Assembly (NCBI GenBank): GCA_964512985.1
Contig: CAZELI010000011.1
Span: 383-64,382 of the forward strand
Reading direction: 5' to 3'
Length of the DNA stretch: 64,000 bases
DNA from: an uncultured Gammaproteobacteria bacterium
GTDB lineage: Bacteria; Cyanobacteriota; Vampirovibrionia; LMEP-6097
Shown here: in pieces, positions 1 to 64,000 of the stretch
Layout: every line of letters starts with the position of its first letter
Numbering within the stretch: the stretch's first letter is position 1
Program-made: the position numbers and the translations under genes
Notes under the pieces: model-generated
The model's database searches: none
What the model was told of the DNA's origin: nothing
The model's input: only the letters and a program-made list of their open reading frames with translations

Positions 1-1237
1 TCTTAACTATCAAAGCCATATTCTCCTTACTAACTTTGGCTTTTTTAGCATAGGTCTTAAAGCCAGAGCAGATTTGCGTTATCTCATCAATAAGATCATT
101 GGCATCCTTAATATGGAAGCTTCTTGCTAATTGCAGCAAATCTTCACGAGTAAAGTTCTCAGACTTACCATTAATCAATAAATTATGCTCCTTAAGCCAA
201 TAATGATCAGGTCTATAAGAGTAAGTTAAATCATAAGCAGGTGCGAGTGACCATTTACCAGACTGATCCATCAAGAAAGAAAAATTCTTAGTATGATCAT
301 CATGATTACTAGCTACTACATTAAACACCATGCGCCGAAAAAGTTGCTGTCTTTCTTTTGCATTTAACTGCAAGAAATTACTAATCCTAAATAGCGTTTC
401 ATAAGAAGCTGTCCTGGGCTCGTTATAATCCAAATGCGCAAGCGCGCACATAGTTTGCATATGCAGCTTCTCTCCATCTACACGATCAAAACGTTTAGTA
501 AGGAAATGATACCTACCGTGTTCCTCATAGAGACGGGATTCCATCATCTCTATACCGCAATCCCTTGCCATTAAATGGTACGCATATTCAATATTAGTGT
601 AACCAAGTGGATCGCTTAATCCTTCTAGTGTTAGCCCATCAAACTTAATTATCCAATCCTGAAAACCACTACCATGCTGTACTTGTCCAGAACGAATTTC
701 TAGAGTCTTAGGATTAAAGGCTATTACCGCCTTAGCTCTTGCCCCTCCTGCTGAAGACCCAATCTGTAAGACCGTTGCCATATCCTCTAAGGATGCTTTC
801 ACATTCATGCGCTCAGACAGGATCTGCGCTGACAAATCAATTAATTTCGCTACATCTAAATTCTGATCCTGAAATTTTGTATCGTAATTAGGAAAGAATT
901 CTAGCGCACCCATAGCCCTAGAACCCAAATAACATAAGCGATCTAGAGCAGTAACTTGTCCTAATGCCATGCCGTTCTTACTAAACCATAAATCTATCAT
1001 CTGGGTACCATATTTATCAGGCAATGAATCAGCAAGCAAACCAGGCAGCCCATGATAAGTCGCTTCATTCAAATCAAAGCTCCAAGCTTGAGTAACAGAT
1101 CTTGGCATCATCAACGGTGCTAAGTCATAAGCAAGTGGAAACTTAGAATCATACTCAAAGTAAACCAAGCGACTTGCTTTATAAACAGCATAGCCAGCAA
1201 CTTGTCCCCAAATTTTAATTTCTATTTCTTCAATCAT
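1..1237 (-). CDS. hipA: HipA-family Ser/Thr kinase toxin, 3' end runs off the left window edge
   Basis: Hand translation of the minus strand from ATG at 1237 gives MIEEIEIKIWGQVAGYAVYKASRLVYFEYDSKF... The frame stays open to position 1. It contains the signature RMVFNVVASNHDDHTKNFSFLMDQSGKWSLAPAYDLTYSY. The ATG overlaps the stop of the upstream HTH gene (ATGATTGA). Confidence 0.9.
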   Translation of the reverse strand, partial: MIEEIEIKIWGQVAGYAVYKASRLVYFEYDSKFPLAYDLAPLMMPRSVTQAWSFDLNEATYHGLPGLLADSLPDKYGTQMIDLWFSKNGMALGQVTALDRLCYLGSRAMGALEFFPNYDTKFQDQNLDVAKLIDLSAQILSERMNVKASLEDMATVLQIGSSAGGARAKAVIAFNPKTLEIRSGQVQHGSGFQDWIIKFDGLTLEGLSDPLGYTNIEYAYHLMARDCGIEMMESRLYEEHGRYHFLTKRFDRVDGEKLHMQTMCALAHLDYNEPRTASYETLFRISNFLQLNAKERQQLFRRMVFNVVASNHDDHTKNFSFLMDQSGKWSLAPAYDLTYSYRPDHYWLKEHNLLINGKSENFTREDLLQLARSFHIKDANDLIDEITQICSGFKTYAKKAKVSKENMALIVK

Positions 1238-1547
1238 CCTTTCTACTAGCTCTTTTACGTTTAGGTTTTTGTTTACTCATATATAATTCCTTGACTGAGA
1301 TATCATCAAATTTAAGCAGAGCGTCAAGCTTATCAAGTTGATTAAAATACCTAACTACTCTAATAAAAGTTTCTAATCTCATCCCTTGTCCCTTCTCGAT
1401 TTTTTTTACAGTTAATTCACTAACTCCCAGCTCTTCAGCTAATTTCGGTTGAGTTATATTTCTCATTAAACGAAACTCTTTAATACGAGTAGCAAGAACT
1501 TGCAGAATCTCCTTATCTGTCAACCAAAAGCTAATACTATCTTGCAT
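1230..1547 (-). CDS. hipB: HipB-like XRE-family HTH antitoxin/repressor
   Basis: 105 aa with an HTH_3-like segment LMRNITQPKLAEELGVSELTVKKIEKGQ. It overlaps hipA by 8 nt, the classic hipBA arrangement. Confidence 0.8.
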   Translation of the reverse strand: MQDSISFWLTDKEILQVLATRIKEFRLMRNITQPKLAEELGVSELTVKKIEKGQGMRLETFIRVVRYFNQLDKLDALLKFDDISVKELYMSKQKPKRKRASRKDD

Positions 1548-1553
1548 ATGAAT

Positions 1554-1631
1554 ATTATACCCTAAATAAAGTATACTTTTATATATCCTTATAAAGGAAT
1601 TAGCGCTTTAAAGTATATAAAAGTATACTTT
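1554..1631. promoter_or_regulatory. hipBA promoter/operator region
   Basis: The minus-strand -10 TATAAT (1554-1559) lies 6 nt from the ATG at 1547. The perfect 12-bp palindrome AAAGTATACTTT occurs at 1568-1579 and 1620-1631. The inverted repeat ATCCTT-N3-AAGGAA is at 1585-1599. Confidence 0.6.
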
Positions 1632-2592
1632 ATTCCTCTGGACTAAAGCCCATATACTTAGCAACTGGCCAGTAAACGCAATAGAAACTTCCTAATAGAG
1701 CAAAGATCACTAGTAGAGTGAAGACCATGTTCAATGCAGTAAAGATACTGATCAGAAGTGCTTGCTCTCCGATGTTGAAGCGTAAGATTGGAATAGCGCG
1801 GTAGACGGAGAGACCGAAATTCAGGATAGATTTAATAATCGTCATCCTGAGGGAGGGCGAAGCCCGACCGTCAGGATCCACTGCTAATGGCTGGATTGCG
1901 ACGTCGTCCGTCTTCACTTCGTTTCGACGGACTCCTCGCAATGACGATACTGAGTCTTCATGCGACGCCTGACTTCCTCTTTGCACAGCGGGCTCTAGCT
2001 TCATATCCTGATTCACGTAATAATCAATGAGCAATACTGTAAACATCGCAATCATTGCCAGAGGCCAGATTAGCCAAGTCGCTACTGGAAAGGATTTGAT
2101 AAACATCATCTGAAAATCAACGGGTAATTTAAAACTACCATTAACTCCAAGAAAAAATTCTATAACAGAACTCACACGTGAAAAATTCAAAAAGAAAAAC
2201 TCTTCATGACTAGTAAAAAATCCCCAGGCTAATGAGAAGAAATAAATAAAATCCTTAACCCTGTCACTGACCCGATCTAACCAAGCACCAAGCTTAGAGA
2301 ACTGTTGGCGATAGCGCGCCAGTTGCCCGTCCATGCAATCTACAGCAAATGAAAGCTGCACCAAAGCCGCTCCTATAATGAGGTGTAAATGATCACCACA
2401 AGCAAAGCACCATGCCGCAATCATCCCAATTAAAAAAGAATTAACGGTAATAAGGTTTGGACTAATCCAGGATATATCACAAATCGGCTCAAGCAAACGA
2501 TTAGCCAGAGGACCAGAGAAAATACTTGCCCACCAGCCGTCTTTTTGTTTAATAGCAGAACGAAGTTTTAATTTTTGAGTAGGAGATAGCAC
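1630..2592 (-). CDS. CDP-alcohol phosphatidyltransferase family protein with an in-frame repeat-element insertion
   Basis: Carries the motif DCMDGQLARYRQQFSKLGAWLDRVSDRVKD (D-x2-DG-x2-AR...G-x3-D-x3-D) and is polytopic. About aa 216-251 (SSLRGVRRNEVKTDDVAIQPLAVDPDGRASPSLRMT) are encoded by the repeat element at 1840-1946. Confidence 0.8.
   Translation of the reverse strand: MLSPTQKLKLRSAIKQKDGWWASIFSGPLANRLLEPICDISWISPNLITVNSFLIGMIAAWCFACGDHLHLIIGAALVQLSFAVDCMDGQLARYRQQFSKLGAWLDRVSDRVKDFIYFFSLAWGFFTSHEEFFFLNFSRVSSVIEFFLGVNGSFKLPVDFQMMFIKSFPVATWLIWPLAMIAMFTVLLIDYYVNQDMKLEPAVQRGSQASHEDSVSSLRGVRRNEVKTDDVAIQPLAVDPDGRASPSLRMTIIKSILNFGLSVYRAIPILRFNIGEQALLISIFTALNMVFTLLVIFALLGSFYCVYWPVAKYMGFSPEE
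1840..1946. mobile_element. REPIN/MITE-like doublet located inside a CDS
   Basis: Module CGTCATCCTGAGGGAGGGCGAAGCCCGACCGTCAGGATCCAC (1840-1881) plus inverted module CTGGATTGCGACGTC...TCCTCGCAATGACG (1891-1946). Same family as 4094-4204, 26095-26203, 54399-54485 and 57086-57198. Confidence 0.85.
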
Positions 2593-2631
2593 TACTTATA
2601 TAATATAAGGTAAAGAGCTAAAAAAATCTTA

Positions 2632-3048
2632 TTACTTCCTCTCTAAAGCTAATTCTTTTAATCTCTGTTGAGTTAAAACTTCATCAACGACATCAGAAAG
2701 CATCACCGCTAGCTCATGAGCCGCTAGATATCGCTCAATCATTAGCTTAAAACCACCGCTCTTAATTCTGTCTATCAGGGGTTTAACATCATTTATTTCC
2801 TGGATAATATCGTTCTTAGTACGAATATCATCATTATTAGAACTTATTTTAGTTTTTCCACTAGTTTTTAAAAATTCCTTTAAAGCATCAGACGAAAGCG
2901 CTTCTCGAAGCATTTTCTCTATATGATGCGCATTCACTTCTCTTGCTTTACCAGATAAATAAGTAGGTATCTCATTGGCACGTCTCATTGCTTTGAGCGC
3001 AGCAATTAAGGCTTGCGAAAATTCATCAATTTCTGTCGGTTTATCCAT
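2632..3048 (-). CDS. Hypothetical protein; start probably at M62 of the 199-aa track ORF
   Basis: The long ORF would overlap the thrB start by 68 nt. The internal start MDKPTEIDEF avoids the overlap. No motif recognised. Confidence 0.4.
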   Translation of the reverse strand: MDKPTEIDEFSQALIAALKAMRRANEIPTYLSGKAREVNAHHIEKMLREALSSDALKEFLKTSGKTKISSNNDDIRTKNDIIQEINDVKPLIDRIKSGGFKLMIERYLAAHELAVMLSDVVDEVLTQQRLKELALERK

Positions 3049-3163
3049 AGCAACTAAATAGTTTCTACCACAGGAAACATAAGATTTAACAGGAGCAATT
3101 AGCGGTCCGCAGAAAATGTTATTAATAAGCTGAGCAATTAGTGGATTATGGTATAAAATACTG

Positions 3164-4081
3164 ATGGTGAGCCCATTTATAGTAAAAGTCCCAGCAAGTA
3201 CTTCGAATCTAGGTCCCGGCTTTGATGTCATTGGGCTGGCGTTAAATCTCTACAATAGCTATAGTTTTGAGCTTAGCAATCAAGGAAACTCTGAGCTTAG
3301 CTATAGCTCTAATGTAAGTTCTAGTGAAATCCCCTATAGCAAAGATAATCTAGTTTATCGGGCTTTTGATTATGTTTTTCGTAAAGAGTCTAAAGAAACC
3401 CCTTCCGTCAAAATTCATTTTCAAGCTGATATACCTACCACTGGTGGCTTTGGGTCAAGCAGCACCGCAATTCTTGCTGGCTTAATGGCAGCTAACAAAA
3501 TACTTGGCGAACCTTACGACACTAATAAGATTCTTAAAATAGGAACTCAACTCGACGGACATCCAGATAATATAACCCCTGCCATGCTTGGCGGTTTAAT
3601 AGTCTGTGTCTACGCTGATGCGCAGCATCATTACGTTAAATTAGCTTGGGACCAAAACTTATTTTTTGTGGCAGTGACACCAGACTTTAAGGTGCCCACA
3701 GCAGATGCAAGAGCGGTATTGCCTTCGCATGTAGAGTTTCAAGATGCGGTATTTAATCTCGGTTACAGTAGTTTATTAATCGCAGCACTTGCAACAAAAA
3801 ACACCGAAGTCCTCAAGCAATGCTTCAAAGACAGACTACATCAGCATTACAGAGCGAAGCTCGTTCCTGGAATGCAATGCGTGCTTGATACTGGAGTAGA
3901 AGCAGGAGCTATTGGCACTATGCTCTCTGGAGCTGGATCAACTTTAATTGCAGTAGTAGATAATGATAAAACTGCTGAGACGGTAGCGCTTGCAATGCAA
4001 TCTGCTTGGATGCAAAGCGGTGTCAAATGTGACTATAGGTTCTTGAGAGCCGTGGATACAGGCGCAAGTATTGTTTCGTAG
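3164..4081 (+). CDS. thrB: Homoserine kinase
   Basis: N-terminal VKVPASTSNLGPGFD and the GHMP kinase motif PTTGGFGSSSTAILAG. Length 305 aa. Confidence 0.9.
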   Translation: MVSPFIVKVPASTSNLGPGFDVIGLALNLYNSYSFELSNQGNSELSYSSNVSSSEIPYSKDNLVYRAFDYVFRKESKETPSVKIHFQADIPTTGGFGSSSTAILAGLMAANKILGEPYDTNKILKIGTQLDGHPDNITPAMLGGLIVCVYADAQHHYVKLAWDQNLFFVAVTPDFKVPTADARAVLPSHVEFQDAVFNLGYSSLLIAALATKNTEVLKQCFKDRLHQHYRAKLVPGMQCVLDTGVEAGAIGTMLSGAGSTLIAVVDNDKTAETVALAMQSAWMQSGVKCDYRFLRAVDTGASIVS

Positions 4082-4093
4082 ATTTAAGGATTT

Positions 4094-4204
4094 CGTCATC
4101 CTGAGGGAGGGCGAAGCCCGACCGTAAGGATCCACTTTTATTAATAGATTATTCGTAGCAGTGGATCCTTACGTCGCAACCTACGGTTGCTCCTCAGGAT
4201 GACG
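4094..4204. mobile_element. REPIN/MITE-like palindromic doublet
   Basis: Terminal inverted repeats CGTCATCCTGAGG / CCTCAGGATGACG. Inner GGATCCAC...GTGGATCC with a 25-nt spacer. Sits 13 nt after the thrB stop. It is the reverse-orientation counterpart of 57086-57198. Confidence 0.9.
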
Positions 4205-4226
4205 GAAAGCAATATATAATATATAG

Positions 4227-5639
4227 ATGCGCCGAATTACTAAGTTAATTTTAGTTTTATTAATATTGTTTTCAAACAGTCCAGTTCAGGCACTATCTGT
4301 TCAACATGAATTAGAAGAAGAAACCAAATATCCAGAAGTTCCACCAGCAAAACTTTATGATAAGGTCTGGAAAATTATTAAAAGTGACTATGTTGACCAA
4401 CATTATAACCATCAAGATTGGGAGATTTGGAGACACCGTTACGACGACTATTTGGAGACTAGAGAAGATTCTTATAAAGCAATAGAGACTATGGTCGCTT
4501 CGCTGGGTGATCGTTATACTAGATTCCTTGACCGTAAAGAGTTTGAAGAAGAGAAAGAATCGATAGAAGCAGAATTGACTGGAGTCGGCATACAGATAGG
4601 GTTAGACAAATCTGGGCAAGTGATTGTTATTGCTCCAATAGAAGGTACTCCAGGAGCTAATGCTGATCTGAGACCTAACGATTTAATTATAGAAATAGAT
4701 GGCAAGAACACCTCGGGCATTTCCATCGAGCAAGCAGCGAAGATGATTCGTGGACCAGTAGGCAGCTCGGTGACACTCACTGTTAAACGCGAAAAAGAAA
4801 AGATGAAGAAGACTATTACACGAGCTGTGATTCCTATTAAGTCTATTCCTGACGGACAAGCTAAGATGATTTTTGATGATATTGGTTATATTCGCCTTAG
4901 TACATTCATCTCTAAAGATACAGTGGAAGAATTATTAGATGCTATGGATAAGCTTGATAAAGATGCTAAGGGCTATATTATCGACTTGCGTAATAATCCA
5001 GGTGGTCTATTAAACAACGCAATGGTAATCTCTGACATGTTTCTGAACGAAGGTATTATAGTTAGCACTGTTAACAAGAATGGGTATGTTAGTTCATTTA
5101 ACTCTCGTAAAATCAGTTCTTCTGATAAACCTTTAGCATTGTTGGTGAATAGCAACAGCGCAAGCGCTAGTGAGATTTTCGCAGGGGCTCTGAGAGACAA
5201 TGGTAGAGCAGATATCATTGGAACTACGACATTTGGTAAGGGGTTAGTACAAGCAATTAATAAGCTTGGTGATGGTAGTGGCGTGAACGTAACTATCGCT
5301 AAATATCTCACACCTAATAAAACAGACATAAATAAGAAAGGTATTAAGCCTGATTATGAAGTGAAACTAGAGAAGCTTGATTATGACCTCAGTAGAGGAC
5401 CTTGGTTCTTTGATCCCAATGTTAAGTTTGGTATAAGACAACCAGAAGACGCTCAAGACAAGCAACTTATGAAAGCTGTCGAAGTACTTAAACCTAAGAT
5501 CGCTGATGCTAAGCCACTTGCGAAAGAAATAATTGATAAAGTAACTGAACTCGATAAGAAGTACGCTGAAAAAGAAGCCGAAGAGAAAAAGAAAGAAGAG
5601 AAAGACAAACAAAAAGATAAAGTTAAGGCTGAGAAGTAA
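4227..5639 (+). CDS. ctpA: C-terminal processing peptidase (S41 family) with PDZ domain and lysine-rich tail
   Basis: Signal peptide; PDZ-like GVGIQIGLDKSGQVIVIAPIEGTPGANADLRPNDLIIEIDG; catalytic region NSASASEIFAGAL ... TFGKG. TATAAT at 4215-4220 lies 6 nt before the ATG. Confidence 0.88.
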   Translation: MRRITKLILVLLILFSNSPVQALSVQHELEEETKYPEVPPAKLYDKVWKIIKSDYVDQHYNHQDWEIWRHRYDDYLETREDSYKAIETMVASLGDRYTRFLDRKEFEEEKESIEAELTGVGIQIGLDKSGQVIVIAPIEGTPGANADLRPNDLIIEIDGKNTSGISIEQAAKMIRGPVGSSVTLTVKREKEKMKKTITRAVIPIKSIPDGQAKMIFDDIGYIRLSTFISKDTVEELLDAMDKLDKDAKGYIIDLRNNPGGLLNNAMVISDMFLNEGIIVSTVNKNGYVSSFNSRKISSSDKPLALLVNSNSASASEIFAGALRDNGRADIIGTTTFGKGLVQAINKLGDGSGVNVTIAKYLTPNKTDINKKGIKPDYEVKLEKLDYDLSRGPWFFDPNVKFGIRQPEDAQDKQLMKAVEVLKPKIADAKPLAKEIIDKVTELDKKYAEKEAEEKKKEEKDKQKDKVKAEK

Positions 5640-5664
5640 ATCTATATTGCTATAATATTCTCTC

Positions 5665-6672
5665 GTGCCTGTCAAAGAACTAACATCAATCAAAATTGGA
5701 GACCTAACTCTAAATGGCTGTGTCTACATACCTCCCATGGCAGGGGTTACGGATATAGTTTATAGAAAGCTTTGTAGAGAGTTTGATCCAGATGTATTAC
5801 TCTCGACAGAGATGCTTAGCTCTAAATCTCTTACTTACGCTCACAAGAATTCTAAAACTCATAGACATACAGCGCGCATGGATATACCTGAAGCTGATCC
5901 ATTAACTGGTATCCAATTATTTGGGCATGAACCAGAGGTAATGGCAGAAGCCGCCCAGATCGCAGAAGAATCTGGAGCTAAATTTATCGATATAAATATG
6001 GGCTGTCCTGTATCTAAGATAGTGAAAGGGCAAGATGGAGCAGCACTGATGCGTGAACCTGATCTAGCTTGTGACATCGTGAGGGCAGTAATCGCAGCCA
6101 CTAAATTACCTGTCACCGTTAAAACTCGCTTAGGCTGGTGCGCAGAGAGCATGCATACTCCTGAACTCGCTAAGAGGTTTGAAGGATTAGGCGTACAAGC
6201 CATGACTATTCATGGCAGAACCAGATCTCAATTATATAGTGGTCAAGCTAACTGGGACCAAATTGCGCAAGTCGTCTCAGCAGTGAAGATTCCAATATTT
6301 GCTAATGGTGATATCAAAGATCTAAATGATGCTAAGAAAATATTAGAAGTTACTGGCGCTGTAGGCATGGCGATAGCGCGCGCGACAATGGGCAAGCCTT
6401 GGTTCTCCAAGCAAGTGAATCATTATATTCGCACTAGTGAGATTCTTCCAGAACCCAATATCCAAGAGCGATTGGCATTAGCCTTAAAACATTGTCAAAT
6501 GTTAGTAGAGTATAAGGGACTAGAAATAGGTATCAGAGAAAGTCGTAGACATATAGTGAGCTATACTGCTGGAATGAAAGGCGCCGCCAAAATCCGCCCT
6601 CTTATACTTGCTGTTAATTCAGTAGCAGAAGCCGAGAAATTAATTGATGAGCTTTTGGTTTTGAATTCTTAA
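5665..6672 (+). CDS. dusB: tRNA-dihydrouridine synthase
   Basis: Motifs PPMAGVTD, IDINMGCPVSKIVK, TIHGRTR. GTG start. TATAAT at 5651-5656 lies 8 nt upstream. Confidence 0.88.
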   Translation: MPVKELTSIKIGDLTLNGCVYIPPMAGVTDIVYRKLCREFDPDVLLSTEMLSSKSLTYAHKNSKTHRHTARMDIPEADPLTGIQLFGHEPEVMAEAAQIAEESGAKFIDINMGCPVSKIVKGQDGAALMREPDLACDIVRAVIAATKLPVTVKTRLGWCAESMHTPELAKRFEGLGVQAMTIHGRTRSQLYSGQANWDQIAQVVSAVKIPIFANGDIKDLNDAKKILEVTGAVGMAIARATMGKPWFSKQVNHYIRTSEILPEPNIQERLALALKHCQMLVEYKGLEIGIRESRRHIVSYTAGMKGAAKIRPLILAVNSVAEAEKLIDELLVLNS

Positions 6673-6694
6673 CCTAGAGGCAATGGTCAACCGA

Positions 6695-6825
6695 TACCCG
6701 TAATCCGTCATTGCAACGTAGACACTAGTGCAGACCGACACCCGTTAGCCGTCATCGCGAGGAGTCCGTCGTAACGCAGTGAAGACGGACTCCTCGCAAT
6801 GACGGACTACGGGTGCTGGTTTACT
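6695..6825. mobile_element. Composite or degenerate cluster of the same repeat family (TTGCGAGG subtype)
   Basis: Long hairpin CGTCATCGCGAGGAGTCCGTC-loop-GACGGACTCCTCGCAATGACG (6750-6814). It is nested in the outer inverted repeat ACCCGTAATCCGTCATTGC (about 6697-6715) / GCAATGACGGACTACGGGT (about 6805-6823). Lies between the convergent dusB and methyltransferase genes. Confidence 0.75.
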
Positions 6826-8053
6826 ACAAATCACCCCAATAATCCATATCACGTGCTTTCTTCAAAGCATCCTGGTAAGCCGGTTCATCACCAATTAATT
6901 TATAATACCTAGCCCAAAGCTCATAAGTGAAAGCATTATAGGGAGAGAGTTCTGTAAGCTCTTCCAAAATCAACTTCAGCTCATTAAGATTAGAATCCGA
7001 GAATTCATCTGCTTGCTTCTCTAATTCTAAATATCTCAAGATCAAATTATGGGCAATGAAAAGCTCATCATAGATAGGTCTTAAGCATTCTAGTAAGGCT
7101 TGCTGCTTAGTAACCAACAATCTAGAAATGTTCTTGGTATCATTTTGCACCATGCCAATATAACCCAGCCTTCGCAAAGAATCTAATAAGAAACTATTAT
7201 CAACTTCATGAGCAATAGAATTCCCCACTACTGCAAAGCGAAAGTTCCTCTCACGATTAGGAATTATATCCACCGACAATAAGAAACCATTCTCATCTAG
7301 TAAGCTCATTAAATTATCACAAGCCTTAAGTGCATCATAAGAATAAAAAATCTCTTTCTGGTAATCTGAATAGTATTCTAGTAAGTAAGATTTATAATGC
7401 TTCTCTGTATCGCCCTGCTCATCCCAGTTATAGGCTTGCCATTTCTCTTCATGCTCTAACCTTGCTTGCAAGAAATCATTCTCCAAGATATCTGGTTCTT
7501 GATCTTCTCTCTTACTAGTAGATATATATAATTCTTCTAAAGTATCTGACTTAGACCATCGTAAAATAGTCATAGGTAAAGCATCTAATACATAATGCAA
7601 GAATATTGCCCTAATATTACTCAATGGAATAGAGTCACTGACTATATTGAAGACTAGTAATTTATAATCTTGTCCTTCTTGAAACTCGTCCAAGATTCCT
7701 CTGGATCGTATCTCTTCTAAATTATGCTTAGAATAATCCGTAATTAATAAAGTAAGCTTCTCTAAGATCCCAAGCTCTCTTGCAGCAAGGAGAAAGTGCC
7801 GAGAGAATCTTCCTGAACCAGCGCCGCATTCTAGTACATTAACCTTAGTAGCACTAGGATATGCTTCTAGATTAGCTTGCACTAACTTAGCCAGCGCCAT
7901 TGCACTTTGGTAATTAGTACCAATCTTATGCGGAATGATTTTAGGAGCCTTATTACTCCATGCCATAATACCTTTAGCCTGGTAATATTGGTCGCTTATT
8001 TGCCATATAATCGATTCATTATAAGGCTTGAAATTTTCATCTAAATATGGCAT
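6824..8053 (-). CDS. Class I SAM-dependent methyltransferase-like protein with a C-terminal helical (TPR-like) region
   Basis: Motif I LECGAGSGRFS. The start ATG directly abuts the stop of the upstream ORF (TAAATG). Confidence 0.55.
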   Translation of the reverse strand: MPYLDENFKPYNESIIWQISDQYYQAKGIMAWSNKAPKIIPHKIGTNYQSAMALAKLVQANLEAYPSATKVNVLECGAGSGRFSRHFLLAARELGILEKLTLLITDYSKHNLEEIRSRGILDEFQEGQDYKLLVFNIVSDSIPLSNIRAIFLHYVLDALPMTILRWSKSDTLEELYISTSKREDQEPDILENDFLQARLEHEEKWQAYNWDEQGDTEKHYKSYLLEYYSDYQKEIFYSYDALKACDNLMSLLDENGFLLSVDIIPNRERNFRFAVVGNSIAHEVDNSFLLDSLRRLGYIGMVQNDTKNISRLLVTKQQALLECLRPIYDELFIAHNLILRYLELEKQADEFSDSNLNELKLILEELTELSPYNAFTYELWARYYKLIGDEPAYQDALKKARDMDYWGDL

Positions 8054-9109
8054 TTATAAATAACTTGCAATATCAATATCAGTATTAGCAATGATCTCTT
8101 GAGTAACAGGATTTAGAAGCATTAATTGATATTTATCACTTTTCTTTACAGAGCCTAGACTAAAGGCTAGCTTAATTACATTAGAATTTTTTACTGAAAC
8201 AGAATCTAGTCCAGCATTGGACAATAGAGGATTATTAAATATTGGTAGCACATGCCTATCAGAACTCAGTATAAAATCCCCCATGAAAAGCTCACGGGGA
8301 CTATTATTGGCAAGTTCTATATCCACCAGCATAAACTCACCATAGTCTCTAGATTTAAATTTAGAAATTTGTTTCACATGAATATCAATGCCCATAAGCT
8401 TAGCGCTAATAGGTTCAAATTCTTGCGACATTATCGGCAGTTCTTCAAGAAACGCAAAATCAGAATCAAGCTTAAGATTAATAGGATCAAAGCCACTACT
8501 AACTAGCTCCTTACCCTTAGTCTTAACAACACCAGCCAAGCCCAACCCCAATCCTAGACCAGCTCCTACCATGGTAGTAATACCACTAGTTGCCATAGCA
8601 GCACCAATACCACCATATTGTATAGAATCCAGAGCTCCAACTAAAGTGCTAGCAGTAATAGTACTACTATGCTTAATTAATTTTCTTGCTAGAGTTTTGA
8701 TGTTACTTGGTTGATCATCATCTTGCATACTTTCCTTAGAACTAAAATCTGCACTAACTTTTACCGTAGAACCATCTGGAAACATGAGTTCGTTGACATG
8801 AATTTTTAAGCTAGCACCGATACCTAAGGACTTGGGTTTATTAAGCTGAGTAATTTCTCCTAATAAACGAGTTCTTTCTGGAATCTTAAAAATCTGACAA
8901 GCATTCTTGGAAAGAAACGCACTAAAGTAATCACCCGTAAGACTAAGCTCAGTATCCACTATAGTCTCAGGTACTACTTGAATATTTAATCCTTTGGTTT
9001 CAAAAGCCTGAATCTGCGCTTGGTAAACAGGGGTAATACTCATTACTTTTAGCGGCGAAACTAATATAAAAGAATTTATTAATAAAAAGATATGTACAAA
9101 TTTTCTCAC
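8054..9109 (-). CDS. Secreted hypothetical protein with a glycine-zipper segment
   Basis: N-terminal signal-like FVHIFLLINSFILVSPLKVMS. Central GIGAAMATSGITTMVGAGLGLGLGLAGV. GTG start. Confidence 0.5.
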   Translation of the reverse strand: MRKFVHIFLLINSFILVSPLKVMSITPVYQAQIQAFETKGLNIQVVPETIVDTELSLTGDYFSAFLSKNACQIFKIPERTRLLGEITQLNKPKSLGIGASLKIHVNELMFPDGSTVKVSADFSSKESMQDDDQPSNIKTLARKLIKHSSTITASTLVGALDSIQYGGIGAAMATSGITTMVGAGLGLGLGLAGVVKTKGKELVSSGFDPINLKLDSDFAFLEELPIMSQEFEPISAKLMGIDIHVKQISKFKSRDYGEFMLVDIELANNSPRELFMGDFILSSDRHVLPIFNNPLLSNAGLDSVSVKNSNVIKLAFSLGSVKKSDKYQLMLLNPVTQEIIANTDIDIASYL

Positions 9110-9172
9110 GAGCTCTTATGCTAGTATTTTATCCGCAATAGCGATATTGCGTAAGGGGGGACTTCATGGCGC

Positions 9173-9249
9173 GGAGGCGTAGCTCAGTTGGTTAGAGCAC
9201 CTGTCTGTCACGCAGGGGGTCGAGGGTTCAAGTCCCTTCGTCTCCGCCA
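9173..9249 (+). tRNA. tRNA-Asp (anticodon GTC), CCA encoded
   Basis: Hand-folded cloverleaf. Acceptor stem GGAGGCG/CGTCTCC. Anticodon stem CCTGT/GCAGG with loop CTGTCAC. T arm GAGGG-TTCAAGT-CCCTT. 3' GCCA. Confidence 0.9.
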
Positions 9250-9260
9250 TTTAAAGAAAT

Positions 9261-9291
9261 AAAAAGGTAGCCTTAAGGCTACCTTTTTATT
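9261..9291 (+). terminator. Rho-independent terminator after tRNA-Asp
   Basis: AAAAAGGTAGCC-TTAA-GGCTACCTTTTT, a perfect 12-bp stem followed by a T-run. Confidence 0.8.
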
Positions 9292-9673
9292 TCTCTGGGT
9301 GTTGATCAAGGGATTTGTACTTTTAGCCAGGAATCTGCGATTCCGGGTCGAGGGTTAGCAAGGAAGGTCTAAACGACCTTCCTTGCACTCTTAAATGAAA
9401 CCAGAGATTCAACCACAAAATAAATTCTGACAAATGTCTAATGTCCAGCTACGACCTAAAATCTTCATGACAACATTCTCTAAGGAGAAAATAACCGGCG
9501 ACATTACTTTCAGGAGCAGGCATTCGATCGCCACTAAGCCTAGAGGTCGTTAGCATAAATACATCCAGTAATATCACACAAGGCTCTGGTAGTTTCTTCT
9601 CCCTATCTAGTAATTTCCATATACACCATTTAGTTGATTTAACACTGATTAAGGAATTGGGAATTGAGTGGTT

Positions 9674-12196
9674 ATGAGAAGAATTATTAACCTTAGTATT
9701 GCTTTATTATTAGCTACGACGATAACGCAAACTTATGTCTCAGCCATTACCTTAGTACCTAATAAAACGAACTTTCGGTTCAATGGTTCAGCTAACTCTC
9801 TAAGCTTCAAGGTGAGCCTAAGTGACGATATCCCTTCCTTAACTGGCTCGGGGTTAATTAGCGCAAAGCTCAAACTCAATTCATCACTCTTCACTACCAA
9901 TCTTACTAACAATACTATCTCTATACCTTATACTGACGGTGTTATAGGTGAAAGCCCAGAGATCACTATTAGTCTCAAGAATCCAACTATCACTAAATCA
10001 TCCTCATCACCTTTTAGCGTTAAATTCTCTGGATCCCAACGCAAGAAATTGAAGTTAGCTAATTACTCTGACACTTTTAATATAGATGCTAGTCCTATAC
10101 AGGTCTCTGGTCGTGTAACGATCCCTGAAGATAGTGCTTTAAGCTTCAAAGCTAGAACAACTAAATTATTGAAAGCCCGCACTATTGCACCGTTTAATAC
10201 TGATAATCCAGATGGTGTCTTAGTGCAATTAATGCCTATTGATCCAGCTACTGGTGAGGCCAGTGGGGCAGCCATAGCAGAAGCTATAACAGATAGTGAC
10301 GGTAACTATAATCTTGAAATGCCTGTAGAAGCAGGATTTGGTACAGATTATGCTTTAGTAGTGGAAGGTGATGATGGTGAGAATATGCATGCACCATTAT
10401 TTGGTGATTCTGTAAACATTACACCTGCCACTGAAACTTTATTTCAATTAACTCAAGATGCTGTTCAAGATCCTACTAGTATTGGTTTAGGTGCTGACGA
10501 AGAAATATCATTTGAGAATTTTACTGATACGGAAGCTTTAGGTCTTAATAACCAGCTAGAAGAATTAACTCCTATCTACGAATCAACACTTTCTGCATCA
10601 ATACAGAGTTTAAAAGATACTTATGCAAGCTTCCTTAATAATATGCTTGGAGCCTCCGCCGACGATGATGCTAGTGGTATCTCTACAAATATTGGAGAAG
10701 TAGCTAAAGATATGGCGGGAGACTACCATGTAAGTTTCTTTGATACCTCTATTAGTTCGGAGCAAAGACTTATGATTTCAGTGGAATTAGCTGGAGCTAG
10801 AATGTCTAAACCAGATGAAGTCGGTGCACTTTCTGTGTATCCGTTCCCTTCATTCTCTAGTCAAGCATCTAGCCAAGTTGCTCGTAATGATAGAGGACCA
10901 GACCAGGGACAAGGACCAGACCAGGGACAAGGACCAGACCAGGGACAAGGACCAGACCAGGGACAAGGACCAGATCAAGGACAAGGACCAGACCAGGGAC
11001 AAGGACCAAGTGAAGGTGAACCGTCAGCATCAAGCGCCCGTGTCATCAAGCCTCTTGAGAATACTAGTTGCTATGACGTAGAAGCATACTCTGAAGCCGC
11101 ACACGAAGTAAGGGGTACTCAAGATGGTAGTTTCTACATGACAGTTGATGCTAATCGTATTATTAACTTTGCAGAACCCGCTTCAGAAGAGACTTATAGC
11201 ACTCCTGAAGGACAGCAAGGATCTTTTAGAAGACAACCTAGCGTTATGAATATGATACCTGTTGGTGATGGTATGTTTTTATCAAGTATGAGCTCAACTT
11301 CTAGTAACTTTATGGATGGTAGCTTACAATCAACTGAGTATGAAGCGGGCTTTGCCAGTATCATCAAGAAATCATCGCTAACAGCTTCAGATCTTACTGG
11401 TAATTATGGTATGGTTGGTCTTGGCTATAAAATAGGTGCAGAAGATTACGGTACGATTGCATTCATTGGAGATTTAAGCTTTAGTTCAAGTCAGGTGAAT
11501 TTTAATCTGAATATGAAGTCTATCAATGTATCAGCAGATAGTTGCGAAGCATCGTCTTTTACATTAACGGAAGAAAGTACCGAGGAGCTTGGTTCGGCCA
11601 GTCTTGAGTTTGACAACGGTAGGCTTAATGTTGAGTTAGAGGGAGAAGAGTCTAATTCAGAAACTTTATTTACTGGTTTTGCTAGACCTGACGCTAAAGT
11701 ATTGTCGTTAATATATGCTAGTGATAGTGGCGCACAGGGTTCACGTCAAGACCATGAAGGTCGTTCGAGAAACGTTATTTCAACTGCAGATAGGCAATTA
11801 ATGATTGGCGTCAAGAAGCCAACTACTTTACTTAATCTATCAGGTAAATCTTACAGAATCTTATCAATGAACTTTGGCTTTAACGAACAGGGTGGTAGGA
11901 CTATTAAACAAGGTGAACTTGGTACTTTAAGTTTTAGTGACGGCACACTCAGCGTTAGTGGTTTCTCTAGAGATGTATTCACTAAAGATTCAGCTGATAG
12001 TGAGAGTATAACTGCTTCCAATTCTGTAACGGTAGGCACTGCTATAAGTTACACACTTGATGCTCAGGGTAAGATTAATTTCACTCTTGGTAACGATCAG
12101 CTCACTGGTTATGTAGCTGATGATGCAAGCTTAATAGTCCTATCTTCAGATGAAGATTCTTCACTTGGTATCTATTTTGCAATATTAAATCAATAA
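9674..12196 (+). CDS. Large secreted protein with a GPDQGQ hexapeptide repeat tract
   Basis: Signal peptide MRRIINLSIALLLATTITQTYVSA. A CarboxypepD_reg-like stretch (VSGRVTIPED...DSDGNYNLEMP). The track start at 9668 is GTG; ATG at 9674 preceded by AAGGAA is more likely. Confidence 0.6.
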   Translation: MRRIINLSIALLLATTITQTYVSAITLVPNKTNFRFNGSANSLSFKVSLSDDIPSLTGSGLISAKLKLNSSLFTTNLTNNTISIPYTDGVIGESPEITISLKNPTITKSSSSPFSVKFSGSQRKKLKLANYSDTFNIDASPIQVSGRVTIPEDSALSFKARTTKLLKARTIAPFNTDNPDGVLVQLMPIDPATGEASGAAIAEAITDSDGNYNLEMPVEAGFGTDYALVVEGDDGENMHAPLFGDSVNITPATETLFQLTQDAVQDPTSIGLGADEEISFENFTDTEALGLNNQLEELTPIYESTLSASIQSLKDTYASFLNNMLGASADDDASGISTNIGEVAKDMAGDYHVSFFDTSISSEQRLMISVELAGARMSKPDEVGALSVYPFPSFSSQASSQVARNDRGPDQGQGPDQGQGPDQGQGPDQGQGPDQGQGPDQGQGPSEGEPSASSARVIKPLENTSCYDVEAYSEAAHEVRGTQDGSFYMTVDANRIINFAEPASEETYSTPEGQQGSFRRQPSVMNMIPVGDGMFLSSMSSTSSNFMDGSLQSTEYEAGFASIIKKSSLTASDLTGNYGMVGLGYKIGAEDYGTIAFIGDLSFSSSQVNFNLNMKSINVSADSCEASSFTLTEESTEELGSASLEFDNGRLNVELEGEESNSETLFTGFARPDAKVLSLIYASDSGAQGSRQDHEGRSRNVISTADRQLMIGVKKPTTLLNLSGKSYRILSMNFGFNEQGGRTIKQGELGTLSFSDGTLSVSGFSRDVFTKDSADSESITASNSVTVGTAISYTLDAQGKINFTLGNDQLTGYVADDASLIVLSSDEDSSLGIYFAILNQ
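10895..11020 (+). repeat. 18-bp coding tandem repeat (GGACCAGACCAGGGACAA), six copies plus one degenerate
   Basis: Five copies are identical, one has 2 substitutions (10967-10984), and a degenerate seventh sits at 11003-11020. Encodes (GPDQGQ)6-GPSEGE. Confidence 0.9.
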
Positions 12197-12255
12197 AAAT
12201 GTCTAATGTCTAGTATAGTCCCAAATTCTTCTCATTTACTTAGTACTATTAAGAC

Positions 12256-13209
12256 ATGAGTACCCCTCAAAATCCTACAATTAATTACTCCTATCGAATC
12301 GCCATCATTGTTTTATACATAGCAATATTTCTTCTGCTTCCAAGTTACTTTTTTAAGAATGTCATTTGCGCTAGCACGAGCGTAATATTAAGAGACAAGG
12401 CATTCTATGAATCAATCTCAGAAATCCAAATCCTAGTCGTAGGTGATTCGCATAATATGAAGGTTTTGCCTACTAATACTAAGCTAGGTATTTTTAATTT
12501 CGCAACTGGGGGCGAGAACTATATGCAAACTTATTACAAGCTTAAAAAAGCTCTCCAAGAAAAAAATCAAATTAAAACCATTATCATCCCTTTAAACATT
12601 AATAGCTTTGCTAAGAACGATTTCTCCGAGAAGTCTCATTTATATTATTGGAATAATTATATCGACTATATAGAACTTGCTAAGCTTGACTCTGACTACT
12701 TTTCACATATCAAGAATTTTACCCTAGGCACTTTCTTTCCTTATATTGGTAAATCAAAAGTGATAACTAATTATTTCAGTGGCAAGAAACTAGACGAAGA
12801 GAAGATGCTGAAAAACATTGAAACTAAAAACAAAGATTTCTCTAAATTACCTAAAACAGAACAAACTGCTAAAGCCAAGAAACGTGTTCAAGAACTATTC
12901 CCTAAAGGAAACTACAATAAAACTTTAGAAATATATTTTCATAAATTAATTGAACTATGCAAAGCTAAAAACCTAGATATTGTAATTCTCACACTACCAA
13001 TGACCGATGCGTTTATGGAGACTTATAAATCTAAGTATGATACTCAATGGTTTGAGAATAAAAGAAATGAAGTCTACGTTATGTATCCAGAATTTAGGTA
13101 TATAGACCTTCGAACTAAACTAGCTTCTAGATACTTTAGTGACTCTGATCACCTGAATCTTGATGGTACTAAGATGGCAAATTACTATATTCTAAGAGAT
13201 TTACCGTAA
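12256..13209 (+). CDS. Membrane-anchored SGNH/GDSL-like hydrolase-fold protein
   Basis: N-terminal TM helix. Block I-like VVGDSH and a C-terminal DSDHLN (DxxH). Confidence 0.45.
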   Translation: MSTPQNPTINYSYRIAIIVLYIAIFLLLPSYFFKNVICASTSVILRDKAFYESISEIQILVVGDSHNMKVLPTNTKLGIFNFATGGENYMQTYYKLKKALQEKNQIKTIIIPLNINSFAKNDFSEKSHLYYWNNYIDYIELAKLDSDYFSHIKNFTLGTFFPYIGKSKVITNYFSGKKLDEEKMLKNIETKNKDFSKLPKTEQTAKAKKRVQELFPKGNYNKTLEIYFHKLIELCKAKNLDIVILTLPMTDAFMETYKSKYDTQWFENKRNEVYVMYPEFRYIDLRTKLASRYFSDSDHLNLDGTKMANYYILRDLP

Positions 13210-13211
13210 TT

Positions 13212-14273
13212 TCAAGTCACAGATTGACAAAGCTCTCCGTGTTTCATATGCGAAAACTCTTTCAATGAGACACGTTCCTTACCCATTAATTCTTTAAGTT
13301 TTTGATATATTCTTCTGGTTTGTTGTATTGGTATATATTCATCTAACTTACTTGCAAAGATCTTTACAGAATGAACTTTAGCAGCTAGATAATGTAAATT
13401 ATCATAGAGACTGAGAATAGGGTTTTTGAATAACTTAGCAATCAATTTTCTAAAAGGGTATAAAAGCCCAGCAGTAGTGGGTTCAACCTGCCTAGGTATA
13501 ATGCGATATCGACCAATAGATACATCTGTAATATCTTTCAAAGAGCTAAAAGGAGCAATCATTGTAACATTACCAAACTCTTCCTTAGCTTGGCTATATA
13601 ATTCATATCTACGAGCAAACATATTAGTAAGAATATCGCAGCCCAGTGAACTAGCCACAAAGTTTATACGTTCAGTTTCCCATCTCTTATGCTTAGTAAG
13701 AAATTCAATCGCAGCATCTACATCGTCAGCAAGAGCCTCTTGATATGGAGTACCTTTGTTACTTTCTTCTCCTCTATAACTCAGCATACAAATAGCTTTG
13801 CCATTGAAATAGGATCTAATCGCTGGAACCGCTAAATTACCTATACTAGTATTGCGACCATGCAGAAACATATCGACACTAAATCTAGGCAGAGCTTTAG
13901 ACCATGGCGGCTGAGCATATAAGATTTGAATTGATCCTCTACCATCGCCAGTATTATACTTAAGAGTTGCTAATTCTATATTCCTGATACCATTCTGTCG
14001 AAGATACCTTATAGCACCATGCAGACCTTGATCCTTAAGTAATTTTTCTTGGGTTAAACGATTAATATCAGGAAAATCAAAAGTCTTACGACGTAAAGTT
14101 TCATCATGCATATTACCAGGATGAAATTTCAAATCAGCATATTTTTTCTTAGGATCACCACCAGGATGAACAAGATACTTTCGCTTACAGGGTTCGTAAG
14201 TTTGTATTTTTACATTTTCAGTTATTGTAGACAAAGTATTCATTAGTAAATTTGACACCCTAGATAATAACAT
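13212..14273 (-). CDS. Alpha/beta hydrolase (S33/ABHD-like)
   Basis: SYRGEESNKG region and nucleophile-elbow-like ASSLG. Paralog-like to 14799-15647. The start may instead be at M11. Confidence 0.55.
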   Translation of the reverse strand: MLLSRVSNLLMNTLSTITENVKIQTYEPCKRKYLVHPGGDPKKKYADLKFHPGNMHDETLRRKTFDFPDINRLTQEKLLKDQGLHGAIRYLRQNGIRNIELATLKYNTGDGRGSIQILYAQPPWSKALPRFSVDMFLHGRNTSIGNLAVPAIRSYFNGKAICMLSYRGEESNKGTPYQEALADDVDAAIEFLTKHKRWETERINFVASSLGCDILTNMFARRYELYSQAKEEFGNVTMIAPFSSLKDITDVSIGRYRIIPRQVEPTTAGLLYPFRKLIAKLFKNPILSLYDNLHYLAAKVHSVKIFASKLDEYIPIQQTRRIYQKLKELMGKERVSLKEFSHMKHGELCQSVT

Positions 14274-14287
14274 GTATTATCTAAAGA

Positions 14288-14821
14288 GTGCTAGTGAATA
14301 AAACTATAACAAATTTACAAAGAGTTCTATTTCCATTCTTAGCTAGCTCTGTATTATTGATTAGTGGCTGTCATAAAATTTCAGAGGCTAAACAAACTGA
14401 TCGTAAGATTGCAGAGAACTTAGCTGAAAAACAAGAACCTGAAAGTGGAATCCAACAATATCACACAAAAACACAACAAGACTTTATAAACAAACTTAAC
14501 CAGATTAATACTTATACAGAAAATAAAACAGCTATGTATCAAGACCTCATAACTTTATGTAATGAGGTCACAGACTATAATTCATATGAGCTTAGTAAAG
14601 CTCGTTATCATGTTTTACCACAATTCTTTATTCAATTAGAAAGTTTTGCTTCTGAGAATCTACCAGGTTTTCAAACTAAATACCATCCTCAATACCCTGA
14701 TTCTAAAGACCCACGAGAATTAGCTAGAAATGAAACATTAGAAGCTAGTCAGCTAGCTATTAGCGTTATTAAATATTGCGAACATAAGTTAAGTCAGCTC
14801 AATAAATCCCATATTTATTAA
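14288..14821 (+). CDS. Putative lipoprotein, unknown function
   Basis: Lipobox LLISGC. GTG start with TATTAT (14275-14280) 7 nt upstream. Confidence 0.5.
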   Translation: MLVNKTITNLQRVLFPFLASSVLLISGCHKISEAKQTDRKIAENLAEKQEPESGIQQYHTKTQQDFINKLNQINTYTENKTAMYQDLITLCNEVTDYNSYELSKARYHVLPQFFIQLESFASENLPGFQTKYHPQYPDSKDPRELARNETLEASQLAISVIKYCEHKLSQLNKSHIY

Positions 14822-15647
14822 GGTCTAGTCTATGTCCTTCACCCTTAATAATATGCAAGGAAACATTCGGATTATTACGATCAAGTATATCTTTAATTTT
14901 TTGGGCATGCTCGACTGGGACTACGTCATCTAGAGTCCCATGGACGATTTTAATTTCACGAGCATATATTTTAGAATATGCATCTTCTTGATTCCATAAC
15001 TTCTTCAGGTAAGGTTGCGCCCGTTTGTCATTAATACCAGCAGCCTTGAGGCTTTCCACAGTATCCTTATCTCTATCATTTAAGTTTAGTGGTGCAGCTT
15101 TAAGTAGTAAGCCACCAAACTGAGATCCCTCCAGAGCTTCCTGATAAATTCTCTTCAATGCATGGGCTAATCCTGATGTCCCTAAAGAACTTCCTTCTAA
15201 ATAAACATCTTCCATGACATAACCCAAATTCATAATTTCCATAATCGTTCCCATTACATCATAAATAATAGTTCTTTGGTCTGCCTTACCAGGATTCTGT
15301 GAGTGACCGCGATAGCTAATCATCGCCACATTAAAACCCCGATCTAATAAACTCACCGCTCTCTCTGCTTTAGCAAAGTTTCCTCCTGAACCATGAAGCA
15401 AGATTTTCACTTTCTTATTGTTCGGCTTCTCGACAAACCAATACTTCAATTCAAGCTCATCTTTAGTTCTGAATACTTTCATTGAGTCATTAGCCTTACG
15501 CTTAGGAAGCTCCCTAGTAAAAATACTTCTTGACTCTTGTATATCAGCTTTGATGATATCTTCGGCACTCTTACCATCATAAGCAGCAGGACTATGCAGG
15601 TATCCATTAACCCAGTTCTTCACCTTAGCTTCAAGAGATTCTGACAT
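14799..15647 (-). CDS. Alpha/beta hydrolase
   Basis: Motifs HGSGGN, ISYRGHSQNPG, and nucleophile elbow GSSLG. Confidence 0.65.
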   Translation of the reverse strand: MSESLEAKVKNWVNGYLHSPAAYDGKSAEDIIKADIQESRSIFTRELPKRKANDSMKVFRTKDELELKYWFVEKPNNKKVKILLHGSGGNFAKAERAVSLLDRGFNVAMISYRGHSQNPGKADQRTIIYDVMGTIMEIMNLGYVMEDVYLEGSSLGTSGLAHALKRIYQEALEGSQFGGLLLKAAPLNLNDRDKDTVESLKAAGINDKRAQPYLKKLWNQEDAYSKIYAREIKIVHGTLDDVVPVEHAQKIKDILDRNNPNVSLHIIKGEGHRLDLNKYGIY

Positions 15648-15667
15648 AAGTAAATTCTACAGCCTTT

Positions 15668-17110
15668 TTATGCTGCTAAACCAGCCTTCTTATGCTCCAC
15701 CCGCCATTTGGTGAATTGGTTTGCTAATAAGGTAACTAAAAACACTCCAATAGAATGTAATGTGATACCAGCATAGAGAGTAATAGCGTGATAGTCTTTT
15801 GCTTTATTTTGTAATTTGGCATCATGCTTGGTAGCTTCAAGAACATGATGTATCTTCGCTGGATCTGGTGCTAATTTACCTACGTATTGAGGCTCTAATA
15901 AAATTCCTCTCTTAACCCCAAACTCATCTGCAAGTTTTTTATCGAAGTAAGCTGCTAGACCACCATTAGCCACTCTATGTCCCAACCACCAACTTGGAAT
16001 CAGGGTACAGAATTTAATTATTCTCTCTATTAACTCATCCCTACCTTGAACAGTGCTAAATGCTCCAAACCATTTAGGGATAGTAGTATAACTAAATAAA
16101 AGACCAAGCTTAGGAAACAGCCCATGAGTCATGTCTAATCCTCTATCTATAGCAGAAAGAATTTTATTACCCTTAACTAATTCTCTATTACGACATAATC
16201 CCATCAAACCCAAATTAAGAATCGGAGATAAAACAAGAGCGCTCCTTCCTAATAATTTCTGCTTAAAGTTCAACTCCTCTGCTTGACCAAGCTTCTTACT
16301 ATCTTTATCATTCAAGTAAGCTTTAGTCCCAGTGAATCGAGTTTCTTTAAGAATGTTTTTTCTAAACCATCTTAACGCTAGTCCAAATCCACCCCACATT
16401 AATCCCTCGAAAGCAGATTCTAGTACTACTATGGTGTCTTTGAAGTTAGTTAATGATTTTAGTTTTTCTGGTTTAAATACTAAGTTTTGGAAGTAGTCTT
16501 TCAAACTCTGTGACTGCTTGTTATAGTCCTCTGCTTTAGCAGGTTGATTGATACTAGAGTACATAGTAGCAATTCTTTCTAAATCCTTAGGTTCTTCATC
16601 TAATACACGTTGTACTCCTTCCTTAAATCCATGAGCATCATGTAATTCTGTGCGATAAAGTCTTGCTAATTTATCATAATGTCCTTGATCAGATTTATCC
16701 AGATAAACGAAAGAAGAAATTTTTGCCATTAGTTTAGTTACAGGAGGAGCAATAAATAATGCTATCGTACTCCAACTCGCTTCAAGACAAGCTTCTAGAA
16801 AGCTTGACCAGTTACGAGTAGCACCAGCTAAAATCACAGGTATATCAAATGCTGTTAAATCCAAAACCAATCTAGTTATAGATTCACGTGAATCAATAAT
16901 TCCCGCATATTTTTTAGCCTTATCCCAAAACTTACTTGAACCAGTTTCTACAGATGCCGTATTAGGTTTAAGATCTAAGAAAGTTTCAGAATTATTCAGT
17001 TGTAGATCAGGTTGAGATCGTTCATTATGATGCAAATCTACATTCGGCACTGATGCTCGAAACGGTTCAGGACTCACACGATTATTCAGGCTAGTGATAG
17101 TAGCGGCCAC
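15668..17110 (-). CDS. Hypothetical membrane-associated protein
   Basis: 480 aa. Polar N-terminus followed by several hydrophobic segments. GTG start preceded by GGTGGAG. Confidence 0.4.
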   Translation of the reverse strand: MAATITSLNNRVSPEPFRASVPNVDLHHNERSQPDLQLNNSETFLDLKPNTASVETGSSKFWDKAKKYAGIIDSRESITRLVLDLTAFDIPVILAGATRNWSSFLEACLEASWSTIALFIAPPVTKLMAKISSFVYLDKSDQGHYDKLARLYRTELHDAHGFKEGVQRVLDEEPKDLERIATMYSSINQPAKAEDYNKQSQSLKDYFQNLVFKPEKLKSLTNFKDTIVVLESAFEGLMWGGFGLALRWFRKNILKETRFTGTKAYLNDKDSKKLGQAEELNFKQKLLGRSALVLSPILNLGLMGLCRNRELVKGNKILSAIDRGLDMTHGLFPKLGLLFSYTTIPKWFGAFSTVQGRDELIERIIKFCTLIPSWWLGHRVANGGLAAYFDKKLADEFGVKRGILLEPQYVGKLAPDPAKIHHVLEATKHDAKLQNKAKDYHAITLYAGITLHSIGVFLVTLLANQFTKWRVEHKKAGLAA

Positions 17111-17220
17111 AATTCACTCCACCACAACTTAAACAGAGCCCAAGGCAAAGCCAGGCTCATTCAGAGTTATGTATTGATAATTTTAGCAAATAAGTAAATA
17201 CTGGCTTCTGGTCTAGCTTT

Positions 17221-17826
17221 TTAGGCTAATGTCAAAACCCCTCTCTGATAAAGTTCTGCAAGCATCGGCACTAATGGTAAACCAAGAATCACATCCTGGT
17301 CACCTTCTACCTTAGAGAATAAATGCTTGCCATGTTGCTCAAACATAAAACTTCCACAAGAATTAAACGGTCGTTCTATATCAACGTAGGCTTCAATTTC
17401 TGCACGCGTTAAATCTCGCATAGTTAGCTTCGCTGTCTCTTGATGTGACCAAACTAATTTATCTCCTTGATAAATACAAGTAGAGCAATGCTGGTAATGC
17501 GTTTGTCCAGAGAGTTCTAGAAGTTGCTTGATAGCATTCTCTCTATTACCCGGCTTCTCATACATACGCCCAGCATATTCACAGACCTGATCTGCACCAA
17601 TGACATAAGCATAAGGAAGAAGATTAGAGACAGACTGAGCTTTAGCCTTAGCAAGATACATCCCTTGCTCGGGTAAAGAAAGTTCTGGAATAGTTGTCTT
17701 TAACTCTTCTTCATCCACATTAGACTTAACTACTTTAAAACTCAATCCTAGAGATTCAAGCATTTTCTTTCTGGTCTCTGAACCAGAGGCAAGGATTAAT
17801 TCTTGGGTTGTGAAAGTCTTTGACAT
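17221..17826 (-). CDS. maf: Maf-like nucleoside triphosphate pyrophosphatase
   Basis: LILASGSETRKKMLESLGL and overall Maf length and pattern. The start lies only 7 nt after the stop of the upstream ATPase gene. Confidence 0.8.
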   Translation of the reverse strand: MSKTFTTQELILASGSETRKKMLESLGLSFKVVKSNVDEEELKTTIPELSLPEQGMYLAKAKAQSVSNLLPYAYVIGADQVCEYAGRMYEKPGNRENAIKQLLELSGQTHYQHCSTCIYQGDKLVWSHQETAKLTMRDLTRAEIEAYVDIERPFNSCGSFMFEQHGKHLFSKVEGDQDVILGLPLVPMLAELYQRGVLTLA

Positions 17827-17833
17827 AAAATTA

Positions 17834-19114
17834 TTATAGTTCTATTTTGTTCAGCAGAAAATAATAAGCTGGAATGAATCTTATTCTTTTACCATCAATT
17901 ATTTCTTCAGTGAACTTGGATCTGGTTATAATTACACCGCCTGTCAAACCATACGCTTGACTAGCTTCCAAAATTCCACCCACCTCTCTATCATAAAGTT
18001 CTTCATCTTCTAAATTAGAGTCCGTAACATTGATCACTGTCACAGGATTAGCACCTTCTACTAGAACAAAATCTAATTCAAAGTTATTTTGGTGGTAATA
18101 AATATTTTTATAGCCACGTCTTCTAAGCTCTATATAGATAGCATTTTCTAGAAGTTTACCAGAATCTAAGGAATGATAAAAAGCATTAGCTTGTCTCAAA
18201 CCCGTATCAATACAGTAAACCTTTTGAGGATTTCTTGCTTGCACTTTAAGATTGCGGTCATATTTCTTTACAAAGAACAGTAAAAATGCCATTTCGCAAT
18301 AATAAGCATAATCTTGTGCCGTGACTACATCTAGACCAAAAGCCTTTTTGATACTAGTAAAACTGTGCTTTGAACTAATATTGCTAAGCAAATATTGAAT
18401 CATTTTAATTAAAGATCCCACATCTCTAATCTGAAATCGCTGAACCAAATCTTTATAGACAATATCATTCAAATACTCTCTCGCTAATAAAGTTTGCGTA
18501 TCATGACCTTTCTGCAAAACTTTCTTTGGAAAACCACCGGTTTGTAGATATTTATCCAAAGCTTTTAGATAGTCGTCATCTTTCTTACAAGTTTTCTTAG
18601 TAAAAAATAAAAATTCTTTAAATGAAAGTGGCCAAATATCAGTCTCAATACATCTTCCAGTCAAAGAAGTTGCAATCTCTGAACTTAGCATCTTAGCTGA
18701 GCTACCAGTTACAATCAAAAAATAACTTTGTGTATCAATTATTTTTCTAGCGTAACGTTCCCAATATGGAATATTATGAACTTCATCCAGAATTAATATC
18801 TCAGGTTTTTTACCATAAATTTTCTTATAAAGCTGTGGCAATGTTTCTAAAAGCATTACATTATTATTTTCAATAAAATAAGGATCTTCAAAATTTATAT
18901 AACAAATCTCTTTAAATTTAGTTTTAGCATTTAATATTGCAATTGAAGTTTTACCACAACGTCTTACTCCTATATAAGCTGCTGCTAAAGATTTATCAAA
19001 TTTACTAGGAACATAACTATCTCGTGCAATAGAATTTTCATCTCGTAACCAATCATTCCAGAATTTGACTATATCCAGTAGGTATATATTTTCCATATGA
19101 TCTGCTTCTTGCAT
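17834..19114 (-). CDS. AAA-ATPase (AAA_14/DUF4143-like), copy 1
   Basis: Walker A GVRRCGKTS and Walker B LILDEVH. The C-terminal ELDFVLVEG...INVT looks like a degenerate nuclease-like motif. Start placed at MQEADHMENIY because TATAAT (19121-19126) lies 6 nt upstream; the track start at 19159 falls inside the repeats. Confidence 0.7.
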   Translation of the reverse strand: MQEADHMENIYLLDIVKFWNDWLRDENSIARDSYVPSKFDKSLAAAYIGVRRCGKTSIAILNAKTKFKEICYINFEDPYFIENNNVMLLETLPQLYKKIYGKKPEILILDEVHNIPYWERYARKIIDTQSYFLIVTGSSAKMLSSEIATSLTGRCIETDIWPLSFKEFLFFTKKTCKKDDDYLKALDKYLQTGGFPKKVLQKGHDTQTLLAREYLNDIVYKDLVQRFQIRDVGSLIKMIQYLLSNISSKHSFTSIKKAFGLDVVTAQDYAYYCEMAFLLFFVKKYDRNLKVQARNPQKVYCIDTGLRQANAFYHSLDSGKLLENAIYIELRRRGYKNIYYHQNNFELDFVLVEGANPVTVINVTDSNLEDEELYDREVGGILEASQAYGLTGGVIITRSKFTEEIIDGKRIRFIPAYYFLLNKIEL

Positions 19115-19117
19115 TTG

Positions 19118-19187
19118 TTGATTATAATCAATATACCATAGTTTGTTGATTATAATCAATATTATAAGGTTTATTGACTATAATCGA
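19118..19187. promoter_or_regulatory. Three 28-bp-spaced copies of a 14-bp palindrome containing TATAAT
   Basis: TTGATTATAATCAA at 19118-19131 and 19146-19159 (both perfect), and TTGACTATAATCGA at 19174-19187. Confidence 0.7.
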
Positions 19188-19252
19188 CAAAATCCACAAA
19201 GGCTAAGTCTACCTTAGTACACTATATGCTATTACCATTTAATCCAATTGAC

Positions 19253-20476
19253 CTAGCGCGACATCCCAAGCTTCTGGGCTTGTTGATAAACTTTACCTTC
19301 AGTAAGAATACTTGGAGCGATAATCACTTCTACATCCTGGAAGTCTTTAAGTGTCTCAGCGCCTAGAGTTGCCATAGATGTTTTGATAGCTCCTAATAAG
19401 TTTTGGCTGCCATCGTCTCTGCGAGCGGGTCCGTGAATGAGTTCGTGAACTGAGCAATCAGTTCCTACATGGATTCTAGTACCACGAGGTAATACTGGAC
19501 TAGGAGTCGCCATACCCCAATGATAACCGCGAGCAGGAGCTTCTTCAGTACGCGCGAATGGCGAACCTATCATCACTGCATCAGCACCACAAGCAAGTGC
19601 CTTACAAATATCACCACCGATGTTCATTCCACCATCACCGATAATTGGTACATAACGTCCAGACTCTTGGAAATAATCATCACGTGCTTGACGACAGTCT
19701 GCTATTGCAGTTGCCATCGGCACTCCGATACCTAATACACCTCTAGATGTACAAGCCGCACCAGGACCGATTCCCACTAAGAGTCCAGCGATACCAGTAC
19801 GCATAAGCTTAAGCGCGATATTATAATCCACACAATTCCCCACTACTACAGGGATCTTAGATTGCTGGCAGAAATCTTCTAAGTTAAGTTCTGACTTAGG
19901 ATCGTAACCAGGCTTAGCTTTATAAGCTTTATGCTCAAGTCCTACTACTGTAGATTGAATTACTAATATATCAGCACCAGCCTCTTCTACCACTCGCCCA
20001 TACTCGTTTGCCATATATGGTGCAATCGAGACTACGACAGGCTTTGATTTATCCTTAAAACTAGCTTTCATTTGCTTAATTACTTTAGCGATTAATTCTT
20101 TCTTGATAGGTTCTTTATAAATCTTCTGCATCAACTCAACAAACTCAGTTTTATCAGCAGCACACATCTCCAAGAGCACCGTAGAATAATCCTCATAACG
20201 AGTATAAACTCCTAGTAAATTAAGAACTGCCATCACTCCTTGATCTGCGATCAAACTAGCATTACCAGGACTCACAACAGAATCCATCGCACTTGCAATA
20301 ATGGGCACTTCAAACTTAAAACCACCTAGCTCCCAGCTAGTATCACAAAGCTCTACATCGAGAGTATTACCAGCAGGTACTAAAGCTATCTCATCAAACC
20401 CATATGCTCTTCGAGTCTTCTTCCCTAGACCAATCGACATTGCGCTTATCTCAGGACTCAATATAGCATTACTCAT
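19253..20476 (-). CDS. IMP dehydrogenase/GMP reductase-related protein lacking CBS domains (GuaB3-like)
   Basis: TIM-barrel IMPDH-like motifs: GIGPGAACTSR (catalytic Cys loop), IIGDGGM, MIGSPFA. Confidence 0.7.
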   Translation of the reverse strand: MSNAILSPEISAMSIGLGKKTRRAYGFDEIALVPAGNTLDVELCDTSWELGGFKFEVPIIASAMDSVVSPGNASLIADQGVMAVLNLLGVYTRYEDYSTVLLEMCAADKTEFVELMQKIYKEPIKKELIAKVIKQMKASFKDKSKPVVVSIAPYMANEYGRVVEEAGADILVIQSTVVGLEHKAYKAKPGYDPKSELNLEDFCQQSKIPVVVGNCVDYNIALKLMRTGIAGLLVGIGPGAACTSRGVLGIGVPMATAIADCRQARDDYFQESGRYVPIIGDGGMNIGGDICKALACGADAVMIGSPFARTEEAPARGYHWGMATPSPVLPRGTRIHVGTDCSVHELIHGPARRDDGSQNLLGAIKTSMATLGAETLKDFQDVEVIIAPSILTEGKVYQQAQKLGMSR

Positions 20477-20527
20477 CTAGTCTATTTTAGCCCATTAGAG
20501 ATTGTGCCGAAAGCTTCTTAACATTTC

Positions 20528-21319
20528 CTATATATTTATATTCGACTGGATCACGACGTCGCGCCTACGGCGCTCCTCGTGATGACGAAAATTATTATTA
20601 ATATACTTCCCAAAAACCAAAATCGCTGGAGACTGTATCCCACTATTAATCATATCTTGGGCTAAATTTCCCAAAGTACTAACAACAATTTTCTCATCAT
20701 CGAGAGTGCCATTATGAATAGCAATCACTGGAAGGTTTATATCAAGATACTGTTTTAAGCCATCAATGATTTTTACAACAGTACTAAGCCCCATATAGAC
20801 TACGACCGTCGCGCCAGTACCGAGAATCCTTGCCCAGTTCGAGATCTTCTCATCATTAGGTTGATGTCCAGTAACCAAAGTCACTGAATCACTACAATCT
20901 CTAAGAGTCAGTGCTATACCGCGCGCTACGGGTATAGCAAGACCACTGGTTAAACCAGGTATCACTCTATAGTCATAGCCATGCTTCTTAGCTACTTCTA
21001 ACTCTTCTACACCTCTAGCGAAGATAAAAGGATCTCCACCTTTAAGCCTGAGAACATGCTTGTTTAATCTAAGCTGCTCTAATATAAGTGCATTAATTTC
21101 TTCTTGGCTTATGGATTGATGTCCTTTACGCTTACCGACAAAAATCAACTCTGGAAGTTTTTCTAAACCTTGAAAAGCAAGCTGGAATATTTGTTGATTA
21201 ACTAAACTATCATAGAGAATGATATCCGCTCTCTGAAGCTCTTTAAGAGCTTTAATAGTGATCAATTCAGGATCACCAGGTCCAGCTCCGACAAGACTAA
21301 GTAAGGCAGTTCTCCCCAT
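20528..21319 (-). CDS. cobA: Uroporphyrinogen-III C-methyltransferase (SUMT)
   Basis: GAGPGDPELITIKALKELQRADIILYD. The last approximately 14 codons (HEERRRRDVVIQ...) are encoded by a solo repeat module. Confidence 0.85.
   Translation of the reverse strand: MGRTALLSLVGAGPGDPELITIKALKELQRADIILYDSLVNQQIFQLAFQGLEKLPELIFVGKRKGHQSISQEEINALILEQLRLNKHVLRLKGGDPFIFARGVEELEVAKKHGYDYRVIPGLTSGLAIPVARGIALTLRDCSDSVTLVTGHQPNDEKISNWARILGTGATVVVYMGLSTVVKIIDGLKQYLDINLPVIAIHNGTLDDEKIVVSTLGNLAQDMINSGIQSPAILVFGKYINNNFRHHEERRRRDVVIQSNINI
20545..20587. repeat. Solo (singleton) hairpin module of the repeat family
   Basis: CTGGATCACGACGTCGCGCCTACGGCGCTCCTCGTGATGACG. Stems ATCACGA/TCGTGAT and GCGCC/GGCGC. Confidence 0.8.
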
Positions 21320-21921
21320 TATTCTAGTCTCTCCCTAAACACTCTATCTGTATACCAACGTATTAATTTAGACCTGCGTACTACATTATTCTCGCCAGTG
21401 ATTTTAGTTTGAACTTTTTCTCTAAACTCATGAATAATATCTACTAGCGATAAATATTTCACTCTAATAACATCTTCCAGGTCCTTTCTTATTTTCTGAG
21501 CCACAGAAGGCGCTTTACCATTGGTACTGATAGCTAGCTTAATATCACCAGCTTCAACAATACTCGGCACATAGAAATCACAATACTCAGCTTGATCGAC
21601 AGAATTCACGAGAATGTTTTGGTCTCTACATCTATTAGCGATGCTGTTATTTAATTCAGGAAGATTAGTCGCAGCTATCACCATGTAATAATCCTTCTCA
21701 TCCCCAAAGTCATAGTCTCTCTCTATAAACTTGATACTTCTAATATTAGGGAACTCACCACGACAAGCACGTATCTCATCAATAATAGTAGGAGCAATTA
21801 TCGTTATATAAGCATCTGTATTAAGCAGCCCAACAAGCTTCTGCAAGGCGATCATGCCACCACCTACTATAAGAACTTTCTTCTCTGTGAGCTTAAGGAA
21901 TATTGGGTAAAGCTTATTCAT
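21319..21921 (-). CDS. sirC: Precorrin-2 dehydrogenase / sirohydrochlorin ferrochelatase (SirC/CysG N-terminal type)
   Basis: NAD-binding KVLIVGGGMIALQKL. Size and position next to cobA. Confidence 0.75.
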   Translation of the reverse strand: MNKLYPIFLKLTEKKVLIVGGGMIALQKLVGLLNTDAYITIIAPTIIDEIRACRGEFPNIRSIKFIERDYDFGDEKDYYMVIAATNLPELNNSIANRCRDQNILVNSVDQAEYCDFYVPSIVEAGDIKLAISTNGKAPSVAQKIRKDLEDVIRVKYLSLVDIIHEFREKVQTKITGENNVVRRSKLIRWYTDRVFRERLE

Positions 21922-22679
21922 ATAGTAAACTCCCCGCCCTGCTTCATTTCAGAATCTTGAATATGCAGACCACACTCTATCTTATCCTTACCAGCCCAAC
22001 GCCCCTTACGATCAGTTCCAGGACTAGTACAAGGCTCGCAACCAATACTATCGTAACCCTCGTCTAAGAGAGGATTATAAGGAACCTTATTCTCATGAAT
22101 AAACTTCCAGATATTAGATTTAGTCCAATGTATTAGTGGATTGATCTTGCCAAGCTTAAACTTAGAATCATATTCAAATGCTAGTGCACTAGCACGATAG
22201 GCTGTCTGCTCGCGTCTTATAGAAGTGATCCAGGCATATTTACCTTGCAATAAATTAGCAAGCGGTACTAATTTTCTCATATAGCAACACTGGTCTGGGT
22301 CTATCTTATAGAGATCTTTACCGTATTTAGTATCTTGCTCTAGGACACTGAGTTTAGGTTCTATCATTTGGATACTTAATTTATAACGATCTTCTAGTCT
22401 TTGTTTCAATTCTAGAGTTTCCTTAAATTGATAACCAGTATCCAAATTAGCAATTATAGGCATAGTGGCTTTAGGTTGTAGATCTGCAATCATCTTTAAT
22501 AATACGCAACCCTCAGCCCCAAATGCTGTCAAAAAAACTATCTCTCCAAACTTTGATAACTCAGACAAACTATAGTCCAGAATCTCCATTGCAGTAGCAT
22601 TCTCAAACTGGTCGCCAAGCTTATTCCACTCTGACGGCTCCTTAATTAAGTGCACCCTGAATTGCCTCCACACCGACAC
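21918..22679 (-). CDS. cysH: Adenylyl-sulfate (APS)/PAPS reductase, Fe-S type
   Basis: The CC (DQCCYMRK) plus CxxC (GCEPCT) cysteines are typical of APS reductases, and there is a C-terminal ECGLH. The track start overlaps sir by 38 nt, so the true start is uncertain. Confidence 0.8.
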   Translation of the reverse strand: MSVWRQFRVHLIKEPSEWNKLGDQFENATAMEILDYSLSELSKFGEIVFLTAFGAEGCVLLKMIADLQPKATMPIIANLDTGYQFKETLELKQRLEDRYKLSIQMIEPKLSVLEQDTKYGKDLYKIDPDQCCYMRKLVPLANLLQGKYAWITSIRREQTAYRASALAFEYDSKFKLGKINPLIHWTKSNIWKFIHENKVPYNPLLDEGYDSIGCEPCTSPGTDRKGRWAGKDKIECGLHIQDSEMKQGGEFTI

Positions 22680-24240
22680 GATCTACAAAATCTCGAAAAA
22701 CTTCATTGAGAGTTTTATTAGTTAAATAATATTTCAATAAATCCTCTACTGTTGTTTCTATCTCTTCATGCAAGAACCTACCATCTAAAGGCTTACCAAA
22801 CTGGGCATTATTAGCGAGCCTACCACCGAGGAAGATTCTAAAAGCGTCCTTCATTTCTTCTGTAGTCTCATCCTTCACCTTACAACCCACTAGTCCTATA
22901 TCAGCAATAGAATATTGCGCACAATTATTAGGACAACCTGTAACAGAGATCATTAGCTGTTCTTGCATATCAGGAAACTTAGTATCGAGGTAATCGAATA
23001 AATTCTTAGCTTTAGTTTTAGTCTCCACGATAGCAAGGTTACAGAACTCAGTCCCAGTGCAGGCTACTCCTAATCTAGAAAAAGACGTGTGGTCAATCTT
23101 AAGACCTAGAAGCTTAGCTTCTGTACATAAATCTTCCAGATGAATTTCAGGCACATTAACAATAATTAGATTCTGCTTATTAGTCGTACGTACTTCACCG
23201 TTGTCAGTATAACGTCGAACTAATTTAGCCACATTCTCTAAATCTGGACTATGAGATCTGCCACTGATGAACGCCACGCCGACAGCATAATTACCATTTC
23301 TAAGCCTATTAATACCCAAATGATCATGGTGAGAGACTTCTGGACTAGGGAAATATTCAGGTGCGCCTGTAGCCATAGTACGAATCACAGAAACTCGCTC
23401 GAGCTTATAACCAAGGTTCTTCTCCAATTCATCTAAGAATTTTTCTACGCCCCATTCGTCTATTAGAAATTTAATACGAGATTTAGCTCGCTTATCACGG
23501 AAGCCATGTTCTCTATAGACCGTCGTTGCTGCAATGGTTACGTCCTGCGCTTGCTCGCGCTTAATAAACACGGGAAAGTTCTTAGAAATCATGGGTTTGG
23601 TACTTAAGCCACCACCAACTTTCAATGTGAAACCTAATTCACCCTTTATGGGATGTTTAACACCAACTAATGAAATGCAATTAATATCAGGCTGCGAGCA
23701 CCAAGTAGAACAGCCAGTCACTGACATCTTATACTTACGCGGTAAATTAGAAAAATCCTTATTACGAGTAAAAAACTTATCAATGCTCAATAGTTCAGGA
23801 CTAGCATCAAAGATCTCATCCGGAAGTAAACCAGCTAGGGGACAACCAGTGACGTTACGCAATATATCACCGCAACCACCAGCAGTATCCATCCCTACAC
23901 TTGCAAGCTCCTTAAGTATTGTAGGAATATCTTCTATTCTTATCCAATGTAATTGAATTGCTTGCCTAGTAGTAATATCTGCCACTCCACGAGCATAACG
24001 ACTAGCAATCTCGTTAACCTTCTCTAATTGAGTAATAGTCAGCCTACCACCAGGAATCTTTATGCGCATCATAAAGTAACCCTCAGCGTTAGGCTTCTGC
24101 CCGTATATTCCAAACCACTTAAACAATGGCACTCGCTCAGGATCCACCGCCGAATATCCAATCTTCGAGGCTTCTTCTATATGTGACCAAACTTCTAAAG
24201 TTCCATGTTTAGCTTTAAGTTCTTCTACTGGGTTGGACAT
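22642..24240 (-). CDS. sir: Ferredoxin-type sulfite reductase (siroheme/4Fe-4S)
   Basis: Nitrite/sulfite reductase motifs ACTGTEFCNLA and VTGCPNNCAQ. 532 aa monomeric type. Confidence 0.85.
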   Translation of the reverse strand: MSNPVEELKAKHGTLEVWSHIEEASKIGYSAVDPERVPLFKWFGIYGQKPNAEGYFMMRIKIPGGRLTITQLEKVNEIASRYARGVADITTRQAIQLHWIRIEDIPTILKELASVGMDTAGGCGDILRNVTGCPLAGLLPDEIFDASPELLSIDKFFTRNKDFSNLPRKYKMSVTGCSTWCSQPDINCISLVGVKHPIKGELGFTLKVGGGLSTKPMISKNFPVFIKREQAQDVTIAATTVYREHGFRDKRAKSRIKFLIDEWGVEKFLDELEKNLGYKLERVSVIRTMATGAPEYFPSPEVSHHDHLGINRLRNGNYAVGVAFISGRSHSPDLENVAKLVRRYTDNGEVRTTNKQNLIIVNVPEIHLEDLCTEAKLLGLKIDHTSFSRLGVACTGTEFCNLAIVETKTKAKNLFDYLDTKFPDMQEQLMISVTGCPNNCAQYSIADIGLVGCKVKDETTEEMKDAFRIFLGGRLANNAQFGKPLDGRFLHEEIETTVEDLLKYYLTNKTLNEVFRDFVDRVGVEAIQGALN

Positions 24241-24257
24241 GCTTTAATTATAGCGTA

Positions 24258-25286
24258 ATGCCAAACACTCTCTTCTTACTTGTTATATCAGGCACAGACA
24301 CTATTAAACATCCGGGTATCTCTGCTGCTGGTGCGAATCATGAAATGCTTCCATATACTGCTGCGCTTGATGCTGAGTTTATATATCATGGACATACCAA
24401 GACCTTAGATAAATTACCAATATCGCCTAATAATATAGTCAGCCCCGCATTGATCTCTAAAGCCTGCTTAAATTTACTCGGCATAGACAAGCTTATCATC
24501 GATACTGGCGCACACATTAAACCCCAATGCCCCTATATCACTGTCAGAGAAAAGCCTAGTGGAGATATAAGTACTGGTCAAACTATGACCTATGATGAAG
24601 TAGTAGAGCTTTATCAAACAGGCAAGAATTTTCATGAGACCATCAAAAATTATAATCACGTTATTATTGCAGAGTGTATTGTAGGCGGCACAACTACTGC
24701 CTTAGGTTTACTAGAAGCATTAGGATATAAATGTTCTAGAATGCTCTCCAGTAGCTTCCCCGATGGCAATCATAGCTTGAAAGAAGACTTGGTTCGTAAG
24801 GGATTAAGCCAAGCCCAGATTACCCATGATCCCTTAACTGCAGTAGCTGCCATGGGTGATCCGATGCAAGCCTTTACCTGCGGGCTCGCTCAAAGCTGCT
24901 CAGAGAATAATATTCAAGTGACCCTTGCTGGAGGTACACAGATGATTGCAATAGCTAGCCTAATAGAAAAACTCAATCCACAATCTGAAAATTTAAATAG
25001 AATAAATATTCTTACAACACCGTGGGTGATTCATGATCAGTCAGCGCAGTTTATTAAATTACAAGAACAATGTTGTCCTAATATTAAAGCTCTAACGTTT
25101 AATCCAAACTTACTTGATACTTATGAAGACTTGGATTCTGAAATTCTAAAACTTTCTAATAACGCTCTTTCATTAAAGCAAATCACTGACAGGTATTCAG
25201 AAGGGCATGTAAAGGAGGGAGTAGGAATGGGGGCTTTAATAAATCAAGTTCTGTACTGCCATGCGGATGTCATCTTGCTTAATTAA
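24258..25286 (+). CDS. CobT-like phosphoribosyltransferase homolog (UPF0284 family)
   Basis: 342 aa with ISAAGANHEMLPYTAALDAEF and ECIVGGTTTALG. Recalled as the UPF0284/TIGR00303 pattern. The 3' end overlaps trpC convergently by 51 nt. Confidence 0.6.
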   Translation: MPNTLFLLVISGTDTIKHPGISAAGANHEMLPYTAALDAEFIYHGHTKTLDKLPISPNNIVSPALISKACLNLLGIDKLIIDTGAHIKPQCPYITVREKPSGDISTGQTMTYDEVVELYQTGKNFHETIKNYNHVIIAECIVGGTTTALGLLEALGYKCSRMLSSSFPDGNHSLKEDLVRKGLSQAQITHDPLTAVAAMGDPMQAFTCGLAQSCSENNIQVTLAGGTQMIAIASLIEKLNPQSENLNRINILTTPWVIHDQSAQFIKLQEQCCPNIKALTFNPNLLDTYEDLDSEILKLSNNALSLKQITDRYSEGHVKEGVGMGALINQVLYCHADVILLN

Positions 25287-26051
25287 TGATTCTCCTACAA
25301 GGAACCCCTTAACTCCAAGCTGATGTAAGATTGCAATGTCTTGTTTAGTACTAATGCCAGACTCAGACACCAAGGTGATTCCAGAAAGCCCAAACTTAAA
25401 TCTATTAATCATCTTAGCAGTAGTATCAAGATTCACTTCAAAGGTATTAAGATCACGATTATTAATTCCAATCAAATCAAAGTCCAATCTTAAAGCTCTA
25501 TCCATCTCGTCTTCTGTATGCACTTCTAATAAAACATCCATACCAAACTCGTCTGCTAAAGCACTAAACTCTGAAAGTTCTAGATCATCTAAGATCGCAG
25601 CTATAAGCAAGATAGCATCGGCACCAGACAGTCTAGCTTGTAATATTTGCCTTGCATCGATTATAAATTCCTTACATAAACAAGGTAGATCATACTCACT
25701 AGATATCGCAATTAAATTCTCGTAGCTACCCTTAAAATACTTAGAGTCAGTAAGTATTGAGAAGCAATGTGCGCCACCATCTTGATAAGCCTTCGCTATC
25801 TCATATATATCAAAGTTCTCTTTTATAATACCCTTGCTCGGACTAGCCTTCTTCACTTCTGCAATAAGAGCAGGACCCTCAATAGTACGGATTTTTTTCT
25901 TGAAGCCTCTCGTTTTAGGAAGAGCCTTACAGCTTTTCAGATCATAGATCTTATCCTCCAGCTCTTCAAAGCTTTCTATTCTTTCTACTTCTATGCGTTT
26001 GTTAGCAACTATATCGTCAAGTATACTCACGTTCTTTATTATATCAAGCAT
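25236..26051 (-). CDS. trpC: Indole-3-glycerol phosphate synthase
   Basis: ALIAEVKKASPSKG and CLCKEFIIDARQ. Start placed at MLDIIKN, because the track's N-terminal 9 aa (MMPILRMTK) come from a repeat fragment at 26055-26066. Confidence 0.85.
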   Translation of the reverse strand: MLDIIKNVSILDDIVANKRIEVERIESFEELEDKIYDLKSCKALPKTRGFKKKIRTIEGPALIAEVKKASPSKGIIKENFDIYEIAKAYQDGGAHCFSILTDSKYFKGSYENLIAISSEYDLPCLCKEFIIDARQILQARLSGADAILLIAAILDDLELSEFSALADEFGMDVLLEVHTEDEMDRALRLDFDLIGINNRDLNTFEVNLDTTAKMINRFKFGLSGITLVSESGISTKQDIAILHQLGVKGFLVGESLIKQDDIRMAVQNLIY

Positions 26052-26094
26052 TTTCGTCATCCTAAGTATAGGCATCAACTTAAGCCGAAAAGCT

Positions 26095-26203
26095 CGTCAT
26101 CCTGAGGAGGAGCCGAAGGCGACGACGTCAGGATCCACTACTAAGAAACATCATGAATAGTGGATCCTGACGTCGCAACCTACGGTTGCTCCTCAGGATG
26201 ACG
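26095..26203. mobile_element. REPIN/MITE-like palindromic doublet
   Basis: CGTCATCCTGAGGAGGAGCCGAAGGCGACGACGTCAGGATCCAC, a 21-nt spacer, then GTGGATCCTGACGTCGCAACCTACGGTTGCTCCTCAGGATGACG. Ends 6 nt from the cysN stop. A 12-nt fragment CGTCATCCTAAG is at 26055-26066. Confidence 0.9.
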
Positions 26204-26208
26204 AGACC

Positions 26209-27507
26209 TTACACCACCATGCCAGCAGCAACAGTGTTATTCGTAATCTCGTCTATAAGTATAAAAGCCCCAGTAATTCTATTCTCAGAATACTTGTCTA
26301 CACATAGTGGCTTAAGAACTTTGAAACTTACATTAGCTATATCATTGAGCGCAAGCTCAGAAGTTTCTTGTTTCTCGTAACTATTTATATCTAGTTTGTA
26401 ATTAATTTTGGTTGCCATAGCTTTAACCTTATTAGAAGTATGTTTCAATAAATACTTCTTCCCAGATTCAAACTTCTGCTCTGCCATCCAACAAAGATTC
26501 GCATTAAATTCTTTTACAGGAGTTGCTTCTTCATCCACCTTAGCAAGCATATCACCGCGACTAGTATCGATCTCATCCTCTAGAACTATAGTCACAGATT
26601 GTCTAGCAATAGCTTCGTCAATACTTCCATTAAACTCAGCTATAGTCTTAACCCGAGACTTCATGCCTGATGGCAAGCTTATAAGTTCATCACCTATTTT
26701 CACAGTACCGCTTGCAATCTGTCCCGCAAAGCCTCTGAAATCAGGGTTCTCTAGAGTGTCCACTCTAATTACATATTGAACTGGTAAACGGAAAGGTAGA
26801 TGAGTAATATTATGCTGTACATCTACAGACTCTAAGATATCAATGATACTTACTCCTTGATACCAAGGCATATTAGTACTTTTATTTACGACGTTATCAC
26901 CCTTAAGCGCAGAAATAGGAATGAAATTAAACTGAGACTCATCGATACCAAGCTTCCCAATCAAAACTTTAAAATCATTAACAATATTATTGAAGACATC
27001 TTCTGAATAATCTACCAAGTCCATCTTGTTAACAGCAACGATGAAGTTCGGGATACCAAGCAAGCTAGATATCAAAGCATGTCTACGAGACTGATTTAAT
27101 ATACCCTTACGTGCGTCGATAAGTATGATAGTAAGATGCGCCGTAGACGCGCCAGTCACCATATTACGTGTGTATTGTTCATGACCTGGAGTATCAGCAA
27201 TAATAAACTTACGCTTAGGCGTAGAGAAGTATCTATAAGCTACATCTATAGTGATTCCTTGCTCACGCTCTGCTGCTAATCCATCTGTCAGTAGCGAGAA
27301 ATCTATCCCCTCATCACTTACAAAGCCCTTCTTCGAACTTGTCTTCTCGACTGCGACTAATTGATCTTCAAAGATACTTTTAGAGTCATAGAGCATACGC
27401 CCTATAAGAGTAGACTTACCATCATCGACACTACCAACCGTAGTGAAGCGAAGTATATCCTGCACATCAGAACATTTATCATTAAGCAATGCACATTGAG
27501 TTTTCAT
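26209..27507 (-). CDS. cysN: Sulfate adenylyltransferase subunit 1 (GTPase), no APS-kinase domain
   Basis: GSVDDGKST, DTPGHEQY, NKMD. Start placed at MKTQCALL (ATG at 27507), directly after the upstream stop (TAAAATG). Confidence 0.9.
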   Translation of the reverse strand: MKTQCALLNDKCSDVQDILRFTTVGSVDDGKSTLIGRMLYDSKSIFEDQLVAVEKTSSKKGFVSDEGIDFSLLTDGLAAEREQGITIDVAYRYFSTPKRKFIIADTPGHEQYTRNMVTGASTAHLTIILIDARKGILNQSRRHALISSLLGIPNFIVAVNKMDLVDYSEDVFNNIVNDFKVLIGKLGIDESQFNFIPISALKGDNVVNKSTNMPWYQGVSIIDILESVDVQHNITHLPFRLPVQYVIRVDTLENPDFRGFAGQIASGTVKIGDELISLPSGMKSRVKTIAEFNGSIDEAIARQSVTIVLEDEIDTSRGDMLAKVDEEATPVKEFNANLCWMAEQKFESGKKYLLKHTSNKVKAMATKINYKLDINSYEKQETSELALNDIANVSFKVLKPLCVDKYSENRITGAFILIDEITNNTVAAGMVV

Positions 27508-27508
27508 T

Positions 27509-27548
27509 TTAGAAATACCCTTCCTTCTTTTTCTGTTCCATTGATAAG
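27509..27548. repeat. Copy 2 of the duplicated cysD 3' end
   Basis: Aligns with 28191-28230. 30 of 33 positions are identical in the core (plus strand ATACCCTTCCTTCTT..CCATTGAT). Confidence 0.8.
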
Positions 27549-27847
27549 CCTTTAGCACTGATAGCACATTGTAAAAAATACTTTTGAAAATATTCTATGG
27601 GAGTGCCATAAAGATCACCACCATAGTAAGTATCACAAAAAGTTTCTTTCAATCTACCTATTTCTTTCTTACGGTAAAGTGGCCAGCGTGAATCATTAAG
27701 ACTTGCATTGAATAAGTCTACTGCTCTAAAGAACGCATTCTCGGCATGATCTTCTTTTCCACGTTTCTTCCAGCTAGCATATCGTTCCACTTCACTACCG
27801 ATATTGCCAAGCTGTTCAAGCAAAGACATAGTGTGAAAACTACTCAC
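27509..27847 (-). CDS. Small hypothetical protein 'Y' whose C-terminus duplicates the cysD tail
   Basis: 112 aa, predicted helical. Contains LGNIGSEVERYASWKKRGKEDHAENAF. Ends [11 protein letters not shown], as CysD does. The GTG start overlaps the stop of X (GTGA); the alternative start is ATG at 27829. Confidence 0.6.
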   Translation of the reverse strand: MSSFHTMSLLEQLGNIGSEVERYASWKKRGKEDHAENAFFRAVDLFNASLNDSRWPLYRKKEIGRLKETFCDTYYGGDLYGTPIEYFQKYFLQCAISAKGLSMEQKKKEGYF

Positions 27848-28191
27848 TTTATTTTCCCCTCAATTATTCTAATAATCTCTTTTCTAATATTCTCATCTTC
27901 GACGTATCGTGAGCGATTATTCTGATTTGGTCTAATATTTATCATAGAGTCATATTCAACCCAGTTAGATCTATCTTCATCAGGGTAAATATTAAAACCC
28001 CATACATCACTTTGCTGAGAGCCATCTGCGAGCAAAGCTTGCTCTGCATCCACATGCAATTCTGGTCCCAAAACAATAGACTCTCTTACGATATCAACAG
28101 CCCCTTTAACCATATCCTCAAACCCGCCATGAGCTAAATCTTTAAGTTCTTCCAGTGAGATATGATCTTTAATAACTTTAATATCAAACAT
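27844..28191 (-). CDS. Small hypothetical protein 'X' (pattern recalled as DUF5674-like, unverified)
   Basis: About 115 aa with GPELHVDAEQALLADGSQQSDVWGFNIYP...YDSMINIRPNQNNRSRYVED. The ATG at 28191 shares one base with the cysD stop (TGATG). Confidence 0.6.
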   Translation of the reverse strand: MFDIKVIKDHISLEELKDLAHGGFEDMVKGAVDIVRESIVLGPELHVDAEQALLADGSQQSDVWGFNIYPDEDRSNWVEYDSMINIRPNQNNRSRYVEDENIRKEIIRIIEGKIK

Positions 28192-28230
28192 CAAAAGTAC
28201 CCTTCCTTCTTCTTCTGCTCCATTGATGAG
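28191..28230. repeat. Copy 1 of the duplicated segment (the authentic cysD 3' end)
   Basis: See 27509-27548. Both copies encode [10 protein letters not shown] followed by a stop. Confidence 0.8.
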
Positions 28231-29114
28231 TCTGAACCTAGGTCTATGACACGGTTCTCGCGTTCTGATTTACGAGCAAGTTTAGCTTCTTCGATGATGC
28301 CATCTATAGTAGTGACATCTGACTGGACTGCTCCTGTACATGGCATGCAACCAAGTGAACGGAAACGAGTTTTCATCTTCACTACTTCTTCGCCTTCTTT
28401 AGGGCTAGTAAACTCACTAGATCTATCTATAGGAATAATAATTCCATTACGCACTACTACCTCGCGCTCTACAGCATAATAGATCGGTACTATAGGAATA
28501 TTTTCGATTTTAATATACTCCCAGATATCTACTTCAGTCCAGTTAGACAGCGGAAACACTCTTATAGACTCGCCTTCATTGATCTCTGAATTATATAGAT
28601 TCCATAATTCTGGGCGTTGGTTCTTAGGATCCCACTGACCAAACTCATCACGAATCGAATAAACTCTCTCCTTAGCGCGGGATTTCTCTTCTTCTCTACG
28701 AGCGCCACCGAAAGCAGCATCAAAACCATACTTGGCAAGCCCACTCAAAAGTCCACCTGTTTTCAGAGCGGCACAACACTTATCAGTACCGTATTTAAAA
28801 GGGTTCATTTTACTTGCGATCGCATCTTCATTACGATAAACAAGCAACTTACCACCGATACTATTAATAAACCAATCCCTAAACTCATACATCTCTGGAA
28901 ACTTATAACCAGTATCCACATGCAAAAACGGAAACGGTACAGGCGCTGGGAAGAAAGCCTTACGCGCAAGATGCACCATCACACTAGAATCCTTACCCAC
29001 CGAATAAAGCATTACTGGATTTTTGAACTCTGCAGCTACTTCACGAATAATATGAATCGACTCTGCTTCTAATTGCTTGAGGTGATTTAATTTAGTTTCT
29101 TGTTTTACTGCCAT
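28191..29114 (-). CDS. cysD: Sulfate adenylyltransferase subunit 2
   Basis: PAPS-reductase-fold motifs [40 protein letters not shown]. Confidence 0.9.
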
Positions 29115-29452
29115 TATCTAATGCAGGAAATTTTAACATTTATCTCGCTTCCCTCTTGAAAACCCTCAAAAATCTTATACATGTCATGTATTAACTTATC
29201 TAAATCAATATTATCTAAGCGAGCTTTATTATCCTTAAAGTTTTTCTGGGCTCTAAGCCATACTTTTTCAGCCCCAATAAGCCTGTTTTCTTGTAATAAG
29301 TGCAAGGCTACAGCACATTGAATAATGCCCTGCACTAATTTCTTATAGTCATCTGCTGGGAGTTGTTTCCAATATTGCTCTAAAACTTCATGAGCTACAA
29401 AGTATTTAGCCTGATTAAAAAGTTGAATACCATGCTCAAATAAAGTCTCCAT
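29114..29452 (-). CDS. DUF309-like helical protein
   Basis: [25 protein letters not shown]...[15 protein letters not shown]. Its stop abuts the cysD start. Confidence 0.65.
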
Positions 29453-29470
29453 ATGGGAGAATTATAGCTA
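29453..29470. promoter_or_regulatory. 18-bp divergent intergenic region with a single symmetric ATTATA/TATAAT box
   Basis: Plus strand ATGGGAGAATTATAGCTA. On the minus strand TATAAT (29461-29466) lies 8 nt before the ATG at 29452. On the plus strand AATTAT/TTATAG lies 3-5 nt before the ATG at 29471. Confidence 0.5.
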
Positions 29471-29845
29471 ATGGAGAGTGCTAAAAAAAGTTTTATCAAG
29501 AGCTTTATTATCTACGACTCTGATTGTGGCTTCTGTGAGAACAGTATCGCTCGCTTAAGAAGCATAATTGGTGATCGGATTAATTATGTACCAAGACACG
29601 ATGTCGCCGATGGTGCTTATGGAATTGCTGCAGATGAATCTAACAGAGCAATTCAATTCGTAGAGAATGAAAGTATCGTCTATTCAGGCGCTCATGCTAT
29701 TTTCAAGGCCTTAAGTTATAAATCAGGTTGGGGAATATGGCTTTGGTTTTATAAATATTTACCCGGCTTTAAATTAGTAGCAGAGGCTGTCTATAAAGTA
29801 ATCGCCAAGTTCAGAACTCAAATTAGTGGTTCCTGTAAAATATAA
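29471..29845 (+). CDS. DCC-family thiol-disulfide oxidoreductase (DUF393/YuxK-like)
   Basis: N-terminal IIYDSDCGFCENSIARL. Confidence 0.7.
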   Translation: MESAKKSFIKSFIIYDSDCGFCENSIARLRSIIGDRINYVPRHDVADGAYGIAADESNRAIQFVENESIVYSGAHAIFKALSYKSGWGIWLWFYKYLPGFKLVAEAVYKVIAKFRTQISGSCKI

Positions 29846-29847
29846 CT

Positions 29848-30474
29848 ATGTATAGTAAAGCCTCATCAGAACTCAGTCACAGCGAGAAATATTTTTTCCT
29901 AATTGGTGGTATCAATCCTCGACCTATAGCGTTTGTGTCGACAATGTCGAAGAAGGGAATTTACAATCTTGCACCCTACTCTTTCTTCAATGCCATGAGC
30001 GCTGAACCTCCTATAGTGGTATTCGGACCATCTTGTACTGATGATCCTGAACGCCCATATAAAGATACCTATGTTAATTTAATGGACACTGGTGAATGTG
30101 TTATTCAGATGGTAACCTATGATATGAGAGAAGCTATGGTTCAATGCTCTGCTAGTCTAGCTCCAGAAGTAGACGAGTTTAAGATTTCTGGATTCACGCC
30201 TATTCCTTCAGATATAGTGAAAGCTCCGCGTGTGAAAGAATCTCCATTCCAAATGGAATGTAAATTATTAGAAATGAAAAACTTCGGTAAGTTTCCTGGT
30301 GGTGGTAATATGGCAATCTGTGAAATATTGAAATTTCATATTAGTGAAGAGATTTTTAAACCAGGGACTACTAGAATTGATCCTCTTATTACTGATTTTA
30401 TTGGGCGTAATGGCGGGGCTTTCTATACTAGAGCTAATGCTGAGGCAATGTTTGAGCAGAAGCTACAGACGTAA
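29848..30474 (+). CDS. Flavin reductase-like (FMN-binding split barrel) protein
   Basis: INPRPIAFVSTMSKKGIYNLAPYSFFNAMSAEPP. Confidence 0.7.
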   Translation: MYSKASSELSHSEKYFFLIGGINPRPIAFVSTMSKKGIYNLAPYSFFNAMSAEPPIVVFGPSCTDDPERPYKDTYVNLMDTGECVIQMVTYDMREAMVQCSASLAPEVDEFKISGFTPIPSDIVKAPRVKESPFQMECKLLEMKNFGKFPGGGNMAICEILKFHISEEIFKPGTTRIDPLITDFIGRNGGAFYTRANAEAMFEQKLQT

Positions 30475-31159
30475 TGACATCAACTTCTACACCATTCGGT
30501 AAATCATCTAGGCTCAAGCCATCATCACTGATCTCTATATTAAAGATGGCAGGATTGGATTCTATTAAATTATAAGCATCAGTATCCACGAGCTTAGCCA
30601 GAAGATCAGCACTAATCACTAATTTATCCCCGTCTAGCATCTCAGATTCCAGTTCATCAATGTTAATTTTCTCTGATACCTGATTATCAGTCACCAAGCT
30701 TGATGTATAAGTTTTATCATCTTCATTAATTTTTATAGGTAAGTAATCAGAATGAATCAAACGAGCATCATATGAATCACTGTAATTCTTAGCATCTTGA
30801 TTATCATAAGGATGCAAACCAAACTCTATGGTTTTTCTCAAGGGACTATCTTCTGCATTAAGATCTAACTTAGATAAATAATCTTGAATAATAGTAAGGC
30901 GTTCAGCATTGAGAGCCACATCTACAGTTCCCTTCTTAGGATCATAAGACTTAACGCTGTTAACCAGTGAGTCTTTTAAGGCCGCCAAGAAACTATTAGT
31001 CTCATGAATAACCCTATTAGTAGAAGCCAGGGTCATAGTATCCCAGAGACTTAGGGTTTTACTTTGTTGATGAAAGTTTCTGAAGCTGCTAAAAGTATTG
31101 AACAATAATAAACTAAAACTTACAGCAATAATCACAGCTAAAGCAACAAACGGAATCAT
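30434..31159 (-). CDS. Membrane-anchored hypothetical protein
   Basis: A single N-terminal TM helix followed by an acidic extracytoplasmic region. Confidence 0.4.
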   Translation of the reverse strand: MIPFVALAVIIAVSFSLLLFNTFSSFRNFHQQSKTLSLWDTMTLASTNRVIHETNSFLAALKDSLVNSVKSYDPKKGTVDVALNAERLTIIQDYLSKLDLNAEDSPLRKTIEFGLHPYDNQDAKNYSDSYDARLIHSDYLPIKINEDDKTYTSSLVTDNQVSEKINIDELESEMLDGDKLVISADLLAKLVDTDAYNLIESNPAIFNIEISDDGLSLDDLPNGVEVDVITSVASAQTLPQH

Positions 31160-31331
31160 AGTGAGAGATATTCTAGCAAGGTCAAATTAAGGGAAAGGTG
31201 TATTAACCTGCCACACTTTTCACTTCGTACGCGTCTGTGACACTTTCAACATAGAATCAAATTCGAAGCATTTATTTTGAACTTTTATAGGTAGTAACAC
31301 CTATCTAAGGGTTAATCATAAGTATGATACA

Positions 31332-31360
31332 ATCCTTTTATAAGGATATTAGGGTATAAA
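31332..31360 (+). promoter_or_regulatory. Operator-like inverted repeat plus -10 box of the RHH/YafQ-like TA pair
   Basis: ATCCTT-TTAT-AAGGAT (31332-31347), then TAGGGTATAAA with TATAAA at 31355-31360, 6 nt before the ATG at 31367. Closely resembles the hipBA promoter module. Confidence 0.55.
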
Positions 31361-31366
31361 ATTACT

Positions 31367-31669
31367 ATGAATCAAGATTCCAAAATACAAATACCTCTTA
31401 ATAGTAAACTTAAAGCAGCGTTGCGCAAGAAATCCGAAGCCTATGGTTTCTCATCAGTCAATGAAGCATTGAGACTTTTAATTCAAAATTTTGTGACCGG
31501 TAATATAGTAATTCAATTTGTGCAACCTAATCTAAATCAATCTATTCCCTATCTTGATTTAGAGACTGAATCAAGAATGACCAAGAACCTTCAAGAAATT
31601 AGAGATGGTGATTATGACATCTTAGACTTCGAAAAGAATCCCAATGCCCTTAAAGACCTACTAGAATAA
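31367..31669 (+). CDS. RHH-type antitoxin (RelB/DinJ-like)
   Basis: IQIPLNSKLKAALRKKSEAYGFSSVNEALRLLI (beta strand then two helices). Lies 16 nt upstream of the toxin gene. Confidence 0.6.
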   Translation: MNQDSKIQIPLNSKLKAALRKKSEAYGFSSVNEALRLLIQNFVTGNIVIQFVQPNLNQSIPYLDLETESRMTKNLQEIRDGDYDILDFEKNPNALKDLLE

Positions 31670-31685
31670 ACCATTCAAGTAATTA

Positions 31686-31973
31686 ATGTACAGAATTAAA
31701 CAATCCAAATCTTTTAGCAAATCGCTAAAGAAGCTTGTAAGGCTACATCGTATTGATATAGATCAGATTAACTACATTTTCTTTTTATTGGCAAAAGATC
31801 CTTTCACCAGATCTCTCAAAACTCATAAGGTGAACAGTAAAAAGCATGGAGTCCAATACAGTTCAAGGGTTGACGGAGACTTAAGATTAGTTTGGAATTT
31901 TGACAACGACAATAATCTCGTCATAATCATCGCCGATATTGGTGGTCATTCAGGTTCAAGTAAAGTATATTAG
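31686..31973 (+). CDS. RelE/YafQ-family mRNA interferase toxin
   Basis: 95 aa with KTHKVNSKKHGVQYSSRVDGDLRLVWNF...LVIIIADIGGH, the typical YafQ/RelE pattern. Confidence 0.7.
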   Translation: MYRIKQSKSFSKSLKKLVRLHRIDIDQINYIFFLLAKDPFTRSLKTHKVNSKKHGVQYSSRVDGDLRLVWNFDNDNNLVIIIADIGGHSGSSKVY

Positions 31974-33190
31974 CGCTTATAATAACTCAACACCTTATCC
32001 AGCGCCTCAATAACATCACTAGCATCTTCAGCAGACATACCTTGAGAGATAGGGATACTAAGTATCTCATCAGCGAGCTTAGTAGCATTAGGCAGCTTAT
32101 AAACATCGATCTCTAAAGTCTCTTTATAAAATTTATGCAAGTGTAGAGGTTTATAATGCACTCCACAACCAATGCCCTCAGCTTGCAGTGCATTAAGTAT
32201 ATGGTCTCTGTCTACTTTAAGTTTATCCAGTTCAAGACGAATAATATATAAATGTCTTGCATGTATAGAATCAGTCCAGCTTGGATCTAGCTCAGCAGGC
32301 GGCTTAGCGGGTAGCTTCCTGGATAAAATTTCGTTAGTATAATACAACCAAGTCTTTTCGCGAACTGCTAGGTAGTCATAAATCTCATCAAGATGCGCAA
32401 GTCCAAGTGCAGCTTGAATATCCGTCATATTATACTTGAAGCCCAAACGAATCGCCTCATAATGCTTAAACCCAGACTCTGAGAACCGTTTCCAAGCATC
32501 AGAACTTAAACCATGCAACCCACTTTCATTAATTTGGTCAGTATGTTTATCGTCATTCCAAACAATCAAACCACCTTCACCAGTAGTAAGATTCTTAGTA
32601 GCATAAAAACTATAACAACCGATATCCCCAATAGATCCAGTAACCCGTCCCTTATATTTACCTTCTATAGAATGTGCCGAATCTTCTATAACATGTAGCT
32701 GATATTCCTTAGCAAGCGCTAAGATAGCATCCATATCTACCGGATGTCCAGCTAAGTGTACAGGAATTATCGCCTTGGTTTTAGGAGTTATAGCGTTTTT
32801 AACAGCGTTAATATCCAGATTAAAAGTATTGTAATCTACGTCTACAAGAACTGGCGTAGCTCTCTCAAACAAGACACTATTAGCTGTAGCACAGAAAGTG
32901 TAACTCGGTACTATTACTTCATCACCCTCACCTATATTCAAAGCTCTCACAGCCAGGTGCAATGCAGCAGTACAAGAGTTAACGGCCTTTGCATGCGGCG
33001 TACCGATATGCTTACGAAGCTTCTCTTCAAACTCCTTAACTTTAGGTCCAGCTCCAATCCAACCAGAATGCAAGGAATCAATCACCCCTGCAATAGCCCT
33101 ATCATCTATCTTAGGTTTAGCAAAGACCAAGAATTGCTCTCTAGTTTTAGAGCCACCTTCGATCGCTGGTAGTTTTGTTTTCGTGGACAT
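31970..33190 (-). CDS. DegT/DnrJ/EryC1-family PLP-dependent sugar aminotransferase
   Basis: FYATKNLTTGEGG (PLP lysine region) and DSAHSIEG. Start placed at MSTKTKLPAIEGG, 2 nt after the rfbB stop (TAAAAATG). Confidence 0.85.
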   Translation of the reverse strand: MSTKTKLPAIEGGSKTREQFLVFAKPKIDDRAIAGVIDSLHSGWIGAGPKVKEFEEKLRKHIGTPHAKAVNSCTAALHLAVRALNIGEGDEVIVPSYTFCATANSVLFERATPVLVDVDYNTFNLDINAVKNAITPKTKAIIPVHLAGHPVDMDAILALAKEYQLHVIEDSAHSIEGKYKGRVTGSIGDIGCYSFYATKNLTTGEGGLIVWNDDKHTDQINESGLHGLSSDAWKRFSESGFKHYEAIRLGFKYNMTDIQAALGLAHLDEIYDYLAVREKTWLYYTNEILSRKLPAKPPAELDPSWTDSIHARHLYIIRLELDKLKVDRDHILNALQAEGIGCGVHYKPLHLHKFYKETLEIDVYKLPNATKLADEILSIPISQGMSAEDASDVIEALDKVLSYYKR

Positions 33191-33192
33191 TT

Positions 33193-34176
33193 TTAAATTA
33201 ATGCGGGCTTGACCTTCAGCCAATGACTATTAGTTTGGTACCATTCGATCGTTTTCGCCAACTCATCCTCGAAACCTACTTCTAGCTTAAATCCTAGAGC
33301 TTTAATTTTAGAACCATCCATAGAATAACGCAGATCATGCCCCTTACGATCTTCGACAAACTTAATTAATGACTCATTCTTGCCGAGTACCCTAAGAATA
33401 GCTCTAGCTAGATCAATATTCTGTACTTCTTCATGTCCAGGAATATTATAGATCTCTCCTATCTGTCCCCTAGTACGAACCAGATCCACGGCTCTACAAT
33501 TATCCTCTACGTAAATCCAGTCTCTGACATTATTTCCAGTACCATAGACAGGAATAGGCTGATTATTCAGGGCGTTACTAATAACCACAGGAATAAATTT
33601 CTCAGGATATTGATAAGGTCCAAAGTTATTACTAGAGCGAGTAGTGATACAAGGTAATTTAAAAGTTCTATAGTAAGCTCTTACAAGGCAGTCTGCAGAA
33701 GCCTTAGAAGCAGAGTAAGGGTTATTAGGCTGTATTGGAGAATCTTCCTTAGTAGAAGGTGAATTGAAATCTAAAGAACCGTAAACCTCATCAGTACTAA
33801 TTTGCAAGAATAATTGAGGTTCATATTTAAGAGCCATATCTAATAAACGCTGCGTACCGATTACATTATTAACAGTGAAAGCCTCTGGATTAGTTATAGA
33901 GTTATCTACGTGAGAATTAGCCGCAAAGTTAATCACCTGATCAAATTTATGCTCTGCAAATAACTTATTCAATAAATCCTTATCTAATATAGAACCATGA
34001 ACGAAACGGTATCTATCAGGATCTTTGTCCTTATGATTGTTTTTAGAAATTTCAAAATCTAAATTATCAATATTAACGATTTCTGTATCAGGATAAGAAT
34101 TATAAATAAGGTTAAGGAAATTGGTTCCTATAAAACCATTACAACCTGTTAAAAGTATCTTCTTCGCTTGACGCAC
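33193..34176 (-). CDS. rfbB: dTDP-glucose 4,6-dehydratase
   Basis: TGCNGFIGTNF, YSASKASAD (YxxxK), and C-terminal WYQTN. GTG start. Confidence 0.85.
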   Translation of the reverse strand: MRQAKKILLTGCNGFIGTNFLNLIYNSYPDTEIVNIDNLDFEISKNNHKDKDPDRYRFVHGSILDKDLLNKLFAEHKFDQVINFAANSHVDNSITNPEAFTVNNVIGTQRLLDMALKYEPQLFLQISTDEVYGSLDFNSPSTKEDSPIQPNNPYSASKASADCLVRAYYRTFKLPCITTRSSNNFGPYQYPEKFIPVVISNALNNQPIPVYGTGNNVRDWIYVEDNCRAVDLVRTRGQIGEIYNIPGHEEVQNIDLARAILRVLGKNESLIKFVEDRKGHDLRYSMDGSKIKALGFKLEVGFEDELAKTIEWYQTNSHWLKVKPALI

Positions 34177-34222
34177 AATAATAAGGGTAACATAGAATTA
34201 TTTCTAAAATCTCATTTTTGTT

Positions 34223-35635
34223 TTAGCTCAGTTGCTTAATTAACCTAGGTATCTCAGCTATAGCATAAAACGGAACTGATAAAACATTGTTATCGAATTC
34301 TAATTTCTTCTGACAAATTCTTATACCAAAAGGTATTTTATATTCTTCTAATAAAAGATGAAGGCTTTTAAGTCGACCTGTTTTCCCTGATTTAACTTCT
34401 ATAGGCCAGATCCGTCCTTTATAAGCTATAAGATAGTCTATCTCAGCTGAGCTATTTTTTGCTTCACGTTCCCAATAATAAAGCTTAGGCTCTTCATAAT
34501 AAGGTTTAAGAGATAAAAGTTCTTGTCCAACGAATTGCTCAGTGATTGCTCCTTGAGCCAAAGAGTGAAAACTCTCGCTATTTAATATCTCATTAATTAT
34601 TTCACTATCACTTCCTAATAATTTACAAGCAAGACCAACATCTAAAAAAAGAGTCTTAAAATGTTTTTCTGAAGAGTTCGCTTCTAATGGCAAACCTGCA
34701 GCACTAGCTTTACGAATCTTCAGTAGTACACCAACATCAACTAAGAGTTCATATGCTTTTTTTATTTCCTGTGAATTTAATTCTTTATCTATTTTAGAAT
34801 ATTTAAATTTCTCACCAATTTGCTTCACCGAATTAATAAAAACAGACTCTAAATATTTATGCATAGCCAAATTGGAATATTTACCAAAATCTTTTTTATA
34901 AGAATATAGAATCTTACTTAATTCCTTATCGATAGCTTCTGATCTCTCACCAAGTTCTTTTTCTTTCAGAAAATATTGATTTAATACAGCTGGCATACCA
35001 CCTAAATAGAAATACTTCTTCACTTCATCCAATAATTTATTATGGCTAAAATCATCCAATGGTTTATTTAGATCCATTAACTTGATTTCGTTAACTATAT
35101 CTTTGGAGCCATTATATCTTTCGATTAGAAATTCATAGAAAGTTAATGGTCCAAGGAAAAGGAAATCAATTCTTCCAACTGGTATAGAAATTTCACCGGA
35201 ATTAAGCAAGAACTCCAACAATGAACCAGTTGCAATTATATGCAAGCCTGGATTCTTCTCGAAAAAATACCGCATCGCAATTATCGCCTCTGGGCAATCT
35301 TGCACTTCATCTAAAAAAACTAAAGTTTTTTGATTAATAAGTTTTTTACCAAATTCTTGAAAAATTTTATTACCAATTTTTTGGGGATCAGGATCAGAGA
35401 AAATATTTTTGTATTCAAAATTAAATTCAAAATTAATATAAATATATTCATCAAAATTTTCTATCGCAAACTTCTCAATAACATAAGTTTTCCCAACCTG
35501 CCTTGCTCCTCTTAATAAAACAGGATTAGGTTTTTCTGCCCGTCTCCACTTCATCAATTCTTCTTCTATAAATCTATACATATCCTTGTTATTATACCCT
35601 TTACTTGAAAACAACCCCATATTTTCAAGTATCAT
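34223..35635 (-). CDS. AAA-ATPase with C-terminal PD-(D/E)xK-like motif (AAA_14/DUF4143-like), copy 2
   Basis: Walker A GARQVGKTY, Walker B VFLDEVQ, C-terminal AEIDYLIAYKGRIWPIEVKSGK. Confidence 0.7.
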   Translation of the reverse strand: MILENMGLFSSKGYNNKDMYRFIEEELMKWRRAEKPNPVLLRGARQVGKTYVIEKFAIENFDEYIYINFEFNFEYKNIFSDPDPQKIGNKIFQEFGKKLINQKTLVFLDEVQDCPEAIIAMRYFFEKNPGLHIIATGSLLEFLLNSGEISIPVGRIDFLFLGPLTFYEFLIERYNGSKDIVNEIKLMDLNKPLDDFSHNKLLDEVKKYFYLGGMPAVLNQYFLKEKELGERSEAIDKELSKILYSYKKDFGKYSNLAMHKYLESVFINSVKQIGEKFKYSKIDKELNSQEIKKAYELLVDVGVLLKIRKASAAGLPLEANSSEKHFKTLFLDVGLACKLLGSDSEIINEILNSESFHSLAQGAITEQFVGQELLSLKPYYEEPKLYYWEREAKNSSAEIDYLIAYKGRIWPIEVKSGKTGRLKSLHLLLEEYKIPFGIRICQKKLEFDNNVLSVPFYAIAEIPRLIKQLS

Positions 35636-35708
35636 ACATAAAAATTACCTTGTATTTTTAACTCTTACACTTAAAAATACAGGGTGATTTCGAAATTTAA
35701 GGAAAATC

Positions 35709-37628
35709 TTAATAAGTAGGCTTATACTCGTCTATCCACAACTGTAAACTTAATAATGCCCACAATAATTTACGATTATTAGTTTTATGATTCAGATGCT
35801 CATCTGTAAGTTTTTTGATACCTTGATAATCAAAAATACCCTGAGATTCTAATCTATCTTTAGACAGTAAATCTAGCATGGGTTCTTTAAGATCTTCTCT
35901 AAGCCATTGCGTAATAGGGATCCCAAAGCCCTTCTTCGGTCGATAAATAACTTCATCAGGCAGATATTTCTCAGCAACTTTCTTCAATATATATTTAGTT
36001 TGTAAAGTTTTAAGCTTAAATCTATCAGGCAACATTGAAACATACTCTACTAAACGATGATCTAGAAACGGCGAGCGGATCTCTAGAGAGTTTTGCATGC
36101 TAGCTCGATCAGACTTAACTAAAATATCATCAGTTAAGTAAAGTTTTTGACTTAGATAAAGCAGTCTATCTGTTTCGTTATGAATATTAGTCCTGGCCAA
36201 ATATCTATTAAGATCCGAATAAGTAAGCTGTCCAAGAATTTTATCCTGATAGTTTTTACTTAGAATACCTTTCTTTTCCTGATCAAGAAAGCCACCCATC
36301 CATCTAAAGAAGCGGATTTCACTAGCCACACCAGCTCCTCTGAAGAATTGTTTAAGTTTAAAATCCAGTGCAATATTTTTATTAGAGATAGGGATTATTG
36401 AACCCTGTGCTTTGCTAAATAAAGTAGTTAATCTAGAACGCAGCTCGTAAGGAATAATATTATAGATTTGCACTAACTTGTTTGCGCTATAAGTGGGGTA
36501 ACCAGCAAACATCTCATCTGCACCATCGCCGCCCATGACAGTCTTAACATTCTTCGCTGTCATCTGCGATAAGAAGTAAGTAGGCACTATAGAAGCATCA
36601 GCCATAGGCTCATCCATAATACGACCAAGCTGACCAAAAACAGAAAGCATATCCTTGGAACTCACTACCTGAGAGTAATGCTCTAGATCATACTTAGAAA
36701 CTATCTTCTTGATATAACTTGATTCATCATAGCTAGCCTCATCAAAATAAATAGAAAAACTTTTAATTCTTTCACTACCAGATTTAACCTTTGAGGCTAT
36801 CGCCGTCACCAAGCTAGAATCAATACCACCACTTAGCAGAACTCCTACTGGCACATCAGCCTGCATACGTATCTTAATGGAGTCGCTCAGTAAAGAGTCT
36901 ATTTGCTCTATGGCTTCTTGCTCAGTGTGAACAGTACCTTCCTGGAAACCATAGTTAGGGTGCTGCCAGTAGAAGCTCTTCTTCATTTCATTCTCATCGA
37001 TTACAGCCATCTCACCGGCTTCAAGCTTCCAGACTTGATCTAAGATAGTATAAGGAGTTGGCACATATTCGTAAGTAAGATATTTATTAAGACCTTCGCT
37101 AGAGAGTTCTCGCGAGCAGTGTGGATGCTTAACTAAGGCTTTAAGTTCTGAAGCAAAAAACACTTCATTACCTTTACGTTGATAAAAGAGCGGCTTCTCA
37201 CCCATACGATCTCTGGCTAAGATCAGTTTCTCTTCCTCTATGTCCCAGAGGGCAAAAGCAAACATACCATTAAGTTGCTTCACAAAATCCAGACCGGATT
37301 TTTTGTATAAATTAAGGATTACTTCCGTATCAGAACCAGTCTTGAACGGGAAACCCTGCTTCTCTAATCTTGACTTAAGTTCTTTATAGTTATAGATCTC
37401 ACCATTAAATACAATCACTTGTTTTCTATCAAAGGAAAACATTGGTTGATGTCCCGTCTCAAGACCAACGATACTCAATCTTCTAAAGCCAAGATTAATT
37501 TTCCGTTGAATCTCTATACCAGAATCATCTGGTCCCCTATGTAGAATGCTGTCACACATAGTAGTAAGAACTTTCTCTTTATCAAAGCCTAAATCTTTAA
37601 AGCTGGTAAACCCTACTATCCCGCACAT
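35709..37628 (-). CDS. asnB: Asparagine synthase (glutamine-hydrolysing)-family amidotransferase
   Basis: N-terminal MCGIVG (Ntn Cys2) and PP-loop LLSGGIDSS. 639 aa. Confidence 0.85.
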   Translation of the reverse strand: MCGIVGFTSFKDLGFDKEKVLTTMCDSILHRGPDDSGIEIQRKINLGFRRLSIVGLETGHQPMFSFDRKQVIVFNGEIYNYKELKSRLEKQGFPFKTGSDTEVILNLYKKSGLDFVKQLNGMFAFALWDIEEEKLILARDRMGEKPLFYQRKGNEVFFASELKALVKHPHCSRELSSEGLNKYLTYEYVPTPYTILDQVWKLEAGEMAVIDENEMKKSFYWQHPNYGFQEGTVHTEQEAIEQIDSLLSDSIKIRMQADVPVGVLLSGGIDSSLVTAIASKVKSGSERIKSFSIYFDEASYDESSYIKKIVSKYDLEHYSQVVSSKDMLSVFGQLGRIMDEPMADASIVPTYFLSQMTAKNVKTVMGGDGADEMFAGYPTYSANKLVQIYNIIPYELRSRLTTLFSKAQGSIIPISNKNIALDFKLKQFFRGAGVASEIRFFRWMGGFLDQEKKGILSKNYQDKILGQLTYSDLNRYLARTNIHNETDRLLYLSQKLYLTDDILVKSDRASMQNSLEIRSPFLDHRLVEYVSMLPDRFKLKTLQTKYILKKVAEKYLPDEVIYRPKKGFGIPITQWLREDLKEPMLDLLSKDRLESQGIFDYQGIKKLTDEHLNHKTNNRKLLWALLSLQLWIDEYKPTY

Positions 37629-38473
37629 TATTTACTCTTCCTAAATAGGAACTCGTTATTTAGTAAACCATTATTACTAGTGAGATTTTCTAATTGTAAG
37701 CCGTACTGTTTACAGAAATTAAAAATCTCTGCTGAACTTGCATACTCATATGGATAACCACCTAACCAATCAACTATATCTGTCTTCCAATCCATACCTC
37801 TAAACCCAATATGCTCTTTTATTTTTTTAACTGGATTAGTAAAAGTTATCAGATAGAAAAATATCAAAATTGACATGGCAATATAATCAATGATTGTTTG
37901 AATCCATCTAGGCATTTGGGAATAAATCTTCTTCTCCAAATACCACATATAAGAATTACCAAACCTAAAATCAGGATAGATATTAAAACCATCAGAATTA
38001 TTATAGATAGCAATATACATCTGCCCTTCGTCTTGTACTAACTTGGTAGTGTTCTCAATAGCTTTCCACATATTACCCGTATGATGTAAAACCCCCCACG
38101 AATAAACAAAATCAAAACTACCTAAACTTTCTACAAATCTATCATCAAGAATTGAACCATGAATAATTTGCCAGTTCTCAGGCTCGCTCATTAAATTATG
38201 AAGCTTCTTACAGCAAGCAATGGAGTTTTCGTCTATATCAATACTTAGAACTGACTTAGCGCCTAGTTTATAAGCAGCCAAAGAGAAGAGTCCGCTACCA
38301 CAACCAATATCAACAAAGGTCTTCCCCTTAAGAGCATCCTTGCCACAAAATTCCTCAAACGAGGCAATAGCCTTATTTAAGACTTTTTCGTCAAAACAAT
38401 TCTCTAAATATTGAGACCAATTTTCACCGAAGTGAAAGAAGTTCTTGGGTTTTTCTGGGCTTAAGTTATGCAT
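37628..38473 (-). CDS. Class I SAM-dependent methyltransferase with a hydrophobic segment
   Basis: Motif [12 protein letters not shown] and GVLHHTG. Its stop overlaps the asnB start. Confidence 0.7.
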
Positions 38474-38527
38474 CCTCGTTCTATTATATTATACTGGAAT
38501 AGGCATCATGCAAACTGAATTAGATTT

Positions 38528-40288
38528 ATGACGAAGCAACAAACCTATAATATCCTTATATCTCTAGTTATTACATTCCTCATTAGCTGGCAGGTTATGG
38601 GTCCAATACTGACTAATGAATTAGTAGTTCAGGATGATTTTCGGCAGAGTTTATTTTGGCTATGGCGTCTTTGGGATCCAGAATTATTTACTAATGATTT
38701 TTTCACGCCAATCTATGCAACTTTAATCATAAAAGTCCCCCTCTTATATTTTTTACTTAAAATCGCCCCCTTCTTCTGTACTAGTATAATTTTCTATTCA
38801 AAACTTCTAGTACTAATTGTTGCACTTGCGACTGGAGTTATGGCGTTTCTCTTCTTCCAAGCCTTACTGAATAATTATGATGGCTTTCGTAATAACTTAG
38901 GGGAGATTAAATTTCTCGGAGTAACATTTAGACTAATTGATATCTGGGCTCTTAGTTTCTCTACCATACTCATTAGCACAGCATGGTGTACAGATCACTT
39001 GTCAGCCATGCATTCTAGATCTTTTGTTTGGCTTGGTATTCTAGCTTATATGTATTTTAAACTTGTTAACAAGCAAATCAGCGCTGCTGTCACTTGCCTT
39101 ATTAGCCTCTTTCTTAGTCCTCATGCGTTCTTGATTTGTTATGCTATGGAGTTCTTTGATGAGGTGATTAAGTATCGTAAGTCATTTATAAACTTCAAGA
39201 GACCAGAGTTTTTATTTTGGTTATTTAATGGTGCGGTCACTGCATTTACTTACCTAGTTCTTTTCAAAGATATTAAGACCCAAGGGATTGGAACCTCATT
39301 TACAGTAGCAGAGATGAAAGCCTTACCTGAATTCAATCCTGGAGGTAGGCATCCTATCTTTGGGTCGTCTATTTGGGATGGTAGCTGGTGGACGAATGAG
39401 CACTGGGGGCTTGGCATAGGTTATCTCCCTATTAGTTCTCTTATAAAATACGCCTTTATTATTGGCTTGATATATTTATTCTTTGTATTAATTTCCCAGA
39501 AGAACAAGAATAATAAAAAGAAAAATACTATTCAAGGTTCATTCTCCTCTATCTTCTCTTCGGTACCTGCGACCTTACTATATGCAGCGATATCTCTGTA
39601 TATAGCGTCACAACTACTCTTTCCTGTCTTATACCTACCTAGTCGTTACCTTGCTATACCATCTTTATTACTTTCTATAATAAGCCTGACTCTCATCATT
39701 GGCATCTGGTTCTGGGAGATATCACAAGAGCTACCCAAATCACTCACCAACAAGATTCTAGCCTTAACACTATTAATCGCTGCTGGATATTACTGGTTTA
39801 CTGTACATAAGTTTTATCACACTAGATTCGTTTCTATTACTCCCGAAATCAATGCAATCCTGTCACAGACCCCCAAGAATAGTCTTATCGCTGCACATCC
39901 ATTATTACCAGATATCAATGTAGCTTCTATCACTAGTAAACGATCTGTCTTCGTCGATTATGAACGCAGTATGGCTTATACCCATGAATCACTCGGCGAG
40001 ATTAGAAGACGTAATGAAGTAGCATTAAGAATGACCTATGCTAAATCACAAGATGAATTTATAAAGCTTGCTCGAGACAACGGTATAACCCATTTCTTAG
40101 CTTTATATAGTTTCTATCAAGAACCGTATGTTTCTAGCCCAAACTATATAGAGCCGTATAATGCCCTTTCACGAGAATTAGTGAAGCTTAATCCTGGAGA
40201 GACCTTCTATCTTAAGAAGTTTATTGAAGAGCAAGGTATGCCATATATAGTTATAGATATTAATAAAATTAATATCAAAAATAATTAA
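38528..40288 (+). CDS. Polytopic GT-C-like membrane protein with a C-terminal soluble domain
   Basis: At least 10 hydrophobic segments. The first loop after TM1 carries VVQDDF (acidic DD pair). About 150 aa of soluble C-terminus. Confidence 0.5.
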   Translation: MTKQQTYNILISLVITFLISWQVMGPILTNELVVQDDFRQSLFWLWRLWDPELFTNDFFTPIYATLIIKVPLLYFLLKIAPFFCTSIIFYSKLLVLIVALATGVMAFLFFQALLNNYDGFRNNLGEIKFLGVTFRLIDIWALSFSTILISTAWCTDHLSAMHSRSFVWLGILAYMYFKLVNKQISAAVTCLISLFLSPHAFLICYAMEFFDEVIKYRKSFINFKRPEFLFWLFNGAVTAFTYLVLFKDIKTQGIGTSFTVAEMKALPEFNPGGRHPIFGSSIWDGSWWTNEHWGLGIGYLPISSLIKYAFIIGLIYLFFVLISQKNKNNKKKNTIQGSFSSIFSSVPATLLYAAISLYIASQLLFPVLYLPSRYLAIPSLLLSIISLTLIIGIWFWEISQELPKSLTNKILALTLLIAAGYYWFTVHKFYHTRFVSITPEINAILSQTPKNSLIAAHPLLPDINVASITSKRSVFVDYERSMAYTHESLGEIRRRNEVALRMTYAKSQDEFIKLARDNGITHFLALYSFYQEPYVSSPNYIEPYNALSRELVKLNPGETFYLKKFIEEQGMPYIVIDINKINIKNN

Positions 40289-40312
40289 GCATGGTAATAT
40301 TTTGATATAACT

Positions 40313-40675
40313 ATGCTTTCAGATAAAGACACATTGCTGACAACTAAGACTCAAAACTCTGAAACACAAGATTTTCAATTTTTAGCGACTCTAGATGAAT
40401 TAGAACCTCATGGACAATTAACTCGTTGGGTTAACGATCATGATATTTTACTTTATAAACACGAAGGTGAATTGAAAGCTATTAGTAATATTTGTCCGCA
40501 TTTTGGTGGACCAGTGGGTTACCGTAAGGCTAAAGATGGAGTGTTTACTTGTCTTTGGCATAATTGGCAATACTCATGCGCCGATGGCTCTTGCAAGACC
40601 AATCCAGGGTTACCTTTAAGACAATACCAGATCAGAGTCGATGGCAATAAAGTTTACGTAAATCTACTAGGATAA
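40313..40675 (+). CDS. Rieske [2Fe-2S] domain protein
   Basis: CPHFGGP ... CLWHNWQ (CxH...CxxH). Confidence 0.85.
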   Translation: MLSDKDTLLTTKTQNSETQDFQFLATLDELEPHGQLTRWVNDHDILLYKHEGELKAISNICPHFGGPVGYRKAKDGVFTCLWHNWQYSCADGSCKTNPGLPLRQYQIRVDGNKVYVNLLG

Positions 40676-40678
40676 ATT

Positions 40679-41368
40679 ATGGCAAAGAACAAAAGTAACA
40701 GAGTTAAATTAACTTTAGAACTTGAACTAGAGCAAGACTGCCCCAAAGAAGTAATAATGTGGAACTATTATGACCACGAGCATTTACTCGGTACCCACCA
40801 AAAACTCTATAGAGAAGCCAGGGTTCTAGCCGAGAGAGATGACTGGGCACTAGTCTATAGAAGAGCCAAGATTCCTATAGTACCATTTGAGAATGAAGGT
40901 ATTGGATTTCAGTATATGCCTGAACCACACATTATGAGAACGGTTCATAAGGATGTATGGGGCTTACTAGATATGGAAGTGCATTTTTTTGATCTTCCTA
41001 ACAATAGATCTAAAATGAAAATCATTTATGGTCTTTATGTACCTAGTTGGCTCAAGTTTGTAGAGCCCGCATTTAGAGTGGTTTTCACTTCTTGGCTTAA
41101 GAACGCCTGGGCAGAAGACGTACCGATGAGGAATCGAAGATGGAAAGTTCACACTCTTGGATTTAAAGATTTTCATGGTATAGATTGGATCAATAAGAAA
41201 CAAACTAAACCAGCAGACATCAATCCAGGTCCATATATATTCGAGCCACCCGTTGCCTCTCTTCCTACAATTAAAAATGAAGGGATGTTTAGACCAGATA
41301 TTAGTGACGTAGAAATACCTACTGAGGATTACAAAGTTGACTATCAAGCAGGAGTTACAAATCATTGA
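40679..41368 (+). CDS. Non-heme iron catalytic domain of a Rieske-type oxygenase, encoded as a separate polypeptide
   Basis: WNYYDHEHLLGTH matches N-x2-D-x2-H-x4-H. Starts 3 nt after the Rieske gene stop. Confidence 0.6.
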   Translation: MAKNKSNRVKLTLELELEQDCPKEVIMWNYYDHEHLLGTHQKLYREARVLAERDDWALVYRRAKIPIVPFENEGIGFQYMPEPHIMRTVHKDVWGLLDMEVHFFDLPNNRSKMKIIYGLYVPSWLKFVEPAFRVVFTSWLKNAWAEDVPMRNRRWKVHTLGFKDFHGIDWINKKQTKPADINPGPYIFEPPVASLPTIKNEGMFRPDISDVEIPTEDYKVDYQAGVTNH

Positions 41369-42258
41369 GTTGTATAATCTGTAATTCTAATCAAGAACTC
41401 AGATTTACAGGACTCAAGGACTGGGAATATGAAACTTGCGACCACCTTACTTTCTACCAATGCTCTAACTGTGAACTCATATCACAAAAGCCCCTACCAA
41501 GTATCGATATAATTTCAAGTTTTTATCCTGCTAATTATCGAAACTATTTACCAATTCATTCAGGAATTTTCTCTCAATTAAAAAAAATTAAATTCCGAGA
41601 TCAAGCAAAGAGACTTAGTAAGTTTTTTGATAAAGATGCAAGAATCCTAGAGATTGGTTATGGTAATGGAGAACTGCTCTTAGCATTTAAAGATCTTGGT
41701 TATCAGAATTTATATGGTTGTGATTTTAGTAGTTCTGGCGCTGAAAGACTTATAGATAGAGGGATTCAGGTAGAGATCGTTAACGCTGAGCAGGGGATTC
41801 CCTTTACACAAGAGTTTGATATTATTCTTCTCAATAATGTTATAGAACATTTCTTAAATCCAGTGGCAATTCTGAAGAACTGTTATGCCAAACTTAAACC
41901 CAGAGGTCAAGTGATTTTATTCACTCCTAATTCTAAAGCCATAGAGTTCAGTATCTTTGGAAAGTATTGGGCTGGATTACATATCCCAAGACATATACAT
42001 TTATTCAATGAGTATAATTTGAAACTTATGGCTGAGAACTCCAATTTTACTTCTGTAAATTTTTATGCTGATCTAGACCCAGCTCAATGGGCGATATCTG
42101 TACAGAACCTACTTCAAGACACCAGGCTATTTCATACTAAATTACAAAACGGCATGTCGTTCTACATGATTCCTCTAAGCCTACTTTGTATCCCTATTGC
42201 AATCCTACAAAGACTCTTAGGAAATAGTACTGGTATCTTGAGTATTTTAAAGAAGTAA
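41365..42258 (+). CDS. Class I SAM-dependent methyltransferase with an N-terminal Cys4 zinc ribbon
   Basis: CIICNS...CSNC; ILEIGYGNGE; NNVIEHFLNP. Confidence 0.75.
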   Translation: MSCIICNSNQELRFTGLKDWEYETCDHLTFYQCSNCELISQKPLPSIDIISSFYPANYRNYLPIHSGIFSQLKKIKFRDQAKRLSKFFDKDARILEIGYGNGELLLAFKDLGYQNLYGCDFSSSGAERLIDRGIQVEIVNAEQGIPFTQEFDIILLNNVIEHFLNPVAILKNCYAKLKPRGQVILFTPNSKAIEFSIFGKYWAGLHIPRHIHLFNEYNLKLMAENSNFTSVNFYADLDPAQWAISVQNLLQDTRLFHTKLQNGMSFYMIPLSLLCIPIAILQRLLGNSTGILSILKK

Positions 42259-42270
42259 AATCAATTATCT

Positions 42271-43878
42271 ATGGAACTAATCAAAAAAAATAAAGAACTC
42301 ATAATTTTAGCTATCCTAGCTTTGTTTGTAAGGTTTTCTTATCAACTGCCTGTATTGTTTATTGACGACTCAGTAAAGTTCTTTGTCCCACTGCAAATAG
42401 TTTACGATCATAACTTCAGCTGGATTCTATCTACCATCAATTTCAGTCTCTTTGACAGAATCATCAGCTACTTCGTTCAATCGCTTGATAATGGTTCTGT
42501 AGCTAATATGATTACTTTACAAAAATTATTCGGAACCCTTTCAACAATAGTGTTCTATAAACTATCACTAAATCTAACTAATCAAAGAAAGCTACTAAGT
42601 CTTATTATGGCAATATTTTTTTCACTTAATCCACTGATGCTTTACATAGAACAATTAATAATGCCAGAAGCATTGTTCATGTTCATGCAACTACTTGCAA
42701 GCTTGCTACTTTATAAATTCCTTGAAATAAACACTCCAATTAAATATGCATATGGCGTAGGCTTAGGAATTTTAGCTGGACTCATAGTCATAACTAAACA
42801 TAGCGGTGAGACCTGGTCTAACTGCCTAATAGCAACTGTACTTATCATAGGCATCTTTCAATTCTTTAAAGAGAAAAACAAAAACCTAATAATTTTAGGA
42901 GTGATTCTATTAAGTATGAGCTTTTTAATTAAGCTACCTATAATGCTGCATAATTATCAAAAGCACAAGGCATTTACAGTAAGCTTATTTGATGTGAAAG
43001 GCGCATTATTACTAGCTCTCACGCCAGAGATGATCGAGTGTAATCCTACAGATAAATACCCCTTCCTCACTACTGCTATTAAACAATACAGTGCATATTT
43101 CGAAACACAATACAAGGGAACCGCTCCTGTTGCAACAGAAGAACAAAAATTAGAAGCTTTCACTAAGGCTGTTTATACTTTAAACATTCCTGGCCGCGAG
43201 GGACAGTTACAAGATCCTATAACAGGAGGGATGATTTCATCTAAGCAATGGTCTAAGATTACTGCTGAGTATTTCGTAAGTACCGTTATCAAGAATCCAC
43301 TAAGAACCTTAGAAAGAATATGGAAGATCTCTCTTCCTAATTTAATTAATAGTAATAATTTAACCTTAAATGAATTTCGCAGATCCTCAAGACCAGGCTT
43401 AAACTATGATGTTATGCAATTCACTTTAGAACCATATTCATTTACAGAAAGGCTTGACCCTAAATTAAAAAACTCTAGAATAGTGAAAGGCGCTGAGATA
43501 GAAGAGTTCAAAGAACATCACGAGAAAGAATTCTTAATCATGCGCGGAAGAGAAACCAATGAGGCCTTCGTTATAGAAAAGCAAGGTATCTCACTATGGT
43601 TGCAAGATTTATTCACTAAATTTTCTCCTGACAAAATTACTTTAACTTTATTTGTTTTAAGTCTAATTTATTTTCTGATTAATATTCGTGGACTTAAGCC
43701 TAATTTATTTCAGATCTATATACTTGCTACTACTGCAGTTTACTTCTTCTTGCCATTATTAATTACAGGTGGGGAACCTAGATATAGACTACAGTTCATA
43801 CCCTTTATGCTTTTATTTATTAGCTATGTTCTAGCAACAGTTTTAAATAAAAGAGATGGTAATTATGAAAACAATTAA
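42271..43878 (+). CDS. GT-C-like (ArnT/PMT-like) polytopic membrane glycosyltransferase candidate
   Basis: TM1 followed by LPVLFIDDS (acidic pair in the first loop). Multiple TM helices and a soluble insert. Confidence 0.5.
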   Translation: MELIKKNKELIILAILALFVRFSYQLPVLFIDDSVKFFVPLQIVYDHNFSWILSTINFSLFDRIISYFVQSLDNGSVANMITLQKLFGTLSTIVFYKLSLNLTNQRKLLSLIMAIFFSLNPLMLYIEQLIMPEALFMFMQLLASLLLYKFLEINTPIKYAYGVGLGILAGLIVITKHSGETWSNCLIATVLIIGIFQFFKEKNKNLIILGVILLSMSFLIKLPIMLHNYQKHKAFTVSLFDVKGALLLALTPEMIECNPTDKYPFLTTAIKQYSAYFETQYKGTAPVATEEQKLEAFTKAVYTLNIPGREGQLQDPITGGMISSKQWSKITAEYFVSTVIKNPLRTLERIWKISLPNLINSNNLTLNEFRRSSRPGLNYDVMQFTLEPYSFTERLDPKLKNSRIVKGAEIEEFKEHHEKEFLIMRGRETNEAFVIEKQGISLWLQDLFTKFSPDKITLTLFVLSLIYFLINIRGLKPNLFQIYILATTAVYFFLPLLITGGEPRYRLQFIPFMLLFISYVLATVLNKRDGNYENN

Positions 43879-44893
43879 AGAGCATAGTCATTTAATATGG
43901 TTGATAGTTATAACCTCAATAATAAGGTTTACTAATAATTTACCAGTATTGTTCTTGAATAATGCTGAGTCACAGAGTTTTAAAGCTTTACTAGAACAAC
44001 TACAGTTTGATCCGCTTAATTTTATTACGCTTAATAAGTTTATTGCTGTATTCTCTGTTATAGCTTTTTATTCTATTGCTAAAAAGCTTACTAATGGTAA
44101 TAAGTTTATAAGTTTTCTTGGTACTTTGATTTTCAGCTTAGATCCATTGAATTTATATATAGAACAGTCGATAATGCCTGAGACTATTATGGTTTTTGCC
44201 TTATTAATTACAACTTGGTTCGTTATTAATATTCTTGATGGATCTAAGCCAAGTAGAGTCATGATATTGCTAATAGTTGTACTAAGCCTGGCTAATATTT
44301 TATTAGCGATTTCAGTAAAAAATACTCAAGATGTATCGCATAAGACTCCAATTCTTGATATTTTATTTTTGGAAAATTTAAACTTAAATCATTTCTATAA
44401 ATCCACTAAGAAAGATTTGGATTATGAAGTAGCCCAATATACTATCATTCCTTTTTCAGAGAAACTGAATGTTGATCCACTAGTCGATGGTAGACCATTG
44501 GTAATTGGCAAAGATTCTATTAATCAGTTTAAAGAGACTCAGACTAATAAATCTTTTTTAATAATGATTAACCAAGATACTGACCTCGCATTCTCTATAC
44601 CTAAGAATAATATTTCTTTATTTATTCAAGACTTATTCCAAAACTTTCCATTCTCAAGATTTATTATTCCTTTATTTTTGATAATGCTAATTGGTTTTGG
44701 TTCACGTTTATCACGTGAACCAACCTCTCCAAGCGAGTTATATATTTTAGCTTTTGCTTTATTTTATTTGCTTAAGCCAATATTTATTGGGAAAGCAAAT
44801 ATTATGGATAGAATGGAATTTATACCGCTTATGATTTTGTTTGTGGCTTATCGTCTAGCTATTTTTAACCCTACTTTAATCAAAAAGTGGTAA
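43856..44893 (+). CDS. Shortened tandem paralog of 42271-43878 with the DD pair replaced by NN
   Basis: Shared blocks: LPVLF(ID/LN)(D/N), L(N/D)PL(M/N)LYIEQ(L/S)IMPE, (F/EF)IP(F/L)M(L/I)LF. The alternative start is ATG at 43865. Confidence 0.5.
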   Translation: MVIMKTIKEHSHLIWLIVITSIIRFTNNLPVLFLNNAESQSFKALLEQLQFDPLNFITLNKFIAVFSVIAFYSIAKKLTNGNKFISFLGTLIFSLDPLNLYIEQSIMPETIMVFALLITTWFVINILDGSKPSRVMILLIVVLSLANILLAISVKNTQDVSHKTPILDILFLENLNLNHFYKSTKKDLDYEVAQYTIIPFSEKLNVDPLVDGRPLVIGKDSINQFKETQTNKSFLIMINQDTDLAFSIPKNNISLFIQDLFQNFPFSRFIIPLFLIMLIGFGSRLSREPTSPSELYILAFALFYLLKPIFIGKANIMDRMEFIPLMILFVAYRLAIFNPTLIKKW

Positions 44894-44904
44894 AATAACT
44901 CATT

Positions 44905-45183
44905 ATGAGTCAAAAGAAGTTAAAGTCAGTCAAAACAATCAAAGGCATTACAGTCAGATTTGACAATGAAATCTATGAAAAATTACAGCTAAAAGCCAAA
45001 AGTGAGAACCGTAGTCTTTCTAATTTTATTGAAACTTTCGTGATGGAAAATCTAGAAGACAAAAATCTAATAGATGAATTTGAAATGCAATCTATTCTTG
45101 CTAATAAGGAGCTACTAAAGGGTTTAGAGCAAGGTCATAAAGATGCCAAAGCTGGCAGAGGTAGATTTGTATCAGATTTTTGA
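44905..45183 (+). CDS. Ribbon-helix-helix (CopG-like) antitoxin
   Basis: ITVRFDNEIYEKLQLKAKSENRSLSNFIETFV. TAAAAT lies 8 nt before the ATG. Confidence 0.65.
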   Translation: MSQKKLKSVKTIKGITVRFDNEIYEKLQLKAKSENRSLSNFIETFVMENLEDKNLIDEFEMQSILANKELLKGLEQGHKDAKAGRGRFVSDF

Positions 45184-45442
45184 AACTAATTATTTTATCA
45201 AAAAAGTAGAAAAGGTTTTTAACAAGAATCTGCAAAATAGTCTATTTAAAAAACTCAGGTCTTATATCTATCCACAATTAGCAAATAATCCATATCTGGG
45301 CAACAATATCAAGAAACTTCGCAATTATGAACCCGAAACATGGAGATATAGAATCGGAGATTATAGATTATTTTTCAGTATTGACGAAGAAGCTAAGATT
45401 GTATATATCTTTGACTTCGAGCATCGTAAAGATGCGTATTGA
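45167..45442 (+). CDS. RelE/ParE-family toxin
   Basis: WRYRIGDYRLFFSIDEEAKIVYIFDFEHRKDAY. The track start is ATG at 45143. TTG at 45167 gives the more typical N-terminus (M)YQIFETNYFIKK. Confidence 0.7.
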   Translation: MYQIFETNYFIKKVEKVFNKNLQNSLFKKLRSYIYPQLANNPYLGNNIKKLRNYEPETWRYRIGDYRLFFSIDEEAKIVYIFDFEHRKDAY

Positions 45443-45636
45443 AGACGACATTGACGTCCTTCTCTGCAAATAATTTTTCAACCATGTCGCCAACTAATTT
45501 TGTCAACTTCATATAGAGAGGTCCATTAACACGAATCCCAACCCTGCTTGGATCAAGAACTTGTCGTTCATCCAGAAGAGTGTAAAATAAAAGAAGTTAG
45601 AATGAATCAGATCAATAAAAGAGAGGGCACTGAAAT

Positions 45637-46206
45637 ATGAAAGTTTTGCTACTGAGTCCAGATCCAGATCGCATAAAAATTTTCTTACTGAAAAATGGAG
45701 ATGAAGTTATAAATGGCAGTGCTGATTTTCTCTTCGATTTAGATTTTCTTCAAGACAATAATATAGAGTTTATAATAAGTTATCGTTATACGAAAATCAT
45801 TAAAGCTGAAGTAATAAAAGCGTTTAACAACAAAATTATCAATCTGCATCCTTCTTTATTACCTTATAACAGAGGAAGGCATCCTAATCTATGGAGCTTT
45901 ATTGACAATACTCCAAAAGGAGTGACCATCCATTATATAGATGAAGGTGTGGACACTGGAGATATCATCGCTCAGAAAGAGCTTGAATTTGAGGATAGTG
46001 AAACTTTATCTAGCTCTTACTGGAAGGGTTTAAGAGCATTAGAGGATTTATTTATGGAAGAATGGTCTAACATTAAATCTGGTAATATTACTCGCATCAA
46101 ACAAGCAGGAGAAGGAAGCTTTCACTTAGGTAAGGACTTAGACTCAGTTTCACACTTACTAGATAAAGGCTGGGAGACATCAGTATCTAAATTAAAATCG
46201 CCATAA
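45637..46206 (+). CDS. Formyltransferase-domain protein (sugar N-formyltransferase candidate)
   Basis: IINLHPSLLPYNRGRHP and GVDTGDII (the N/H/D triad context of the Formyl_trans_N domain). An SD-like GAGAGGG is upstream. Confidence 0.75.
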   Translation: MKVLLLSPDPDRIKIFLLKNGDEVINGSADFLFDLDFLQDNNIEFIISYRYTKIIKAEVIKAFNNKIINLHPSLLPYNRGRHPNLWSFIDNTPKGVTIHYIDEGVDTGDIIAQKELEFEDSETLSSSYWKGLRALEDLFMEEWSNIKSGNITRIKQAGEGSFHLGKDLDSVSHLLDKGWETSVSKLKSP

Positions 46207-47111
46207 GTGTCTCTGATAATGGCATAGGGTCTGGGCTTAACTTCTATAAAAATCTTAGACAAGTAAATGCCAATAATACCTAGAACAAAAATTGTGATTC
46301 CACCAAAGAATAGGTTTAGAACCATAATTGAAACCCAACCTGCAATCTTAATATCATAAAAGATTTTTGCTGTAATTAAATAAATAATCGCAATAGACGC
46401 GAAAAAAGTTATAACAAGTCCAAAATAAAAAACTAACCACAATGGTATTGCAGTAGAGGAGGTAACAGTGTTAACAAGTAAATTGATTTTCCTAACCAAA
46501 TCATATGAACTAGATCCTTTGTGTCCTTTGGTTACATATATAGCCTTTGATTTAAAACCATTTAAAGCAATAATAATTGAGAACGTCAATTCATGCTCTC
46601 TGAAAGACACAAGATTTTTAACAAATTTCTTGGTCATTAATCGCACCGTAAGAAAATTAGTTGGCACCATATTATTAGTTAACGCATTAATAAATCTATA
46701 GTATAAATAACCACTTATTTTTTCAAAGAGTCCACCTTTGCGCACTTTTTGAACTCCATATACCATATCAAGATCTTCACTTAAAAGTTCATGCCAAAAT
46801 TCATTAAATAACTCAGGAGGCTCTTCCAGATCACAATCTATCAAAAAAACATAATCACCTGAAGCATAAGAGAGTCCAAGCATTTTAGCTTTATGGTGTC
46901 CAAAATTCTTTGAGAAATCAATAATTTTCACTCGATTATTTCTCTCCTGAATAGCCAATGCCACTTCCAGAGAGTTGTCTGGAGAACCATCATTGACAAA
47001 AATTATTTCGTAATCCTCAGTAACTTTTTTAATAGATTCACTGATACGTGAATAAAACTCCTCAATATGAGGAGCCGATTTATACAAAGTGGAAACAACG
47101 GAAAGCTTCAT
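46122..47111 (-). CDS. GT2 polyprenyl-phosphate glycosyltransferase (ArnC/GtrB-like)
   Basis: IFVNDGSPDNS and LIDCDLEEPPE, plus two C-terminal TM helices. The 3' end overlaps the formyltransferase gene convergently by 85 nt. Confidence 0.8.
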   Translation of the reverse strand: MKLSVVSTLYKSAPHIEEFYSRISESIKKVTEDYEIIFVNDGSPDNSLEVALAIQERNNRVKIIDFSKNFGHHKAKMLGLSYASGDYVFLIDCDLEEPPELFNEFWHELLSEDLDMVYGVQKVRKGGLFEKISGYLYYRFINALTNNMVPTNFLTVRLMTKKFVKNLVSFREHELTFSIIIALNGFKSKAIYVTKGHKGSSSYDLVRKINLLVNTVTSSTAIPLWLVFYFGLVITFFASIAIIYLITAKIFYDIKIAGWVSIMVLNLFFGGITIFVLGIIGIYLSKIFIEVKPRPYAIIRDTYGDFNLDTDVSQPLSSKCETESKSLPK

Positions 47112-47114
47112 AAA

Positions 47115-48149
47115 TTATTTTTTTAGTGTGTTGATCATCATAGGTTCATCTTTAATAAATCTATCCTTATAAACTATGGACGAGACGATACATGTACCTC
47201 TAATTTTAGTTGAATCCATGATGATAGTTTCCTGCAATTCGGAATTATCAATGACACAGTTGTCTGCAATACTGGTAAAAGGTCCTATAACCGAATTATT
47301 AATCCTGACATTATTACCGATGTAAATAGGCCCCATTAAATTAGAGTTACTAATACTTGTATTTTCACTCAATGCTATATTGCCTAATAAATATGACTTC
47401 TCGACATCAGCATTAATGCTATCAAACTTCCTTGCAGCAAGTAACATACATTTATTAGCATTAAGCAATCCATCTCTAGTACCTGAATCAAACCAATAGG
47501 AATGCAGAATACTGGTTTGAACTTCCTGACCCAATTCAACCTGAGAAGCAATGGCGTCAGTGATTTCCAGTTCTCCTCGGGCTGACGCTTTAATATTCCT
47601 AATAGCATCAAAAATCTTATTAGAGAAAATATACACTCCGACAATTGCATAATCAGAGACAAAGGTCTTAGGTTTCTCTACTAACTTTTGTGCTTTACCA
47701 CTTTCATCGAAAGCGACTACTCCAAAAGCATAAGCTCTATCTACTTGCTTCAGCAGCAAAAGCGTATCGGCTTTAGTTTCATAGAAAGTATCAACTAAAT
47801 CTGCTAAAGGTTTGTCGAATAAATTATCACCTAGAAGGGTTATAAAATGTTCACTCGTTCCAATAAAATCCCGAGTGATCCCAATAGCATGAGCAAGTCC
47901 TTTGGGTTCATCTTGATAAATAAAACTTATATTTGCTTTGAATTTCCGCTTGGCCACAATTTCTTCAATCATGCCACCCGTTTCAGGGCTGACGACAATA
48001 GCAATCTCTCTGATATTCGCATTAAGTAAATATTCAATGGAATAAAATAATATTGGTTTGCCTAGGACAGGTACTAGTTGTTTAGGATAATTATCAGTAA
48101 TTGGTGCTAACCTTGTTCCTTTACCACCAGCTAAAATTACTCCCTTCAT
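47115..48149 (-). CDS. rmlA: Glucose-1-phosphate thymidylyltransferase, long form with a C-terminal left-handed beta-helix
   Basis: MKGVILAGGKGTRLAPIT...KQLVPV, with C-terminal hexapeptide-like repeats. TATAAT (48158-48163) lies 8 nt before the ATG. Confidence 0.8.
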   Translation of the reverse strand: MKGVILAGGKGTRLAPITDNYPKQLVPVLGKPILFYSIEYLLNANIREIAIVVSPETGGMIEEIVAKRKFKANISFIYQDEPKGLAHAIGITRDFIGTSEHFITLLGDNLFDKPLADLVDTFYETKADTLLLLKQVDRAYAFGVVAFDESGKAQKLVEKPKTFVSDYAIVGVYIFSNKIFDAIRNIKASARGELEITDAIASQVELGQEVQTSILHSYWFDSGTRDGLLNANKCMLLAARKFDSINADVEKSYLLGNIALSENTSISNSNLMGPIYIGNNVRINNSVIGPFTSIADNCVIDNSELQETIIMDSTKIRGTCIVSSIVYKDRFIKDEPMMINTLKK

Positions 48150-48240
48150 TGCAATTAATTATAACAAGGTTCGAGAACTTACACCATTCTCTTATGCTGA
48201 GATTAACCTACAATAAATGATTATTCTAGGTTAATATATA

Positions 48241-50445
48241 TTGGTGCCAGTATTAGCCTTAATTCTCACCCTCATAGCTCTGACCTTCATCGGGAAAGTG
48301 CTAGCAGAAAAACTCATTTCGCTGCTGGAACAAAAGAGAAGCAATGAACTCTTGGTCATCGAGAAGCTAGTCCTTTGTTTTATATCTGGATTAAGTTTTT
48401 TTATTCTTATCACTCACTTGTTGTCACTTCTAACACAAAGCTTTAGATTTAGTATTCATTGTAGCTTGGGAATTTTAACAGTAGCTTCGATAGTTATTTA
48501 TTTAAGAAATGGAAAGAACAGGCTAAATTTTCTTTCCATATTCTTCAAAGACAGTAGTCTCTATATATTTAGTTCTGCTTTGTTAGTTGCAATTATAATG
48601 TATTTTCGTGATCAGATTTTTGGCAGCCCTGATCGAATTCATTTAGCATTTATTAGTAGTATCGCTAATAATGATATCTATCCACTCAAACTACCAGTAG
48701 ATCAAAGCTTCTCCCTTGCAAATTATCATTATGGTACCGATCTTATCGGTGCAACGATAAAAGTTATCAGTCAACTTCCAATATGGGAAGTAATGAGCAT
48801 ACAAATTGCATTAGGCAGTTTTTTGGCATTTATGGGTCTCTTTATTTTACTGAAGACCTTTATTCAATCTAATAAAGCTTCTCTTGCTGCTACGTTTTTT
48901 GTTTTATTTTTTACATCCATAAACAGCATAGATTATTTCATTAGAGAAATAAGTAAGATTACTAGCCTGCCCATTGATAACTTTCTTAAAAATTGGCTTA
49001 TGGTTTCATGGACTTCTATTAGTCACATGACCTCACAATTAAGATTGCCTTCGCAAAATATAGCATTCACTTTTTGTTTTACTTTGCTCATAATTAGTTT
49101 TGTATATTTCAGTCATTTCTTTAAGGGAAAAACTCAAGAGTTAAATATTTCTTTCGCAATAACAACTTCCACTGTCTCATTTATGCTGTTTTTTTGCTAT
49201 CCAGCTTTTTGGTATCCGAGCCTTGCTGCAATTACTTTTTATGGTTTCATTGACATCATCCAAGAGAAAAATTATTTAAGAAATAGAACTCTTAATCTTT
49301 TATTTTTTCTCTTCTTACTATATCTCGGTAAGATCCTAACTTTTTGTCCTAGCGAAGCATTTTCTAGTGATGTTAAAACTTTAGTCTTTGATCCGTCGCT
49401 GACTTGGGTTCACTGGGGCAAAGCATATATTATGTATTTTTATGATGTATCCTATCTGAAAACTCTTGCTGTGAGTTTTGATCCTGTAACTGATAGTAAT
49501 TTACTCTTCATCCCATTATTTTCTTCAATAAGTTTTAGAGATTTTGGATTCTGCATAATCACAGCCTCAATACTAGCTATCAGTCAATTCAAGAAAAAAT
49601 ATAATCTTAATTACATAATTTTTTATGCTGCAATTATAAGTCTTATAATACCGTTCGCTTTTAAATTTATTTTACGCCCAATCGAGATTACCAGATTTAT
49701 ATTATTTGCCAAGATTGCAGCTTCGATCTTCACAGCGAGTATTGTATTTAATTGGCTTGCAAGCATTAAATCTTGGACAAAGTATGTGATCTATGTTTTA
49801 CTAGGAATCTTACTGGTACCAGGCTTGATCTCTATCTTACCTTATAAATCATTAGCCATATTACCAAGTAAAAGCTTTACTAATGAAGAGGAAATAATTA
49901 TAACTAGTCTTGAAGCGATCCACAAATCAGGAGATGTTCTGCTCGATCCTAAAGATTATGAGATTGGAGCTGACTTCAGTGCTTTTGCTGGTTTTTATGG
50001 AGTGGGTGGTCAGCTTTATAAGAATGATTATGCTACTAAAAGAACTGCTTATGAATTACTTAATCCACTCTTACTAAAAGAACTACACGTCAAATATGTC
50101 ATTGTTTATAATGATATATCTGTAAGCCAAAAAGCCAAGCAACGTTTAGAAAATCCAAAACTGTTTAAGAATGTTCAAACAAACTCCACGACTCGTTTGT
50201 ATGAATTTATATATCAAGCAGGAGATATTGATGAAACTGTATTTAAGAATGAATACAAATGGGCTTTGGGTTACCCAAGCTCTACAAGTTTTCAATTAAT
50301 CAAAGATCAACAGGGTAAAATTTTTATATCTAATAATAGAGAGGAATTAAAAATGATAAAAATTAATCTAAAGAAGTCACTAGCCAAAGACAATCCCTTA
50401 GTTGCTTTTTGGCTCAATGAACAAGCTATCATTAATGATGAATAA
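48241..50445 (+). CDS. Large polytopic membrane protein (GT-C/YfhO-like candidate) with a C-terminal soluble domain
   Basis: 734 aa with about 14 or more hydrophobic segments and a roughly 200-aa soluble C-terminus. TTG or GTG start at 48241 or 48244. Confidence 0.45.
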   Translation: MVPVLALILTLIALTFIGKVLAEKLISLLEQKRSNELLVIEKLVLCFISGLSFFILITHLLSLLTQSFRFSIHCSLGILTVASIVIYLRNGKNRLNFLSIFFKDSSLYIFSSALLVAIIMYFRDQIFGSPDRIHLAFISSIANNDIYPLKLPVDQSFSLANYHYGTDLIGATIKVISQLPIWEVMSIQIALGSFLAFMGLFILLKTFIQSNKASLAATFFVLFFTSINSIDYFIREISKITSLPIDNFLKNWLMVSWTSISHMTSQLRLPSQNIAFTFCFTLLIISFVYFSHFFKGKTQELNISFAITTSTVSFMLFFCYPAFWYPSLAAITFYGFIDIIQEKNYLRNRTLNLLFFLFLLYLGKILTFCPSEAFSSDVKTLVFDPSLTWVHWGKAYIMYFYDVSYLKTLAVSFDPVTDSNLLFIPLFSSISFRDFGFCIITASILAISQFKKKYNLNYIIFYAAIISLIIPFAFKFILRPIEITRFILFAKIAASIFTASIVFNWLASIKSWTKYVIYVLLGILLVPGLISILPYKSLAILPSKSFTNEEEIIITSLEAIHKSGDVLLDPKDYEIGADFSAFAGFYGVGGQLYKNDYATKRTAYELLNPLLLKELHVKYVIVYNDISVSQKAKQRLENPKLFKNVQTNSTTRLYEFIYQAGDIDETVFKNEYKWALGYPSSTSFQLIKDQQGKIFISNNREELKMIKINLKKSLAKDNPLVAFWLNEQAIINDE

Positions 50446-51283
50446 TATAATCCAGTCCATCTCTAATAATCTAACTTTAAAAGACGGTATTTTTTTTCCT
50501 GTTAATAGTTATGATAATTATGAACTTTCTTATCCAGAAGAAAGTCATGATTACTATTTAGAAATCGAAGAAAATTCTTTTTGGTTCAAGCACCGCAATA
50601 AATGCATTTATTCTTTAATAAAACAATTCAGTCCAAATGAAATCTTTTTTGATATTGGTGGTGGTAACGGTTTGACTTCATTATATCTAACACAAAACCA
50701 TATCAAATCAGTTGTAGTTGAACCTGGTCTCAGTGGAGCTTTGAATGCTAAGAGAAGAGGTCTTATTACTATTTGTTCAAGAATCGAAGATCTTGGTTTC
50801 AGCCAAGCAAGTATCAAGTCTGTTGGATTGTTTGATGTGATTGAACATCTGGCAGATGAAAAGAAATTTCTAAATACTTTAAAAGGCTATTTAGCAAAAG
50901 ATGCTTTCTTGTATGTAACAGTTCCAGCTTATGATTTTTTGTGGTCTTATGAAGATCAATCTTCTGGTCACTTTAGAAGATATACTGTTAAAAGCCTGAC
51001 ATGCGTCTTAGAAGAACTTGGCTTCTCAATCAAATATGCAAGTTATTATTTTTTACCATTGGTGCTACCAATATTTCTGCTAAGAACATTACCTTATAAA
51101 TTCAATAAAAATAAAAAACCCGACGTGAGTGCTAATAAATCTGAACATTCAAATACTAAGATCTCCGCCAAAGTCATTTCCCCATTATTAAAATTAGAAT
51201 TAAATTCTATTGATAAATTAAAAACTTTTCCAATGGGAGCTAGCTGTATAGCAGTAGCACAATACAAGGGAAACTTAAATTAA
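50435..51283 (+). CDS. Class I SAM-dependent methyltransferase
   Basis: FFDIGGGNGLTS and LFDVIEHLADEKKFL. Start placed at MMNNIIQ; the track start is 50402. Confidence 0.7.
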   Translation: MMNNIIQSISNNLTLKDGIFFPVNSYDNYELSYPEESHDYYLEIEENSFWFKHRNKCIYSLIKQFSPNEIFFDIGGGNGLTSLYLTQNHIKSVVVEPGLSGALNAKRRGLITICSRIEDLGFSQASIKSVGLFDVIEHLADEKKFLNTLKGYLAKDAFLYVTVPAYDFLWSYEDQSSGHFRRYTVKSLTCVLEELGFSIKYASYYFLPLVLPIFLLRTLPYKFNKNKKPDVSANKSEHSNTKISAKVISPLLKLELNSIDKLKTFPMGASCIAVAQYKGNLN

Positions 51284-51294
51284 CACCTGGTAGC

Positions 51295-51539
51295 TTTCAA
51301 TTACCACCAAATAATTTATCAATAATGAACTGCTTACCATTGCACTTCACTATTCTCAATAATGCAGTTATCGGCAATCGCAGTGAAAGGTCCCAGATAG
51401 GTATGAATCCCTAATATTTGAGTCAACATTGTCAAATTTATTGGACTCAATTAAGAGAGTTTTATTAGCATTTAGTAAACCTTCTCTAGTTCCAGAATCA
51501 AACCAATATGAATTAAGAATTGAGCTTTTACCCTTTCAT
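51295..51539 (-). pseudogene. Decayed second copy of rmlA (internal deletion plus frameshifts)
   Basis: Hand translation gives ATG-AAA-GGG (MKG) then a stop. After that come SILNSYWFDSGTREGLLNANK (compare RmlA SILHSYWFDSGTRDGLLNANK) and, in another frame, GPFTAIADNCIIENSE (compare GPFTSIADNCVIDNSE). It keeps its own GGGTATAAT box (51549-51557). Confidence 0.75.
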
Positions 51540-51573
51540 TACTGTTAGATTATACCCTGATTTAGAATTTATT

Positions 51574-52920
51574 TTAACCAGTCCACTCTCGAGTAAAAGT
51601 ACAAGCTTTAGCAAGATAAATTGGCAATTTACAAACTTTACGCTCACTATTATAACTAAAATTATTAGCACTAAAAATTATTTTATAGGGAGAGTCATAT
51701 TTCTTAGCAAACACATCAATGCTTCTTGCTTTAGTATTAAAACCAGACTTTACCTCTATTGGAATTTGCTTGCCTGTTATCGTTCTAATGAATTCAACTT
51801 CAGACTTATTTTCTTCCCATGCATATAATTGATCATTTCGACCTAACTCTTGAGAGAATTCTTGAGCTATAAAATTCTCTGCAATATAACCCTTATAAGT
51901 TCCATAGTTATAATCCATCATAGTGATGGGATCAAGATTACCCAAAGCACCAAGTATCCCCACATCATAGAGAAAGAGCTTGAAACGATTCTCTTCTGTG
52001 TAAGCCTTAATAGGTTGCTCACCATGATTAGCAATTAAAACTTTGATTATCAAATTACTAGCTCTAAGCCAATCAATAGCACCACTGAGTTGATCATAGC
52101 CTTTAACTTTAGGAACTACATTCTTGAAAGTAAATTTAGGAGCATTTCCGTCTAGTCTCCGAGCCAACTGTTCTGGAATATTAGAGAACACTCTTTCTAT
52201 ATGCATAGCATTGACTGAGCCACAGTGTTTAGCCATATCTGCCATATAAACATTAATTATCTCAGATTGTTTTTCTCTGATAGTTGTTAAAGCATCAATC
52301 TGATTAGCTTTGAGTTGATTATAAGTTGAGATGACCTCAGGTAAACCTCCAATGACAAGGTATTGCTTCCACAAATCAAAAAGTTCTTTATGCATAAATT
52401 CAGGAATACGCTCTCCCCACTGCCAGGCATTAATAAATTCATATTTCTCATTTTCATCTAGACCAAGTAAAAATTCTGTAAATGTCATAGGAAACATATT
52501 GATCAAATCAACCTTACCAACAGGGAAAGAAGCTTCTCCATATTTAACTCCTAACAACGAACCCGCTGAAGCAAGTGCAAGTTCAGGCATATCCTCACAA
52601 AAATATTTCAAACTTGTGATTGCTTTAGGGCAAGTTTGAATTTCATCAAAAATCAATAAATCCGTTTTGATATTAACTTTGGTTTTTAGCTTACGCTCAA
52701 GTTCTTGTATAATTCTTAAAGGATCTAAATCATAGTCAAAAATTTCGCACAGACTGATGTTTTTCTCGAAATTCACATAGTGATAATTTTGAAAGAATTC
52801 TTCCCCACAATACTTAAGCGCATAAGTTTTACCTACTTGCCTCGCTCCCAAAACTATTAACGGCTTACGCTTAGGCTTAAGGCCCCAAGTTTTGATTTGT
52901 TCATAAATCAACCTACGCAT
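51574..52920 (-). CDS. AAA-ATPase with C-terminal PD-(D/E)xK-like motif (AAA_14/DUF4143-like), copy 3
   Basis: Walker A GARQVGKTY, Walker B LIFDEIQ, C-terminal SEVEFIRTITGKQIPIEVKSGF. TATAAT (52929-52934) lies 8 nt before the ATG. Confidence 0.7.
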   Translation of the reverse strand: MRRLIYEQIKTWGLKPKRKPLIVLGARQVGKTYALKYCGEEFFQNYHYVNFEKNISLCEIFDYDLDPLRIIQELERKLKTKVNIKTDLLIFDEIQTCPKAITSLKYFCEDMPELALASAGSLLGVKYGEASFPVGKVDLINMFPMTFTEFLLGLDENEKYEFINAWQWGERIPEFMHKELFDLWKQYLVIGGLPEVISTYNQLKANQIDALTTIREKQSEIINVYMADMAKHCGSVNAMHIERVFSNIPEQLARRLDGNAPKFTFKNVVPKVKGYDQLSGAIDWLRASNLIIKVLIANHGEQPIKAYTEENRFKLFLYDVGILGALGNLDPITMMDYNYGTYKGYIAENFIAQEFSQELGRNDQLYAWEENKSEVEFIRTITGKQIPIEVKSGFNTKARSIDVFAKKYDSPYKIIFSANNFSYNSERKVCKLPIYLAKACTFTREWTG

Positions 52921-53005
52921 TTATCTACATTATACCCAAAATTCCCAATTTAAGGAAAATAAGGCGCCATTTATTCTATAATTTAAGAAAAATCAGCCCT
53001 TCGGA

Positions 53006-54322
53006 CTATCTTTGCTCTATAGGCACATATGACTGTTCGTTTGCACCAGTATAGATTTGACGTGGACGGAAGATCTTATTAATACCGCTATCACGTTGTT
53101 CTTTCCAATGCGCTAACCAGCCAGGAATTCTGCCTAAAGCAAACATTACCGTGAACATATCCACAGGAATACCGATGGCTTTATAAATGATACCTGAGTA
53201 GAAATCCACATTCGGATAAAGCTTACGAGAAACGAAGTAATCATCTTTCAGAGCTTCTTCTTCAAGACCTCTTGCTATATCTAATAAAGGATCATTCACA
53301 CCAAGCTTACTAAGCACAGTGTCACAAGCTTTACGAAGGATTTTTGCGCGCGGATCAAAGTTTTTATATACTCTGTGTCCAAAGCCCATTAATCTAATAC
53401 TAGACTTCTTGTCTTTTACTTTACTCAAGTAAGTTTTATAATCATCACCACTAGCTCTAATATTCTCAAGCATCTCCAATACCGCTTGGTTAGCACCACC
53501 GTGTAATGGACCCCAAAGCGCAGAGATCCCAGCAGAGATCGCAGCATAAATACTTGCACCAGAACTTTGTACTGTACGAACAGTAGATGTAGAACAGTTT
53601 TGCTCGTGATCAGCATGAAGAATGAGTAATTGATTTACTACTTTCACTAAATCAGGATCAATCTCATAAGGTTCTGAAGGTACCGCAAACATCATATTAA
53701 GGAAGTTTGCACAGTAGGTAAGTGAATTCTCAGGATAGATTAAAGGTTGTCCAATAGACTTCTTGTAAGAGAACGCTGCAATAGTTCTAAGCTTAGAAAG
53801 AATACGAATGATATCTAAGTTAACCTGCTCATCAGAGACAATATCCTGCGACTCAGGATAGTAACTAGAAAGTGAAGAAGTCATAGAACTCAGAATAGAC
53901 ATCGGATGTGCTTTACTAGGGAATCCAGAAAAGAAATGCGTCATATCTTCATGTAATAAAGAATGTCTAGTAAGTCCAGTAGAGAATTCTGATAATTCTT
54001 CTTTGGTAGGAAGCTTGCCATAAATCAATAGATAAGCGCTTTCTACGAAAGTAGATTTCTCAGCAAGATCTTCGATGTTATAACCACGATAACGTAATAT
54101 ACCTTGCTCACCATCAATAAAACAGACCGAACTCTGACAGGAACCAGTGTTCACGAACCCATGATCAAGAGTAATTAGTCCAGTATCACTTCTTAGTCGC
54201 GATATATCTAGGGCCCTTTCTCCTTCTGAGCCCTCCACTATCGGAAATTCAAAAGTCTTACCATCAACATTAAGAGTCGCGGTTTTCGAAGCTATTTCTG
54301 TCTGAGCTGAATTCATAACCAC
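53006..54322 (-). CDS. gltA: Citrate synthase
   Basis: GFGHRVYKNFDPRA, LHADHEQN, GPLHGGAN. Confidence 0.9.
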   Translation of the reverse strand: MVMNSAQTEIASKTATLNVDGKTFEFPIVEGSEGERALDISRLRSDTGLITLDHGFVNTGSCQSSVCFIDGEQGILRYRGYNIEDLAEKSTFVESAYLLIYGKLPTKEELSEFSTGLTRHSLLHEDMTHFFSGFPSKAHPMSILSSMTSSLSSYYPESQDIVSDEQVNLDIIRILSKLRTIAAFSYKKSIGQPLIYPENSLTYCANFLNMMFAVPSEPYEIDPDLVKVVNQLLILHADHEQNCSTSTVRTVQSSGASIYAAISAGISALWGPLHGGANQAVLEMLENIRASGDDYKTYLSKVKDKKSSIRLMGFGHRVYKNFDPRAKILRKACDTVLSKLGVNDPLLDIARGLEEEALKDDYFVSRKLYPNVDFYSGIIYKAIGIPVDMFTVMFALGRIPGWLAHWKEQRDSGINKIFRPRQIYTGANEQSYVPIEQR

Positions 54323-54398
54323 AATCTTCCCATAATTTATATTTTTTCACTCTCTAGTAATTAGGCAATACTGTTATCTTGCGAAGAATTCGGGTCTT

Positions 54399-54485
54399 CG
54401 TCATCACGAGGAGCACCGCAGGTGCGACGTAGTGATCCAGTCTGGATTGCGACGTCGCTCACTTTGTGAGCTCCTCGCAATGACG
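54399..54485. mobile_element. REPIN/MITE-like doublet with a 1-nt spacer
   Basis: CGTCATCACGAGGAGCACCGCAGGTGCGACGTAGTGATCCAG, then T, then CTGGATTGCGACGTCGCTCACTTTGTGAGCTCCTCGCAATGACG. Confidence 0.9.
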
Positions 54486-54531
54486 GCATTTTTTTTACCT
54501 TACTCGTCCCAATACAGTATAATTTTTCGAT

Positions 54532-56280
54532 ATGAAATTAAGTAGCATGTTTAGGAAAAAATGTATTGTTAAGTTAAATGAAGAACCGATAGATAGTGTT
54601 GGTCATTTAAGCTTAAACAGAATTCTTACGACCAGGGATTTAACGGCACTGGGAGTTGCAGCGATTATTGGTGCTGGAGTATTTAGTACTATAGGACGCG
54701 CTTGCTTCAACGGTGGTCCCGCAGTATCTCTACTATTCGTGTTTACTGCTATCACCTGTACTTTCTGTGCCCTTTGTTACGCAGAGTTCGCTTCTAGAGT
54801 GCCAGTAGCTGGCAGTGCTTACACATATTCATATGTGGCATTTGGTGAGATCGTTGCGTGGATCATTGGTTGGAACCTGATCATGGAATATGCCATCGGT
54901 AATATCACCGTAGCCATAGCCTGGTCTAGTAATCTTGTGAGCTTCCTTAGAGGCTTTGGTATTCATATACCTGACTACTTAGCTAATAGTTATATGGCAG
55001 CAGCTAAAGGACACAATAAATTCATGGAACTTAGTGCCCAAGCCAGTTCTATCCCTGCGCCTAATCCACCGATAGAAATTCCTAGTCATCTAAACTACTT
55101 ACATGAAGTATGGCTTAATGCGCCACATATCTTTGGCATTCCTCTAATACTTAACCTACCAGCCTTCTTGAGCGTAGTAGCTATTACTGTTCTAGTTTAT
55201 GTCGGTGTGAAGGAGTCTCGTAACACTACTCTATTTATGGTTGCATTTAAAGTAGTAGTAGTTCTATTAGTAATTCTTATCGGTGCTTTCTATGTCAATC
55301 CTGAGAACTGGGTACCCTTTGCTCCTAATGGAGTCAGAGGTGTGATGCAGGGTGTCTCAGCAGTGTTCTTTGCGTATGTGGGATTTGATGCTGTCTCTAC
55401 TACAGCTGAAGAATGTAAAAATCCTCAGAAAGATTTACCTCAAGGTATGATTAATTCTCTACTTATTTGTACAGCTTTATATATTGCAATCTCACTTGTG
55501 TTAACAGGAATGGTTAAATATACAGAACTAAACGTGGGTGATTTTATTGTAGTAGCGTTTAACTCAGTAGGCTTAAACTGGCTCGGTGGCATACTTGCAC
55601 TCAGTGCAGTCGTAGCAACTACTAGCGTAATGTTAGTATTCCAATTAGCACAGCCGCGTATTTGGATGGCAATGAGCCGCGATGGTTTACTACCTAAAAA
55701 ATTCTCTTATATACATCCTAAGTTTCGTACTCCGAGCTTTGCGACTATAATTATGGGCTTTATGGTAGCAGTACCTGCTCTAATCCTAGATGCTGAACTC
55801 GCCACAGATATGAATAGTATCGGGACCTTGTTTGCGTTTGCGGCAGTTTGTGCTGGTATCTTGATGCTTCCTAAAGAAGGTACTCATGGTAAATTTATGG
55901 TGCCTTTTATTGATGGACGTTTTATTATTCCTGCGCTAGTACTTATTAGTGGAATGTTGCTCTATGTTTATAATGCTCAAGCTTGCTGCGAATTCTTTAG
56001 CTTAGATCATGCTGTCTTAAGTCCAATGCAGGTCTTCGTTAATAAGATCCCGCATTTTAGTTTCGTTGCTTTAGTAGTTGGCATGGCAATCTTAAGCTTC
56101 CTGAAGAAACTTTCTGTTATTCCTGTATTAGGTTTACTTTCTTGTTTCTATTTAATGACAGAACTTGGAATCCTTAATTGGCAGAGATTTGGCGTATGGA
56201 TGTTAATAGGATTTACTATCTATTTTATATATGGATATAGTCACAGCCAGATGGGCAAGGAAGAAAAAGCTAAGCCTTAA
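54532..56280 (+). CDS. APC-superfamily amino acid permease (cationic amino acid transporter-like)
   Basis: 582 aa with 12-14 TM helices. GAGVFSTIG and FFAYVGFDAVSTTAEE. TATAAT (54518-54523) lies 8 nt before the ATG. Confidence 0.8.
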   Translation: MKLSSMFRKKCIVKLNEEPIDSVGHLSLNRILTTRDLTALGVAAIIGAGVFSTIGRACFNGGPAVSLLFVFTAITCTFCALCYAEFASRVPVAGSAYTYSYVAFGEIVAWIIGWNLIMEYAIGNITVAIAWSSNLVSFLRGFGIHIPDYLANSYMAAAKGHNKFMELSAQASSIPAPNPPIEIPSHLNYLHEVWLNAPHIFGIPLILNLPAFLSVVAITVLVYVGVKESRNTTLFMVAFKVVVVLLVILIGAFYVNPENWVPFAPNGVRGVMQGVSAVFFAYVGFDAVSTTAEECKNPQKDLPQGMINSLLICTALYIAISLVLTGMVKYTELNVGDFIVVAFNSVGLNWLGGILALSAVVATTSVMLVFQLAQPRIWMAMSRDGLLPKKFSYIHPKFRTPSFATIIMGFMVAVPALILDAELATDMNSIGTLFAFAAVCAGILMLPKEGTHGKFMVPFIDGRFIIPALVLISGMLLYVYNAQACCEFFSLDHAVLSPMQVFVNKIPHFSFVALVVGMAILSFLKKLSVIPVLGLLSCFYLMTELGILNWQRFGVWMLIGFTIYFIYGYSHSQMGKEEKAKP

Positions 56281-57043
56281 TCCAATCTATAATATCTTTT
56301 CCAATAGGCGCGACTAAATCTGACCAAATCCAGTCGTGATCAGCACCTGAGTAAACTTTCATGGTTTTACTCTTGGAAGGTATTTCTTTAAAATATAGAT
56401 CTTGAGTTGCATTATCCACAACCTTGTCACCTTCCATTTGGATACAAAGCACTGGAGTTTGTAATTTAAGAATATTCTTCTGAGTTATGCCGCGCATTTT
56501 CACTATCTCAAACAATAATGTTTGCGTTACGGTACCAACTCTCAGCGGATCAGTCATCGCTGGAGTAAGTTTAGCTTTCTCTGAGACGGGCATCTCCACA
56601 TATACATCTCGATCAAAAATTAATTTATCAATAATTATTTTTCGTACTGTGTTAATCATAAAAGACAAATCAAAAGTAGACGAAGCACCCTTAAAGCCAG
56701 GCACTGACAGTATTAGCTTGTCTCCTTGAGCAATCTCTGGAAGATTCACTGCAATTAAAGCTCCGAGACTATGTCCTAGAATAGTGATTCTTGAATTAGG
56801 ATTTTTATCCTTAAGAAGCTCGTACTTTCTCTGCACAAAATCTATCCACTCTTGATAGGAATCTACATGACCCTTAGTATAAGGACTATGGTTATCAGGT
56901 GCTAAATTATGATTCTTACCAAAGCCCGGTAAGTCATAAGCCACAAACTCTATACCATTACGCCTGCATTCTTCTGCTAAGCTAGCAAACCAACCGCTAT
57001 GACCACCAAGTCCGTGAATTGCAAGTACAATGTCTTGAACCAT
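56270..57043 (-). CDS. Alpha/beta hydrolase (lysophospholipase/monoglyceride lipase-like)
   Basis: HGLGGHSGWF and nucleophile elbow GHSLG. Confidence 0.7.
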   Translation of the reverse strand: MVQDIVLAIHGLGGHSGWFASLAEECRRNGIEFVAYDLPGFGKNHNLAPDNHSPYTKGHVDSYQEWIDFVQRKYELLKDKNPNSRITILGHSLGALIAVNLPEIAQGDKLILSVPGFKGASSTFDLSFMINTVRKIIIDKLIFDRDVYVEMPVSEKAKLTPAMTDPLRVGTVTQTLLFEIVKMRGITQKNILKLQTPVLCIQMEGDKVVDNATQDLYFKEIPSKSKTMKVYSGADHDWIWSDLVAPIGKDIIDWIKA

Positions 57044-57085
57044 TTTTATATTATAAGCTCAAAATGCTTATAGGTCTTATTTCCT

Positions 57086-57198
57086 CGTCATCCTGAGGAG
57101 CAACCGTAGGTTGCGACGTAAGGATCCACTATTTCGAGATAAATTTCTAATTAAGAGTGGATCCTTACGGTCGGGCTTCGCCCTCCCTCAGGATGACG
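57086..57198. mobile_element. REPIN/MITE-like palindromic doublet
   Basis: CGTCATCCTGAGGAGCAACCGTAGGTTGCGACGTAAGGATCCAC, a 27-nt spacer, then GTGGATCCTTACGGTCGGGCTTCGCCCTCCCTCAGGATGACG. Has the same two modules as 4094-4204 in opposite order. Confidence 0.9.
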
Positions 57199-57203
57199 AG
57201 GGA

Positions 57204-58169
57204 CTACACTGTCACTGTCGCCACTGGGCTAGAGTTCTTGTAAAGCATTAATGCCAATCTTCCAGAACCTTGGGATAGCATATTGAAAGCAAGTTTATTG
57301 TGATTACCCTTAGTCACTCTCGCTAAACCATCAAATAAACTCTCAAACAAGAAACATATACCTGATGCTTTCTTGATTATCTCTTTCTCAAGTAGCATAC
57401 CCCAATCAAACAAAGGTCCCGAAAAGTCTCTTAAGTAACCAAATCCCTTTTCAGCACCAGTTAACGCATATCCTATAGTAGCTGTCGCCGAACCAATACT
57501 ACTCAAGAAAGCATGATGCCCCTTAGTTGTGAGAGTAAGGAGACTCTTCGCTGGTTGAGTGACAAGCTCCTTAGCAAGCTTTCCTAATGCCTTACTTACT
57601 TCAAAGAAACCAGTCTTGATATCAGGGAAAACTCCATTCTTATAACTCACATGATGATCAGTTGCAGTCCATAATTGATCTGTAGCAGTAGGCAAGCCTC
57701 TAATTAAATATATGTTTTTTAAATTACCTAACCAAGGAAAAATTAATTCACCAGTGAAACCTAGCATCGTAAAAATATTATTTCTTACATAACCGTCAGC
57801 GATTCCACTGAAACCATAAGGCAAGAAACTTAATTTCAAGATAGTTGAAACTATAGTCTCTATGCGCTTTTGAATTGTTTCTGAGAAACCCATCTTCATT
57901 AATATCGCACCAAGGAAATTCGCTCCTAAAGCCAGCCAGCAACTTTTACTTTCTACTTGATCTAGAACTTGTTTCCATGGCGGTGCAGTGTCTTTTTTAG
58001 GAGCAGTTTTTAATTCAGGAACTTCAAAAAGCTCGGCAATATGATCATCATCCCTGTGATTATTCACAGGCAAATCTAAAGCAGGATCTATTACTTCGTT
58101 AAAGCGCTTCGGCCACGAAATATTAGTATCCATCGCAGGTTTCTCTGCAATCGATGTAGCGATTACCAT
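57204..58169 (-). CDS. Hypothetical protein, polar N-terminus then hydrophobic/helical body
   Basis: ORF only; no motif recognised. Confidence 0.35.
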   Translation of the reverse strand: MVIATSIAEKPAMDTNISWPKRFNEVIDPALDLPVNNHRDDDHIAELFEVPELKTAPKKDTAPPWKQVLDQVESKSCWLALGANFLGAILMKMGFSETIQKRIETIVSTILKLSFLPYGFSGIADGYVRNNIFTMLGFTGELIFPWLGNLKNIYLIRGLPTATDQLWTATDHHVSYKNGVFPDIKTGFFEVSKALGKLAKELVTQPAKSLLTLTTKGHHAFLSSIGSATATIGYALTGAEKGFGYLRDFSGPLFDWGMLLEKEIIKKASGICFLFESLFDGLARVTKGNHNKLAFNMLSQGSGRLALMLYKNSSPVATVTV

Positions 58170-58228
58170 ATTGATTAAGCTTTACACCAGGGCGTAAAGA
58201 CAGATACATATTGTACTACAATAGGTAT

Positions 58229-58699
58229 TTACCCCGAAATAACTAAATATCTAAGCCCGTAACTAACCAGAATTCCAAGTATTGCACCCGCTAAAACTTC
58301 CTTAGGACTATGCCCAAGTAGCTCTTTTAATTTAGCACCACTTAAAGTATGCTCAGCAGAAAGTAATTCTTTCACGATGCTATTTAAGACTCGTGCTTGC
58401 TTGCCAGCAGCCTGTCTTACTCCAGCAGAATCATACATAACTATTATCGCAAGCGTAGCAGCTAAAGCAAAACTAATCGATGAGAATCCTTCAATCAAAC
58501 CAACACTAGTAGCCATAGCTACCACCGAAGCGCTATGACTTGAAGGCATACCACCAGTAGTAAATAACATGCGCAAATCTGGCTGCTTGTGTTGTAAAGC
58601 ATGAATGGAAGTTTTTAAAACTTGGGCTATAACATTCGCTGCGACTAAAGAAGTCAGCACTTCATAACCTGTACAATCAATTGTTTCGAGATATGACAT
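58229..58699 (-). CDS. Divergent PAP2 / DUF212 membrane protein
   Basis: GGMPSSHSASV and YDSAGVRQAAGKQARVLN. Confidence 0.7.
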   Translation of the reverse strand: MSYLETIDCTGYEVLTSLVAANVIAQVLKTSIHALQHKQPDLRMLFTTGGMPSSHSASVVAMATSVGLIEGFSSISFALAATLAIIVMYDSAGVRQAAGKQARVLNSIVKELLSAEHTLSGAKLKELLGHSPKEVLAGAILGILVSYGLRYLVISG

Positions 58700-59600
58700 A
58701 GTTGGCTACGAGTTTAAGTTTAGCAGCATATATCGTTACTGAGTCAAGATCTCTCTTAGCAGATTCAATTAATTCCGTTGCCATCTCAGAAGCCCTAGTT
58801 ATGCCATATTCTTGAACATATGTGAATTTATTCTGCTTAAGATCCTTGCCCACTGTCTTACCAAGCTCTTCGGTACTAGCAGTATGATCCAAGATATCAT
58901 CAGCGATTTGGAACGCAAGCCCTAGCTTAGTAGCATAAGCATCCAGTGCCTGGACCTGATTTGTATTAGCACCAGCCAGGATCGCCGCTAATCTCACCGA
59001 TGCTCTGAGAATAGCTCCTGTCTTGAGTTCTTGCATACACTTCAAATCTTCAATAGTTTTATTAATTTTATTCGGTAGCTCTAGATCCATTGCCTGACCA
59101 GCAATCATATCCTTAATCGCTTGAATAAACTCTAGAGTCACTAAGCTTAGATTATGCTTGGCAGTTTCTGGTGTTTTAGTAATTAATACTTCTATTGGAT
59201 AACAGAGTAAAGTATCACCAGCCAGTAAAGCGATAGCCTCCCCGTAAACCTTATGGTTAGTGGGTTTACCACGACGTAGATCATCGTCATCCATACACGG
59301 TAAATCATCATGTATCAGTGAACCACAATGAACGAGTTCTATAGCGAGCGCCAAGCCTGCTGCTGGATTAGTGTTGAAACTAAGTATGTTTTCTGATTTA
59401 AGGATAGCCTCCGCCGTAAGTAATGAAAGTATCGCTCTAAGGCGCTTCCCTCCATTCATAACGCTATAGCTGATAGCTTCCAAGCTCTTAGATTTAGCTA
59501 AATTAATAGTACTAGGTTCTTTCAGCAAGCTCTCTAATTCCAGCTCTATATTATTTTTGTATTCTTGTAATAAGGTTTGGATATCAGTCTCAAGCAACAT
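58677..59600 (-). CDS. Polyprenyl (geranylgeranyl/farnesyl) diphosphate synthase
   Basis: First Asp-rich motif LIHDDLPCMDDDDLRRG and second motif FQIADDILD. Confidence 0.85.
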   Translation of the reverse strand: MLLETDIQTLLQEYKNNIELELESLLKEPSTINLAKSKSLEAISYSVMNGGKRLRAILSLLTAEAILKSENILSFNTNPAAGLALAIELVHCGSLIHDDLPCMDDDDLRRGKPTNHKVYGEAIALLAGDTLLCYPIEVLITKTPETAKHNLSLVTLEFIQAIKDMIAGQAMDLELPNKINKTIEDLKCMQELKTGAILRASVRLAAILAGANTNQVQALDAYATKLGLAFQIADDILDHTASTEELGKTVGKDLKQNKFTYVQEYGITRASEMATELIESAKRDLDSVTIYAAKLKLVANYVISRNN

Positions 59601-59611
59601 TTAGAACTTGA

Positions 59612-60256
59612 TTATATCTCATTTTTCAAAACCAAGCTTTCGGCGTATCGCATTTCACCAGTAGCAAACTTCGTAATTATTGCTTCTCGCTCTTCAGGTT
59701 TGGCTGCTTTTAATTCTTTACTTAAAACTTGAACATGAATCGCTTCTGGTTTATTCGGATCAAAGTTTTTAAGATGCGGGAAGAATTTTGCTTCTTTCGC
59801 TTTAACTACTTCTGCAAGCTTAAAAGGATCTTTTTGTAATTTTGTTATAAGCTCTTGTAGCTGCCAGCAACGTAAGAGAAATTCCCGTGGATAAGATCTA
59901 GCATCCAGATTCAATTCTTCATTCAAAAATTTAATTACCGATTCTGATTTCATCCACTCTGATAATTCTTGGTTCACTTTATTTGCATGCTGCCAAGTTT
60001 CTATTTCTTGTGCTTTAGCAAGCTCATAACCTTTTTTATCATTCTGAGCTTGTAATTTTTGTATCTTTCTATACTCAAGTAAATCAGTCCAAGCCTGCAA
60101 ATTAGTACAAGTATCTAAACTTTCTGAGAACCTACCTTTGAGTTTCTCCAAACTAGGATTTTGAAATTCCATTCCTGAAGCAGCTAAAACTAATGCTGCT
60201 AGACCTCCTCCATAAAGCCAAGGTCTATAAGCTACAGTGGGCCTAGTTTCAGTCAT
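59612..60256 (-). CDS. Hypothetical protein with an N-terminal TM helix
   Basis: ORF only. Confidence 0.35.
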   Translation of the reverse strand: MTETRPTVAYRPWLYGGGLAALVLAASGMEFQNPSLEKLKGRFSESLDTCTNLQAWTDLLEYRKIQKLQAQNDKKGYELAKAQEIETWQHANKVNQELSEWMKSESVIKFLNEELNLDARSYPREFLLRCWQLQELITKLQKDPFKLAEVVKAKEAKFFPHLKNFDPNKPEAIHVQVLSKELKAAKPEEREAIITKFATGEMRYAESLVLKNEI

Positions 60257-60393
60257 AAATTGATACCTCCATACAGAATATTAACTAGAACTTATTATAA
60301 ACTATCGTCCATTATACTGTACGATTTTCTTTAGAGAATGGGAATTATAAGGTATAAATATAGATATTTTTATCCATTATATAGGACGATAGC

Positions 60394-61188
60394 TTGAGAT
60401 TCTTAATACAAATCATAATTATAATTTTGGCCACTACACTAGCTGCTAAGGCGAGTTTTTCGCCAATATCCACAGATCCTGCAAATAACGACAGTCTTGT
60501 TGCTAGGAATCCAGTTTTTACTCTAGATTTCTCTCATAATGCTTGCTGGTATATGTTTATGGCTTACGTTAAAAATGCTAATGATGATTCGACAATAGAT
60601 ACTCTCACTATGGCTAATCTTAATGGCGATGGAACTTCTCGAATCACTCTTAGTACTAATGTAACTTTAGCTTCAAATACTGCTTACTATTTGGATTTAC
60701 CTGCTGCTGCACTGCACGATTGTGATCCAAGTTATAGCAATGTTAATAACTACACTAGAGTAGATTTCACTACTGGAGCTTGTACGGGGTCTGGCACTTG
60801 CTGTTACAACCCACCTTCATGTATTGGTCCTTGCTTTGGGAACTATAATGGTATTAAGCATTTGTCACCACCTGATAATGGGCACTTTATGCAAAGCTAC
60901 GAAGGGATAGGCATTGTATTTAATGGCAATGTTACTATCGGCACTGGAAATATCATTATTCGAAGATATAGTGATGATGTAGCTTTTGAGACTATCAATG
61001 TTAATAGTGTTCGAATTACTGGCTGGGGAACCGATAGAATTAAAATAGACCCCATTGGTAACTTAGCTGACAATACTCAGTACTATATAAACTTTGATAT
61101 TGAAGGTTGGAGTTTAACAGGTAATAAGGATAAATGGAATTTCTGGACTAAGAGTACTCCTAATAGCTTTTCGGGGAGTGGTTTATAA
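60394..61188 (+). CDS. Secreted two-domain Ig-like (SbsA/Big_5-like) protein, paralog A
   Basis: TTG start. Signal peptide ending AKA-SFSPIS. Cys-rich linker CCYNPPSCIGPC. C-terminal ...WNFWTKSTPNSFSGSGL. Confidence 0.55.
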   Translation: MRFLIQIIIIILATTLAAKASFSPISTDPANNDSLVARNPVFTLDFSHNACWYMFMAYVKNANDDSTIDTLTMANLNGDGTSRITLSTNVTLASNTAYYLDLPAAALHDCDPSYSNVNNYTRVDFTTGACTGSGTCCYNPPSCIGPCFGNYNGIKHLSPPDNGHFMQSYEGIGIVFNGNVTIGTGNIIIRRYSDDVAFETINVNSVRITGWGTDRIKIDPIGNLADNTQYYINFDIEGWSLTGNKDKWNFWTKSTPNSFSGSGL

Positions 61189-61213
61189 ATCATTATTGAC
61201 TTAATATATAAGA

Positions 61214-62821
61214 ATGCCCATTCTTTCTAAATTATTATTGAATCCTAAATCAAGACTAATTTTTGCTTTATGTGCAGGTTTACTATTAACTAGCACTGCT
61301 CCATATATTGGCTTGGGGATATATGCTTGGGTTGCTTTAGTTCCTCTCTTCCTTCTTATTAGAACGTCCACTTCTTATAAAGCTGCTTCACTTGAGGCTT
61401 TGGTTTTCTTGCTTAGTTATAATCTAAGTTTTTTCATTTGGATACTTGGTGTACATCCGTTAACTTGGCTGCATATAGGTAACACAGAGAGCCTGATTGT
61501 AACTTTTTTAATCTGGTTTCTTACAGCTCTGTTTCATAGTGTTGTTTTAAGCCCAGTGATTCTTCTCACTAAATTTCTTTTCTTGAAAAATAAAGTCAAT
61601 GAATTATCAATGATCTATATCATTCTTATTGCACTTGCCTGGGTGCTAACAACTCACACCTTAACATTAAATCTCGAGCCAAACCTTGCTAGTATCGCCA
61701 TTCCATTGAATGAATTAGCTTACAGCCAATACCAATACAAAGAAATTATTCAATGCTGCAATATAATTGGCGCTATCGGTTTAGAGTTCTTGATTGTATT
61801 AGTTAACTTAGTTCTCTTGAATTTATTAGATACTAATCTAAAAATCAACCGCAAAAATTTAACTAAATACTTAACTATAATTATTATTCTTTTCGTCGTA
61901 CTATTAAGTTACGGAAAATCTGAAATCGAACAAGCCAAAAAACAAAGAAGCGAGAATTCTAGTAAACTTAAATCTTTTGCGATAGTACAAGCCAATTACT
62001 CACAGGCTTCTAAGGAAGTGAATACCACCGATCCTCTCGCTACAATTAAATACCAACACCAACTTTCTGGGCAGGTTCAAAACAGAGTTGATTTTCTTTT
62101 TTGGGCTGAAGGATCAGTACGAGTAGTTAATAAAAGTAAATTACAAGTTACTTTATTTAGAGATCTGGTTAGTAAAGCAAACGTTTTTGTTTATAGTACT
62201 CCAATGATAATTACTGGACATAATTATACTGTAATTGATTTTATGGAGTATAACTATACTGGTAATGTTGCAACAGGTTTTAATTTACAACATTATTACA
62301 AATCAAGATTAATGCCCTTTGGCGAGTACACTCCATTCTATAACTGGCTACCAGCAAATTTACAACAAATCTCTGATAACACTATTGGTGAAAATTTTAT
62401 TTCAAGTTCACCGAATCAACCTCTTTTAATTAATAAGATAAAAATTGCTAGCACTCTATGTTCTGAACTTATGTTCCCACAAATCTTACGCAAGCAAGTC
62501 AGAGAAGGAGCAGAGTTAATGCTCAATCTCAATGATCTCTCTTGGTACAGAAGTCCACTAAATATTTTTAGAAGCACTAGACCTAATACCTATGATCAAC
62601 CTGGCGAAGATATGGTTAAGAAACTTTTCTTTGCTGTAGCGGTTTTTAGAGCAGTTGAAAACCATAGAGATCTCATCTTATCCTCTAACACAGGTTATTC
62701 TGCCCTTATTAACCATGCTGGAGAAGTCTTAGTACTTAGTGGAGCTAATAGACCTGCCATCCTGCAAAACTCCTTCTTACCAACAGCAGAGAAGTCTATT
62801 TATACCTTCTACAGTTGGTAA
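61214..62821 (+). CDS. lnt: Apolipoprotein N-acyltransferase
   Basis: N-terminal polytopic domain plus a CN-hydrolase domain with LFWAEGS (Glu), YKSRLMPFGEYTPF (Lys) and TLCSELMF (Cys). Confidence 0.8.
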   Translation: MPILSKLLLNPKSRLIFALCAGLLLTSTAPYIGLGIYAWVALVPLFLLIRTSTSYKAASLEALVFLLSYNLSFFIWILGVHPLTWLHIGNTESLIVTFLIWFLTALFHSVVLSPVILLTKFLFLKNKVNELSMIYIILIALAWVLTTHTLTLNLEPNLASIAIPLNELAYSQYQYKEIIQCCNIIGAIGLEFLIVLVNLVLLNLLDTNLKINRKNLTKYLTIIIILFVVLLSYGKSEIEQAKKQRSENSSKLKSFAIVQANYSQASKEVNTTDPLATIKYQHQLSGQVQNRVDFLFWAEGSVRVVNKSKLQVTLFRDLVSKANVFVYSTPMIITGHNYTVIDFMEYNYTGNVATGFNLQHYYKSRLMPFGEYTPFYNWLPANLQQISDNTIGENFISSSPNQPLLINKIKIASTLCSELMFPQILRKQVREGAELMLNLNDLSWYRSPLNIFRSTRPNTYDQPGEDMVKKLFFAVAVFRAVENHRDLILSSNTGYSALINHAGEVLVLSGANRPAILQNSFLPTAEKSIYTFYSW

Positions 62822-62920
62822 TGGAGCTGATTGTTTTAATCTAATACAAATAACCTAGAATCTTAAACCTATAACAATCACATAATATTAATATGGACTA
62901 TCCTTGTCCTTAATAATTTA

Positions 62921-63763
62921 ATGAAAACAAACAAGAACAATCTTGTACTAAGCTTTAGTGTAGTTCTGATCTGCATTACTTTTCAATTATGCTTTTTTGA
63001 AAATCAAGCACTGGCATCGTTCGACCCAATCAGTCGTAGTCCTGCTATTGGGGCTACAGGTGTCGCTATTGATAGTAATCTAGTTATCACTTTTAATGAT
63101 AATTGGAAGGCTATACCAAGTAACTCAGGTTTTTATATTCAAATCAAAGATAGTAATAATAATGTTTTTGCAACTTATAATTTTCCTGCATATCCTGCAA
63201 ATATCACTGGCGAAGGAACTCCCTCTTTAACCATAAACCCTAGTTCCGATTTAGCACCCCAGACTAATTATACAGTAGTGTTTTATTATGAAACTTTATA
63301 TGGTGAGAGTAATCCGACTTTTACCTACCCCGATCCAAGTACGATAGATAGTACTTGGAATTTTACTACTGGTGGTTGCTACAATCCTCCTACTTGTATC
63401 GGTCCATGTATTGCCGAAGATCCAGAGATCTTACATAAGTCGCCTCCTGATGGTGGACACTTCATGCAATCTTACGAAGGTATCAATATGATTCTTGATC
63501 AAGTTGTTACAGTGGGCGTCGGCAATATTGTTATTAGGAAATACAGCGATGATAGCGCTGTGGAAACTATCGATGTCACAAGTAATAAAGTTACAGGCTG
63601 GGGTACTACTAGCATTACTATCAACCCCTCTGTGAATTTAGCAAACAACACTCATTACTATATTAATCTTGATTTGACAGGCTACGCTACCGCTGCTGAT
63701 AAAGACGAGTGGGATTTTTGGACTAAATCTACTCCGAATACTTTTGCTGGGAGTGGGCTATAA
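62921..63763 (+). CDS. Secreted two-domain Ig-like (SbsA/Big_5-like) protein, paralog B
   Basis: Signal peptide ending ALA-SFDPIS. Linker CYNPPTCIGPC. C-terminal ...WDFWTKSTPNTFAGSGL. Confidence 0.55.
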   Translation: MKTNKNNLVLSFSVVLICITFQLCFFENQALASFDPISRSPAIGATGVAIDSNLVITFNDNWKAIPSNSGFYIQIKDSNNNVFATYNFPAYPANITGEGTPSLTINPSSDLAPQTNYTVVFYYETLYGESNPTFTYPDPSTIDSTWNFTTGGCYNPPTCIGPCIAEDPEILHKSPPDGGHFMQSYEGINMILDQVVTVGVGNIVIRKYSDDSAVETIDVTSNKVTGWGTTSITINPSVNLANNTHYYINLDLTGYATAADKDEWDFWTKSTPNTFAGSGL

Positions 63764-64000
63764 GACCTGAATTAGGTTTGACAGAATCCCGAATATCAGC
63801 CAATTCAGGGATTAGCTTTAATGGTTTTTCTACTTGTAAATGCAATGGTTTTGCATCTTCTCCTAGCTCATATTTGGTGAGAAGAGGGAATTGTTTTGGC
63901 TTAGTTTTCACGCAATTTTTCACCAGCTCACGATTTGCATCATACCAGCCTAACAATTCTTGTAATATTTGATAACGAGGGAGATTATTACTTGATTTTC
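63729..64000 (-). CDS. Partial CDS; N-terminus lies beyond the right window edge. Unknown function.
   Basis: Hand extension of the minus-strand frame upstream of the track start stays open to position 64000 (...KSSNNLPRYQILQELLGWYDANRELVKNC...). Confidence 0.4.
   Translation of the reverse strand, partial: KSSNNLPRYQILQELLGWYDANRELVKNCVKTKPKQFPLLTKYELGEDAKPLHLQVEKPLKLIPELADIRDSVKPNSGLIAHSQQKYSE

Follow-up and report, generated by a model that had tools for sequence, protein, structure and literature searches.

In the canonical cysDN/cysDNC operon, cysD and cysN are translationally coupled through a TAAAATG or TAATG junction. The locus described here has the same flanking genes and the same junction, but two foreign genes, referred to below as X and Y, have been worked into the coupling, and a second copy of the junction is present. 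Phages and integrative and conjugative elements that use att sites in tRNA, tmRNA or protein genes share with this insert a direct repeat of the target's 3′ end, an intact target gene and the possibility of precise excision. However, the X-Y cassette encodes no integrase, measures only 682 bp and is bordered by repeat copies that have diverged (87% identity), one of which forms the translated C-terminus of a cassette protein and appears to be under selection, and a related clade has the cassette with no repeats at all. Integron cassettes are likewise small promoterless open reading frames (ORFs) held in an expressed array and dependent on upstream expression signals, whereas X-Y comprises two genes in a fixed pair and lacks an attC-like inverted repeat, attI and IntI. 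Type II toxin-antitoxin systems resemble X-Y in their two overlapping genes of ~110 codons, patchy distribution and variable neighbourhoods, but X-Y is highly conserved, with no family match or DNA-binding domain, the conserved residues of X are invariant in the manner of an enzyme, and Y sometimes occurs alone. X itself is a full-length member of DUF5674 (PF18924), a family without known function or structure; its four-helix partner Y and a placement inside cysDN are absent from the literature that we searched.

Here, we argue that this locus records an old operon insertion of a conserved X-Y pair together with a captured CysD tail, a reading to which, along with the mechanism proposed below, we assign a probability of about 0.6. 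It is not a new class of mobile element.

Results

The window analysed is a 64,000-nt stretch of DNA from an uncultured bacterium of the Melainabacteria. On its minus strand it encodes the gene order DUF309, cysD, X, Y, cysN, in which all junctions abut or overlap. The run is headed by a DUF309 gene (29114-29452, minus strand; PF03745, E 4.6e-20) that holds the same position in relatives and whose stop overlaps the cysD ATG as TAATG. The sulfate adenylyltransferase small-subunit gene cysD (28191-29114, minus strand) is intact and encodes 307 aa, and cysN (26209-27507, minus strand; start ATG at 27507) encodes the 432-aa GTPase subunit; both products score above their NCBIfam equivalog cut-offs (459.3 bits vs. 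413 for NF009214 and 611.2 bits vs. 590 for NF003478, respectively), and the alignment of CysD with 1ZUN_A is full-length and takes in the tail. Between them lie X (27844-28191, minus strand; 115 aa) and Y (27509-27847, minus strand; 112 aa, with a GTG start). An earlier note on this DNA had described every junction of the cassette as overlapped or abutting, and the sequence reads accordingly, with TGATG joining the cysD stop to the X ATG, GTGA joining the X stop to the Y GTG, and TAAAATG between Y and cysN.

Shine-Dalgarno-like GGAAGGG or GAGGGG motifs stand 8-10 nt upstream of starts in the run from DUF309 to cysN. Shuffled sequence yields as many consensus matches resembling promoters and terminators as this region does, and Rfam and tRNA scans gave no match near the cassette. 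From sequence, we infer transcription and coupling of the five genes, expressed as one translationally coupled run. The cassette is a promoterless 682-bp two-gene module that sits exactly within the cysD-stop/cysN-start junction, and its GC content (0.365) is close to that of the window (0.367). The arrangement is real and not an assembly artefact, as the same architecture occurs, with diverged sequence, in the independent assemblies L177, L178, L089, L087 and L088.

The earlier suggestion that X resembles DUF5674 was borne out by a match to PF18924 over profile positions 2-107 of 109 (E 2.7e-31, 108.2 bits vs. a cut-off of 27). All 35 aligned X homologues match the family, and across phyla they retain 57% mean column identity and 16 invariant residues, among them D26, K29, D33, H46, D48, E50, N92 and S94. 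An AlphaFold2 model of X is confident (pLDDT 90.8), and Foldseek found no significant match to it in the PDB (best E 1.4) or in the viral library BFVD (best E 0.64). No X relatives were found in 2.9 million viral contigs, and a full-text literature search for DUF5674 returned no paper.

The core of Y (~residues 1-100; 27548-27847, minus strand) is predicted to fold as a four-helix bundle and is conserved as the partner of DUF5674. It belongs to an unnamed family of ~110-aa proteins encoded directly downstream of DUF5674 and carrying the motifs EQLGNIGSEV...R...D.RW...KEI.R.RE, the columns of which are invariant in the family alignment; a word-index search gave 69 matches, and the family extends to 1,795 clusters at E<=1e-3. 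Neither Pfam nor NCBIfam holds a model for it. The Y model (pLDDT 92.6) has no significant Foldseek match in the PDB, where only generic helical bundles came up, the best of them FliS-like at E 0.3. When PDB sequences were searched with profiles of X and Y, nothing meaningful emerged, weak-match Pfam scans of all X and Y alignment members gave nothing recurrent, and no informative fusions were seen among longer Y-family proteins. A possible likeness of the GNIGSEV helix of Y to MazG-type pyrophosphatases was dropped, being unsupported in every search.

As the earlier note had proposed checking, the two genes recur together in numerous unrelated genomes. The gene immediately upstream of Y is X at 66 of 80 loci (60 of 70 among the metagenome loci with enough upstream sequence), and Y was found downstream of X in three of three loci picked without regard to Y, including one from Brachyspira (E 2e-28 to 1e-46). 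Their neighbours vary, with 136 of 225 flanking ORFs being singletons. The pair is common in Patescibacteria, where it is surrounded by housekeeping genes, and is also present in Brachyspira; Y is sometimes found without X. The nearest X-Y pair outside cysDN is that of L006. Ratios of non-synonymous to synonymous change (pN/pS) of 0.14-0.25 for X and 0.01-0.19 for the Y core (0.01-0.25 overall) indicate that both genes are still in use, and synonymous sites are near saturation between the two clades that carry the cassette in cysDN.

Comparison with relatives supports an insertion. Among the closest relatives that share the DUF309-cysD-cysN-trpC order, most pass from cysD straight to cysN across TAATG or TAAAATG; junctions empty in this way, in that gene order, are those of L008, L010-L016 and L019. 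The X start codon occupies the place of the cysN start in empty sites, and the TAAAATG downstream of Y, read previously as the preserved ancestral junction, is the one found in the empty sites of L011, L014 and L015. X-Y is present at the cysD-cysN junction in two non-sister clades. The repeat accompanies it only in the window's clade; in L001, L002 and L090 this cassette occupies that junction with no repeat beside it. The contrary finding that had been foreseen, of relatives that all carry X and Y with no duplicated tail, is thus true of some relatives and not of all. No convincing vestige of a deleted tail was found in the repeat-free copies, as a 4-5-nt match in L001 was rejected as coincidence and L090 has nothing comparable.

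Since the cassette-bearing clades are split by empty-site lineages, several losses, two gains or an old transfer are needed to account for the distribution. Sliding-window identity along cysD and cysN gave no indication that the flanks were recently transferred along with the cassette from one clade to the other, and the CysN N-termini of the clades differ. Further inserts occupy the cysD-cysN junction elsewhere: L007 has a reverse ORF there, L087/L088 a reverse ORF of 537 aa and L010 a palindromic element. In L089, a genuine PemK module lies in the next intergenic gap.

The top repeat of the region is a 39-nt direct repeat (27513-27551 vs. 28195-28233) with 34 of 39 positions identical. No other match to the cysD 39-mer in the window reaches 24/39 (best 23/39), and the maximum in 200 Markov-2 random 64-kb sequences was 27/39. 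The duplicated cysD tail is therefore real and far above what local composition gives, the point on which the earlier note had left its claim open to a formal alignment. The upstream copy (28195-28233, minus strand) covers the last 12 cysD codons and part of the 13th-last, and its GGAAGGG stands 8 nt ahead of the X start. The downstream copy (27513-27551, minus strand), together with the stop at 27509-27511 and the spacer, corresponds to the ancestral TAAAATG cysD-stop/cysN-start junction and places GGAAGGG 10 nt ahead of the cysN ATG. CysD and Y do share their C-terminal residues, as had been noticed, with 11 identical.

Two further features had escaped the earlier note. First, by comparison with its family, Y is a chimera whose own C-terminus has been swapped for the near-invariant CysD decapeptide. 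Members of the Y family end at about FAxAAR plus 2-4 residues, and a tail of GL[ST] plus the decapeptide occurs only in the window's clade, where twelve codons copied from the cysD 3′ end (27512-27547, minus strand; 12 residues) replace the native terminus. The decapeptide, ME[QD]KK[KR][EQ]GYF, is near-invariant at the CysD C-terminus in all ~85 CysD loci examined and in 1ZUN_A.

Second, the pattern of codon change indicates that the Y tail, although of 12 codons only, is under purifying selection in three diverged lineages. Compared with one another, these lineages differ by 3-5 synonymous changes at 5.3 synonymous sites and by 0-1 non-synonymous changes at 30.7 sites, and the Y core has pN/pS of 0.01-0.06 in those same comparisons. 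Across the 12 codons, six of seven changes fall at third positions. Retention at the amino-acid level suggests that the peptide now has some role on Y.

Gene conversion from a selected cysD tail, together with a Shine-Dalgarno constraint, could mimic such protein-level selection. The tail's conservation would then be a by-product of the cysN ribosome-binding or re-initiation region, renewed by occasional conversion from the cysD tail, an explanation that we regard as possible but unlikely. It would fit the invariant block AAGAAGGAAGGG, which is the Shine-Dalgarno region, and the last two tail codons in L089 and L087, which are identical to those of their own cysD copies. However, outside that block almost all changes (six of seven) are at third positions, which points to constraint on protein and not on RNA; the first tail codon, Leu in Y and Ser in CysD, is fixed in three of three lineages; and 5 of 36 coding positions distinguish the two copies in the window. 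Moreover, the tail is intact in L087/L088 even though cysN no longer adjoins Y.

Discussion

We propose that X and Y entered an ordinary cysD-cysN junction. In the window's clade, the right-hand junction consists of the last 12 cysD codons over again, with stop and spacer, joined in frame to Y. This junction rebuilds the native ribosome-binding region of cysN (GGAAGGG, then TAAAATG), probably restoring cysN translation and with it subunit balance. The repeat would have come from a one-off recombination event with no dedicated recombinase, by either of two routes: a circle bearing a cysD tail may have entered in the Campbell manner, or illegitimate recombination, facilitated by homology, may have taken place with DNA of an empty-site relative. 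For as long as the repeat copies stay similar, they would permit clean deletion back to an intact cysD-cysN junction, which would help explain the patchy distribution of the cassette.

The repeat may be as old as the insertion itself or the product of later remodelling. In the latter case, X-Y entered without a repeat, as in L001 and L090, and the window's clade later overwrote the Y-stop/cysN-start region with a native cysD-tail/cysN junction, through homologous recombination within cysN and illegitimate recombination at the end of Y; the donor would have been an empty-site relative or a sister chromosome, with selection for restored cysN translation. We consider this sequence of events a less probable one, but it has points in its favour: the repeat-free form exists, CysN N-termini differ between the clades, and the window's repeat copies differ mainly at synonymous positions (4 vs. 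1 non-synonymous), a pattern that a second copy taken from a diverged, functional cysD would be expected to show. Against it, we found no phylogenetic discordance along cysN or cysD, and the opposite history, an original repeat that the L001 clade subsequently lost by deletion, fits equally well.

The earlier note had gone further and described an insertion that copied its target in an att-like manner or by target duplication. The insertion and the copied tail stand; the att site and the target duplication are unsupported, as no recombinase or transposase in or beside the cassette and no terminal inverted repeats were found. A site-specific mobile unit, with the cysD 3′ end as an att-like target, the 39-nt repeat as the attL/attR core and a recombinase encoded elsewhere, would account for direct repeats flanking the insert in the window's clade, for occupation of the same junction in two non-sister clades and for the other inserts at that junction (L007, L087/L088, L010). 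We nevertheless judge it improbable. Pfam and NCBIfam searches detected no integrase or transposase in the cassette or the annotated syntenic flanks, and 27500-28240 contains no terminal inverted repeats. With respect to transposons and insertion sequences, neither cassette ORF is a transposase, and the repeat is 39 nt at 87% identity; a repeat of 36-39 nt far exceeds a typical transposon target-site duplication. With respect to integrative elements, cassette and flanks hold no recombinase and the copies in L001, L002 and L090 have no repeat; with respect to integron cassettes, no inverted repeat marks the cassette end (attC being judged by repeat search). In the other genomes examined, ordinary genes surround the pair and the flanks have nothing in common, viral copies were not found among the 2.9 million viral contigs, and the repeat copies are diverged, one of them having been translated within Y since before three lineages split.

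Lastly, a toxin-antitoxin or other addiction or defence module, selfish within an essential operon, might be suspected from two small overlapping genes with variable neighbourhoods, their patchiness among Melainabacteria and the PemK module in the next gap of L089, but it is very improbable, given that Pfam, PADLOC and PHROGs yield no toxin or antitoxin match and no DNA-binding antitoxin fold was found, that toxin-antitoxin pairs evolve fast, unlike X with its cross-phylum conservation, that the pair is widespread amid housekeeping genes in Patescibacteria, whose genomes are small, and that Y sometimes stands alone.

As to what the inserted pair does, X-Y seems not to be a toxin-antitoxin, defence or phage module: PADLOC returned 0 matches to X and Y, PHROGs returned nothing significant, and Pfam and NCBIfam gave no toxin, antitoxin, defence, mobility or phage family, with DUF5674 the only Pfam assignment. 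Most likely, and this is the least certain point of our account, X-Y is predicted to be a two-subunit cytoplasmic enzyme or ligand-binding complex of a housekeeping type that is not specific to sulfur metabolism. The confident models of X and Y, combined with their lack of known fold relatives, make the pair a tractable target for functional work.

The retained tail invites a speculative reading as a docking or mimic peptide, which would tether the DUF5674-Y complex to the CysN GTPase or another binder of the CysD tail, or would compete with CysD. We hold this tentatively and think it rather doubtful; the literature searched contains no described role for the CysD C-terminal tail.

Under the preferred reading of an old insertion with a captured tail, the locus is a natural example of a foreign gene pair threaded into a tightly coupled operon without breakage, by way of a duplicated junction that carries the next gene's ribosome-binding site. 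One event would also have made a chimeric protein, whose borrowed tail was then apparently retained by selection. The analysis further defines DUF5674 and an unnamed four-helix protein as a fixed two-gene unit found in Patescibacteria, Brachyspira and Melainabacteria. If the tail does dock on CysN, this locus would be the first functional handle on X-Y, and in one clade of Melainabacteria a widespread two-protein module would have become part of how sulfate activation is controlled.

X-Y is an insertion between cysD and cysN

On the minus strand, a DUF309 gene (29114-29452) opens a single unbroken gene run that continues with cysD (28191-29114, 307 aa), X (27844-28191, 115 aa), Y (27509-27847, 112 aa, GTG start) and cysN (26209-27507, 432 aa). 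The junctions read, in order, TAATG, TGATG, GTGA and TAAAATG, the last three being the overlapping or abutting junctions described in the earlier note. Both cysD and cysN score above the NCBIfam equivalog cut-offs, and independent assemblies show the same architecture with diverged sequence, which rules out an assembly artefact.

We compared the window with loci of relatives and metagenomes (L-numbers), the relatives being found by a CysD scan with one genome per species; the closest are labelled Melainabacteria, Caenarcaniphilales or Cyanobacteriota. Empty junctions, in which cysD is followed directly by cysN, occur in L008, L010-L016 and L019, all with cysD-cysN-trpC order and some (L008, L010-L013) with DUF309 upstream; their junction sequences include TTCTAATG (L008) and TAAAATG (L011, L014, L015). 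X-Y at this position is thus an insertion, as had been proposed. The cassette takes two forms. In the window, L089 (X 92% identical) and L087/L088 (X 83%), a repeat of the cysD 3′ end is present and Y is 112 aa long, ending in GL[S/T] and the CysD-tail decapeptide. In L001/L002 and L090 (X 70% identical) there is no second cysD tail, Y is 105-106 aa long and ends AAKNTKVNG or AAKNTKVLRS, and its stop overlaps the cysN start.

Neighbour-joining trees of the flanking CysN and CysD join the repeat-bearing clade to L007, where the insert is a different one (82% bootstrap), and make the empty-site locus L010 the sister of the repeat-free clade (100% on CysN, 94% on CysD), so the distribution of the cassette is patchy. 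Between the two cassette clades, synonymous sites of X and Y are near saturation (pS 0.7-0.9) with pN/pS of 0.16-0.25, and cassette GC equals the window average; these values indicate an old cassette that functions in both clades. Nothing in the sliding-window identity of cysD and cysN suggests that the flanks were recently co-transferred.

Other features of the surrounding region deserve mention. The DUF309 gene adjoins the 5′ side of cysD across the clade (window, syntenic L001, L008-L013 and L087), its stop overlapping the cysD start in the window, and may serve the sulfate-activation operon as an accessory so far unrecognised. In L007, a close relative (CysD 87%, CysN 80%), the insert (4907-5804, about 900 nt) carries a reverse-strand ORF without a Pfam match, broken by a run of N; insertions seem to recur at the cysD-cysN junction. 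Between cysN and trpC, the window contains a 113-nt near-perfect palindromic element (26093-26205; RNA fold -89.3 kcal/mol, z -14.9), found again at about 4094-4204 and at 57086-57198, with single motif hits near 1840, 6750, 20573, 47573 and 54399. The window contains 11 occurrences of its terminal motif CGTCATCCTGAGGAG, where 0 would be expected, and the element resembles a repeat family of the MITE or REP type. A short palindromic element of similar type, CGTCATTGCGAGGAGCTTTGCGACGAAGCAATC, lies inside the cysD-cysN junction of L010 (1724-1785). In L089, the same cysN-trpC gap is occupied by a 79-aa ORF and a PemK/MazF-type toxin (E 1.7e-12), together at 2394-2964. The MAGs of L007, L008, L014, L015 and L019 are labelled 'uncultured Gammaproteobacteria', labels that are probably wrong, since CysD/CysN phylogeny and cysD-cysN-trpC order place these loci with Melainabacteria.

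Y carries a captured CysD tail, apparently under selection

The duplicated cysD tail reported on Y was borne out: 27513-27551 and 28195-28233 are identical at 34 of 39 positions, the strongest direct repeat of the region. No other match of at least 24/39 to the cysD copy exists within the 64-kb window, and 200 Markov-2 random sequences of equal length gave 27/39 at best. By alignment, members of the Y family end at about FAxAAR plus 2-4 residues. In the window, Y runs on for another 12 residues, those of the CysD C-terminus, which makes it a chimera. The donor peptide, ME[QD]KK[KR][EQ]GYF with the stop right after it, is almost unchanged at the CysD end in all of the roughly 85 loci examined from many phyla, and the solved Pseudomonas CysD (1ZUN_A) has it as well; a second copy was found only in the window's clade.

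Between the three tail-bearing lineages, Y tails differ synonymously 3-5 times over 5.3 synonymous sites and non-synonymously 0-1 times over 30.7 sites, figures that rest on 12 codons in three lineages, and the Y core has pN/pS of 0.01-0.06 in the same comparisons. Six of seven tail changes fall at third codon positions (p ~0.007 by a binomial estimate, with an even spread over codon positions as null). The first tail codon, Leu in Y and Ser in CysD, is fixed in all three lineages, which makes the duplication older than their split. This pattern indicates that Y's copy has evolved independently since duplication under amino-acid-level constraint; some gene conversion from the cysD copy may have contributed to it, and a role in ribosome binding probably constrains the AAGAAGGAAGGG block. 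In L087 (5719-7332) and L088 (756-2369), a reverse-strand 537-aa ORF without a Pfam match separates the tail-bearing Y from cysN, and the Y tail is intact despite it.

Origin of the repeat

The earlier note's att-like or target-duplication origin found no support. Neither a transposase or integrase gene nor terminal inverted repeats were found at the cassette or its annotated flanks, the repeat is too long and diverged for a transposon target duplication (39 nt), and one cassette clade is wholly repeat-free; a mobile element is therefore unlikely. We favour a single recombination event, which could have been the Campbell-type integration of a circle that bore a cysD tail or homology-facilitated illegitimate recombination with DNA of an empty-site relative. 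The downstream repeat copy with its stop and spacer is the same as the ancestral cysD/cysN junction, and a Shine-Dalgarno-like GGAAGGG lies 10 nt before the cysN ATG in this copy and 8 nt before the X start in the upstream one. Duplication would thus have given cysN back its native initiation region. As a promoterless cassette, X-Y would depend for its expression on translational coupling along the run from DUF309 to cysN; shuffled sequence yields at least as many promoter- and terminator-like consensus matches as this region. While still similar, the repeat copies would permit clean deletion restoring an intact junction, a possible path to the patchy distribution.

X and Y form a fixed pair

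Among the best 80 metagenome loci with a Y relative, 66 have a DUF5674 gene directly upstream on the same strand. Where upstream sequence suffices, this holds for 60 of 70 loci; the other ten (L108, L111, L120, L125, L127, L129, L142, L143, L144, L147) carry Y without it, so Y can exist alone. Conversely, in three loci picked blind to Y, Brachyspira hyodysenteriae among them, a Y homologue lies immediately 3′ of DUF5674 in all three (E 2e-28 to 1e-46). Flanks vary: of 225 flanking ORFs, 136 cluster with no other, and clusters reach at most 4 members. X and Y are a fixed pair.

The tentative assignment of X to DUF5674 proved correct over its full length (PF18924, E 2.7e-31). Its mean column identity across phyla is unusually high (57%), with 16 invariant, mostly polar residues (D26, K29, D33, H46, D48, E50, S58, N67, N85, N92, S94 and others), which suggests an enzyme or ligand binder. 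AlphaFold2 models X as a small alpha/beta fold (pLDDT 90.8) and Y as an up-down four-helix bundle (pLDDT 92.6). Y matches no Pfam or NCBIfam model and belongs to a large family without a curated name (69 word-index hits, mostly Patescibacteria; 1,795 clusters at 50% identity in an exhaustive profile search, E<=1e-3), whose members are nearly all stand-alone proteins of 100-120 aa; none of the fusions checked was informative. Neither model has a significant structural relative in the PDB, nor does that of X in a viral structure library; profile searches of PDB sequences with X and Y found no relative, 2.9 million viral contigs no relative of X, and a literature search no mention of DUF5674.

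What the pair does is the weakest part of our reading. A toxin-antitoxin or defence role is unsupported, PADLOC and PHROGs giving no match. A function specific to sulfur is unlikely, because X-Y occurs mostly in lineages without cysDN. Docking of X-Y on CysN through the captured tail, or competition with CysD there, is conceivable but improbable. A generally useful cytoplasmic enzyme or ligand-binding complex of two subunits would best fit the strong conservation of X and Y, the invariant polar residues in X, and the spread through Patescibacteria, whose genomes are small and in which the neighbours are housekeeping genes.

Insertion of genes into an operon with duplication of the target's 3′ end is a known kind of event; what is unusual here is that the captured tail has been retained by selection.

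What the first reader, a model, noticed from the sequence alone, without database searches (positions are those of the whole stretch)
54399..54485. Compensatory (covarying) stems in the repeat modules indicate a selected secondary structure
Aligning modules in the CGTCAT-first orientation shows two nested stems whose sequences differ between copies but stay complementary.

Outer stem variants:
- ATCCTGA / TCAGGAT (1844-1850 with 1871-1877; also the 26095 copy).
- ATCACGA / TCGTGAT (20545 copy).
- ATTGCGA / TCGCAAT (54442 and 1891 copies).

Inner hairpin variants:
- GGGC-GAA-GCCC
- GCAACC-GTA-GGTTGC
- GCC-GAA-GGC
- GCGCC-TAC-GGCGC
- GCACC-GCA-GGTGC
- GCTCAC-TTT-GTGAGC
- GTCCGTC-N13-GACGGAC

The invariant single-stranded parts are CGTCAT, GAGGA and GACGT. 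Paired changes of this kind are not expected from decay of a single master copy. They argue that a hairpin with conserved unpaired bases is what gets recognised, as ssDNA by a transposase or as RNA.
Basis: seen in the sequence. Interest (0 to 1): 0.65.

Follow-up and report, generated by a model that had tools for sequence, protein, structure and literature searches.

The report
CGTC-tagged palindromic repeats with covarying stems
The repeats are a long, two-stem form of the already described "CGTC-tagged" REP palindromic repeats of bacteria: their stems really do change in matched pairs, so a hairpin is being conserved, but what copies these elements is still unknown.

Summary
The window has 11 full modules of about 40 nt plus one derivative. 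Each reads CGTC-AT-NNN-GA-GGA-[hairpin]-GACG-T-N-NNN-AT-CCA. Most sit as inverted pairs with the CGTC ends pointing outward.

The same module, with the same unpaired bases, occurs in more than 112 stretches of public genomes from over ten phyla. In 113 distinct copies found through the unpaired anchors alone:
- The three variable outer-stem pairs are all Watson-Crick in 105 (33 when halves are shuffled).
- The inner stem has at least 3 bp in 97 (21 when shuffled).
- There are 12 outer-stem and 31 inner-stem variants.

Loops are strand-asymmetric: 85 G-N-A triloops on the CGTC strand and none on the other. These match the very stable DNA mini-hairpin C-GNA-G, which favours single-stranded DNA over RNA.

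Modules are identical between copies while spacers diverge. A related genome has an empty site. One pair lies in frame inside a gene.

The elements fit the CGTC-tagged REP superfamily (Di Nocera 2013; Rickettsia RPE-4/6/7) in head, AT-first stem, CCA tail, dimer habit, intragenic copies and lack of a linked transposase. They do not fit the simple 8-9 bp stem of its four described families. I found no mobilising enzyme. Verdict: real and selected, but a new variant of a known kind.

The parts
54399..54441 (+). Long-form CGTC module, left half of the pair in the finding. Head CGTC 54399-54402. Outer stem 54403-54407 with 54432-54436, plus A54409-T54430, with a G54408.A54431 mismatch. Internal loop GGA 54410-54412 and GACG 54426-54429. 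Inner stem 54413-54417 with 54421-54425. Loop GCA 54418-54420. Tail CCA 54437-54439.
   Evidence: Sequence. CM hit of 54.1 bits, E 4.5e-17. The DNA fold gives exactly this structure at -7.5 kcal/mol.
54443..54485 (-). Long-form CGTC module, right half of the pair, in inverted orientation. Head CGTC at 54482-54485 when read on the - strand. Outer stem 54475-54481 with 54446-54452, perfect, ATTGCGA/TCGCAAT. Inner stem 54466-54471 with 54457-54462. Loop 54463-54465 (AAA on the - strand). Both stems differ from those of its partner module.
   Evidence: Sequence. CM hit of 54.4 bits. DNA fold -12.8 kcal/mol, z -5.4.
1840..1880 (+). Module of type X (GAgGGAG-GGC-GAA-GCC-CGACcGT), half of a pair that lies in frame inside ORF 1630-2592(-).
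   Evidence: CM hit of 37.2 bits. Translation. 41/41 bases are identical to the copy in the related genome L195.
1892..1946 (-). Long-form module with a long inner hairpin (GTCCGTC-N13-GACGGAC), partner of 1840-1880. It is absent from the orthologous site in the related genome.
   Evidence: CM hit of 51.1 bits. Alignment A3.
4094..4134 (+). Module of type X, left half of the pair 4094-4204, between the GHMP-kinase and S41-peptidase genes.
   Evidence: CM hit of 37.4 bits. In the related genome the same intergenic gap is 21 nt and has no repeat.
4162..4204 (-). Long-form module (CCTGA outer stem, GCAACC-GTA-GGTTGC inner hairpin), right half of the pair 4094-4204.
   Evidence: CM hit of 47.9 bits. 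Alignment A4.
6750..6804 (.). Derivative: CGTCATCGCGAGGAGTCCGTC, a loop, then its reverse complement. This is what remains if a homodimer loses everything between its two inner hairpins. It is embedded in a longer palindrome at 6734-6820, and a partial copy of the left arm lies at 6686-6714.
   Evidence: repeats I8, I10, I16; weak CM hits on both strands.
20547..20587 (-). Single long-form module (CACGA outer stem, GCGCC-GTA-GGCGC inner hairpin). It overlaps the last ~20 codons of ORF 20528-21319(-).
   Evidence: Best CM hit, 54.9 bits. DNA fold -13.0 kcal/mol, z -4.3. Translation.
26095..26137 (+). Long-form module with an extended inner region (GGAG-CC-GAA-GG-CGAC), left half of the pair 26095-26203.
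   Evidence: CM hit of 39.9 bits. Sequence.
26161..26203 (-). Long-form module, right half of the pair 26095-26203.
   Evidence: CM hit of 47.7 bits.
57086..57128 (+). Long-form module, identical to 4162-4204. Left half of the pair 57086-57198, which is the 4094-4204 pair in the opposite orientation.
   Evidence: CM hit of 47.9 bits. Modules are 84/84 identical while the spacer is 17/29 identical.
57158..57198 (-). Module of type X, identical to 4094-4134. Right half of the pair 57086-57198.
   Evidence: CM hit of 37.4 bits..

Best explanation
These are small non-coding palindromic repeats of the CGTC-tagged REP type. They are a long-form family in which the usual single stem is split into two stems by a fixed asymmetric internal loop.

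The unit is an unpaired CGTC head, an outer stem that always starts A-T, T-A, the loop bases GGA and GACG, an inner hairpin of free sequence and length, and a CCA tail. Units usually sit as inverted pairs with the heads pointing outward. That pair is the piece that is gained, lost and copied.

Shown here:
- Each unit folds on its own.
- Its stems covary while about 22 unpaired bases stay fixed across phyla.
- The loops are asymmetric in favour of the CGTC strand.
- Modules stay identical while spacers and flanks diverge.
- Related genomes differ by presence or absence of a pair.

Inferred:
- The functional form is the CGTC strand as single-stranded DNA, for example during replication.
- A protein acting in trans reads the hairpin shape plus the fixed unpaired bases. 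It would cut or copy at the head, by analogy with RAYT/IS200-type tyrosine (HUH) enzymes acting on GTAG REPs.
- Only copies that keep the fold are propagated or homogenised, and this produces the compensatory pattern.

The enzyme is unidentified. The confidence of 0.6 is a composite. That these are CGTC-type REP elements with a selected fold is about 0.9. That they act as single-stranded DNA read by a transposase-like enzyme is about 0.5.
For: **Family and copies.**
- 8 exact anchor matches in the window against 0 expected; 11 modules by CM.
- More than 112 stretches in public genomes, against roughly 1-2 expected by my own estimate.
- 301 generic modules in the pattern-retrieved loci plus window, against 3 in 467 kb of unrelated loci.

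**Structure.**
- Outer stem fully paired in 105/113 copies; shuffled mean 33, maximum 45.
- Inner stem of at least 3 bp in 97/113; shuffled mean 21, maximum 34.
- 12 outer-stem and 31 inner-stem variants.
- Searches give the same answer with two other methods.
- The matched G/C insertion in type X keeps the internal-loop pair.

**Each unit folds alone.** In 78 distinct outward-facing pairs, the outer stem is complementary within the unit in 148/156 units. Partners share the same stem in only 35/78 pairs.

**Strand and DNA.**
- G-N-A triloops number 46 (long forms) plus 39 (short forms), against 0 T-N-C.
- The closing pair is C-G in 58/63 triloops.
- C-GNA-G / GCGNAGC is an extraordinarily stable DNA mini-hairpin, and its RNA version is much weaker (PMC13037366 and PMC3201870).
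- The CGTC strand folds better than its complement in 4 of 5 modules.

**Constraint and mobility.**
- Two pairs in the window have modules 84/84 identical, spacers 17/29 identical and unrelated flanks (p = 1e-8).
- Module X is 41/41 identical between two species, against 31/42 in the adjoining coding DNA.
- The GHMP-kinase/S41 gap is 21 nt in the related genome. Here it is 145 nt and holds the 111-nt pair (4094-4204).
- An extra module is present at 1892-1946.

**Literature.** The superfamily, its dimer habit, intragenic copies and missing transposase are all described (PMC3733652).
Against: - No candidate enzyme was found. There is no Y1/HUH or other transposase domain in about 50 window ORFs. 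No shared gene lies near the modules in 112 loci. A from-memory IS608 TnpA query found nothing.
- No target-site duplication or clear target is visible. There is only a pyrimidine before CGTC in 84% of modules.
- Single-stranded DNA versus RNA is inferred from loop chemistry, not measured.
- G.T and A.C mismatches in the outer stem are equally rare (3 each), so wobble pairing gives no strand signal.
- The empty site could be a deletion rather than an insertion.
- High identity of modules could come from gene conversion between copies rather than from selection by a protein.
Confidence: 0.6

Rival explanations
1. The modules work as RNA. They are transcribed with neighbouring genes, and the hairpins act as stabilisers, RNase targets or terminators. 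Selection on RNA folding then gives the covariation.
For: Several copies lie just after or at the 3' end of genes: 4094-4204, 20547-20587, 26095-26203 and 57086-57198. The published survey of this superfamily argues that many REPs are transcribed. The hairpins are predicted to be stable.
Against: - The pair in the finding lies between divergently transcribed genes.
- One pair is translated in frame.
- Pairs occur in either orientation: 4094-4204 and 57086-57198 are the same pair flipped.
- Loops are G-N-A triloops, not the GNRA or UNCG tetraloops typical of RNA, and the RNA mini-hairpin is much less stable than the DNA one.
- G.U is no more frequent than A.C in the outer stem.
- There is no Rfam match, even at E <= 5.
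Confidence: 0.2
2. No selection on structure. DNA palindromes correct themselves by intrastrand template switching during replication, so matched changes appear in one step and only mimic compensatory evolution.
For: Established knowledge: quasi-palindrome mutagenesis converts imperfect palindromes to perfect ones. The derivative at 6750-6804 is a fully symmetrised version of a module.
Against: The asymmetric internal loop (GGA opposite GACG), the unpaired head and tail, and the purine-purine mismatch at outer-stem position 6 are kept, not symmetrised. At that position 97 of 113 copies have G.G or G.A. The copies span more than ten phyla. Loop bases are strand-asymmetric at 85 to 0, which self-templating does not predict.
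Confidence: 0.08
3. The functional unit is the whole inverted pair folding as one long hairpin or cruciform, as proposed for REPINs. Units would not fold separately. The fixed blocks would be conserved because they pair with the partner.
For: The 95-nt pair 54395-54489 folds as single-stranded DNA into a structure where CGTCAT/ATGACG, GAGGAG/CTCCTC, GACGT/ACGTC and ATCCAG/CTGGAT pair between units. The energy is -28.5 kcal/mol, z -5.9. Outward-facing pairs predominate, 85 against 27 inward.
Against: The outer-stem bases covary within a unit (148/156 units), but partners share them in only 35/78 pairs. In the pair of the finding, both stems differ between partners. Single units exist and keep the fold (20547-20587). 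The two folds may alternate; they are not mutually exclusive.
Confidence: 0.1
4. The modules are sites read in single-stranded DNA by a universal host enzyme of replication, such as a primase-type single-strand initiation signal or a topoisomerase. No transposase would be involved, and the repeats would spread by recombination.
For: - Mini-hairpins of the CCGAAGG/GCGNAGC type are parts of known single-strand initiation signals, including the phage G4 origin and RSF1010 ssiA bound by RepB' primase.
- No dedicated transposase has been found for the superfamily.
- The unpaired bases are identical across phyla.
Against: There is no direct evidence. Distribution among genomes is patchy, which is unexpected for a general replication signal. 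Sharp element ends and copy-like spread of whole pairs look like mobile DNA.
Confidence: 0.07

Closest known systems
CGTC-tagged REP superfamily, families CGTC-1 to CGTC-4 (Di Nocera, De Gregorio and Rocco 2013, PMC3733652)
   Same: - Unpaired CGTC head.
- Stem starting with complementary A-T, T-A.
- Three-base CCA tail.
- Mostly inverted dimers, often of unlike partners.
- Copies inside genes.
- Spread over several phyla, with many in Alphaproteobacteria, Rickettsiales and Micavibrio.
- No linked transposase gene.
   Different: The described families have one stem of 8-9 bp and a loop of 4-5 nt, about 27-30 nt in all.

The modules here are 37-55 nt. They have two stems separated by a fixed GGA/GACG internal loop, a usually mismatched sixth stem position, and an inner hairpin of free length with mostly 3-nt G-N-A loops.

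The paper's figure with the consensus sequences could not be read, so identity with one of its subtypes is not fully excluded. Compensatory change and loop asymmetry are not discussed there.
[quoted passage not shown]
   Same: They share the ATGAC motif, which is the reverse of the GTCAT at the head. They insert in frame into exposed loops of proteins. Orthologues carry different element types at the same locus (PMC3767692). All of this is seen at ORF 1630-2592. RPE-4 and RPE-6 are assigned to CGTC-4 and CGTC-1.
   Different: RPEs are defined in Rickettsia. This window is from an uncultured bacterium whose nearest genome record is labelled Gammaproteobacteria.
GTAG-type REPs and REPINs with their RAYT transposases
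   Same: Short imperfect palindromes with a fixed unpaired tetranucleotide 5' of the stem. They are arranged as inverted doublets, are intergenic, have many copies, and show stem variants within a family.
   Different: The head is CGTC, not GTAG. No RAYT gene was found in the window or in the loci examined, and none is known for the CGTC superfamily.
Subterminal hairpins of IS200/IS605 insertion sequences
   Same: Imperfect hairpins read as single-stranded DNA. Irregularities in the stem and short unpaired guide bases next to it are what the enzyme reads (established knowledge of IS608 TnpA).
   Different: No transposase gene lies between or near the hairpins. The elements here are about 40-110 nt with no coding capacity of their own.

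Membership tests
CGTC-tagged REP superfamily | Unpaired CGTC (or TGTC/CCTC) tetranucleotide at one end | tested here: met
   All 11 window modules start with CGTC outside the stem.
CGTC-tagged REP superfamily | Stem whose first two positions are complementary A-T and T-A | tested here: met
   AT...AT is present in all window modules and in 113/113 anchored copies. The search pattern partly imposed this. The covariance model also finds window copies that the exact pattern missed (type X), and these have it too.
CGTC-tagged REP superfamily | Short unpaired tail fitting CCA | tested here: met
   CCA follows the stem in every window module.
CGTC-tagged REP superfamily | Single stem of 8-9 bp and a loop of 4-5 nt (Table 1 of PMC3733652) | tested here: not met
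   There are two stems (5+1 pairs, and 3-7 pairs) separated by a GGA/GACG internal loop. Loops are 3 nt in 63/113 copies. Length is 37-55 nt. This places the modules outside families CGTC-1 to CGTC-4 as described in the text, but not outside the superfamily.
CGTC-tagged REP superfamily | Mostly inverted dimers, frequently heterodimers | tested here: met
   The window has 5 pairs and 1 single. Across the loci there are 85 outward-facing pairs, 27 inward and 13 tandem. Partners share the outer stem in 35/78 pairs. The paper's HH/TT naming could not be mapped to orientation from the text.
CGTC-tagged REP superfamily | No transposase gene associated with the repeats | tested here: met
   No transposase domain in the window. 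No recurrent neighbouring gene in 112 loci. The whole genome was not available.
Rickettsia RPE-4/6/7 | In-frame insertion in protein loops, with different element types at the same site in orthologues, and the ATGAC motif | tested here: met
   A 36-residue insert lies in ORF 1630-2592. Seven orthologues carry different module-derived peptides or none at that loop.
Rickettsia RPE-4/6/7 | Host is a Rickettsia; sequence matches the RPE profile | not tested
The nearest genome record is an uncultured 'Gammaproteobacteria' MAG.
REPIN/RAYT system (GTAG REPs) | GTAG head 5' of the palindrome | tested here: not met
   The head is CGTC in all copies.
REPIN/RAYT system (GTAG REPs) | A RAYT (Y1 HUH transposase) gene in the genome, flanked by the repeats | tested here: inconclusive
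   None in the 64-kb window or in 112 loci of 8 kb. The rest of the genome could not be searched.
MITE | Terminal inverted repeats matching a parent insertion sequence, plus target-site duplication | tested here: inconclusive
   Pairs have inverted ends. No direct duplication is seen at 5 pairs, and flanks are unrelated. No parent IS is present. The one empty site is too diverged to place the junction to the base.
Any Rfam RNA family | Match to a curated covariance model | tested here: not met
   Only a tRNA reaches the gathering score in the window. The best hit on the pair is a chance hairpin match to a microRNA model, 20.7 bits against a gathering score of 64.

The most novel reading that the evidence does not exclude
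The long-form module is a conserved single-stranded-DNA recognition motif. It consists of a C-GNA-G mini-hairpin, a fixed GGA/GACG internal loop, and the CGTC and CCA ends, kept base for base in more than ten phyla.

In this reading it is read by a widely shared host enzyme of replication or repair rather than by a dedicated transposase. That would explain why no transposase has ever been linked to CGTC repeats. It would also define a new way for small repeats to persist and spread.
Probability: 0.12. Interest if true: 0.7.

Novelty: new variant of a known kind. Interest (0 to 1): 0.4.

Why it matters
CGTC-tagged repeats are common in many bacteria, including Rickettsia, where they sit inside proteins. 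Nobody knows what makes or moves them.

This work gives the open question a concrete handle. The handle is a two-stem form with about 22 fixed unpaired bases, a clear functional strand, and loops that point to single-stranded DNA. The exact oligonucleotide to use as bait for the unknown protein is now defined. Cultured hosts that carry the form are named: Tsuneonella, Inquilinus limosus, Rhodobium orientis and Roseiarcus.

For genome annotation, these modules break assemblies, create spurious or extended ORFs, and add peptide inserts to real proteins.

Tried and rejected
- **Rfam.** Nothing at gathering score or at E <= 5.
- **Plasmid collection.** A distant BLAST of the pair found no match.
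- **Literature search by sequence strings.** Only chance primer matches.
- **Metagenome scan with the neighbouring citrate synthase, looking for close relatives and empty sites.** The best identity was 69%, too distant to use. The empty site came instead from an orthologue of ORF 1630-2592.
- **Clustering of 2,928 ORFs from the window and 112 loci, looking for a shared neighbouring gene.** Only large housekeeping families recur: ABC ATPases, histidine kinases, sigma-54 activators, DEAD and UvrD helicases.
- **IS608 TnpA typed from memory as a phmmer query, plus a crude HUH motif scan.** No hits. This is a weak negative.
- **Pairing between the CGTC head and the internal GACG, and between the TCC tail and the internal GGA.** The bases are complementary but almost invariant, so covariation cannot test it.
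- **Nested-insertion idea.** The inner GGA-hairpin-GACG is the reverse complement of a mini CGTC-hairpin-TCC element. I rejected this because the inner loops are G-N-A on the outer unit's CGTC strand, not on the opposite strand.
- **Hammerhead ribozyme.** CUGAGGAG...CGAC resembles CUGAUGAG...CGAAAC. I rejected this by inspection: CUGA lies in the variable stem, and the invariant A14 position is C.
- **Kink-turn.** Rejected by inspection. The loop is 3 nt opposite 4, not a 3-nt bulge next to tandem G.A pairs.
- **Viral contigs.** One match in 2.9 million, so phages are not an obvious carrier.
- **Naming the organism through protein clusters.** No names were returned.
Full report

Yes. The stretch 54399-54485 holds two inverted modules:
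- CGTCATCACGAGGAGCACCGCAGGTGCGACGTAGTGATCCA on the + strand.
- CGTCATTGCGAGGAGCTCACAAAGTGAGCGACGTCGCAATCCA on the - strand.

The anchor pattern CGTCAT-N3-GAGGAG-N8-30-GACGT-N4-ATCC occurs 8 times in the window, against 0.00 expected from shuffles.

A covariance model built from diverse copies finds 11 full modules:
- 1840-1880 (+), 1892-1946 (-)
- 4094-4134 (+), 4162-4204 (-)
- 20547-20587 (-)
- 26095-26137 (+), 26161-26203 (-)
- 54399-54439 (+), 54443-54485 (-)
- 57086-57128 (+), 57158-57198 (-)

It also finds a derivative at 6750-6804. Ten of the 11 modules form five inverted pairs with the CGTC ends pointing outward.

**2. Anatomy**

Read from the CGTC end, a module has these parts in order:
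- An unpaired head, CGTC.
- An outer stem, A-T, T-A, then three free pairs.
- A sixth position that is G opposite G, A or C.
- An A-T pair.
- The internal loop, GGA on the 5' side and GACG on the 3' side.
- An inner hairpin, closed by G-C, of free sequence and length.
- A tail, CCA.

Single-strand folding reproduces this structure. RNAalifold predicts it independently and adds a G-C pair inside the loop.

One module type (1840, 4094, 57158) has GAgGGAG...GACcGT. An extra G on one side is matched by an extra C on the other. This supports the G-C pair within the internal loop.

**3. Wider distribution and covariation**

By my own estimate only one or two would arise by chance.

The hosts include:
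- Alphaproteobacteria: Tsuneonella, Erythrobacter, Inquilinus, Rhodobium, Roseiarcus, Micavibrio, Rickettsiales and Holosporaceae.
- Other groups: Burkholderiaceae, Coxiellaceae, Bdellovibrionales, Desulfovibrionaceae, Gastranaerophilales and Caenarcaniphilales, Babeliaceae, Patescibacteria, Bacteroidota, Firmicutes, Treponema, Opitutales, Dehalococcoidia and Acidimicrobiia.

The pattern fixes only the unpaired blocks, so pairing in the stems is an independent test. Results on 113 distinct copies:

| Measure | Observed | Shuffled halves (mean; maximum of 1000) |
|---|---|---|
| Three free outer-stem pairs all Watson-Crick | 105 | 33; 45 |
| Inner stem of at least 3 bp from its closing pair | 97 | 21; 34 |

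There are 12 outer-stem triplets and 31 inner-stem triplets.

On a 56-sequence alignment:
- 97.3% of cells pair, against 76.0% in shuffles.
- 110 cells have changes on both sides, against 31.8.
- None of 500 shuffles reaches either value.
- Sliding the partners by 1-3 columns drops pairing to 17-53%.

**4. Which strand, and DNA or RNA?**

The inner loops are strongly asymmetric. Of 63 three-base loops, 39 are G-N-A, and 58 are closed by C-G.

Over all long and short modules there are 46 + 39 G-N-A triloops. There are no T-N-C loops, which is what a G-N-A loop on the other strand would look like.

C-GNA-G, as in GCGAAGC, is the classic extraordinarily stable DNA mini-hairpin. Its stability depends on the C-G closing pair, and the RNA versions are much less stable (PMC13037366, PMC3201870). 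RNA-typical GNRA tetraloops are rare here.

The CGTC strand folds better than its complement in four of five modules tested as DNA.

Wobble pairs give no extra signal. The outer stem has 3 G.T and 3 C.A.

I conclude that the CGTC strand is the functional one and that single-stranded DNA is more likely than RNA. This is an inference from loop chemistry, not a measurement.

**5. One unit or the whole pair?**

The 95-nt pair can also fold so that the fixed blocks of the two units pair with each other and the two inner hairpins stick out. That fold has -28.5 kcal/mol, z -5.9.

However, in 78 distinct outward-facing pairs, the outer stem is complementary within the unit in 148 of 156 units. The two partners share the same outer-stem triplet in only 35 of 78 pairs. 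In the pair of the finding, both stems differ between partners.

So the covariation belongs to the single unit. The inter-unit fold may be an alternative state.

**6. Constraint and mobility**

- **Same pair at two sites.** The pairs 4094-4204 and 57086-57198 are the same element in opposite orientation. The modules are 84/84 identical, the spacer is 17/29 identical, and the flanks are unrelated (p = 1e-8). The ends of the similarity are the CGTC heads.
- **A related, syntenic genome.** It is ERZ3430527 NODE_26, also found as GCA_964551135.1 and labelled uncultured Gammaproteobacteria. Its orthologue of ORF 1630-2592 is 77% identical by BLASTP and 84% in the alignment. Gene order matches window positions 1-8 kb.
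- **Empty site.** Its gap between the GHMP-kinase and S41-peptidase genes is 21 nt. Here the gap is 145 nt and contains the 111-nt pair (4094-4204).
- **Intragenic site.** In the CDP-alcohol phosphatidyltransferase gene, the relative has only module X. It is 41/41 identical, against 31/42 in the adjoining coding DNA (p = 5e-4). The window has an additional module at 1892-1946.
- **Flanking bases.** The base before CGTC is a pyrimidine in 84% of 234 modules. The base after ATCCA is G in 53% and A in 2%.
- **Target-site duplication.** None is visible.

**7. Copies inside genes**

The pair 1840-1946 is translated in frame as SSLRGVRRNEVKTDDVAIQPLAVDPDGRASPSLRMT. It lies in a loop of ORF 1630-2592(-), between conserved membrane segments.

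Seven orthologues, 64-89% identical in the alignment, carry different module-derived peptides or none at this loop. Sense copies give SSLRG...RRGNP or RHPEE...RRKD. Antisense copies give ...SLRMT or ...LAMT.

Module 20547-20587 supplies the last ~20 codons of ORF 20528-21319(-).

**8. Search for a partner protein**

Pfam scans of about 50 window ORFs found metabolic and envelope genes and three AAA_14/DUF4143 ATPases. No transposase, HUH or recombinase domain turned up.

Clustering all ORFs of the window and 112 loci gave only large housekeeping families as recurrent neighbours. A from-memory IS608 TnpA query found nothing. The rest of the genome could not be searched.

**9. What is known**

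Di Nocera, De Gregorio and Rocco (2013, PMC3733652) defined two superfamilies of REP-type palindromes, tagged by unpaired GTAG or CGTC.

CGTC repeats have these features:
- Stems that almost always begin with complementary A-T residues.
- A CCA tail.
- Mostly dimers, often of unlike units.
- Copies inside genes.
- Occurrence in five phyla, with most in Alphaproteobacteria; Micavibrio, Rickettsia, Wolbachia and Coxiella are among the hosts.
- Inclusion of Neisseria dRS3 and of Rickettsia RPE-4 and RPE-6.
- Unlike GTAG REPs, no association with any transposase gene.

Matsutani et al. (PMC3767692) described the ATGAC motif of RPE-4/6/7 and the puzzle that orthologues carry different RPE types at the same locus. 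That is exactly what I see at ORF 1630-2592. Later papers only cite this work.

The modules here meet every qualitative feature of the superfamily. They do not meet the one-stem geometry (8-9 bp, loop of 4-5 nt) given for families CGTC-1 to CGTC-4. The authors themselves note that forms with bulges may have escaped them.

Partner units in other genomes are often short forms, such as CGTCATTGCGAGC-GTA-GCGAAGCAATCCA. Simple perfect-stem forms with a TGTC head also occur. So the long form is one family in a continuum. I could not read the paper's Figure 2, so a match to one of its subtypes is not completely excluded.

**10. Mechanism and rivals**

Best supported is a non-autonomous REP-type element. 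Its CGTC strand folds as single-stranded DNA, and a trans-acting protein reads its hairpin shape plus fixed unpaired bases. Copies that lose the fold are not propagated or homogenised. The protein is inferred by analogy with RAYT and IS200/IS605 enzymes and has not been found.

Rivals:
- **An RNA role.** Disfavoured by position between divergent genes, use in both orientations, in-frame copies and loop type.
- **Self-templated palindrome correction.** Disfavoured because the asymmetric loop, the mismatch and the loop bias persist across phyla.
- **The whole-pair hairpin as the only functional fold.** Disfavoured by within-unit covariation in unlike pairs.
- **A universal replication enzyme reading a mini-hairpin signal.** This is speculative, but it is compatible with the missing transposase.

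**11. Verdict**

The kind of element is already described, so a specialist would not be surprised by covarying REP stems.

The new details are:
- The two-stem long form with about 22 bases fixed across more than ten phyla.
- The 85-to-0 loop asymmetry pointing to DNA mini-hairpins on the CGTC strand.
- The demonstration that covariation is within units of unlike pairs.
- A filled/empty site pair.

Interest 0.4. Novelty: new variant of a known kind.

Noticed in passing
window 1630-2592 (-), insert at 1840-1946: A pair of modules is translated in frame as a 36-residue insert in a loop of a CDP-alcohol phosphatidyltransferase-family protein. Orthologues 64-89% identical in the alignment carry different module-derived peptides or none at the same loop. 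Rickettsia RPE-4/6/7 behave the same way.
   Followed up: yes
window 20528-21319 (-), module at 20547-20587: A single module provides the last ~20 codons (…RHHEERRRRDVVIQSNINI*) of an ORF next to sirohaem-synthase and sulfate-assimilation genes. The repeat probably extended or replaced the original C-terminus.
   Followed up: partly
window 6686-6820: An 87-nt palindrome (6734-6820) has as its core (6750-6804) the 5' half of a module joined to its own reverse complement. This looks like a deletion between the two inner hairpins of a homodimer. A partial copy of the left arm lies at 6686-6714.
   Followed up: partly
window 10876-11037, inside ORF 9668-12196 (+): Seven tandem copies of an 18-nt unit (AGGACCAGACCAGGGACA) lie within an 842-residue ORF that has no Pfam match.
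   Followed up: no
window 17834-19159 (-), 34223-35635 (-), 51574-52920 (-): Three genes for AAA_14 + DUF4143 ATPases sit in 64 kb. They are distant paralogues, 25-30% identical. Another lies at the edge of the syntenic locus L195. Their function is unknown, and no link to the repeats was seen.
   Followed up: partly
L114 2905-2932 (same sequence as window 57086 onward): An independent short-read assembly of the same organism ends inside a module. The repeats break assemblies.
   Followed up: no
window 19114-19191: An AT-rich palindrome (TTTGTTGATTATAATCAATAT...) unrelated to the CGTC modules lies between two genes on the - strand.
   Followed up: no
L063 6639-7276 and L013 6489-6740: In some genomes the pairs form regular tandem arrays: 139-nt spacing in a Gammaproteobacteria MAG and about 107 nt in a Rickettsiales MAG. 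These clusters are unlike the dispersed pairs in the window.
   Followed up: no
loci L008, L031, L066, L083: Modules lie next to, or at the end of, AddA/UvrD-type helicase-nuclease genes in four unrelated genomes. This recalls the published remark that these repeats often touch replication and repair genes.
   Followed up: no
window as a whole: The taxonomic placement is unclear. The nearest genome record (GCA_964551135.1) is labelled uncultured Gammaproteobacteria. The best named homologue of one protein is from Candidatus Caenarcaniphilales at 60% identity. Caenarcaniphilales MAGs share the CCTGA/AGGAT outer-stem variant.
   Followed up: partly
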